This document shows, one piece after another, positions 1-64,000 of a stretch of DNA of 64,000 nucleotides. Origin of the DNA: Pavona decussata. Taxonomy: Eukaryota. The DNA is taken from the NCBI GenBank assembly GCA_977016875.1, contig CDRNST010000392.1:186001-250000 (forward strand), read 5' to 3'. Both the position numbers and the translations under genes were made by a program. Positions within the stretch are counted from its first letter, which is position 1, and the number at the start of each line of letters is the position of its first letter. Below the pieces are notes generated by a model, which was not told where the DNA came from, searched no databases, and saw nothing but the letters and a program-made list of their open reading frames with translations.

Positions 1-26
1 CAGCGTGACTTACTTCCTTGTACCAA

Positions 27-472
27 GAGGGGGGTGAATAGGTCTACGGATCGGCGGATTTGGTAAATATTTTAGCCCGGATTCTGGATTCAGAGTGAAA
101 TTTTAATGGATCTGCGGATCCTATGATCACAGAGGATCATGGTTTTATCCAGTTTTGGGGCCCGGATTTTGGATTTTGGTTGTTAGGAAGTTCATGTTTG
201 CTCTTTTTTCTCGTATCTGCAAGATTTTGTTTCAATACAGTTGTTTGATACATAAATATTTCGTTGATAGTCATCCTCAACGCTAAAACACAATATCACG
301 CAAGGCAACTCCAACAACTGATTAGAAGTCACTTTGTATAATTTTCGCGTATCATCTAACGCGGCAAACAATTTGCGGATTCGGATTTAGTTGATTTTTT
401 TGAGCGGATCGACGGATTCAGCCATTAATTTTAGCGGATCAGCAGATTTACATACCCCTATTCACCCCCCTC
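27..472. mobile_element. Non-autonomous DNA transposon (MITE)
   Basis: TIRs gaggggggtgaatagg / cctattcacccccctc; 6-bp flanking duplication taccaa (21-26, 473-478); internal cggat repeats. Confidence 0.75.
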
Positions 473-512
473 TACCAAGCATTTACTTCAAGATGATCTT
501 GTTTCTTGATAG

Positions 513-3500
513 GAGTTTGTCATCCATACACCCAACTTTGAGGCTACAAAGTGCTGGGTCGGTAACCTGGGCAACAGTGCGACCCATGTAGTTTTGTACG
601 CACAGCTTTACACTCCTGATGGCAGATGTCATGGTCTTCACTCATTTGTGGTCCAGGTGCGCAGTGCTGTTGACCTTTCACCTATGCCTGGGGTGACTGT
701 GGGAGATCTTGGACTGAAACTTGGTCAGAATGGGCTGGATAATGGGTGAGCAGGGATATTACTTGTCTTTTATAGAAATCAATATTTGATAATAATTGAT
801 ACGTTTGTTGTCTTTGGAGTTGGAAGCACAAAGTTTCGATTGAACCATCAGTCATAAAAACAGAGGGTTGGTGTTGGGCTACATTGTTCACTGCTTTTTT
901 TTTGTTTTTTTTTTTTTGCTTTTTTTCTTTAGTAAGACTAAATTTACTCCATGTTGTGTCTCTCTTCCCTTGTGTACAGTTATACAGTCAACTCTCGTTA
1001 TAGCGGACACCCTCGGGACATCGTTTAGTGTCCGTAATAGTGAGAGTCCATAGTAGCAGGGTGTGGGGATCAACAGAGGTGGCGGCCTGGGGCTTGAGAT
1101 TCCAGTTATTTATGAGTTATGCAGCGACCCAAAATATCTTGTAAGACTGGACAAGCTTATCAACAGGCTAGTAGCGAATCATTGGGAATGGAGGTGAGGG
1201 CTTGGTCTCTCTCAAAGAGTCTGGAAGGAAAAGGCATAATCTGAAGTGCAAACATAGAGTCTGTTGTACAGCCACTAAAGAGATTGGGGCGGAAATAAAC
1301 ATTCCAGAAATCGTTTGAAGTGTGTTTTGATAAATGACGAATATCAGACTGCAATATTATTTATGTTACATGCGAAGTTCATGGTGTCCACTTTATCGAG
1401 AGTCAAAACAATAAAATTGTTATGTTTAGACCACGAAAGTGTCTTTAATTCCATAATAGTGAGAGTCCGTAATAACGGGATTCAGTAAACCCTTATGGGA
1501 TCTGGATTTTGTCCGTAATAGCGAGTGTCCATAATAGCGGAGTGTCGACAAGATGAGAGTTGACTGTATATAGAATTAGTTATTGATCAGCGCTAGGGAC
1601 TGCTATCAAAAGCAGGGGGGAGTAGTAAATACTGTAGTCATTTCATTCTGCAAAACTTGGTGAAGCTCTGACCATATGGATGAGGATCAATTAACAAATT
1701 ATACAAGGTCTAACATGCAACTATATTTCAAACTATCAATGAAAAATCCGATTGAAGGGTTGCCTGGAAAAAAGCCCTAAGTGACTTCTGATAAATTGCT
1801 AGATTCTCCTTCCAAATTGCCTTGCATTTGCTTGTGAAACAAAAGGAAAATTTAACCTTACATCAAAAAGTCACTTAGGGCCTTATTCCGTGCACCCCTT
1901 CAATTGCCTAACCATTTATGTTACATGTGTATTTAAATATTACAAATAAATGTTTCTCTTTACTGTATACACACAACATTTATTTGTTTTAGAGGATACT
2001 TGTTTTCTCATTCACCACTCTTCATCTTTGGAAATCACAAGAAAACTTATAGTATAAAGAAAGAAGGTATATTCAAGAGGGGTATTGAAATGCAGGAGGG
2101 GTTAATTGAAGTTGATAGAGAGTTGCTACATGATAAATTGTTTCCTTCCTTTTTTTTTACAGTTTTGTATCATTCAACCAAGTTCGGATTCCACGAGAGA
2201 ACCTGCTGAACAAGACGGCAGATGTAACCCCTGAAGGAAAGTATGTGACACCATATAAAGACCCAAACAAGAGATTTGGTGCTGCATTGGGTGCTCTGTC
2301 TGGCGGACGGGTAGGGATAACAAGTATGGGTGTCACCAACCTGCGATTGTGCATTCCCATTGCAATAAGGTATCAAGTGGTATTAATTTTATAACTTGAA
2401 TGCTTCCTTTTGCTGGTCTGTGAATTACCAACATTGTGCAGAGGTGTAAGGTATTACTTGTTAGTGTTAGCTTGTTGGCAGAATGTAAGATCTTACATTC
2501 TGCCCATAAGCTGAAACTAATGAGCAAACCTTGCACCTCTGCACCTTTTCCCCTACAAATCCTTATTTATTCAAAATTTTTATAACATTCAGATCATTAT
2601 AAAGCCTCCTTCTTAAAAAAACTGAAGCCAATTAAGGGCCTCAAACTAAGCAGTTTGCAAGACACTCTTTGCTTTTCTCAAATTCTGTAAAAAAAAATTT
2701 TCACACACCACAAAGTGGGTCACGTAAAGTCTTTAAGCTGCAAAGGGCCTAATGAATCCTTAGTCTCTCAAGTCAGCAATACTAGAAATTTCACATTAAT
2801 TTTAATGTTTTAATTTACAACTCCCTTTTGGAATTGAAACTAAGAAATTAATGCCACGGGAATGAACTTACAGATAATAAAAGCTTTCCCTTCATAGACT
2901 CCAAAGTCAGAAGCATCTTGTAGTTGTCTTCTGTCTTGTACTAACAGTGTTTTTTGTTAAATTAATCAAATAAATATTTCAAATAAAAATGTTGTTGTTA
3001 AGAGTGGCATTCCTGGAATCTAATTTCGTTTGGACCATGAACTATATTTTTAAACCTGTTTCGAATTCTGCACAAGGTATTCTGCTGTACGGAGGCAGTT
3101 TGGTCCGCCTGGGAAAGACGAGATTCCAGTTCTGGAATATCAGATGCAGGTTTGTAAAGCATGGAAAGAATCTCACATCTTGCATGCATATTATACCCCA
3201 CCACCACCACCACTTTTAAAAAATCCATAGTATCTCACAAGCTACATAGAGAAAAGAACACAGGCTGAGTTTGCGTAGCCCTTAAATTGTATTGTATCCA
3301 ACACTCTAACTTCACAAAATGTATTTGTGCAGTTCCATAAAAAATCCATACCCATCCCACGGAAGGTCATTGGAAATTCCTAGGGGGAGGGGGGGTCTTA
3401 AAAGTCAAAATTTTAGAAGCAAAGTATGAAGCTAAACTGGAATTTCCTAGAGGGAGCGGGGGTGCAAAACAAAAGACCTTCCATGGGGGGAGTATGGATA

Positions 3501-6500
3501 TTTTCTGGAACTGCACATTACACTTCTGCCACCATGTCGTTTTCACCACATTACCTGGCTGTTCTTAAAATTCATCCACTTCTGCTGTCATGTTATAGTT
3601 TATATTTTAATAAAATTGAAACAAAATTCAAAATGCTATTATTTTAATTTTATAATTTTAGGAATTTTACCATTAGACAGGTAGAGGCGTTGGGTGAATT
3701 TAAAACCAAACTTAAGTGCCATCTTAAGCAGTAATGCCTATGGTACATGCTGCGTTTATAACTTAATTATTTGTCTAGTCTTTTTTTTGTTATGTTTCAA
3801 TGTTTTGTCTTGTGCTGTGTCAGGGCTCCATTAAATTAGCTCTGCTAAATTGGATGCCCCTGGATAAATATTGAATTAAATAAATAAACTTTCTTTTTGC
3901 TACCCGTAAAAAGTCATTAGTTTTTAGCATCCCATTCAAAAAGAGAGCTTATTAGTTGCTTTTGATGCCATATTATTTCTTACCAAAAGGAGCACATTCA
4001 ATGTACTGCCGTCACATGGTTGTCGTCCTGTATGCAGTATCTGTCCTTAAAATAATAGCATCATGTACCCTGCCTAACAAAGAAATTAACTTGCTACCTC
4101 AGCTGCCCTATAATTTTTCCTCATCCTGCCTACGAAAAAAGCAAACCCACTTCTGCCACCATGCCATTTTCTTTCCGTGACCAATAGCTTAAAATAATTT
4201 CATAGTATTACAGATCCCACTTCAATTTCAAGCCTCTGCATCCTATGTCCCATCTACTAAAGCATGCACTTTTCATCGCTGTCATTTTTTTTAATTTCAG
4301 CAATGGCGACTTATTCCCAAGCTAGCGGCAACATATGCTTTAGCTTGTTTTGCGAGGACTTTCTTTATGAACTTTATAGAACTGCAAGTTGGCATGATGC
4401 TGGGAGAAACAGGTGAAGCTCAAGTAAGTTGTAAAATAAATAAAAACAGTTTGTTGAAGTGTTAATGGAACATACTGCATAGTGCTAATAATTATTAGAG
4501 ACACAATCCAATCAATTCGGCGTTTTTTATCTATTGAATGTAAAAAGTCCATCAATTGAAATTTGGAAGTGTTTAATGAGGAAAAGGCTGTACACATCCA
4601 AAGAAAAACTCTTGGAGCAAGTGTAAGAACCATCAACAAACTCAACTCACATGTGAAAAAATCAGTTTTGACATAGATTTCACATTATGGCAGCTTAGCC
4701 ATCAGAAGCAGTTAATAACAAATTATGAAATTTAAACATACATAGGATGGCCCCAGGATCATGGCACAAATTACTTATAATTGCTTAATATAACATGTTA
4801 TTTTAATTATTGTTTTCCGTTTCATTTTCTTAAACAGGATGGCTTAGACTTTGTCCCTCTCTAGTCAGTTCTATTAAATGCATGCCACTTGTAAACAGAC
4901 TAACCTTTTCATCATTACCACAATAACTAGAGGTTAAAACGTGTTTGTTTTTCTGCAGGCAGCATTGGGACGAGAGATCCATGCCTTGTCTTCAGCCAGC
5001 AAACCACTCGCAGGATGGATTGCGCAGACTGCTATACAGGAATGTCGAGAGGCTTGTGGTGGCCATGGTTACCTTGCAAGTAATGCTCTCTGCAACAACT
5101 CCTTCTGTATCAGAGAATTTTCTTTTGACTTTCTGATTAATTGTGATTTTTGTTTATTTTTCAGTCAACAGGTTTGGTGAGTTAAGGGATGACAATGATC
5201 CAAACTGTACTTATGAAGGAGACAATAACATGCTTCTGGGACAAACAAGTAACTATCTGTTGTCTCTTTTGGAAGCCAAGGAAAAAGGTTAGCTTTTGTA
5301 AACTGAGAAATGGGTACCTTTGGGGGTTTGTGCTTTCTGGAGCTGAAAAATGATGAGGTCCAGGTATTTCTAATCAGTCAGACAAGCAGCTGCAATTACT
5401 TTTCAACTGCTTACCTTTCATCTGGATTATATTTGTGTTGACTCGTTTAAATGGCATTTTGTAAGTTATAATTTATTTGCAAACTCATTTGGTGCAGATG
5501 AAGAAACTTGGCCACTGTTACACTATACCTATCTTTACCTCGCACTTGGTCATTGGTGTCTGGACCTCACTCTTGGTCAATAACAACTAGACTATACATA
5601 GCTTGGTCGTATATCACTTACACTTACTCCTTGTCTTGCAAAGTGGAAATAATTTATATAAGCCACAATATACAGTCAGTTGTTATCTTGGAAAATGTCC
5701 CCAACCTGGAGGCCCAAGGTGTTAATTTCTTAAGCCCTTAATTTCCACAGACCAACTCAGCTTGATTGAACTGGCAAGCTAACAAACACATTCATTCTTC
5801 TACAAATGGACTCTGGAGGCCATAAAGGCAATCAAGCTTGGTTGTATTGCCACAATTGTGGACAAGACATGTAAAGAAAAATGTGCTTTTTGCACATATA
5901 TTCCAGCAAGGAAAACACTAGCTGGAGAGAAGCAAACCTTCACTCCCCTCTCCCCCTCACTCAATGTTGCTTTGAAGCTGGGACAGCTGAATGATCCAGC
6001 CTTTCTTTTTAACTGCGGATCAACATTCAGTTGATGAAGGGGAGGGGGGACTGAGTTGTAGATCGACTACAAATTTCTCAACAGTTTTGTCCATGATTGC
6101 AGTTCCAGACCCATATGAAACAAAACCCCCAATCACTATCTCTGGATTTTTCATTACCGAGAGGGGAAGGGTGGGGGTTGGGGAGAGATGAGAGTTCTTG
6201 CATTCTTGTTGATTGATGCTTAATATCATTTTGTGCAGTTCCAGAAAATATCCATACTTCCCCCACAGAAGGTTTTTTGTTTTGCACCCTCCATCCCCCC
6301 ATGAAATTCCAGTTTAGCTTCATACTTTGCTTCTAAAATTTTGACTTTTAAGACCCCTCTCCCTCTAGGAATTGCCAATGACCTTCGATGGGGTGGGTAT
6401 GGATTTTATTCTGGAAGTGCACATTAGTAGTATCAGGGTGCAGGGCACAGCAAGCATCATCTTGAGAGGCCTCACTCTGCCTACTATGTACTGTATGATA

Positions 6501-9500
6501 TCTTTCTGGGAGTGAAGTCATTTTTTTTTTTTCAAACAGGTTCCCATATTTCCAGTCCAATACATTCAGTTGATTTTCTTAACAACATTGAGCAAATCAT
6601 GGCAGAAAGTTTCCATGCAAGGACAGAACAGGAATGCAGGGACCCTGACTGTAAGTATTTTTCTTATCAAGCACTTACTCTCCCAAAATGGTCTTGACAT
6701 TCGAGTCCCAAGCTCCACTACAGGGAGGCTCATACAAGAGCTAGTGAGGAATTATTCGCTGTGTGGGTAGACACAAGGAAATTGCACCAATGAGTGAGTC
6801 AAGTGCATTTTTTGGGCTGTCAGTTGTGTAGGAGATACTCTTTTAGGTGAAAACTATTTGACTAAGAGCTATGCTACCCTGGGAAAATGCTGAAAAATAC
6901 ACTTAATTGTCGGTATGATATATAAACCTAACCAGCAGTTTCTTTTGTTTCTTGTTCGAACAAAAGATCTCAAAGTCACGCCGCCAAGAAAAACTTGTTT
7001 TTTTGCATACGTTATTTCTCGAAAAAGAAGCACAAACCAACGAAATAAAATACAAAGCAATATTTTTCCATTAATTTGAAGGCCACATGCGAAAATTCAG
7101 GCACTTTTGACAAAAAAAAAATTCAAGCAAATTTTCCACTTAGCATAGTTTTCCACCAAGCCCTTCAATTGAATAATGCCTGTTCTGCAGGTTAGCCCAA
7201 ACTATCCCAGATCCCTTAATCATACCAGTGTTTACACAGTTTCTGGAGTGGGGAATTGTTTTGAGACAGCACAAAGGAGGAAAAACTATTTAGTAACCTT
7301 TATGTTCCTATTTAGTTCTAGTGGGAGCTTACCAGTGGCTTGTGTGTTATCTGTTGAAAGAAAGTGCTGCCAAACTTCGACAAGAGTTGTCAAACGGAAA
7401 GGTGGGTACATGCATTCGCTAGGTCAGCTGTGGACTTCCCAGTCAAATTGGTACCTAAAACATTGAGTTGAAATTCTTGAATGTGTGGTGCCTGCAGTCA
7501 TCACCAAATCTACAAGATTGTCAAATAACAGGAAGGAAACTGATGGGTCAGATGTCAGTTTGAAGAAGGAATAACTAAATAAATATACTCTGTGTAATTC
7601 TGGTGTTCCCTGTCAAAGTAAAGTGTTGTTGTTGTTGTTGTGTTGTACACTTGTTGTCCTGATGTTCAAACAACTTTATAACTCAAAGCTGGTGAGGCTG
7701 ATTTTTGTTTGCCATGTTGACTCGTTTCTTTAGCACGGTAACAAAGAGCCATAAGATATAATTTATCATTAGTTAGGAGAGTATAATATCAACTTTCAAC
7801 CCCAGCGTAGTTGAAAGAACACGTTATTTTATTTGGGCCAATGTTTCGACTAGTACTTTTAGTCTCCTTCAGGATTATGTTTACGTTCAAATTGAAATTT
7901 TTAGAGCCGTTGTTTTCAGCTGTCGTTGTACGTAAGTCTGGCCCTGAGGTAGTACTAGTTGAAATGTTGGTCCAAATACAATTTGTCCTTTGTGGAAGTG
8001 TCAGTCCTGCAATCAGTTTAGCTTTTTAACACTTTTTTAACCTTTTTTAAGGACCCTTTCACAGCCAGGAATGACAGCCAGGTGTTTTATTGCAGGTCAT
8101 TAGCACTCGCCTACATTGAGGTAACCTCTTTTGCCTTTAATTTGTCACCTATTCTCTACTTTTCAATAGATGCTTTGTATGTTACGTCTCGAGATAACAA
8201 AATCTGAACCGTTTCCTTTACAAAGTTCGTCATTTAGTTCAGTGAGAATTTCAAACATTCATAAACTTCATGAAAATTTTTGGAATCTCCTGATTATTTT
8301 CCGCTGGAGGCACACAGGCAACCCAAGGACTTGAGCTTGGGTTACCTGTGGGAGGAACGGCGTTGAGAATGGCTTACGATGGCCCATTCCAGTAAATACA
8401 AAACCCAACCTTTTTCAATCTGTTGTTAATCGAGTTTTACACATGGCAAACATTTCAATATGAAGTCCGTATAAAGAGGAATTATTAAAAAACGTTTACC
8501 ATCTTTTTGGACATTTCTGCAAAGTGTTCATTTTCGCAGCCCTATTGACGCACAGTTTTAACATGATAATAAATGCATTCCACATCATAATGAAGCCGAG
8601 CCTCAATGCTTGTTACAGTCCTATTACATAAAACCCCTAATCTGAAAAACACTCTCTTAAAAGATAAGATTTTAATCTTAATTTAAATCAGTCCACAGTG
8701 GCCTGGAACACTGTTAAATGATACTTGGTAAATCGTTCCAAAGGCTTGGTGCGATGACCGAGAAAGATCTGTCGCCGTAAGAAGCCATTTTAGTCTCTGG
8801 GATAGACAACAGATTTGAACTACTTGACCGAAGTAGACGATGAGGCGTGCAATGAAATGAGAGCTTGTTTAAATAGACTGGAGCGAAGCTGTGGAGTGAC
8901 CAAGAGAATTTTAAAAACTATTCTTTCTTTAATAGGAAGCCAATGGAGATTCTGTAATGTTGGAATGATGTGGGCTGACTTTTTAACTCTAACAGTTAGC
9001 CTTGCAGCTGTGTTTTGCAGCCGTTGTAGTTTCTCTAACTCTGAGGAGGGTAGGGCATAAAGAATACTGTTGCAGCAATCAAGTTTTGAAGAAATAAAAG
9101 CATGTATAAGCTGCTTATGTTACTAAATGTAACTGTATTTTGTTTCGTGTATTAACGTAACCCTTTAGCCCCTAATATCAGAACAAATTATCCTATCTTG
9201 TCCCCATACTTTTCCTATAAAAGTGCTGGGAAAAAAGTTAAAAATAAGAAAATTCAACTTGGGTGATGATGTGTTTAATTCTCGTGACCTTAAGCGTTGA
9301 CTAAGCATTGAAATTACAAGGAGAGATTTAATGCTGATCACTGTTAGGGCTTAAAGGGTTAAAAATCTTGACAAGAGTCAAGGTTCATTGAAGTAACCCT
9401 TTTTCTGTTTTTAGTGCACAGTATTGAAGACATTCAAAGAAGTTATTTTCAGTGAAGAAACTCCCCACGCTCTCAGACCAGTTCTTGTCAAACTGTGTTC

Positions 9501-12500
9501 CTTGTATGGTTTGTCTTCTCTTGAGACGCATCTCACCACTTTATATCAAGGTGAGAGCATCAATGGGCCAGACTGCTGACTTATTATGTTCGGCTTGTGC
9601 TGTTAGTAACGAGTAACACTTCATCACTTTTCTATGCATCTCTAACGAAATAGCGCTGGCGCTCGGCAGTAAGGACAATGCCTGAGCTCTGAGGCGAAGG
9701 GTAGCAGTAAATTTTAGTATAAATCTACTAGCGTGCGGTTCTATCACGAATGCTGTTATCCTATTGGCTATGCTACTCGCTATCTATTTAACAATTAGAT
9801 TATGAGCTCGAGATTTCTATCGCGTGATAGCTGATGAGGGCGAAGCCCGAATCATTTATCACGCATAGAAATCGAGAGCGAATAATCTAATTGTTTTAGT
9901 ATAAATCTACTAGTCGTTCTAAACTAAACAAGTAAATTATCCAAATTCTCCTCATAGACGCTTCGAAAACGCGAAGAAGCGGGCTGAATCTTGTTGACAA
10001 CCGCTACTCACTATCTATCACAGAATAGATAACGGGTAGCGTAGCCAATCACAGAACGGCATTCGTAATAGAACGCTAGTAGATTTATACTAATCTGTGA
10101 TAGATAGTGAGTAGCGATTTTCAACAAAATGGCGGCCGCTTCGCCGCGTTTTCGAAGTGTCTGCGATGAGGATATAGATAACTTACTTGTTTAGTTTTGA
10201 ACGACTAGTAGATTTATACTAAAACAATAAGATTATTTGCTCTCGATTTCTATGCGTGATAGCTGATGAGGGCGCACGCGATAGAAATCTCGAGCTCATA
10301 ATCTAATTAAGTAGATAGTGAGTAGCGTGTGGCGTGACCTACTTATATCGTTATTCAATAAAAACGAGAACCTGTCTTGTTGTTAAACGGTAGAAATTTC
10401 GAGCTAATAATGTAACTGTCAATTAAATAGCAAGACTATCAAAAAGACGACAGTTCCCCCCGAAGAAGGTTTGCTTTCCAAACCGGGCAATTTGTACACG
10501 TATATTTTTTCTGTTTATATGTCCAACGTTTCCGTTTTCGTCTTTTTTACTACCGTAAGGACCAGTCTTGATCTTGCCGTCTGTAATTTATTATCTTAAG
10601 TATTTTACTGATCCAGGTTTGGATAAAAAGATCCAGCTTCTCTGAAGGATTTGCCTCTGTGGTCATGCCAACGTTAGAGTTTTGAATATACATAACAGCC
10701 ATTTTAACACATGCTTAGCCTTTTATTTTTGCCTTTAGAAGTTGCTAAAAAATTACCTCTTTAACATAAGCGAATCGAAATCCAAAGTAAACAAATGCAA
10801 TCAGAGTGCCCAGGTATTCCTTTCTCCTTTGATTAATGCAAACTTCCTCAATCAACAGGTGGTTTCTGTAGGTCAGTGAATGACGCGAGGATTGTCAGAG
10901 GAGCTATTCTCAGTCTTTGTTGCGAGGTGCGTATTCGTGTTCAAAGAACGCAATACTAAGTGCGTGTTGGTTGCTTTGTGCCTTTCATTCAAAAAAAGTT
11001 GAGAATTTTTGGTGTTGGGACTGCGGATTAGCAGTTCCTTTCTAAGTGAATGATGGATCGAAGAATTAATTCTGCAGTGTACGTTAAACTGCTAAAGTGA
11101 ACCCATGAAATTCCTGCTAAGCATTAGCCCTAGTAAGGAAATGGGAGACCGCAATAAACACCATAATCACTCACGACTTGCTCCCGCCTGGCCTCGTAGT
11201 CCAGTCGGTAGAGCAACGGACACTCAGTAAGAATTTCAAGGGTTCATTTAGACTACAGAGTTAATTATCTGATCCATCATTTGGGTTCCGAGCGCTAGTG
11301 GTGCAGCATTCATTTGTATCCTTTCTAAGTAGTCGATGCATTCACCATGCTTTTTCTCGATTTTGGAAGTCCTCTGACGGTGCATTGCCGTTTTATTTCT
11401 TCATCAGTTGAAAGGCGAAGCTGTGGCTCTTGTTGACGCCTTAGCTCCTCCAGATTTTATCCTCAACTCGCCGATTGGTCACAGCAATGGAAAGGTATGG
11501 CAATAGGTTACAAAAAATCCACCAACCCGTCACTTTTATTCATATTTTGTCTGTAGCCCTCCCCCCACGATTAGTATGGATTACTCGATTTCTTAGAACT
11601 GTTTTCGATTGAGTGTCGAAAGTAATTACGCGTTTGCTCTTGGTTTTGCTTAACTACGCTCTGTGATTGGTTGGAAAAACTCGCGCCACTTTGTCAACCA
11701 ATGAGAAGCCAAACCAAAACCAATCGTGACTTGCACGCTCGCCTTTTCCCGCGCTTGGCGCCGGATACGTGCATTTGCTTCGAGTTCTGATTGGTCCATT
11801 GCGCTGTTTATGTATGTTGTGATTGGTCAGAGTTATTACTTTGGTTTTGGTTTTAAAACACTCAATTGAAAAACGCTCTACCAGGGGTATTCGGTAACCG
11901 TATAAAAAATAGAATTCTCAAACTCTTACTTACAATATACTCAGTTCTTAGGCTTCGGAAGAACTCAGTTCTGGAAGAAAACAAGTGATTGTAAGACAAA
12001 GATTAAATATTCATCTATTCGCGAGCATGCCGCAAAGAAATTTTTTTAGTCCCCGACTCATATCTCACTCTCCCGGTAAGATGAATCAGTACAATATTTA
12101 ATCTTTCTTGTTCATTTATCGAGCTTAAGGTCGCCGTCCTCGCGTGTCCGTGTTCATTTGAAGGGAAAACGCGGATTGGTTTTCCTCGAAAACGCAACTT
12201 TTCAAAAACGCTTTCCAGAGGAAATTTTTGAGAAGATCATCATTTTCGTGTTCTTGTGTGGACACCTGAAAACGATTTTTGAAAACGATGACGTCGCGAG
12301 GTAGAATTCAACGACCACCGCATCGTGGTCAAAAAGTTTTGTTTTCGGTGACCGATTTCATCGGATATGTGTGGACGACAGTTAAAAAACAAAAACAAGA
12401 AAACATTTGCGATTTAAACGGGCAAATGTGATCCAACAACGCTAAAAAAATTGCGTGTTCAAGCGAAAGAGATTCGTGTGGATGGTGCCTAAATTTCGCC

Positions 12501-12758
12501 ATCTTTCTTTCTCAAACAACTGACAGCTTATCGTATCAAATAGAACGGGAAAAATTATATTTAGCGCTATGATTTTGTCTCTAGAAGAGAGTCTGAATTA
12601 ATTGTTAACATTCGTCAAAAGTTGTAAATTATTTCTTTCGCCAGGCTCACGAAAACTTGCACGCGGCAATTATGCAGAACCCAAAGAACCGGGAGCGAAT
12701 TTCTTGGTGGAAGGAATGTCGTCGAACTCCAGTTATCCAAAAGCAAAGCAAGTTGTAA
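513..12758 (+). CDS. ACOX3: Peroxisomal acyl-CoA oxidase 3 (pristanoyl-CoA oxidase), 5'-partial, 13 exons in window
   Basis: GT-AG exons with consistent phase: 513-745, 2163-2369, 3077-3149, 4301-4423, 4959-5079, 5165-5287, 6540-6650, 7316-7401, 8052-8120, 9415-9550, 10859-10926, 11408-11494, 12645-12758. Translation gives [100 protein letters not shown] and ends IQKQSKL* (PTS1). These motifs match vertebrate ACOX3 as I recall it. Confidence 0.95.
985..1566. mobile_element. Tc1/mariner-pogo type MITE in ACOX3 intron
   Basis: ta|cagtcaactctc ... gagagttgactg|ta; TA TSD; subterminal gtccgtaatag repeats. Confidence 0.75.
3326..3517. mobile_element. ~190-bp MITE (inverted second copy at 6232-6423)
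   Basis: TIR tgtgcagttcca ... tggaactgcaca. A related copy in the opposite orientation lies at 6232-6423; both give an MKLNWNF pseudo-ORF. Confidence 0.75.
6232..6423. mobile_element. ~190-bp MITE, inverted copy of 3326-3517
   Basis: tgtgcagttccagaaaatatccatac ... ggattttattctggaagtgcaca. Confidence 0.75.
8715..9116 (-). mobile_element. Decayed L2/CR1-type LINE ORF2 C-terminal fragment in ACOX3 intron
   Basis: Minus-strand translation [40 protein letters not shown]...[25 protein letters not shown] and [19 protein letters not shown], both hallmark L2 motifs. Confidence 0.85.
9714..10330. repeat. Composite palindromic interspersed repeat; related copy at ~54866-55172, fragment ~32880-32990
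   Basis: Shared blocks ttagtataaatctactag, gattggctacgctactcgctatctat and the hairpin aattagattatgagctcgagatttctatc...gagagcgaataatctaatt, in mixed orientation. Confidence 0.7.
11594..11880. mobile_element. ~290-bp MITE with CCAAT-rich interior
   Basis: Imperfect TIRs tagaactgttttcgattgagtgt / acactcaattgaaaaacgctcta; related fragments at ~18560-18770, ~20960-21170 and ~38770-39015. Confidence 0.65.
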
Positions 12759-12857
12759 AGAAAAGAATGCTTCTGATATGAACGTTGTCACTCCTATTCC
12801 TTTGGGAAAGGGACGGTCACCGTAACTGTTGAGTCTTTGGACAAACGCCTTAGATCT

Positions 12858-13300
12858 GACCATTCAAATGAAAGCTGCTGAACAGTACTTTCCTGTGGTG
12901 TCGTTTAGTTTACTCTACCAAGTGGTTCTGTAGATAGAATCCTGAAGTGTGACCATTCAAATGAAAGCTTCCGAGCAGTTCTTTCCTGTAGTGCTGTTTT
13001 ATTTGCTGTGCAAGGTGGCTCTACCTTTTGAGTCTGTGGATAGAGAATCCTAAAGTGTGACCATTCAAATGAAAGCTACTGAGCAGTACTTTCCTGTGGT
13101 GCTGTTTATTACGCTTTACAAGGTGGTTCTAACTTTCGAGTCTGTGGATAAAATCTTCAAGTGTGATCATTCAAATGAAAGCTACTGAGCAGTACTTTCC
13201 TGTGGTGCTGTTTATTACGCTTTAAAGGTGGTTATAAGTTTCGAGTCTCTGAATAAAATCTTCAAGTGTGATCATTCAAATGAAAGCTATTACTTTCCTG
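12858..13300. repeat. ~105-bp tandem satellite (4+ units) just 3' of the ACOX3 stop codon
   Basis: The motif gac/tcattcaaatgaaagct...gagcagtactttcctgtggtgctgttt...aaggtggttctaac recurs at 12858, 12951, 13059, 13165 and 13270. Confidence 0.9.
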
Positions 13301-14925
13301 TTGTCTGTTCATTTTCCAGTTTTTCACCAACTGGCAGTTTTAGAAAACTTATCCAGTTTGTTCCATGGTACTCTCTTTGTAGCATCGAACGTAGAAAGTG
13401 AAAGGAAAAAAAAGCATATTTAATTGCATGTTTAATCGATATGAGTTCTCGATATAGTCGTTCATAATTAACATAAATTTTAAAGAAACCAGAAGTGGCC
13501 CAGAAGTATCCTTTTGAGAAATTGAAAGACACTTATTTATATCCAATGTTCGTAGTTAATTTATTAAAGGTGTATAACTAAAGTCATCTTTTGCTGTTCG
13601 TATTAAAGTTATCCCCCTACCCCCCACAAACACCACTACAGTATATTGCAAAGAATAGACCATTTCCGATGTATTAAAATTCTAGCTTGGCTACGAGGGT
13701 TTTGGGAATAAAACAAAAGAAATTAATTATTCATCTTTGAACCTCAATGTAATTTCTGTTGTTTTATCCCCCCAAACCTCGAAGCCAAGCTAGAATTTTA
13801 ATATATCGGAAATGTTCTATTATTCCCATTTTTCGTATCCTCTGAAGAAGATTTTAAAAATCATGAAAGGGCTATTAGCTGTTGTGAAACACCGCTGCCG
13901 CAAATTACAACAGGCGAAACACTGTCAATATGTTTCCCAGGCCCCCATTCATCCCGTTGGCTCTGATCTGAGAATGAATTGCTGGCTGTTTTACAAGCGT
14001 TTTTTCTCGAGATAACGAGGTTTCAGAGCACATGTAATTTTAATAATTCTATTTTTTGCAATGCTCACATACCCGTGATATGGTAACAAATCCGCTCTTT
14101 GTCCAGTTTCAACATTTGCATCTTCCTGTCCAATGTGTCCAATCCGACGCTCTTGAACTTCGAATTCTGTTCACGCTTTCAATGACTTATGAACCTGGAA
14201 ATATTAAGACGAAAAATTAACAGAATTACCCGAAACACTTTCCATAAAACATATGGTCTTCGCAAAAGATGTTTCAAGGGCATTTTTCTGATTATTCGCT
14301 CACCTTTCATTATTTTAGCGTGAAATTCCCGGACTCGCAGCATGTTTGCGGATGAAATCGATGAAAGAGTACTCCTGGCCTAACAGAACTTTCCACGCCC
14401 TCAAATGGCTCGTATTTTTGACCTATTCAGTTGGTTTGATGGGCGAGAGGCTGCTTTAGTTGCTTAACCGAAGAACAGAACAGGACCTATGTCTATACGT
14501 CCTTTGACTTCAATTTTCATTTGAACCACTTTAAACGTCTAGATGCCATCAACGACTGTGCATGGTGAATACTAAACAAAGCACAGCAATTCCGTTGAGG
14601 TGAGAGAAAAATAATCTTTATTCATGAACATATTTTCGTTTGGTCTCGGCCCTGGTGTCCTTTCCATAAAAAAATTCCGCACACAGCTTTTTAGACATGT
14701 TTAGAATCTCCAATTTCGTTGGACCAGTGTATCAAGCATGCGCAGGGCTAGGATACGTTGTTCCTGTTGTTTGTTCATTTCTCTGCTATTGTTTTTTTTT
14801 TTTTCAGCCAATCCTGTGAGCCCTTCTAAGAGCTTCGTGGGGCCCCAAAGTTTTCCTGAATTGTGTCTTATAAATGAGATGGTTTTGTTTTCTCGATGTC
14901 CTTTTTTTAAACCAGAACACCTTTT

Positions 14926-15056
14926 NNNNNNNNNNNNNNNNNNNNNNNNNNNNNNNNNNNNNNNNNNNNNNNNNNNNNNNNNNNNNNNNNNNNNNNNNNN
15001 NNNNNNNNNNNNNNNNNNNNNNNNNNNNNNNNNNNNNNNNNNNNNNNNNNNNNNNN
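14926..15056. other. Assembly gap
   Basis: Run of N. Confidence 0.99.
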
Positions 15057-17534
15057 GTAGATGGGGGGAGGTATTCACATTTTACACCCCAAAGGTAAGA
15101 CTGATGTAAGCTTTTCACTGGGACAGAAACATAAGCAGGAACACAAACGCTGCCTTAGCAAGTGAGAACACCTGCAACATAAGCGTAAGCACAAGAAGAA
15201 CGAACATGTTTGTCCTTCTTGTGCTTACGCTTATGCTTATGTCACAGTTTTCACTAATGAGAACAAGGATGACATAAGCACAAGCACAAGGCAGCCAACC
15301 GTTTCGTCGGCATCTTGCTTAACAGTGAGGGGAGCTGGTTTCGAGAGCTCTGCCAAGAAATGATTTTCTCGCGTGCGTCTGTTCTTATGCATATGTAGCT
15401 AGCTGGTGTTCTCACATGCTTTTTCTTTAGCTTATGCTTATGTCCTAGCAGGTCTCGCTTTGAAGTGCTAACTCGCCTGTGAAATTTCTCACCAACAAGT
15501 TAAGAAAGAACGTCATTGTTACAGATTTCGAGAAGGAGGGGGGGGGGGGGGCTGGTGGAGAGGTGTGAACCCTGTGGTGTCTATGCATTCCTCTAAGGGT
15601 GGAGCGGGGGGGGGGGGGAGAGGAGTGGGGTATAAAACACGCTGTTATCAAAGACTGATACTTTAATAAGTGAGTGGTCATTGTAGTTATGTAAAAATCT
15701 TAAGCAGCTGCAAAAACGAAACTTCAAATTATTCAGGCTTGAACATCACCTCTGTGATACCGGTGCAGGACTATGCTAACTGAGCTATCAAGCCCCAAAA
15801 TAACGAGCTCCCAGTTGCTTGGCGATGTACACGAGTTTCATATACTTTCAGACTTGTACTCCGCCTTGTCTAAAGAGGTGCGCAATTTATGTTGAAATTT
15901 CTACAACCGTGTCTTCCTCCAGCACCCAGAGGCAGATAGGCGGGGAAAGGAAAAGTCAAAACTGGCAAGAAAAACACTTTTCGCTTAACTTTTTCTTCGC
16001 CATAATTTTTATTGCTGATTTTAACTTTCCCTCGCTCCGACCATCTGCCCCCGAGTCTACGAGGATGCAACCATGCACACTTTTGTTCGTTCACACTTTG
16101 GCTGCTGAATCGTCCCTGTTAGGCCAACTCACGTGACGAGAGGGCGCGTGGGTTGATGGGTAATAGGAAAGAAACGTCAAACGCAAAAAGTTAGCGTCAC
16201 TTCCGGTTTCCCACAACGTGAAAGTTTTGTAGCATGGGTACAAACGTTTCTGAGCGTGACGCCCGTATAAAAACAATGCAAAAAGCAAAGCACTTCGAGA
16301 CAGCTAATATCACGCCGAAAAACTTGAAATGTTGAGGATTCTACATTTGTCTGTACTTTCCTTTGTAGAATTAAGAACGAAACTGCGCACGCGTAGAACG
16401 TTTAGCCGCTATTCACGCTTACTTCCTTCCCACCAACCACCGCGCGTCAAATTTCAATAATACGAGAAAAGACTAGGACGAGCCAGCTCAAAAACGTCAA
16501 ACAAAGATAATTATTATCTTTGTCAAGAAATGCCTCCACTTTATACTAACGGGCTGTTTCAAGCTTTACTACAGTTTAATATAAGCCACCAGACTATTTG
16601 TCAACTCCAGCTCAATAAACTCTTTTATTCTTTAAAATCCAACAACTTGGACATCGTAGTTTGCCAGCTAAGCAATACATAAAAATTACATTCAAGTATT
16701 AAATATATATAGATATATTCCTGATCAAAGCACCTGGTCAAATACCAATAAAATATAAGTCTATAATTCGTTGAAAAGATACATGTTCTTATGTTAAAGT
16801 TAGACTCCGTTTAAAAGTTAAAGAGATATATCATGATTGAATCAATGCAATTTTTTTGTTGTTATCAAGCGAATATTCGCGTAAGATATTTCGTGGCATC
16901 TATGCGGCAGCAAAAATAGCTGCAAATAGAAACCTTGCTTTTGATTTTAAATTCACTAAGGAAAAATGCCTTTCTACACGAACCTTAAATTTCTAGTGTG
17001 ATGAAAGTGCAATGTATACAGCTTTTCTTAGCAAACTATTTTCTCCACGGAAAAACAACCGGCTGTTTCATCCGGCTAAGCAAACTGTGACAGTTTTCAA
17101 TATAAGCATTTTCAATGTACATTCTTGTTTGTGAACACTGTTTATGAAATTGGGAAAAAATGCGCGCGAAATGTAACCGCGCCCGCTATGTGTCAGTTGC
17201 TAAGCAACGTAGAAAGACCTAATTGTTTTAGCGATTTCTTATTGGATGATAAGGACCGGCAAACTCTCTGGTTCTTTAACCAAAAGCCAGAAAAGTAATT
17301 TTCTCCATATGTTTTGTTTGTCGTCATTCTTTTGACATTAAATCAATTGAATTGCGGAATTTTAAAACAATTTAAGAAATGCTAGCATTCGTACCGGCTT
17401 TATATAGAATGTTGACGTAGGTCAGCTGAATATTTGCAGTCTAGAAATTCTCACATGCATGCATTTCTTGATCTTGTGTAGCTAGCTAGAGCCATAATAT
17501 GAATTTATCTGTTAAGAATTTAACGTCCTAACCG

Positions 17535-20500
17535 TTATAGGTCAGCTGAATATTTGCAGTCGATAGTCGCTTTTATAAACAGACAGTTGTCTTTCACATA
17601 GTTTATTGATTCCAGACCTCGGTGAGAAACAAATTGTGGGTAGCCAAACCCGAGTGTGGCTCCATTTTTACTGGGCTTCTGGAAGCTTTTCCAGTTTGGG
17701 TCCGGGCTAAATGATTGGCTGATATTCCGTTGGCCCCTGGTGGAGTCCCTGTTTTGATCCAAAAGCGACAACATGATCTCACCTTCGAAAGGCCATTTTA
17801 GGAGGGCGTCGTATTCACCCGGGAGAAGGCGCACGTACAAAGAAAGGTGAGAGCCTTCTCCGCTGCCATTGCCGTATGGAAACATGACGATTTTGAATTT
17901 GTAGCCGTAAGGACTTGTGTAAAAGGGCGGACTGTGTAGCTCGACTCCAGTTTTACGTTTCGCTTCTTCGAATTTCGCCCAAAAGTCGTCCACTTTCCAG
18001 TAGAGCTTGCTGTCCGAGAAAGGTTTGCAATGTTTGACAATCTCGCGAAGTTCGTCGATCTCTTTTTGCTGATCAATAGCGAGTTGCGATACGAGCTCAA
18101 GGTGTTTTTTCATGCCATCTTCAAGGTGTTGTTCGAGAGTGCGTTGTGGACACTGCAAGAAAAACAAAACAATCAAACACGGGCATTTGTGTTGGCAGTT
18201 AGAATGCTAACACAACGAATCTTTGAAGCAATTTTTCTGGCTTTTAAGTTCATATCAAAGTAATCGATAGAAGACCAAGCTTGGAAAGTAAACTAAACTC
18301 GCAAGAACATCGGTTCCTTCGAAACTGTTCGATACTTAGAATAAACACACCGGAGACAAGTAAAATTAATTTTGCGTTCATCGAAGTTAGTCGCATTCTG
18401 TATCGCGTCATCCTCGCTGGTCGCCTTGCTGTTGACTAGAATCACTAAATTGTTGTGTAAATTCGTTGCGCAGGAGATTTCTGGTCGAAATCCACGTTCT
18501 TTAGGGCTGGAATCTGGACGATGACGTTCCAGTTTTTTCTATATGTTATTGTTTCAGTGTAGCCTATCACAATACGAATGACTTTTTTGCCAGCCAATCA
18601 GATTCATAATCCAAATCGGCGCGTTTCCTCGCCGCGGTTTGCACCGTTTGCACATTTTCCCACGCTTTGCACCTCTTGCCGGTTGCACCTTTTCTCAACC
18701 TCTTGCGGTGCTTGCATACTTTTTATTTCAAGTTTTGACCAGCTCTTTGCCGCCATTCTGATTTATGCAGCAAAGTACTCGAAAAATAAATCACGAGAAG
18801 CACTTACTTGGTGCTGGCATCCGACATGTTTAAAAGGACATTGAATGTGATTCGAACGACAGTCCTGAGAAAGATGACGTTCAACCTGGAATATAGAGCG
18901 AGGGTTCATTAGTAGATTTATGACACAGAAAGACAAGTGGAGTCGAACCTAACCTCTGACACCATAGAGGATACGCATAAGCTCCATAAAATGACGGCGA
19001 ACACGGTCTGAACTTGAAAAGAACCAGCTCGAAGGACCAACTATATTTTACAGAGATCGCATAAAGCTCGGCACCAGCACACGCAAAGAGACAAGTAAGG
19101 TAGCCCCGACCTAGAACATTTGAAATTTTCTCAAAACCTGTAAAATAAAAACTCGTCCCCAGGGTCCCTTAGGACCTTCGACCTCATGCCATCATGCAAG
19201 GCATCCTGATATACTACAATAGCCCTCGCTTCACGATGAGTTTTACTTTACTTTTGTTTTCGTTTTGAGCTAAATCCTATTTCAATTTATATGTATTTTA
19301 TTTTTAATTTCCATATTTGTTTGACTTTAATTTTACTGTTTTAGCTTGTCCCCTCGTGTATGCTGACCTTAAGAAACGTGAGGGCTACGTGCTAAAACGA
19401 TTGAAACAATTTTCGTCACACTAACTGAAACCAACAATACAGGAGGTCTAAATAACACCACTCACCTCTTCTCGCGGAATCTGAGAGACGCCACAGCTGT
19501 TTGGACAGCTAAGAGGAAAGCGAGGACACACTTGAAGATGACTCTGCAAAGAAACAAGCAAATACATTCCTGATTCCACGGCTTTAAGCATAGACGCTAG
19601 CAGCAACGTTCCTCAAGAAAATGACGCCTCCACAGCGAAACTGATAACTTACGATACCTACATGTGTATACTGCCATCTACTGGTTGAAATAAAGTAATC
19701 CCAACAAACGGCCAACACAGTCTCTACTCAGATCAGAGCACTGTGTGGTAACTACGCAGAATAAGCTCGTTGTCCATCTTTATATTTCGATTTAAAAAGA
19801 TATTAATTAGCCAGCAAGTGAATAAACCTCAATACAGACCTGCATGTCCTCAAACTTGACTTGTGCACGACAATACTGGCATTTGGTTAGTCTCCTGGGA
19901 CATTCCTCAGACATGTGTGACGTGATCTCACCACGTGATATCCTCTGGCCGCACGTGCACGTAAAAATGTCCGACTCGCTTTCAAGGTCCACTTGACTTG
20001 TAGTATTCGACCGGCTTCTCTCTGACCCACGATAAACCACCTCACTTGCAAATTCCTCACGGCCAACGTAATTGAGGAAGGCTGGAAACGAGGCAGAGCG
20101 CATGGGTGGCGCAGGGCTTGGGGCTAAGACTTCTTGCGAGGTGCTGTTGCTACGGTTACCGCTGCGCAAGTTTCGTGTGTCGAAACGGACTGAGTTGTGA
20201 GGCATGCTCTGTCGATGATTCCCTCCTCTTTTTAAAGCTGGTGGTTCGTTTTGCGAGGGGGAACGTCGGCAACGCTTCAAGTGTTCCTATCAGAAAGAGA
20301 AAAAATAAAGATTACAAAGTTTATTTTTTACATATGACTGTTGAACATCATTGCTAATTCGTTTTTGGAGATTAACAAAGTACCGTTACTTCAATTTGCA
20401 AGGTTAAAACGTCTTTGGGAAATAGGCCATTTCCGAGTTGCTGTAAACCTCATTACGAATGCGAGGCTAAGTGCAAAGTTTCTATTATGAAAATTAGTTC

Positions 20501-23500
20501 TCATTCATATGCAAACATCACTAATTTTAATATCAAAAGGTTTGTACTTAGCCTCGCTTCCATAATGAGGTTCACAGCAACTCGGAAATGGCCTATTAAT
20601 ATTTCAGTTCAGGATATTCCACTAAAACTCAGTAGCCTAGTGACTAAGGCTTGTGACTAAATTCAATTCGAATTTCTACTTTTTTGTCTTCCTGAAAACG
20701 AATAAAATGTCTTACATGCACATCAGCGTTTTCAGACCATTTTCGACTGTCCAAATTAAGCTGGAAAACGATGGATTATTCATTCTAGGAACAACCATGT
20801 TTTCGTTCTCAGACTTTCTTCGGCTGTTTAGTTATCATGCCTCGCACCATCTTAAGATGATTGTGCTTAATCGTGTATGCTGAGCTTTGTAACTGGTTCA
20901 AATACAAGATAAGGGTGGAGCCCGTCTCTTTCCGACCACGCAGAAGCGCACTCAAGGAGCAATCGCGTACTCACACGCATTTTCCCGCGCTTGGTACCAC
21001 CAGTTTTCCCGGGCTTGGCACCGGTTGCGCATTTTCCCGCGCTTAGCACTGGTTATATGTTTTTCCGGTGGTTATACATTTCCCGCGCCTGTCACCAGTT
21101 GCATATTTTAATTACGTGTTTTCATTGGCTCATTGCGTAAATTCGCTTGTTGTGATTGGTCAGAGGTAATAAATTTTTTTAAGGTTTACAAATGAGTCTC
21201 CACCGATTCCGAGTTGCTTTGAACCTCATTATGAAAGCGAGGCTTTGTGCAAAACTTTCTTTAGAAAAAATAGTTTTCATTCATTTGCAAACAAAACTAA
21301 TTTTCATACGAAAAGCTTTGCATTTAGCCAAGCTTTCATAATGAGGTTCAAAATAACTTGGAAATGATTTATTATACAAACCTGTTTATCTTTGAAGACA
21401 ATCTCCACCGAGCAATAATCGCAGTAGACCCAGCGATGTGAGCACTCGTTCCTCAGGTGCAGCGGCATCTGGTGTCTCTTCATTCTGTTCCCGCAGCCAT
21501 TGCTACACATGACTATGTCTTCATCCGGGTTCCGCCGAGCAGCAGGGCAGTTGTGGTTCTGAAGAGCGTTGGAAAAAGCGTAAATTATAAAGTGAACTTT
21601 ACCGGCTAATAGCGATGGTAGGGCGAGAAGGTACCATACGTGTTTGGAGAAAGAGAGGCTATTTACAAACGCAAAGCTTATTTTGAGCGAGGGAACTCTG
21701 ATTGAAAGGAAGAACGGCTGAATCGAATCACTATGGTATGCCACTGGGCCCGATTGCATGAAGCAATCTATTACACGGACGGTTCAAGAACAGTTCTTTA
21801 CGTCCTGAACGAGTTTCTCGCGCTGCCAGCCGAGTGATTCACGAGTAACCCATATAGGAAACAGAGAGAGCTCACCCCAATCCTTTTGAACGCAAGCAAA
21901 TGTTGGGAAAATACTGCCTGTAATTTTAAGTTGCTTTCAATCAACCGGACTTTGGTTTGTTTTACAATGAACGTGGGTCAAACTAGGGATTGAGTAAAAG
22001 GTAGGGTAGGGTGGGTAGGGAGGGGTGGGGTGAGGGGAGGGGAGGGTGAACACAGGAAACACGACTTGAAAAGTTCACATTGGGTGCTTATTTTCGTCTC
22101 AGCTCTCACCTGCAGTTTCTCGAAAGTCGTTTCCTTTTTGCATCGGGGACATTTGACCCACCGCTTGACGCAGTCTTTCTTGACGTGATCCGAGATCTTC
22201 CTTCGTTGAATCTTCTGACCACACCCCGCAATACAGTCCACAAGGGCGTACTTGCATCCAGCCATGTGATCCTACAACATGAAAAAACATAACGTAACCT
22301 TGTTAAAAGCAAAAACCTTGCGTGACTTTGCCCTTATGTCGTTATGTCGCTAGTGTGAACCAGGCCGTTTAGTCATGAATGTGTACAGGTGACCCCTTGG
22401 GAAGATCTTCAACTTGGCACACTCTTGAGTAGTTGTCAGCTCTGTGAAGGTGTTTCCATGACAACGAGAAGACTTACCGGAGGTATCTCCTTCGGAGAAT
22501 CTCCCCTTCACAGAGGCCTCTTCAGAAAAACGGATAAAAAATTCGGAAACAGCGAGAAAAACGGCATTACATTTAGCCATCTTGCCACCCTCTCCTAGGT
22601 TAATTTACCTCTCCTTATTAATATAAGTTTGAATTACTCTAAGAACCCTCTGCAGAAGTGCGTAATTCACCAAAGCTCTCTTAGAGTTTTAGTAAAAGTA
22701 TGCGATTATGCCAGAATTATGGGAGGAGTCCAACGACTAATACATAAGCCCGAGATATATCTGTACAAGGCGCTCAGGGGAGATTCCTTAACACGGAATG
22801 AACACTCTACGTACCTCGAGTTTTTTCAGCTGGCCTTTCCATTTGCAACCAAGCTGATAGTGATCGCAATAAACATTCAGTGAAAATATCATCTGGTTTG
22901 TCACGTCATCCGCGTAGATCTACCAAAGAATCAAAGCAAGATGTTACAAAATCCCTGGTTTAAACACAAGGGCGCATTCTTTCGGGGCTATTCTGGATTA
23001 AGAATACGAGGAATAGAAGGTATTAATGTTCTTTTGGGACCAATACCTTTTTGGAATGAACAGAATAGTACGTCGTTCATTTTTCTCACTTTGAGTTCAG
23101 TTCATTTCATTCACACGTCGATATTTAATTAAATTTACGAAGTAATAAAATATTAAAGAAGAAAGGCGGAAATAAATGGCTTTGGGGGGAAGTATGCGGT
23201 GATTAGAGGAGCATAGCTTTCGAGTTATTTACCGCATACATGGATTTAAAGATTATGGTGAATGCAACCAGAAAGAACGGAATACAGTTTGCTCGGAATA
23301 CAAGAAATTGCGTTGAACTTCTTTTGAGAAGGTTTTCGGTTGAATGGGAAGAGTCAGAATTGCGTTCGTTTATGAACTGATCTTCCGTGTATTCTGTTAT
23401 TTATTTTTTATTTTTTACATATACAATTTGTTAGGCGCATTTGATCATATACACATGCTAATNNNNNNNNNNNNNNNNNNNNNNNNNNNNNNNNNNNNNN

Positions 23501-23805
23501 NNNNNNNNNNNNNNNNNNNNNNNNNNNNNNNNNNNNNNNNNNNNNNNNNNNNNNNNNNNNNNNNNNNNNNNNNNNNNNNNNNNNNNNNNNNNNNNNNNNN
23601 NNNNNNNTAATCAGAATTTGTTCCAAAAGAATGCGCCCCGCCTAAGGCCCTCAGATTACACGAAAGAAAAAAGACTAACGAAGCATGTAAAAAGAAAACG
23701 TTTTCCGCCCAGAGGTAAGCACTTCCATTTGTTTTCGATGTCCACGTGTAAAGCAAAGAAAGCACTTCCAGAAGATTGCAGTAATTTGGCTGTTTTTATA
23801 CTAGG

Positions 23806-23837
<32 letters not shown>

Positions 23838-23875
23838 AACATTTATTGTTCGTCTGGTTATGCGTCTCTTGTGTT

Positions 23876-23909
<34 letters not shown>

Positions 23910-26900
23910 TGAGTATAAAAACAGCCAACGTTGCTACTTTATAATTTTCTGAAATATAATTTTCCGCGTTGCGTTCGATCGTTTATGTTAAAATGGAAGA
24001 CCAGACCGTAGAAAACCCGGCTTTTGTTTTCGTTTGTCTTTGCCATGAAGAATATTGAGTTTCGTTTAATTTTGGACAGTGATTTTAAAATCGCTGTTTT
24101 TGGTGCGCGTTTTGCTCGCGTAGCAAGCGTTTTTGTTTTTTTGCTTCTTCTCCCGGAAACGCTTGCTATGGAGGATGGGTTAGTGCGTCTCCAAAAGAGT
24201 TAACGCCCGATCTTTTACTCTTTTACATGTAGACAGAAGGAAAAACCGAGCAATAAATATATTTTGTTTTCACTCGTTTTTGCCGCCTAAATCAGCATTT
24301 TCAAGTATTTCCACCTCGGAAAGAGTTTTTCAGAATCGTCTGTTTCAGTATTAAAGTTTCCTCTCATCTACAGCGAGCCGATAAACCGTGTACGTGCCGA
24401 GGCTTTCAAAATCCCTGTTCAGTTCGGCGAGTTTCTTTTCGTGTGTCCAGACATATACACGCGTTCACGAAGTCATGAGCGGAAATTCAAACCTCAATGG
24501 AAAATTCTTCATTTTCAATTAAGAGGGAGAGGGGTCATCGTTGGATAACACGCGCGCATCGTCTATTCTCGCGCGCGACATGTGATCTCCACGATCTCGG
24601 AAACAGGCCAAGAATAAAATTCTTATCTCTCACCGTAAGAGATAAGAATTGGGACGTTGTTACTAGTTTGATAAATGACCGTATTAGGAGAGAGCGCTAT
24701 TAAAACCATTATTTTTTTTTCTTTTTCATAAAAAGGATTTGAACAAACCAGAACAGAGTGGGTGGGCTCACTGCCTGAGGGCAAGGAAAAGGTTTTGTAT
24801 TTGATGTCCATTTCGAAATCCAATTTGAGCGTGAAAGGTCTTCCTAATGGGCAATCTTATTATCTTCACAGAAATACTCGCGACTATTGAAAAACAAAAT
24901 TCTTTCAAGTAGAATTATAGATTTTAACAGCGGGGTTCTCGACTTAAACATCTCCATTTTGCTCCAATCCCCCCGGGGCTTTTTATAATAGAAGGGGCTT
25001 GTAGCCGAACCCGCTTAGTAAATCCCTCCGGAGATAAAGGGGAGGTCGTCAGAAAAAAAAAAAATTCCACGATGGAATAAAATGTAGAGAAACGTAAGCA
25101 TCGAAAAACAAGTGAAAACGTTGCCACGCAAGATTGTTTTGTCTGCTTTGTTTGTATAGACGCCAACTCAGACGCTAGCCTTTGATGTCACGCAGAAATC
25201 CAAGCCGCAATTTACATTTTAGTTTTCTTGTTTTCATGTTGATTCAGTCGAGGAAGCGGTAACTTTGAACTTCTCCAAATGTTCGGCAAAAATTCTGGCG
25301 TTTTCACTCGGTCGGTTTCTTGAATTCTTCATTAATCCCCTTGAATTCCTAACGATATTTTTAAAATGTAGAGGTCAAAACTAGATCTGAGACAGCGGCA
25401 AACGTGCGGTGTTTGTAAAATATTATTCGAACGCCAATTTCACGTCCATTTTCTTATATTCATCAGCAAGACAAATTGTTTCTGATATCAAAGAACCTGG
25501 AACATCGTGCGACCGGGCAGCTGCTTTTCACCTGACGCTGAAATTATAAATGGTGGTATGTCACGGGAAAAGAACAACCACAATCTCATTTTAATAACGC
25601 AAATCGGCGTCTTATTATTCGAAAAAAACATATGCATATGCAAAAAGTTGTTTTAGCAGGGAGTAAGTAAATTAAATATCTACAAGTTTAAACCGTAAAG
25701 CAGTTGGTATAAGTAGACACTCTTACCTGAGAAATATCAATAGTTGAGCTGTCCACGGGACATCGCAGCCGGGCCACTTGCCTAGGAAGGGGAGGAGGAA
25801 CAATCCATATGTAAAGACGAGGCATTTGCTTTCCTACTCTACCTCAGGAAGCGATTCACTCGCAATATTAGAAGCGAAAATCTGTCGACTCCGCGACCTG
25901 CTTCAGTAAACATCAACGGAGGGGCACATCAATGGCAGAGTGACAGCTGATTTCAGTCGACGCGAAACTGGAACACTACCGAGATATCAGTTTTCTTTTT
26001 CCACAAACAAAGACTTGGGCGTAACTTGGTTTATTAATTATGCATACGATTGCTTTTGACAACTGGGAGAGCCTCTAATTGGTTTATTTTCGGCCGCGCG
26101 AGGGTTTACTCAAACCTGATACCTTAGAATGGGTTCCGAACAAAGCGCTCGTAAATTAATTTTGACGATTTATGCCACAAAAAACGTTCCTGGTATGTGC
26201 GGCTTCCGTAAAAAAGCTGATAAATGCCAAGCTTTGCTTTATACTTAACAAAAGAAAAATCAAGTGTCATTTTTTGCTTTTTCATCGACCGCGCAAAAAC
26301 TTAACAATCAGTACGACTTGAAAAAAAACTAAGTAACATAACGCGAACTACAAATGCAATAGGGCTTTATTTTAAGTTTTGCCAAGCACTTAACTAGTTT
26401 CCTCAACATAATGATCGCCGCTATGATTTGGCTATCAATTGCCGATCAACGGAAAGGTGATGAAAGTATTTTAAGACTACGCAAGCGTACGATATTCCTC
26501 CATGAATCGAAATACATTTATGTATTATACTTCTTACAAATATAACCAAAACTAGGTACAATATAAGGACACCATGATTAGAATTTAGAGACCCTAGTAT
26601 TAGAGATCGAAATGTTTTAAATATGATGGCACTTCGATTCGAAAGTTTTAATTTCAGGGAATAAAAATATTCCAAGAAGAAACCGAACATTATAAAACAA
26701 TGAAGTTCTAAAAGTTTACCTAGGTACATTTTTTTGACAAATGATTTTTTCTTCAAACATCTTTGGACTTCAACGGCATGATATTTCCGTTAATCAAAAC
26801 CGCAAAGAGGAAACGATGTCACATGTACAGTCTAGAGATTGTGATATGTTCTTTTCGTTTAATGCAAATTAAACCACTTTGCAAAAAGAACACTTGAACC

Positions 26901-29487
26901 TACACCCTTAACGCAAACAAATATCTGTTGTAAACCATGCGAGAATTTTCCTGCAGAAAGCTTTTCGATTATTCTGAAGAGCTAATTTTGCAGTAAACAA
27001 TAGCGCACGCAATAAAGAACCCGAGGTTATCATGAATTTTTAACTTCCAAGGTTAATGGGATTTTTTTCGGGAGTTTCTATCACGCGACGTATACACTGC
27101 CAACAAACGACGGCACGCAATACAACCGTTTCAATTTACGTCGGCGTATTTGCACGGCGCCATTTGTTCGTTTGCTCTTGTTAAAAGGTCTGTGTGTCTT
27201 AGATTGTGTCGAGTTGCTAAACATGACGTCCACAGACTGAAAGCTGGATGCCGTGTTGATTCAACTATTATTTAGGCACAGCATTCTGTCAAAACCGCAA
27301 TTAAACAAAGCATCCCAACACACACCAGGAACAGCCATGTTGTCACACAGCCAGCAATATCGATCATGTCATGTCAATTTCACGGAAAAAAATGTCACGC
27401 ACATCTTTCCCAGAAAATAATTTACCGACAACATCGAACTGCATTTTAATATCATCGAAACGAAACATCAATAGAAAGCATCTCGTTCTGTAAACATCCC
27501 AAATAATGGAGGCTTTTTATGCCCGTAATTAAAATTTGTTGGATTAACTGTGAAATGTCCCACGACCCGAATTTTTTTTATTGTTCGGCGTTTCCGCCCG
27601 AGTGGAGAAAATTAAAATCTTTGTGTACAATTCTTTTGCTCCAAACAACCGAATTTCCAAAGAGGGGCTCGAGTAATTTGCATGTATTTGTTATTATTGC
27701 TGTCATTAAGTGTTATACTCTTCATTCTAGAATGATACAACTTTTTAACTGGCTCAAACTGTCGTTCTAATGAAAATATGGCACCTTTCGTCACTATTAA
27801 GTTTTTAATTCTTTCGGTCAAATCCATCTTGCTTTAATCCTTTAACGAACGATCACTTAAAACATCGAGTTGGCTGGAAAGCTACAAACGTGTGATTTTA
27901 TGCATGTTTAAATACAAAAATATTTTGGACATGAGTCAGTAATGGTAAATCTTACCGCGGCAGGAAATGACTTCATGAGATCTTCTGAAAACTAGACGTA
28001 CACAGACGTGGAAAAATTATCAAAACTAAATTTCCTCGGTAGAGTAACAAGTTTTACTAAATTAAAATCAGTTTTTAATTTATACTTTTCAATTTCTTTT
28101 TACGAGATGTAGAACCAGAATGTAGTTTAAGGCCAAGGTTGGGTGGTTATAAAAGATAAACACTTCGAATTCTGAATTCTTTCTGCGCTCGAAAGGAAAT
28201 TCTTCTCGATGACAATTACTGCCATAACAACAACGAGTGAGCTAAGATCTGGAAAAAGTAATCGTCTGTAAAAAATCGGATTTTGTTGTTCAGCAGATTG
28301 AAAAGTTTATGTCCGCTTCAAAAATTCTTGTGATCTTTTCCAGCCACCAAAATAGAGTAACACCAGTATTGAATGTCGCAGACGGATTTGAGAAAGTTGT
28401 ATGAACTTGCCCAAACGGAAATACATGTGTACGTTCTTGAAACTGATAAAATACATTTTGCAAAACAGTGGGATCGAAATTGTTTATGAAATCCAACAAT
28501 CGCCATTATTTCTCCTGCCGGTATTTTTGCAAATCGATCGAGAGAATTATTAAACTATCAAATTAAGGGCTTGTATCACAATGGCCTTCGAAGCATGAAC
28601 TGCTAAGTCTTGCAATTGATATAATCTATAGATTCCGTAAAGTGAGCGGTATTTTTCAAACAAGTTCACTAATTTTCGGTCTCTGTTTCGAGACAGCACG
28701 CACAATAAATGTTTACAAGTTAATCTTCCGTTCGTGAATAGGGTCTTTGTATTCACAATCTCAGAAGTAAACTTTGGACTACCAATCATTCCAAAGTCAC
28801 ATTAGTTCTGGAAACAAATACTATCCTTTTAGGTTTCGGCCGTGAATTGAAAGATTTATCGAAATCATTGATTTATTTATACAAAGAGGGCTGCAAAATT
28901 CGAACAAAAAATTATCCCAGCTAAGCATATTTGACTCGGGACCCCGCTGCGAAACTGGAGTGTTGTACTGAAAGTGCTTGTAAAAATATTTGCACATTCT
29001 ATCAAATTTTTATAATTCAAAAGCAGGTTTAACGCGCAAAGGAAATTTGTTTTAATTTTCAATGACGCCAATATTCGAGCACAGAGCTCTAGGCAATTTA
29101 GACAAAGCAATAGTCGAGTTTACCGCATACAAAATAAACGGCAAAATTAAAAAACAAATGTTGTGTCTTCGGCATTCGCGTTCAAAAGTATCAGAAATTG
29201 ATTTGGCGTCAGTGCAGCAGACTACAGTCGCGAGCGGGATATCATATCATTTGATTTAGAGGGTGCAAGTTTAACCTTCTTATATCATTGAGTCGCGCAA
29301 AGATCAAGAGGAAATAGACACATGCAGTCTCTTACCTTGTGGTACTGAATGCTCCATTGAGACAAGAATCGCAAAATCGATGCCCACAAACGGAAACTTG
29401 TACGGCGTTTCGAACTGGCAGATGACAAATTCGGCACAATAAATTTTCGCTCACGGCCGGGACGAAAAATGCTCGATACCCCGGCAT
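17535..29487 (-). CDS. TRAF4: TNF receptor-associated factor 4-like (TRAF-A), ~623 aa: RING + 9 TRAF zinc fingers + coiled coil + MATH
   Basis: Exons (minus): 29487-29336, 25781-25727, 22919-22815, 22271-22110, 21558-21382, 20286-19840, 19543-19466, 18885-18808, 18152-17535; total 1872 nt. N-terminus MPGYRAFFVPAVSENLLCRICHLPVRNAVQVSVCGHRFCDSC...CPVD is a C3HC3D RING like TRAF4 (MPGF...QVSTCGHRFCDTC). MATH domain: SPPFYTSPYGYKF...GNGSGEGSHLSLYVRLLPGEYDALLKWPF...SFSPDPNWKSFQKP...LGFGYPQFVSH. Confidence 0.92.
20421..20597. mobile_element. ~175-bp palindromic MITE family (other copies ~21205-21370, 38072-38247, ~56860-57016)
   Basis: aataggccatttccgagttgc...gcgaggctaagtgcaaa ... tttgtacttagcctcgc...gcaactcggaaatggcctatt. 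Confidence 0.8.
23463..23607. other. Assembly gap
   Basis: Run of N in a TRAF-A intron. Confidence 0.99.
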
Positions 29488-31543
29488 CGTTCACGAAAAT
29501 TATTTCGAAGAAGCCGCTCTCTGTTTAGGTCCCTTTCACCGCAACCGCTTATCTGATGTTGAAAAAATACCTGCTCAATCGACGGAGGGCAGTTTTATGT
29601 CACTCTGAGAAGTTGTTGTGTTTTGAATAAATTTTGCATATGACTTAACTTGATTGGGCATGCTCAGAACAATGAAGTCACAACAGACGTGACACAGTCA
29701 TGGAACATGTATTTACATGACAAGGATTTGGGTGAAATCCAGCGCCTTCGATACTTCCGGTTTGGATTTAACGCCTCTTCAAGATAAATACTCTGGAAGG
29801 GAGCGCTTGTTACATTTCCGAGGTTGTAACGCCTTTTTTTCTTCAGCCGCGCGGCAGAACTTGAAGGCCCCCAATGCCCCCCATTGTTTAAAACTTCAGG
29901 TAGCTGGTTGTAGCTATAAGCTACCGGTTGGATTTGGAGTAAAAGCAGTTATTTATAATAGCGGCATTGTCTTAAACTCTCTTATCACATGTGCTCATTC
30001 TTATGATAAAGATTTTGGAGATGAAAAACACCTGGTTTCTGACAACTCGAACTCTATTGCAAAATGTTCCACGGATTGCAATAATACCCTTGTTTACTTT
30101 TTCAAAACCACAGGAATGTTTCTTCACATGGAAAGCAATTTTTTGCTAAGGATGACAGAGGAAAAGTTCAATTTTTTCAAGAGATGTGTCAACGCATGAT
30201 ATAAAAGGGCCAATTTTACAACAGTACGACACATCCGCTTCGTTGTTAACAAGATAAGAGCATTGTTTTAATAAACCATTGTGAGTCATTTCTCAGCAAT
30301 GTGGTTGAAAACCAAAATTTTTCGCTTAACGTCGTGTTAAAAAGTCTAAAAATATTTGTTCACGCAGAGCAGTTGAAAGCAAAAGATTTGAATATGGTTT
30401 TGGGTTACATGAATTGCAAAAAGAAGATCGATCAAAACAGACAAACGTGACTATACTATAATTAGGGGTAAGGTTGGTTGTTCGACGAGAATGACAGCAA
30501 AATGGCAGTGCTTGAAAACTGATGCAAAAATGAATCACAAAGCCGCCTACGCACAAAAGGATTAGTTTACCATCCGTTTTTGTTTTCTAACCTGGTGGTG
30601 AGAAAATCTTTAAAATATTGGCCTTAATTAATTATTCACAATGAAATAATCAGTTTGCCATTCCTTTGCCTTTATTCTGTTCAACTTGTCAAGTCTCTTC
30701 CAAAAGTTGTAGTTAAAGATAACACGCAAGCAAAATTTGTTTTAGAAATATCGATAAAATGACTTTTTTGGCAGTAAAAAAAAAACATCTAAACATGAAA
30801 CTTTTTTCAATACTAAGTACGTCAAAATATCGAGCTGCGTATATATAAAAAAAAAGATTTTGTTTTACTCAAACTGCCGCGGAAGTCACCGGAAAGAAAA
30901 TTAAAAATTATCATTAACACAATTTAGACAATCCGGGAGTGTTCTTTCCACAAAAGTAACGCGTGTTAATTTGAGAACTATGATGATGCATTGCTTTTCT
31001 AGTCGGTGTAAATAATTGACAGCATGTGGAACTAAGCGACAGCTGCACATTTTAAAAAAATAACTCACATGGTAGCCGAGAAGAATTGTGTAAGCTGTTG
31101 AGATCACTTCTGGAAAACTCGGCTAAGTCTCACTGGGCGGATAAATTAGGCTCTTTTAACATTTGGAAGTTACCAAGTTACCGGTATGCTTAATTGGAAA
31201 AAAAATTCGTTGTGAAAGTCTCCGGACACGTGACTTAACATTCCATTATCCTTTGCACTCCCCCCCGCCGGGGCGGAACTCCTCGCAATTTTTGGTGAGG
31301 GGCCGTACGGTTCGGTTCACCAAATTCAGACCAAAATATGTAATTTTCCAGTACTCTTTTTCAGACCTGCTTTCTATAATCCATACCTGTTTCTGTAAAA
31401 TCCATACCCGTCAGTTCAGAGTCTCAGACCATTGAAATGGGTAAAGTCTTTTCCCTATTTCAGACCAGAACGGCTAAAAAACCATAAAGCAAATAATCTA
31501 AGAAAAGAGCAAGGCTGATTTCACGGTCAGGGAAGTATATTTT

Positions 31544-31580
31544 CCAATATTTCGAAAGGCACGGCCTTTCTTCTTCAGGG
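31544..31580 (-). ncRNA. Minimal hammerhead-like motif (PLE pseudo-LTR remnant)
   Basis: Minus strand cc-CUGAAGA-A-GAAAGGC-cgu-GCCUUUC-GAAA-UA-UU-gg. Perfect 7-bp stem II, but stem I is only ~2 bp. Confidence 0.5.
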
Positions 31581-34415
31581 TATGTTTGAGACGTACACAC
31601 CTATATAGCTTACGTAAGCCCACGGCTTTTCGCTTTTTGACCGCGCGAAAATCAACTTTTGCGCATCGAAACCTATGGCTGACGTTTGTTTCTTAGGCTA
31701 GACTATTCAGCCGTGACTAGACTGTGGTCTGTCCACAGTCGAATCAATAGCTTTACACTACGCTCGGTGCTTTTACAGACTATCTTATCTAGCCACCCTA
31801 GGGCTAAAAAGAAAACATTCACGTACCTCTGCGCATGTCTGCGTGGCTAGTTTCCCTCGCAACCGTTCCAGGAGGAGCGTTGCGTGACGAGCGAGGCAAT
31901 CTCGTTTCCAGAGCCCACGTGTCTTTTGGTCAGCGGTGACCAAAAGACATGTGGGCTCTGGGAACGAGATTGGTTGCGAGGGAGACCACTGCGCATGCGT
32001 GGCTTATATATGAAACGTATGTGACTTCCATTCACTAGTGCAATTTATTTGGATTTTTATCTTTGCTTCTAGGCTAGCAACGCAGTGAACTATATTATTT
32101 ATTTATTTTTAACGTTCAATAATCATGTGACGTCTAAGTGATAATACTGCCTTGTTGTCCTAGAATAATTCAACTAAATTTTGTTGCAATTAAAACGCGA
32201 TACTTAGCTGCAAGTTAGCTGGCGTTTGCCAATGTAAACATGGCTTTTTCTAGGAACCCATGCCTAAAAATGAGCTCGACCACTGGATCAAGCACAGTTG
32301 TGGGCGAGTACAGAGTCACTTCACCCACTGATCACCTGTGATTGGTCATTTAACTATAAATTTACATCACAGAGTGTCCCCTAGCCGTAATCCTCGCCTA
32401 AACACTGTACACTGTCTAAACACAAGTTGTTCTGTCAAACATGAGCTCATATAAAAATGGCAGATGATTTAGTCTAATATGAAGTACTTAAACGCAAAGT
32501 CATGTGCACTTCTGGACACAGTAGCGAGAAGGCCTCGTTCCCAGGCTTCGTCGCGCTCTATCGAGCGAGCCGAGCTTCATACTCGGAGGCTTGGAACCGA
32601 ACTCGCTTTCACGAGACGACGTCATATTGGACCACGCCAAAGACAACTAGGAACGAGGCTTACCCGACCACATTTTTGCGACAGTTGTTAGACACTATGC
32701 AATCCAGATTACGATCATGATTACCTATTACCGTTGAAATAATGCTTGACGTGTACGTACTTACACTATTTTATCTTTCTCCTCTCAGTTTTGCTTGAAC
32801 CGGAACTCAATTGAGTCAATTAGAGCAATTCTAACTAAAGTTTCACCAGTTGATTCTTGTTGTTAATTAGGTTATCAGCTCGGCATTTACATGGCGTCAT
32901 TATTCAGAGATGAGGGCGCAGCCCGAAAAAATAATCACGCTTAGATCTCGAGAGTGAATAGACTGAATGATCTAATTGTTTTAGTAATGTAAATCTTAAT
33001 TTAATTTCTGCTGAATTGACGAGGTTTACTATAGGGTTTATGACAAACGACAAACATCAGATTCGCATTTACGTTTCCTGAAAACGGAATAAGTAAATAG
33101 ACGAGAATACTGCAAAAATAATTCCGGCTGGCCTTTGATGCCATTGCGAAACTACACTTTTTCTCTTAAAAACAAAATCAGCGAGCGGCAAACGTAGGAT
33201 ACCGTGGTCACGTGGTCATTTATGCCGTCTGTCGTGAACGGGTATGTCCAACAATGCACGCTAATGAGATTCATGACCCGTATGATACAAGGTGCCCCCT
33301 AACCTTAATTCTCACTAAAACACACCTAATTCTGTCAAACATAAAGTCATATGAAAACGACAAAAAGGCCTGTTTTATATGAAGAACCCAAATTCAGGGT
33401 TAGGTGCATTTCTGGACATAAGTGGAGACGTAAACGTTATCCTGAAGCTCTCTGATGAAACGTCTTTTCGCCACAGTTCTATCTCCATCGCAGAATGTAT
33501 GATTGGCATTTTTGCCATTGTAGTAACGCCCGCGGAGTCTCGCCGAGTGAGCGAGGAAATGGAAGGGGCGTGCGTGTGAGCTTTCCACGCGAGAATCTAC
33601 GTTTCCGCGAGTGTGTGTTTTCGGCGACTCGCTGTTTTGTAGTCTAAGTGAGAAGTGTAGTTAAGCAGATTACAGCATTCGCGATAAAAAGCTAGTGGAT
33701 TTGTAGTTAAATAAATTATAAACACCTATTAACAAAACAACGTTAAGTCCGTTGCAGTAACATATAAAACAGCAAGAAAGTGTTATCGTTTAAGTACATT
33801 GGAATTGAACCACGGGTTAGAGAAGATCTCCCTATAAACATGATGAGCTTGTTTGTCGTATCATTTAGGTGTCATGCATTCATTATTTACGGTTTGGTAC
33901 TCAAGAAAGACTATTAGGGTTATCGTACAACTTTATGAAGTATGAAACGTTGAAAATATATGAGAACAAGTACCTCCGAGAGGGTGAGTATGAAGATGAA
34001 TCCGTGCCCTCAAAATGAGATTCCCCTGTTTTGTTCGCCGTTCTGTCAAAATTCCAACGTGTAAACCCGTCACTTTTGTATGGGAGCTCACCCTCCCTGG
34101 CAAATGGTTGATTTTCCTACCGAACACCGATTGCTTTGAAACTCCAAATTTAAACAGCATGCGTGCAAATAACCATTGCGAGTCCTTATTTCCGCTTAAG
34201 CGCTTTCAAACTGGGTGCCTCTACCATCTTACTTTTCAATCCATGTAAAAAAAACTTCAAACGTGAAATTTGTGGTGGGTTCAAGCTTCGAAATGAAGTT
34301 ATGGATGCGAGCGGCGCACGTTACACTAAGAGGTGCACTGAAATTTAAAGTGGCGCTAATACTGTATTGTCATGCGCTGCTCTATTGTTTCGTAGCAAAG
34401 GAAACGTTCAACTTC

Positions 34416-36184
34416 CTACGGCTCGCTCAGCCCATCGCAATCAACGGAGATCTTCACAAAGATGGTGTCTTCCTTCAGGTAGTTTCGAGTTTCAATCTCT
34501 TCTTGTTTGGCGAATTTTGCTCCCCCAAAGCTGGCGTTCTTCTCGAGTTTCGGTCTGCCGAGGAACGGCTCGTTTTCTGGGCATGGGTTGGGCTTGATGC
34601 TGAATTTGATGTGTTTTCGCTGTGCGTGGTCTTCGTCTTGATCCAGCAAGTAGAAAGTGACTCGGTAGTCAAACGGCCATTTTAGGAGACTGTCGAACGC
34701 GCCTAATACAAAAAGACATCGAGTTAGGCAAGAAAACAGCCAGTGATTCAGGCATAGCGATTGAGGGTTTAAAAGCGTTAAAACACACCCGGTTCTAGTC
34801 TGAAATGTCAGCCGTCTCCTCTCCCTAACCCACAGGGGGCGCGGGTTAGGGGGGGTGGGGGGGGGGGGAGACGGCTGACATTTCAGACTAACCCGGTTCG
34901 GGAAAGAGAATTAACTCTGCAGTGTCTCTTGTAGTACTAAGTGAACCATGAATTTCCCACTGAGCGTTAACCCGTGAAAGGAAATGGGAGATCACACGAG
35001 GCAAAGAAAAAGGAAAAATTCCGACTTCGGAGGAAATTGAACCCACTACCTCCGGATTTGATCGTCCGTTGCTCTACCGACTGAACTACGAGGCCAATCG
35101 AGAGCAAGTTGTGAGTGATTATGGTGGTAATTGCGGCAATGCGAATGTGAAGGGTACAAATGAATGTTACTTATATATAGCCCGTTGAGGCATGACTCAT
35201 TCTTTGGTTAAGACTCCCAGCGAAGTTAAAAGTTAAGCTGCACCTCATTTATTCCAACCCAATTCTCGGTGTTTAGAAATCTCCCTCGTGTTTGATATAT
35301 GGCGCCACAACAGGTCACGAGATAAAGGGTTCCAATATTTTACGCTAAATGAGTTGATGATTGTAAATAGTTTTAATTTTATATGTTTGTGATTGTTTTA
35401 GATTTCAGATTTTAGAATGTTAATTTGGGGAAATTGTTTTGTATAGGGCTAACCTCACGATTTTCCCTTTCAGGAAATGTTTTTATTTTGTTGATTCCTG
35501 AATAAAATATTATGTTTACGTTGTGTTATGTTATCATGGAGAACGAAGAAAAGATTGCGCACCTGTATACTATAGATGTAATCGCACAAGTAAGAAGGAC
35601 TACTGCAAGAATTAGACATACATAGTCGTGTAAAGAGGTTCAAACGTTTTTAGCATGCGGAATAGGTCAACTCTACCCCACCTTTGCACCTCTCAGCAAG
35701 TTTTCTACTTTTTCTGATTACTAACTTGATCTTCCTCACCTTTCAGCACACTGATAAACACGGACATATGCGTCCCTTTTCCTTTTCCGTCACCGTTCAA
35801 ACACACGGAGGCGCACAGGCGGTAGCCGTGTTTACTGGTGGTGAATGTCGGACTAAACAGCGTGTCTCCGTTTCCAGCCTTCGCTTCCTTTAATTTACGC
35901 GTGTAGTCTTCGATTCGCCAGATCAGCTGACTGTTGGCAATTTTCTCGAGATCTCCCACGCGTTTATCCACGCCCTTGATGAGGTCAACGTTTTCTTTTA
36001 GTGTGAGTTCGTGTTTGTTTAGTCGCTGTTCTTGCTCTGAGATTTTCGCGAAGATTGCCTTGACGTGGTCGATCATGGCGCTCTTGTAATGCTTTGGCAT
36101 TTTTTCACGGCTGCACTGTTTAAAAAAAAAGTTCATAAGTAAAAGCCTAGCTTAGCTAGAAGACTTGACACTGAAATAAGGTTT

Positions 36185-36222
<38 letters not shown>

Positions 36223-39200
36223 TATCATCATCATCATCAGAGAACCATAACAATTTCAATTACAAAGTACAGAATTGGTGGCTGATTAGACTGTAAGAAG
36301 TATCACGCGAATATGATGTCATTTCAAAACCCAAAAATTAATGCTTGTCTGTCAACAGAAACAAAGAAATAATTGTCTAGTTTTGTTATAAATTATCCTG
36401 AATCCAGTGCAATAAAAATGTTGTTTAGTGCCTCTGACTAGAGACAGAGTAGGTTGGAATGGATTGAAACTTGAAAAATGTTAGGCTATCGTTTTTCAAT
36501 TTCTCCGGCGCATTTTTGTTTCTAAAATGCGCTACACCTGATCACGAGTTAAAGTTGTTCCTTTAAAGAAGTGAGTTGATTTCTTTCCTCTCTTTGTTCT
36601 AAAATTAATTTGTAATTAATTTGGTCTTGTTTAACAAAAAAGGTTGAAAACCCCATGATACTTTCCCTTTAAGAACATGTTCAATATGTAGTTCATGGGT
36701 AATAGAGCAAATGGCGGGATTCTCGTAAAGTAGACGCAGGTATGAAGGTGTGGGAAGGTGTTTGGTGAACGTTACAGGGTTTTTTTTCTATGTCGTTAAA
36801 AAAATTTTTGCTTATGGATATTAATGCACCGAAAAAACTCTGAAACGCTTGCTAAGCAGACTACGAGTCGTGTTTCTGACAGGAGGCAGTTGTCCAACAG
36901 GGCCAATAGCAACCGGGCTGTTGTGCATTTTGTGAGGCATACTCAAACAGGCGTCAATACGTTTTTTTCCTCCCAGGCATGCCAACTAAGGTCTCAGTTT
37001 CAATGCTATATTACTAAGTACTATTAGTGTCCATAATTGCAGGCCTGCGGGGGAACCGTTTCTCGAAGGTCCCGGTAACTTACCGAGTCCGATAAGTGTC
37101 TTTGAAATGTTTCTTAACAGAAGAAAATTTTTGTTAGCTTTGAATACTAAATTTTAAAACCTTACAATTCTATGAAAACATTGGCCAAGTACCATGTCTA
37201 AAATCACTGTGTAATAGGCGGAAAATCAATAGGCAGGCGCGTAGCTAAGGTTTCGATAGGGGTGTTCGTTGAGCCCCAAATCTTGCTGAGCGCCGGAGCT
37301 CTTACTAGGGGGTCCGGGGGCATGCTCCCCCTGAAATTTTTGAAAATCTAGGTTCCCAGAAACCTCATTTCCTGCATTTTGAGACCCATTTTAGGCAAAT
37401 CACAACTTTCTTTTACAGCAGCCTTTTAAGCTATATACATCACTTCGACGGCATAATTGTTTCAACTTAAACAAGAAAGTTCAACGTACATCCCGCGCCC
37501 TGTCAAGTTCTGATAGCTATTCGATCTGCTGATAGTCATACACCAAGCTGGTCAACTGCATCATTCTCGGGTGTAGGCCTTTGAACAAATTGACTATCTC
37601 GTCAAGACTGACAGGCATATCATATTTGATATGCATTAGAGCCAGGGCGGACAGCCTACTCTCTCCTCATTGCGCTTATGGAACGTTCACATTCACAAGT
37701 GAATGTTCTCAGGCGAACTTGTACGTAATTGCGGGTGAAACTCAACAAGGCTTGAACTATTAAGTTTGAAGTGAATCTCATTTCAGAACAATGCCGCATT
37801 CAGAGAACAAAACGTATCGCAAAGCATGCTTTTCTATGGCTTTTTCGGGCAAAAAATGAAACGTCATTAAAATTAATCTCCAAGGGTTCTTGACAATTTT
37901 TATTTTTACTGAGGATGAGACATAAGGCCTAAAGAACGGGTTTATATCTCAATTTTCTTTGGTTGATGTATTTCGACCATAGGAACTTTATTTAAAAGTT
38001 TTTCTTCCGCCATTATTGATCTTCAAAGGGGGTTCGTTCGAACCCCTCGAGCCCCCCCTCCTACGCGCCTGATAGGCAATTTCCGAGTTACTGTGAACCT
38101 CACTATGAAAGCAAGGCTAAGTGCAAAACTTTTCATATGAAAATTAGTTTTGTTTGCAGATTAATGAAAACTAATTTTCATCACAAAAACTTTGCACTTA
38201 GCCTCGCTTTCATAGTGAGGTCCAAAGCAACTCGGAAATGGTCTATTAAGTTACCGGGTCTTTCGAGAAACGGGCCCCAGCACCGTGCCATTTCAATTTT
38301 ATGGATGTCGTTGGGTCTTTTAAAAACAAGGTTTGTGAAAGCAAAGAGGTTGGAGAGACTCACCCTGTGAGTGCAACCGATGACTTCAAAATCACACACC
38401 ATCTTCGTCTTAGGACAAATCTCCTCGATGTGTTGATCCAGCTGTGAATGAAAGAAAAGTATTAGAAACGATTACACCTTATAATATTAAACTGGCTGTA
38501 CATAGCTTTCTTCAGTAAGTTTCACCCGAAACTTTGTTGCTACAGAAGAAACTATGTACACTCACTGGGGGAAACTCATTCTCATAAACAGCATAAATTT
38601 AATACTTTCCATTTAGCTACTGTATTTCCTGGCATACTTAATCTGTAATGTGACTGTTAGTATAAATATACCATATTTTGAAAATAAAAGCCATTGTAAC
38701 CGACGAGGACGGAAGATCCATCGAAGCGAATTCAAAATGTAAAGGAGTCGTCCTGTTATTTAAACTTTTTATAATTGGTTTAAACACTCGCGCCACATTC
38801 GCAGCAACCAATCAGAAGTCTAGCCAAACCAAATAATAACATTGTAATAAGTACATAATAATGGTAACTTGCGCGCGTGTTTTCCCGCGCTTAGCACCGG
38901 CCACACACATTTGCTTTGAATTCTGGACGGTTCATAGTGTCAGTTGTATCTACCGTGATTGATCTAAGTAATTACTCTAATTGAGTTTGAACGACGGTTG
39001 ATTGAAAACTGCTCTATGTTGCGTGAACATTTTTCAAAGAGGACCAATTGGAAGTGCGGCGAGGAAGTGGAGATTCATTCGTTTCTCGTCCCGTCGGAAA
39101 AAAAAAAGCCACGAAGAATACAAATAAGCTCTTCCCCCAAAACAAACACATCAACCAACATCTCGGGTGATCCGATGATTGGTGGCAGTAGGTTACCCAA

Positions 39201-51912: not shown

Positions 51913-53178
51913 TTTGTTAAACAACTCAAAAGATCGTCACTTCAATCGGACGATTTCCGCGGGTAAATCGCCACGAACGCAACTTGCATAAACCAACTTG
52001 ACCACACAGCACCTGCCTCCAAAGAAGTTCTGCATCTGACCAATCAGAGCGAACGTACCACGCAACATCCACCTGTTCCCTGACGATAAACCAATCACGT
52101 TGCTTGTTCTTTCTGCTTTTCTCTTCTGCGCTTAGGATTATTTGTCTATTTGTTGTCAAGCTTAGCAAAATAAACTTCGAGTCGAAGGATATTTCTTCCC
52201 AGGGAGTTTGATAAGTCTTAATTGTAGTAGTATAACGAACATCGTTTGAAACTGAATTGGTGAATTCTTTTAACGATAAGTAGCAATCGAACGCAAGATG
52301 CCTTAACTCCAGCACGTGACAATTCTAAATTTTTTTGTAATAAATTTGAATTCTGGATGATTTTTTCTTAACTTGCCATGTTTCGCAATTTGCTATAAAT
52401 AAAAGAACGTTTTCTCGAGTATTTCTTAATAATTCTAACCCGCCTGGAAAACGTCCTTTTAAAAGCTTCAGTTCTAAGTAATAATTAACCGTTCCCTTGG
52501 CAACAAAACAGGAATAGTTTTAAAAATGTAATAATACCAAAGGCGAAGTTGAAAAACATAATAATAAAGTTAAAGTGGCTCATGAAGTTCAAGGTCTGTA
52601 AAACTGGAGAAATAATGATTGCAGGAAGATGAAATTGCATCGAGAAGCACTTCGAATATTTGATATAATTAATGATGATAAAGTATGGCTTTTTTAATAG
52701 GGGAGAGCCTATCTTTAATCTTAAAAGCTGTTTAAAAGCTTTGTAGAACAATTAACCGTCCCCTGTAAAGCATCACCATACCAATCGAGGAAAACATGCA
52801 AATATCAGTAAGCTAAAAATGTAATAATGTAAAACGTGGCACGGAAGTTTTAAAGTTGGCGTGGACTGAAGAAATATTGGCTGCAGAAAAATGAAAATAC
52901 ATCTAAAGCACCTCGAATATTCTAGTGAAGATAAAGTGCAATTTTTAGAATAGGCGACGCTGTCCCGTGTGCGTTGCCGTGGCGACGGACGCTCTATAAA
53001 AAGAATATATCTCACTTTGGTTTATTCTGTTTGAAGACTCTGGTAAGATGCCAAGGGCGATCTACGTCAATGAAAATCAACATGCTTTTGCGCAATTTCC
53101 GTATGGTGGGCTCTAATTTAACATTTATTTGCAAACATAAGTGACTCAATAATACTAGACGTTTCTCCATTCCATTCC

Positions 53179-53550
53179 ATCCAGCCCGTGTTTGTGAGCC
53201 GAAAAGTTGAACAAGAGCTAAAAGTAAAGGAAACAAAGCCACTAATTGTAAATTAACAGTGTGTAGTTTATAGTTTTCAATGTGACCTGTGTGATGCGGG
53301 TTATGTAGGGTACACACGCGTACATTTACATAATCGTGTAGAGGGACATAAACATCAGTCCTCCTCCATTGCCAAACACTACAAGAACGTGCACGGGACA
53401 GTCCCTCAGGACCTACTGAGCCGTTTCGAGGTACTCAAGAAATGTAGAAACAAATTTGACTGTTTAGTGCACGAAGTGCTTTTTATAAGAAACTCAAAGC
53501 CAAATCTTAACGTGCAATCAGACTCTATTCGTGCGAGAGTATTTGTATAA
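53179..53550 (+). mobile_element. Penelope-like element GIY-YIG endonuclease fragment (pseudogenised)
   Basis: IQPVFVSRKVEQELKVKETKPLIVN*QCVVYSFQCDLCDAGYVGYTRVHLHNRVEGH...FEVLKKCRNKFDCLVHEVLFIRNSKPNLNVQSDSIRARVFV*; VVY...YVG motif; one internal stop. Confidence 0.88.
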
Positions 53551-55559
53551 AAAAATTTTCGCACCCCGTTATGTTAATTTTCGCGCATGATCTGTTACAT
53601 ACTTCTATTGACAATGGAGTCATGATCTCTCCGAAACATCGGCTTATGGCGTTCGTTTTTGCTGTTATATGCTCAATTATTTCCTTAGGAGAAATTTCTT
53701 TGTGCTTATAACAAATCGGACCGTCTTGCGTACTGAAGAACGGTGCCTCTGAATTCAAAGGTATTTTTGCGCCGTTTAATATAACTATGCGGGTAAAGGA
53801 GACCGTATAGAGAGGTCTGTTGGAATCGAAAGTAAAAATTAGGGAGATGATTAATGCATCAGTCAGTTGGAACCCCGCCTCCCCGACTCTAGGGACATAA
53901 CGGGGAATTTAACATTGGCCCGGTGTTTAAACACCGCTAATTTCCGACGTCCGCGGGGGCAAGTAGACTGTTAAAAGCCCCGCATAGGAGGGCATCAGTA
54001 CCGTACTTCAGAACCAAATAAAATACAAATCAGTTTGGGTTTGTTGATAAAAATCGACATTGTGACGGACGAAACTTTCAGCGTGGTATCATAAGATTCC
54101 AATCTGATCCTAGTGCACTCAAACGTCTCGTAAAATAAGCTCGATTTAATGATCTTCCTAAGTAAATTAAACTAAGTCACATACCTAGTAATGGAAATGT
54201 TTGTGACTGTTTTTATTTAAAATCACATAAAAATTGGAAGGACAAGGACTCGGCTTAATGTTCCTTCATATTAAAATCCCCGCTGTTGTCCCCGCTTCTG
54301 GTCATTGGCCCAGGTCAAACAGACATTCTGTTAATTTCCCCGCCCCTCGGGGCCAACGCGTTCGTTGTTAAGTGAGCGTTAAATCCCGGCTATGGCCGCA
54401 TTAAATCCCCGCTAAACAATTCTTAAACGCTTTCAAATACATAACAAGGTATGGCATTTTTTTTCTCTAAAAACACGTGGTTATTCCATGGATTTCCCGT
54501 ACTCGCACAAAAACAAATTTTGAATTATATGTAGTCGGGAAACGCCACGAGATGTGCAGTAGCAAAATGACGTGCCACGTTCTTTTACTGCCACCCAGGG
54601 GCCAGCCAGATTCACGAAGCTGTGTTTAGCTAAGATATATCCTAAGTACTGTTTCTTAATTTCTAGTACAGTTTTGGAAGGATTCATCTTATATTAGGGT
54701 GCTTCGCGCGTAAATGGCCCAAGGAATCTTTCAAAGCAGTGCGCGGTTCACACTCTACAAACGTCTGTAGTCATCTTCAGGGCTTACATCAGATGTTGAA
54801 AAATATCGGCTTTATGACCTGCTAAGAATTCCTGTGTTTCGGATATGTCTATATGAATATATCGAATTAGTATAAATCTACTAGTGTTCTATCACGAATG
54901 CCGTTCTCTGATTGGCTACGCTACTCGCTATCTATTCTGTGATAGATAGCGAGTAGCGGTTTTCAACAAAATGGCGACCGCTTCTTCGCGTTTTCAAAGC
55001 GTCTGCGATGAGGAAATAGATAATTTACTTGTTTAGTTTTGAACGACTAGTAGATTTATACTAAAACAATTAAATTATTCGCTCTCGATTTCTGTGCGTG
55101 ATACTAGATTCGGGCTTTACCCTCATCAACTATCACGTGATAGAAATCTTGAACTCATAATCTAATTGTTAAATAAAATTTTCCTGGAAGATGTTGCACC
55201 AGTGTGAAAAAAAGGCAAACAAATCAGCTTCGGTGGTAACCCTAGCATAAGGTTTAGAATATAAACGACACCAAGTGAAAACTAGCAATAGAAAAGATTC
55301 AATATTAACCCTTTGAACACCTAATACCAAAGAACCTATCTTGTCCCCATACTTTTCGCATAAAAGTTCTGGGGAGAAGTTATTAAAATATCAAGAAAAT
55401 TCAACTTAGGAGATCATATCCTTAATTCTCATGACCATTTGGGTTGACTAAGCATTGATATTACAAGGAGAAATTTGATGCCGATCACTGTTAGGGCTTA
55501 AAGGTTTAAACATCTACAGGACTGTTTATTCCCAGTCATTTTAGTCTTGCATAAAACAC

Positions 55560-55608
55560 TTTTTTGGCTGGTTCCGCGAGCGGGCAAGATGAGTCAAATC
55601 CTGCGCTG

Positions 55609-55639
<31 letters not shown>

Positions 55640-56570
55640 TATCTTGCCCGCTCGGGATTGCCCGTTGCCCGTCCGCTTAGCTTGGCACCGAAAGTTTTAT
55701 CCCGAGCAACAATGCAAGCTTTTCTTCGATTTTCTTGTTGTTGTGGGTGAAAGCGCTCACTAAAAAGTTCGGTAAACTCTCAACATTTACCTAAAGGAAA
55801 GGAAAGAGAATGGAATCGTCCTGGTGTGGTGAAAATTTTGTTTCAGCTGAAATGAATGTGAGTTGAATCGGTGAGTTGCTCCTGTGTAGCATTTATAGAG
55901 TTGATTTTGTGAAACTTATTGTCTCAAGTCGAGTACTAAATTGATTAGTTCTCTCGGTTTGCAATGACTGTATTTAAATCATAGCGTAGTGAAAGTTGCG
56001 TTAAGTGTTTAGAGCAGTTCAGAGAAGTGTTTTTTCTCAAGTTCGCCGAAGAAGCTCACGTTTTTAATTTAGCCGCGTCTTGCTTGTTGTAAACAACAAA
56101 ATCTTATCAAAGTTTCGCCCAGTTTTCTGACTTACCCGCTCTTTTTTTCGGCTTATTGTTTGCATCTTTTTTCAAAATGTATTGTTTCATTCAATAATTA
56201 ATGATTGGAAGCCGAAAACTGTGTAAAAATGTCTATTATTTACCCCACCGCGCGATCGGCTGAAAATGGCGAGTTTGCCGGATTCTATTCAAATCTTCCC
56301 GCTCTTGCAAAAATCTAAATTTTTCGTTCTCAATAATTATTTACTCCCTTTAAGCCATTATAAAGTTAGATCCTTAAGATAATTCAGGATTCCTTGTTTT
56401 CCACGATTACATGCTAATCCAAAAATGCACTGAAAATAATAAACTCTTGCACCGGCCGGCTATGAAGAATTTCTTTCCGAGCAGAGCAGTTTCATGTCCT
56501 GTTTTGTTTTTCTTTTTTAGTTTTAACTTGAAAGTAAAGCCATATAATAAATCCTTTATTGACCAAGCTT

Positions 56571-56605
<35 letters not shown>

Positions 56606-56613
56606 TTTTTTGG

Positions 56614-56659
<46 letters not shown>

Positions 56660-56710
56660 AAGAACTTGGCCAATATCCAGCCATCTTGACCGAACAAGCT
56701 TGGTCAATAA
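55560..56710. mobile_element. Non-autonomous repeat with internal gagcgggcaagat hairpins and terminal ~150-bp palindrome
   Basis: gagcgggcaagatgg...atcttgcccgctc; palindrome ttattgaccaagcttgttcggtcaagatggctggatattggcc ... ggccaatatccagccatcttgaccgaacaagcttggtcaataa (56557-56710). Confidence 0.65.
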
Positions 56711-57439
56711 CGCATATGTACTTGATGCAACTTTAGACTTTCTCAAAGTCCGTTCTCGTAACTTTGTCGCTCGTCGATCACTCTTTCGGCGCATAAGAAA
56801 ATGAATTGAGACAAGTCTAGAGTAAATTTCTGTGACTAAAAACAGCTTAGGCGAGGTCTGCTGTCAACCTCATTATAAAAGCGAGGCTAAGTGCAAAGCT
56901 TTTCATATGGAAATTAGTTTTGTTTGCACCTGAATGAAAAAAATTTTCATAAGAAAAATTTTGCACTTAGCCTCGCTTTCATAGTGAGGCTTAAAGCAAC
57001 TCCGAAAGGGCCTATTCCAATTCGATCTGGATAGTAATTGTATACTCTTTGCTAAATACCATTGACTCTTAAATAAAGTGATATGTTTGTCTGCTTGTTT
57101 ATTTATTTATATATTTATTCAGTTATTCATTAGAACACGAGATGTTGCAAACGGCTCGTGTCGTTGAAAGCGTTTCAATGTGGCGTTGCGACATAAGTCA
57201 AACGAAACTTTTTGAACTAAGCGAAACTTGAATTTGTGGCGTTCCCTCCCTTCTACTTTTTAATACGATTTTCCACAACCTAATTCTACATTTTTCTCCT
57301 ACATCCCTAATTCTAAATTTTACAATATTTATTTTCTAGAGCCGGCTGTTAAGGGTAACAACTAAGTGATAAAAATTCATGATTCACCTCAGTAAACGTG
57401 GCATACACTGAAAGTTGGTATCGCTGAGCCATAATTATT

Positions 57440-57667
57440 TTTCAGAGAATTGAAGAACACTGTCGCAGTTCTTCATCTATTTGCAGACATCTTCAACAAG
57501 ATCATGATACCAGCCCTAGATCTCTTGACTTAGCCAAGAATTTCGCAGTTCTGAGGAAATGCCAAGGAAAGATGGACTGTCTGGTATACGAGATGCTCCT
57601 GATTAAGAAGTACAGACCAAGTCTTAACATCCAATCAGACTCAATACAAGCCAAATTATTCACTTGA
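57440..57667 (+). mobile_element. Second Penelope-like GIY-YIG C-terminal fragment
   Basis: FQRIEEHCRSSSSICRHLQQDH...NFAVLRKCQGKMDCLVYEMLLIKKYRPSLNIQSDSIQAKLFT*, homologous to the 53179-53550 fragment. Confidence 0.85.
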
Positions 57668-57774
57668 CTTTGGTTTTCCTTTGTGTGAGGTCACTTGATG
57701 ATTCACTGGCTTAGAACAATAGACTATTGTTTTCAGTTTAGTTTTGTCTACTTACTTATGTAAATTTTCTTCAT

Positions 57775-57815
57775 TTTCTTGATAATGATGACAGGATGTC
57801 ATCGAAACGTCGAAA
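57775..57815 (+). ncRNA. Minimal hammerhead motif, U3-A8 core variant
   Basis: UUUC-UUGAUAA-U-GAUGACA-gga-UGUCAUC-GAAA-CG-UC-GAAA: 4-bp stem I, 7-bp stem II, GUC site; ~110 nt after the PLE ORF stop. Confidence 0.65.
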
Positions 57816-58348
57816 TCTCTCCGCGTTAGTTTTTCTGCTAAATCGTGTCTCGCTTCCAATTTGCAGCAGCGGTTGCAAGTAGTATTCGGTCAAATGAAGA
57901 TGACAATGACGTTGATAATAATGACAATGAAACGATGATGACGACAATTCTTGCTGTATTAATGAACAGGTTATAACAAGTTTGTTCCAAGAGGACCTAC
58001 CTTGTCTGGGGTAGGGGGTTATCGAAGGCACCACCTATCTCATGAACATTACCGACAACATTTTATTGGCTTTAAAATTTGAGTTGACGCAGAAATATTC
58101 AGCTAGCAAGAGTCAGCATTGCTAGAGAAATAAGAAAAGTGAAGTTTGAATATGATTGTCATCTTTTAATGCTGGATAGAGGGGTGGCTATGCAATAAAA
58201 CCACCATGTTTTGAGGTTGAGGAAGGGAGGGTACAGGCAGAGACCACCAACATATTTTATGGTTTGGTAGGTTCTCTTCGACTACTTCCGTTAAAGTCCT
58301 TGGTTGTAAAACAGACCTAAACGGCAGTTCTCATTTTGCTTTGGACGT

Positions 58349-61300
58349 TCAAGGCTCACTAAATCCATCACAATCCACGATAACCTTGATGAACATCGTG
58401 TTGTCTTTGACATATTGTCCTTTGTTAATGTCCTCGTGCGACGCGAACTTTCCCGCGCCAAAGCTCGGGTTTTTGCTGCTCCTTGGTCGGCCAAGAAACG
58501 GTTCGTTCTCGGGACACACGTTCGGTTTCACAGAAAACGAGATGTGCTTTCTTTTTTGATGGTCGCAGTTCTGATCCAAAAGATAGAACGTTGTACGGTA
58601 ATTGTACGGCCACTTTAAGAGAGAGTCGTAAATTCCTAGGATAGATGGAGGAGAGCTATTCGTGAGACAATCTTTCTGTGACTTGGGTAACCGCTCTATC
58701 CCCCCTTTCCCAAAAAGACTGGAGGAAGACATTCTTATAAAAGACGAGTCCTATTAAATATGAAAGGTATAATATCAACATTCAATTTGCCGAAGTGCAC
58801 GGACCAACAATTTGTTTTCTTGCCCATTTTGTTACATTGAGCTCGTCAGGTTTTAAGCTGTTATCCTTTCCCTTTCTAACTACTTTCCAACTCTCAAATT
58901 TTCTAAATTGACTTTACTCTCAACCTCCTTGCAGCTTAACAATTTACTTCTAACTCTTGACTATGTAGATAAAATCTTTTTTTCTTTTACAATACATATA
59001 AAATTGGGATGGGCTTACATTCGGAATTTACAAAATTCTAAATATGTATAAAATGTAGTTAGTATTTGTGTGTGAGATTTTAACAACGCTTTCTTATGGT
59101 GTTGTTTGTCTCCAATTTTTATTGATCTTCTTTTGCTCTTGTAACTTACTCTCTGCTCGTAGGAGGCTACAAAAGTGAAGAACTTACCTTGAACCACGCT
59201 GATAAACACAGACAAATGAGTGCCCTTGCCTTTACCATCTCCGTTCAAACAGGCCGAAGCCATGAGCCGGTACCCGTTCCTACTCGTGTAGAATTCTGGG
59301 CTGAAGATCGTCTCCGCCTCCCCGCTCTTCGCATTTTTAAGCTTTCTTTGATAGTCGTCGATTCTCCAGATCAGCTGACTATTTGTGATCTTTTCCAGGT
59401 CTGCAATGCGCTTCTCCTGCATTGCGTTTGCCTCTGTTTGCTCTCTAAGCTGGAGCTTAGTCTCTTCCAGCTCTTTCTTCGTTGCCATGACGACATCGTA
59501 GAGCATTCTCACGTGACCTATAAGTTCGGTTTTGCGGTGCTTGGGAAGTTTGTCTCGACTACACTGTAAACAAAAGAATAATTAAAATTAGAAAGGCGCA
59601 TGCTTGGTGTTTATAAAGTCCACAAGTTTATTACATGTAGTACTGAATAAAGTTTGATTGATTTGGTTGATGCCAGAACGACCTGTAGAGGCATTAGTGA
59701 GTAACAAATGATCAAAATATTCTCTGATTTTTAAACGTTGATCCAAACTAAAATAAATTCATTTGATGGATTAATTTTAAAGAGCTTTGCCAAGTTGCAG
59801 ACGACCAGCTCATTAGTTAGCTTGCTAGTTCATCCTGTGAGTGCGTAGCATCGGTAGTCGAATCGCGTTCAAGCCTGATTTCTCCAAAACTACTGAAGCT
59901 GTTTAAGTCATGCTTTTACTTGTAGTCTTTTGGTCTCTAAGATGTATTGTGTTGTTTCCTAAAGGCCCATTTAAATGGTTTCAACAATTCTTTAAAATGT
60001 TATAACACTTTGTTGAACCAAATGTCGTGGGCGTTTAAATAGGTCGTTCAACATTGCTGAAGGTGAAAAAAATGTTGAAAGCTTGTTGAAAGTGTGTTGA
60101 ATCACATTTAAATTGGTTTAAACTTTCATTCAACATCGATTCAACATTTCCCTTGCTCTCGAAAATGTTGAATGGAGTTGAAACCGTTTGAACACTCCGT
60201 TCAACATTTGTCCAATATTTGCCCAACGTCCGTTCAACTTTTGTTGAACGAATGTTACTCAAATGTTGAAACCGTTTAAACGAGCCTTAAGACAAAAAAC
60301 TTTTGTCTCTTCCTCGACAGCTAGATAAAGGGGTGCCTGCAAACTCATATTTTTGGCTGATTAGGTCTCTTGTAGATCCTACGTCAACTAGCAGCATTAT
60401 CGTTCGCGGTCCTTTGCAGTTTTCACGTCTACTTTATTTTTTGGGGCCGTAGGTCTTAACAGATCCGATATGCTGTGACTTTTAAGCATGGTTTTGTCCA
60501 TGCGTTTCAATGTTAAGATGGTTTTATCCATCTACATTCAGTTGACTTTGCGAGACAGGAATTCGATGCTTTGCCTGCTTTCTCCCTGAGGCACGTGATG
60601 TGGCAGCGCGTGATTCGGGGAGCGGGCAGGTTCAAAGTACGAAACTTGATAGGGCATGGGTTTTGTTGCATTTTATTTGAGCTGGCTCTGTTGCTGGTTT
60701 CATATAGAACTGCTACACCGTGCTGACGAGTTCCAATAAGAACGAAACAGCTGTCCACGGTTGCAGCCCTGTTTTGTCGGTTTCTGTTGCGTTGTTGTCT
60801 CGCAAAGTCAACTCTTTCACGTAGTATCAGCCTTGCAGTTTGTGTTACAGTTTATTTTTGGCTGATTAGGTCTCTTGTAGATCCTACGTCAACTAGCAGC
60901 ATTATCGTTCGCGGTCCTTTGCAGTTTTCACGTCAAACTCCTAGAAAATGCTAGAGGTGACACTTTGATGGTTTAGCATCCCCTAAAGGGGGCAGTAGCA
61001 AGTGTAGCAGTTGCTTTTTTCCGTGCAACACGGTGTTTAGAGCGGGTCAAACACAGTTAAGTGTGTAACTAACAAAGTAACTGAAGGGTACTGAATCTAT
61101 TCTGAGAATATAAATGGTTACCCTATGTGCGCAGCCTATCTCTTCGTATTCACAGCTCATCTTTGTCTTAGGACATTCCTCGTTGACATGGTGTTCNNNN
61201 NNNNNNNNNNNNNNNNNNNNNNNNNNNNNNNNNNNNNNNNNNNNNNNNNNNNNNNNNNNNNNNNNNNNNNNNNNNNNNNNNNNNNNNNNNNNNNNNNNNN

Positions 61301-61546
61301 NNNNNNNNNNNNNNNNNNNNNNNNNNNNNNNNNNNNNNNNNNNNNNNNNNNNNNNNNNNNNNNNNNNNNNNNCGAAAGGTTTTCTTCATGATGTTCACTG
61401 TATAGTGAAAAAGTTTGCCTCTGGAGTAGCATCATAACAATTACCATCACCAACATCATCGTCATAATTCTAAACGTCATCATCATTGTCAACGTCGCCT
61501 TTGTCATCTTGCGTCATCGTCATTGACAAGATGTCATCATCATCAC

Positions 61547-61597
<51 letters not shown>

Positions 61598-61666
61598 TAT
61601 CATCATTGTCATTATCGTCGCCATGTATTTGTAATCGTTCTTGTTATCATCGTTAAGACCTTTACC

Positions 61667-61728
<62 letters not shown>

Positions 61729-63955
61729 CAACAACAACAACAACAACAATTAAGCAGCACTGTGACTGCTGTGGCTGCAGCTGTTATTAATCACTTCTCA
61801 CCTGGTCCCTGTTGATAACAAGTTTCTTTTCACATTTGTTGGGGCAGGGCATCGGCAGCTTTGGACATTCATCGAGATGACTCTGAAATAGAGATGCAAG
61901 ATAAAAATCGAAAATGGTATTGGCTTCTTTTTATCGGGTGATACATTTGTCACTCGCAACACACTACAGCGGATTGTAGTTGTTTATGGCAACAACGATT
62001 ATCCAACTGCCTTGTGAACTTCCAGTCAGTAATGAAAAAAAAATTTGCAAAGCTCAAGCACATCCACAGGGTTAGACTAATGGAAAATTGTTTGTGCCGA
62101 TGATAATTTGAAAATCTTCAAGTAATTATTCGGGTGTTCGCTCGGTATCATTAGCGTGCAAAAACTGTACTAAGATTGGATCACTTTTCCCAAACAAATC
62201 TGTTAAATTTGATGACCTATGATCTTCTCATCCTTCACGTTTCTAGGATACAGTATTATTTTTCATGCTGTAGCAATAATTTCTTTGCAAATTAAACAAA
62301 GAGGCTAATTTAAGGGGGCGCCGACGATCACTCTCACCATGATACATTCTCTTAAATTTGTACGATTCGCGACAACCAAAACGCCCTAGCAATCAATAAT
62401 GGAATCTTCATATGCTTGCTTTGTATGAATTATTGGATTTCTCGTCGAACCGATCCGGAAAAAGTTATGTGGAGGTAATTTTCAAATGGGAGCTTTACAA
62501 CGGCTTCATCCTTCATGTAAATCAACCTGATTAATGACCAACCTTTCTATTCTCCCTCAGGTGTCTGTCATCGCAGTATGGGCAGACAATGATCTTCTTC
62601 GGACAGTCTTTGTCGACATGCCTCTCGAAAAATCGTTTCTGAAATTTGGCCCCACAGTCGTAAGAACACAGCATGTCCACAAACTCACATTCGTTAGCGT
62701 GTTCCTAAAGAAAGGAAGACATGAAGATTTTATTTAAAGTTGTCAGTTCCAACGACTGTGGTATTTCCTCAGATAAAAACGCAAGGCGGACAATGAAATC
62801 TGCTTGTGTTTTCTTGACAATGTATATCGTTCTTTTATTTGGACTGTGAAAAATGCCGCAATGCATTGCATTTGCATCTTTGTGATCCAAAATTTCATCA
62901 TCAAAGAACACTATTTTCACTTGATCGATCTCTCTTTGGGCTGAAAGCGAACGTGAAACGTTTGGTTGAATTTTCCTTGCAACAGAAAGGGCGCAACTGA
63001 GCATGCGTCATACGTTTGACAGCTGTGAAGTTTCCTTTATGTATTACTGGAACAGAATCATGGAAGCAGGTGAAGGTATGTTCTCGCTTCAAATGAAGTG
63101 CCTTCAGGTGAGAAAGTCAGTCTTGGGCTTGTTTGGTGGCGTACAAATTTTATGATACATTGTCAACATGTTTCATGGAGTGCATCTTTAATCAAGATAA
63201 TTGCCAAATAGCAAGCTAATACAGCCATTGGGCGATCAATGTTGTTGTCCAGATGAATTCATCCGGTCGGCGGGTCGGTCCATGAAGGCCTGCCTAAAGG
63301 GAGGGGACAGGGGGAGGGAGAGGTGCAGGGAGGGGGGGAGGGGAGGGGGAGGAGACCTTTTCCCCTTCCTCTCTTCCTCGCCCAGAAAAGCCTAGCACTT
63401 AGGTTAGTAGGGAACTTAAGCAACAACGACGGCGACGGCAACGACAACGCCGCAAAACAATAGGTTTGATGAGGAAAAACAATCGCTCTGCAAGTGCGTT
63501 TTAAATGTTGGTAAATTTCTTTGCCGTCCTCCGAAAACAAGAACGTGAAATGACTAAATTCAAGGTTTTGTGGAAAACGTGAGTCAACAACCGACGGTGA
63601 ATTTTTCATTCTCTTTCTTAACTTGAACGCCACTCCTACCAATTTGGTTCCTGGGTTATACGCTGTTTCTGTAAAAGTTGAACGAGTTGATATAACCTCC
63701 AAGTAGCACAAATAAAATAAAGTTATATTTTCAATTGAAGTTTTCGTTGACGTTGCCGTAGTCGCCGCTTCAGATCCCTAGTTAATAACATCAGTACGAC
63801 GGTTCGGTATACCACTGGTAAAAGTTAATACTTATAGGGATAAAACTCACAAGCGCCTTCTGAAATTCTCCTTCCCACATGCAACCCCACTCATGATTGT
63901 TGCACTTCACATCAAGCTCTAGAATCTCCCGATTAAACGCTTTGTCCACATACGC
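58349..63955 (-). CDS. TNF receptor-associated factor (TRAF-C), paralog of TRAF-B, 5'-partial (RING exons beyond window)
   Basis: Exons (minus): 63955-63851, 62704-62543, 61882-61802, ~61199-61122 (first codon and acceptor inside N gap), 59563-59188, 58635-58349. The last two exons have the same lengths as in TRAF-B (376 and 287 nt). Shared motifs: CGAKFQKRF, CPYCDDRHLRE, CLNGDGKGKGTHLSVF, CPENEPFLGRP, VDCDGFSEP*. Confidence 0.92.
59964..60286. mobile_element. MITE (PIF/Harbinger-like termini)
   Basis: Imperfect TIR ggcccatttaaatggtttcaaca / tgttgaaaccgtttaaacgagcc; many internal ttcaaca/tgttgaa motifs. Confidence 0.65.
60347..60934 (+). mobile_element. Retrozyme-like non-coding element: 505-nt unit plus 82-bp terminal direct repeat, 6-bp TSD
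   Basis: Identical 82-bp repeats 60348-60429 and 60853-60934; aaactc at 60341-60346 and 60935-60940; internal hammerhead. Confidence 0.7.
60717..60761 (+). ncRNA. Canonical type I hammerhead ribozyme
   Basis: ACCGUG-CUGACGA-GUUC-caauaa-GAAC-GAAA-CAGCUG-UC-CACGGU: all core nucleotides intact, 6-bp stem I, 4-bp stem II, palindromic stem III, predicted GUC cleavage after 60755. Confidence 0.88.
61197..61372. other. Assembly gap covering a TRAF-C splice acceptor
   Basis: Run of N abutting the exon that ends at 61122. Confidence 0.98.
61535..61750. repeat. Compound microsatellite (CAT)n, (AAT)n, (AAC)n
   Basis: Direct inspection; explains the poly-H/poly-N ORF. Confidence 0.95.
63408..63780. 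mobile_element. ~370-bp MITE
   Basis: Imperfect TIR tagggaacttaagcaacaacgacggcgacggcaac / gttgccgtagtcgccgcttcagatcccta. Confidence 0.7.
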
Positions 63956-64000
63956 CTGAAAACAGACATTACACAGTAAAAAAAGAAACGTTTTCCATTG

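Follow-up and report, generated by a model that had tools for sequence, protein, structure and literature searches.

A probable non-LTR retrozyme insertion in a TRAF intron of Pavona decussata, and relatives whose insertion scars suggest copying by Penelope-like retrotransposons

The window analyzed here is a stretch of 64,000 nt from Pavona decussata (assembly GCA_977016875.1, contig CDRNST010000392.1, positions 186,001 to 250,000 of the forward strand), and all coordinates below refer to it. When the exons of its TRAF gene were searched singly, each as a separate query, zinc-finger exons were identified upstream and coiled-coil and MATH/TRAF-C exons downstream of a short inserted element (Table 1); the zinc-finger exons also match TRAF4 and TRAF6 zinc-finger structures. 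Because the zf-TRAF and MATH exons on both sides all lie on the minus strand, the element is intronic and antisense to its host, as an earlier note made from the sequence alone had proposed, and the host intron is the one preceding the coiled-coil/MATH exon. The sole ORF of at least 180 aa in the window belongs to a TRAF paralogue, and no RT/GIY-YIG ORF was found in the window. To its host, the insertion is an intronic polymorphism, antisense to a member of an expanded family of immune genes, and is probably neutral.

The unit from which the element is built has a GC content of 45%. The two direct repeats at its ends, 82 nt each, are 100% identical and spaced 505 nt apart, and the hammerhead between them is bracketed by a long-range inverted repeat of 18 nt (60540-60557 with 60796-60813) that is 100% complementary; both had been described in the earlier note and are present as described. 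The occurrence within 600 nt of an 82-nt perfect repeat and of an 18-nt perfect inverted repeat is in each case far below chance expectation. The hexamers reported on both flanks are likewise found, with one extra A (60347), either target-derived or untemplated, separating the left hexamer from the left repeat. TA microhomology with the target leaves 1-2 nt of uncertainty in the 5′ bound of the element. No inverted partner adjoins this copy.

Table 1. Features of the TRAF locus and of the inserted element (window coordinates)
Feature	Position	Strand	Remarks
TRAF zinc-finger exons, upstream	62534-62704; 61790-61930 (partial)	-	zf-TRAF 33 bits vs cut-off 27
TRAF exons, downstream (coiled coil plus MATH/TRAF-C)	59015-59512; 58352-58732	-	MATH_2 and TRAF-mep_MATH above cut-offs
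Target-site duplication AAACTC, left copy	60341-60346		Sequence and empty-site comparison
Inserted element, 587 nt = 1.16 copies of a 505-nt non-coding unit	60348-60934	+	Unit position 1 = 60348
5′ copy of the 82-bp terminal redundancy	60348-60429	+	Unit 1-82
Distal (B) 3′-end site, internal copy	60411-60429	+	Inside the 5′ redundancy copy
Structured RNA domain (predicted), ~270 nt	60540-60813	+	Unit 193-466
Type I hammerhead ribozyme	60717-60761	+	Rfam Hammerhead_1, RF00163
Proximal (A) 3′-end site, ..CCTTGCAGTTTGTGTTA	60831-60847	+	Unit 484-500; window copy reads through
3′ copy of the 82-bp redundancy	60853-60934	+	With 60848-60852, an 87-nt 'tail' ending at the distal (B) site
Distal (B) 3′-end site, ..CCTTTGCAGTTTTCACGTC	60916-60934	+	Terminus of the window copy
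Target-site duplication AAACTC, right copy	60935-60940		Sequence and empty-site comparison

A collinear orthologous locus in an ENA assembly (L010) provides the corresponding empty site. Here, the equivalent of 60943 is joined directly to that of 60349, the element is absent exactly there, and a single hexamer position (GTACTC) is followed by ATA, which is the kind of allele the earlier note had suggested looking for. Its absence at the exact point makes the element a genuine, lineage-specific insertion, and the empty site also means that the 82 bp are element sequence and not host DNA duplicated on insertion or misassembled, an alternative raised in that note. The same note read the identical repeats as a sign of recent insertion. 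Recency itself holds up, with the empty site as the stronger evidence, but identity alone does not establish it, since zero differences in 82 bp bound the divergence of the repeats only to less than ~3.7%. An assembly gap (N run 61197-61372) 260 nt from the element might hint at an artefact of assembly or a tandem duplication in place, with no transposition at all, yet the exact empty site with its one hexamer position, the target duplications on both flanks, and the ~30 copies with the same ends at unrelated loci in independent assemblies reduce the probability of such an origin to almost nothing.

No credible protein is encoded, in agreement with the earlier reading: the longest ORFs in the element comprise 81 aa on the minus strand and 55 and 51 aa on the plus strand, with no Pfam hit. 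When the unit is joined in tandem or as a circle, its longest plus-strand frame spans 76 codons, contains no Met, and opens within the hammerhead. A 75-codon query of this frame against 1.84 billion representatives returned only 31 short ORFs of 72-304 aa without a Pfam family, and these ORF 'relatives' are only other copies of the element, variable in length.

The hammerhead, also noted earlier as type I with a palindromic stem III, was recovered by Rfam over the full model (1-45), scoring 39.4 bits where the gathering score is 34, with E = 1.7e-6 over the entire window. Its helices I and II comprise 6 and 4 bp, respectively, the palindrome ACAGCUGU (60747-60754) makes up helix III, and the predicted GUC cleavage site falls between 60755 and 60756. 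An Rfam scan of both strands revealed no further ribozyme in the element down to E <= 1; the layout of a viroid-like replicon was considered and rejected, as the scan of both strands gave no second ribozyme of opposite polarity. Across relatives, 93.9% of the hammerhead pairs remain paired, with compensatory changes in 4 of the 12 pairs, and the motif is retained in 16 other close arms. In predicted folds, the catalytic form of the monomer (-6.6) is less stable than an alternative (-12.5), while a dimer cofold reaches -29.1 with an 8-bp helix III, and the palindromic helix III is thus predicted to favour a double-hammerhead form. With its single hammerhead, the window copy would be unable on its own to free unit-length RNA.

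The ribozyme sits in a larger predicted domain, the core of which is the 18-bp perfect inverted repeat within a ~45-bp interrupted helix enclosing branch hairpins and the hammerhead. The circular MFE of the 505-nt unit is -182.8 kcal/mol compared with -138 +/- 6.4 in shuffles (z = -7.0). Over 11 sequences, the pairing of the domain is kept in 80.5% of cells versus 36-41% in slid controls, with 23 pairs altered on both sides. Mismatch rates among copies amount to 0.8% in the hammerhead and 0.4-0.6% in the two end regions against 2.7% overall, and the A site ranks with the best conserved segments of the unit. Taken together, these comparisons indicate conservation of both the hammerhead and the large structured domain, with support from covariation.

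Some 30 further copies were recovered at unrelated loci in independent assemblies, sampled via a spurious ORF and a hammerhead pattern, so that the counts given here are not a census. They include diverged relatives (72-81%), some of which come from the Cyphastrea sp. coral metagenome Ga0126343; the exact 33-nt hammerhead core gave zero matches in JGI metagenomes, and a degenerate hammerhead pattern was needed to recover the metagenome relatives. The close copies form a set of 17 arms at 11 loci. Their 5′ ends are scattered (16 different among the 17 arms), whereas their 3′ ends fall at A in eight arms (..GTGTTA), at B in seven (..CACGTC; unit 81-85), and elsewhere in two. In two diverged groups, A and B ends are separated by 82-87 nt, and the 72-81% relatives show the same two ends ~82 nt apart, the same twin structure, and a period of ~508 nt. 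Whether copies are circularly permuted had been raised as a question in the earlier note; their 5′ ends do vary, but free permutation is contradicted by 3′ ends at two fixed sites. Local alignment of the A and B regions was not better than that of shuffles (36/500), and the idea that they are mutual duplicates was rejected; they share only a short TTGCAG-type motif, and in a sequence of 505 nt a 9-mer repeat would not be unusual by chance.

Several copies are longer than one unit and differ in phase (1 to 82, 419 to 501, 318 to 500 through a full unit, and 273 to 88), and such copies require a circular or multimeric template. This accords with the earlier proposal that a 1.16-mer is what reverse transcription around a ~505-nt circle or tandem RNA would leave. 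One locus (L011) carries two hammerheads, 535 nt apart, and is the sole two-ribozyme copy seen; among the ~30 arms, no array exceeds ~1.4 units and no long tandem array was found. Target duplications measure 5-12 bp at nine loci (5-11 bp in close copies). No 5′ ends cluster at the cleavage position (unit 409), and the copies thus give no indication that linear monomers served as templates.

The hammerhead, redundancy, and end structure match the pseudo-LTRs of Penelope-like elements (PLEs), and the 76-codon frame begins within the hammerhead, where the ORF of an anole PLE also starts (PMC11167929). The element could on these grounds be the remnant of an autonomous PLE, left as a solo pseudo-LTR or by internal deletion. 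Such an origin is nevertheless quite improbable. The junction from unit position 505 to 1 is crossed by nine independent close arms, and together with the ~508-nt period of the diverged relatives this recurrence means that the short unit itself is the thing copied; moreover, no RT ORF adjoins any copy, and the 76-codon frame has neither a Met nor a match to a long protein. No RT/GIY-YIG ORF adjoins any of the ~30 copies, which favours the retrozyme over the RT-attached PLE that the earlier note had set against it, and downstream of 105 related hammerheads an ORF of at least 165 aa was absent in every case, such long ORFs as their contigs contain being host genes or without family. With no such gene in the window or beside copies and hammerheads, it is from the insertion scars alone that we infer an autonomous partner.

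These scars include head-to-head inverted pairs, which occur at six of the 11 close loci and in at least five more cases beyond those; inverted twin copies are seen in 5-7 of the diverged relatives. Twin arms, with up to 505 shared sites per pair, differ at 6 of 1364 shared sites versus 1.9% between loci, and to judge from this similarity they derive from one template in a single event. In eight of nine pairs with canonical ends, one short (A) end is joined with one long (B) end (binomial P ~0.02). A poly(A), A-rich, or microsatellite tail is absent from every 3′ end examined.

Truncation at the 5′ end, target duplications, and inversions are known from LINEs as well, and an L1-like RT lies 1.7 kb from one copy (L001), which together might suggest a SINE-like element moved by a LINE, with inverted pairs arising from L1-type twin priming. 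We consider this highly improbable. Besides the missing poly(A) or microsatellite tails, both outer ends of the pairs lie at specific internal sites, and the arms overlap widely where twin priming would give adjacent, non-overlapping segments; the unit also lacks a tRNA or other small-RNA match in Rfam. The neighboring RT was itself rejected as a partner, as it is L1-like and the L001 copy, with a target duplication of its own, is unrelated to it.

The insertion scars of the relatives rather suggest copying by Penelope-like retrotransposons. In our preferred reading, to which we assign a probability of roughly 0.78, the element is a recent, single, non-autonomous, and non-coding insertion of the animal 'non-LTR retrozyme' class, made in the following way. 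A source locus with at least two ribozymes would be transcribed, and the hammerheads, best paired via their palindromic helix III, would excise unit-length RNA, the ends of which would be ligated to form a circle. A Penelope-like RT/endonuclease would then nick the target and start reverse transcription inside this RNA. It would do so either at A (unit 500) or at B (87 nt beyond), two sites that each come after a (C)CTT(T)GCAG motif and where the fixed 3′ ends are observed. Synthesis of cDNA would proceed back along the RNA for a variable distance and sometimes for more than one lap, which would produce the variable 5′ ends and the terminal redundancy seen among the copies. Often the second DNA strand would be primed too, giving the head-to-head twins that are observed, made from a single template and with just one side bearing a tail, and repair would leave the target duplications of 5-12 bp. 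For the window copy, synthesis would have begun at B and halted after 587 nt, which would make its 82-bp repeat a pseudo-LTR or 'tail'. This copy, with one hammerhead and antisense in a TRAF intron, is probably an inert dead end. The earlier note had treated a retrozyme and a PLE pseudo-LTR as alternatives; its retrozyme-like character stands, but the exclusivity does not, as the redundancy is that of a Penelope-type pseudo-LTR or 'tail' from a start at the distal site. The element is both 'retrozyme-like' and 'PLE-style'.

Whether a circle is involved is the point on which a second reading of some weight, though an unlikely one, departs from this scheme. It retains the same enzyme, but the template would be a linear read-through transcript of tandem genomic copies, and the hammerhead would be idle in mobilisation. 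For an anole PLE, unprocessed multi-copy RNA was the dominant substrate in vitro, ribozyme mutants inserted normally, and no RNA-seq reads ended at the cut site (PMC11167929). L011 shows that two-unit tandem copies exist, and with no 5′ end at the cleavage site, nothing in the copies demands cleavage. However, arrays beyond ~1.4 units are missing from the ~30 arms, and a 1.4-unit source would yield only shorter offspring, so that two-ribozyme and longer-than-unit copies would not be regenerated without arrays or circles. The place of the hammerhead among the best conserved segments and its compensatory changes further argue for its importance to the lineage, and folding predicts unusual stability for a 505-nt circle.

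Returning to the circular template, a more specific version, tentative and rather doubtful, starts from the near-constant A-plus-B pairing in twins made from a single template: the enzyme would act as a dimer and, on a single retrozyme RNA that is probably circular, initiate both DNA strands at two distinct internal sites 82-87 nt apart. If true, this would account for a long-standing puzzle of Penelope-like insertions, their 'tail at one end only', and would be the first scar-level evidence of hammerhead circles templating Penelope-type reverse transcription. Retrozymes have been proposed to be dependants of PLEs and phylogenetically linked to them (PMC7229834; bioRxiv 10.64898/2026.07.22.740005), and this link rested mainly on co-occurrence and on the likeness of hammerhead-bearing ends. 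The present copies add a new type of evidence, namely young, cleanly bounded insertions with an empty site and a Penelope integration signature (fixed internal starts at two sites, a tail on one side, and inverted twins from a single template) in an element with no protein gene. Further gains are the conserved 270-nt RNA domain around the hammerhead, with covariation, and a testable rule of one A and one B end per twin.

Among known systems, plant LTR retrozymes carry LTRs of ~350 bp, whereas the terminal redundancy of the window element is a phase-variable partial tandem and not an LTR. Both are non-autonomous hammerhead retroelements thought to spread via circular RNA, but those of plants have type III hammerheads in true LTRs, a PBS and a PPT, a 4-bp target duplication, and Gypsy partners (PMC4918200); here, a type I hammerhead lies outside the redundancy and the target duplication has 6 bp.

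Closer similarity is found with the animal non-LTR retrozymes described by Cervera and de la Pena in 2020 (PMC7229834), which share a non-coding unit with a metazoan type I hammerhead, a 6-bp helix I, a 4-bp helix II, a short palindromic helix III, GC below 50%, target duplications of more than 4 bp, the lack of LTR-retrotransposon features, a predicted circle that is highly self-paired, and the cnidarian setting of the relatives. Their units measure 170-400 nt, and those of an Acropora millepora family 220-245 nt (PMC7229834); the 505-nt unit is longer, though inside the 51-972 nt range of a 2026 preprint (bioRxiv 10.64898/2026.07.22.740005), in which such monomers are counted as offspring of retrozyme families. 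Unlike animal retrozymes, the present copies are dispersed, 5′-truncated or twin-inverted, and of at most 1.4 units, with no long arrays in tandem; the window copy contains a single ribozyme, and the RNA circles are predicted.

Non-autonomous Chlamys elements such as MRC1 of Chlamydomonas, formerly mistaken for LTR elements, are likewise short dependants of PLEs with pseudo-LTRs and head-to-tail multicopy insertions (PMC8557442). They belong to the green lineage and share their 3′ ends with identified autonomous partners; no such partner was found here.

From PLEs proper (Penelope/Poseidon, Neptune, Naiad, and others), the element differs in having no RT/GIY-YIG ORF, a unit of 505 nt instead of 3-4 kb, a tail of 82-87 nt compared with the 30-40 nt described, and starts placed after a (C)CTT(T)GCAG motif instead of in an AC-rich stem-loop. 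Published hallmarks of PLE insertions are pLTRs formed as partial tandems, strongly truncated 5′ ends, a neighboring copy that is inverted and likewise 5′-truncated, and a tail that often marks one end alone (PMC8557442). The present element resembles them in its pseudo-LTR, variable 5′ truncation, and, at the level of the family, an adjacent inverted 5′-truncated copy, as well as in an optional one-end tail from two alternative internal RT starts and a hammerhead ~90 nt upstream of the first. This is reminiscent of the Anolis PLE 'PAc', in which initiation occurs internally at two adjacent sites with both strands extended, the starts lying 85-92 nt past the hammerhead cut site (PMC11167929); here, the A site lies 92 nt 3′ of it.

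The 587-nt element on the plus strand of the window, 1.16 copies of a 505-nt non-coding unit, is inserted DNA. The ORF of a MATH exon of the host gene, used as query, matched an ORF of an ENA assembly (P0020) at 93% identity; the contig of this ORF, L010, is collinear with the window across ~10 kb at 80-96% identity. In L010 window 60943 is joined straight to 60349 and the element is absent, leaving the site ...CCTGC GTACTC ATAAG..., with the hexamer position once only, as the proposed search for an empty allele had anticipated. All 587 nt, both 82-nt repeats included, are thus inserted, which excludes duplicated host DNA or misassembly as the source of the 82 bp. The left junction retains the A-TA of the empty site, so the perfect target duplication is 6 bp long and, if one mismatch is allowed, may extend to 9 bp. 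TA microhomology makes the 5' bound of the element uncertain by 1-2 nt. The earlier note had deduced a recent insertion from the identity of the repeats; recency stands, but 0 differences in 82 bp bound repeat divergence no more tightly than < ~3.7% (95%). An empty site in a genome with introns 4-12% different is the better evidence for a young insertion. Two other stretches of the window are missing from L010, 55561-56716 (~1.15 kb, where 56551-56631 and 56635-56715 make up a near-perfect hairpin of 81 nt and a GC-rich palindrome lies near 55619-55656) and 57440-57840 (~0.4 kb), and are probably further young mobile-element insertions, while L010 carries ~700 nt (1973-2669) missing from the window near 63378.

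Sequence reading, repeat finding and an Rfam search upheld the anatomy first described, namely identical repeats with a 505-nt period, aaactc on both sides, an intact type I hammerhead with palindromic stem III bracketed by a perfect inverted repeat, and no credible protein, with one additional A (60347) between the left AAACTC and the repeat. The hammerhead (E = 1.7e-6 over the whole 64 kb) has a complete conserved core, a helix I of 6 bp, a helix II of 4 bp with a 6-nt loop and the palindrome ACAGCUGU as helix III, and cleavage is predicted at its GUC, between 60755 and 60756. Relaxed to E <= 1 and covering both strands, the Rfam search revealed no further ribozyme, and the unit does not recur elsewhere in the window. 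The element's ORFs are small (81 aa antisense; 55 and 51 aa sense) and none matches Pfam.

Features of the element and of its host gene in the window
Feature	Position	Strand	Detail	Support
Direct repeat, 82 nt, perfect	60348-60429 and 60853-60934		period 505 nt	sequence reading, repeat finder
Flanking hexamer AAACTC (target duplication)	60341-60346 and 60935-60940			sequence reading
Type I hammerhead, full-length	60717-60761	+	39.4 bits, gathering score 34	Rfam
Inverted repeat, 18 nt, perfect	60540-60557 with 60796-60813		flanks ribozyme on both sides	repeat finder
MATH exons	58352-58732 and 59015-59512	-		
TRAF-type zinc-finger exons	61790-61930 and 62534-62704	-		

A minus-strand TRAF gene hosts the element; the exons of this gene were searched individually and never joined, with the N run at 61197-61372 left as is. 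Its MATH and zinc-finger exons lie on either side of the element, which confirms the intronic, antisense position proposed before. A single 213-aa ORF at 17538-18176 (-) encodes a complete MATH/TRAF-C domain (146 bits), so that the window has two or more TRAF paralogues, which share a strand and are separated by ~41 kb. A tRNA-like sequence at 35022-35095 (-), barely over the Rfam threshold (36.5 bits) and with several non-standard pairs, may be a tRNA gene that has degenerated or else a tRNA-derived SINE's head. Degenerate short repeats, both direct and inverted (GTTGAA(A)C / TTCAACATT), cluster at 59950-60300, directly upstream of where the element inserted, including 47-nt arms (59952-59998 and 60252-60298) that are 74% complementary; the cluster resembles a MITE-like or satellite-like element in decay. 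Microsatellites have been reported as favoured targets of some Penelope-like elements (PLEs). Simple-sequence tracts at 61480-61760, reading as poly-Ser, poly-His or poly-Asn by frame, adjoin the assembly gap, and the element is not inserted in them.

Close copies were sought in contigs L001-L013 with the antisense 81-aa ORF as handle, which matches 19 spurious 'proteins' in ENA assemblies; as sampling relied on this handle and a hammerhead pattern, the counts are not a census. BLAST and end inspection gave 17 arms (single copy stretches) at 11 distinct loci, 88-99% identical. Their 5' ends occupy 16 different unit positions (1, 26, 54, 132, 154, 188, 199, 226, 247, 273, 275, 318, 322, 379, 393 and 419; position 1 = window 60348), none of them the hammerhead cleavage site. 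Their 3' ends fall at site A (..CCTTGCAGTTTGTGTTA, unit 500) in 8/17 and at site B (..CCTTTGCAGTTTTCACGTC, the next unit's 81-85) in 7/17, the other two lying elsewhere. The expectation of circularly permuted copies was therefore borne out for variable 5' ends but not for free 3' ends, 15 of the 17 being fixed at A or B. Nine arms span the 505->1 junction, and longer-than-unit arms differ in phase: the window copy runs 1->82, L004 419->501, and L011 318->500 through one whole unit, with two hammerheads 535 nt apart. Target duplications measure 5-11 bp (TCACGCG, CCGTT, ATACAAGG, TTTCCA, CATTTTGGAAA, AAAATAGG, AAAACAG).

Six of the 11 loci carry head-to-head inverted pairs, and at five or more additional loci the spurious ORF changes strand at a head-to-head junction. 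Of 1364 sites shared by the two arms of pairs, 6 (0.44%) differ, versus 1.9% between loci, which marks each pair as one event from one template. Among close copies and diverged relatives, 8/9 canonical-ended pairs have an A end on one arm and a B end on the other (binomial P ~0.02 under independent assortment, subject to ascertainment and to our own classification of ends). In L005 the minus arm of such a pair is split by ~340 nt of foreign sequence including a poly-C run, and three identical tRNA genes (1110-1791, 56.4 bits each) form a 700-nt tandem cluster ~1.2 kb away.

Mismatch against the window copy is 2.7% overall, compared with 0.8% for the hammerhead and 0.4-0.6% for the two regions at the 3' ends. 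The 505-nt circle is predicted to fold at -182.8 kcal/mol versus -138 +/- 6.4 for dinucleotide shuffles (z = -7.0), with the 18-bp repeat as core of an interrupted helix of ~45 bp. In an alignment of 11 sequences (A2, unit 193-466), 80.5% of cells pair in the window's predicted structure versus 36-41% with slid partners, a fraction inflated by taking the structure from one aligned sequence, the window copy; both sides changed in 23 pairs (shuffle mean 15.9; 1/500 shuffles as high). The catalytic helices are 93.9% paired, with compensatory pairs 4/12, and L014, a 672-nt contig of another ENA sample 81% identical across the aligned region, by itself holds three compensatory hammerhead changes. 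A hammerhead monomer is predicted to prefer a non-catalytic fold (-12.5 vs -6.6 kcal/mol), and two copies to cofold as a double hammerhead whose helix III spans 8 bp (-29.1); this predicted cofold fits the description of metazoan type I hammerheads as dimer-dependent (PMC4209133).

A degenerate 33-nt hammerhead pattern matched 103 metagenome stretches, ~20 of which are 72-81% relatives across the whole unit, from JGI Ga0126339, Ga0126342 and Ga0126343 (a Cyphastrea sp. coral metagenome) and several ENA sets. Their unit is ~508 nt, with two alternative 3' ends ~82 nt apart (..CCTTGCAGTC.. and ..CCATTGCAGTTTGTGTTAC), head-to-head pairs and target duplications up to 12 bp; they point to scleractinian corals, with which the TRAF gene cluster is compatible. 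The other matches, all from ERZ1740055, resemble the element in the ~50-nt ribozyme alone: ~80 contigs (in L015-L117) carry a hammerhead 83-93% identical between unrelated flanks, with GPCR, C2H2 zinc-finger and peptidase M1 genes nearby and no RT found near the hammerheads; the ribozyme seems to be a module common to several non-autonomous families of another animal genome. Three contigs (L099, L107, L113) share an element fragment (unit 319-494 plus 3-37) adjoining a 262-aa ORF of equal length in all three and without a Pfam family; the fragment appears captured within a larger repeated sequence.

On the evidence of its copies, we take the window element to be a monomer-class insertion belonging to a non-LTR retrozyme family. 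PLE-type target-primed reverse transcription would have started at distal site B and run 587 nt, the 82-bp redundancy being the tail, or pseudo-LTR. Because longer-than-unit copies occur in several phases, the template must be multimeric or circular. The main rival, a read-through transcript with no circle, would supply the former; a circle is tentatively favoured because the copies found include no array beyond ~1.4 units, sources this short would otherwise be unable to regenerate copies with two ribozymes, and the ribozyme is under selection. With one hammerhead, the window copy cannot release unit RNA alone and is probably a dead end. Searches of the window, of sequence beside copies and related hammerheads, and of matches to the post-hammerhead frame turned up no autonomous partner.

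This reading draws on known systems. The enzyme of an Anolis element initiates internally at two adjacent RNA sites, cleaving and extending both DNA strands, and that element starts 85-92 nt beyond the hammerhead cut site (PMC11167929); site A lies 92 nt beyond it here, a lone parallel that may be coincidence. PLE insertions are variably truncated at the 5' end, form partial tandems, adjoin an inverted copy that is itself 5'-truncated and bear a tail at one end (PMC8557442), all four also seen in the element's copies, although published tails are shorter; these features agree with the Anolis biochemistry as well. That retrozymes depend on PLEs has been proposed (PMC7229834), and in a 2026 preprint phylogeny links them to pseudo-LTRs (bioRxiv 10.64898/2026.07.22.740005).
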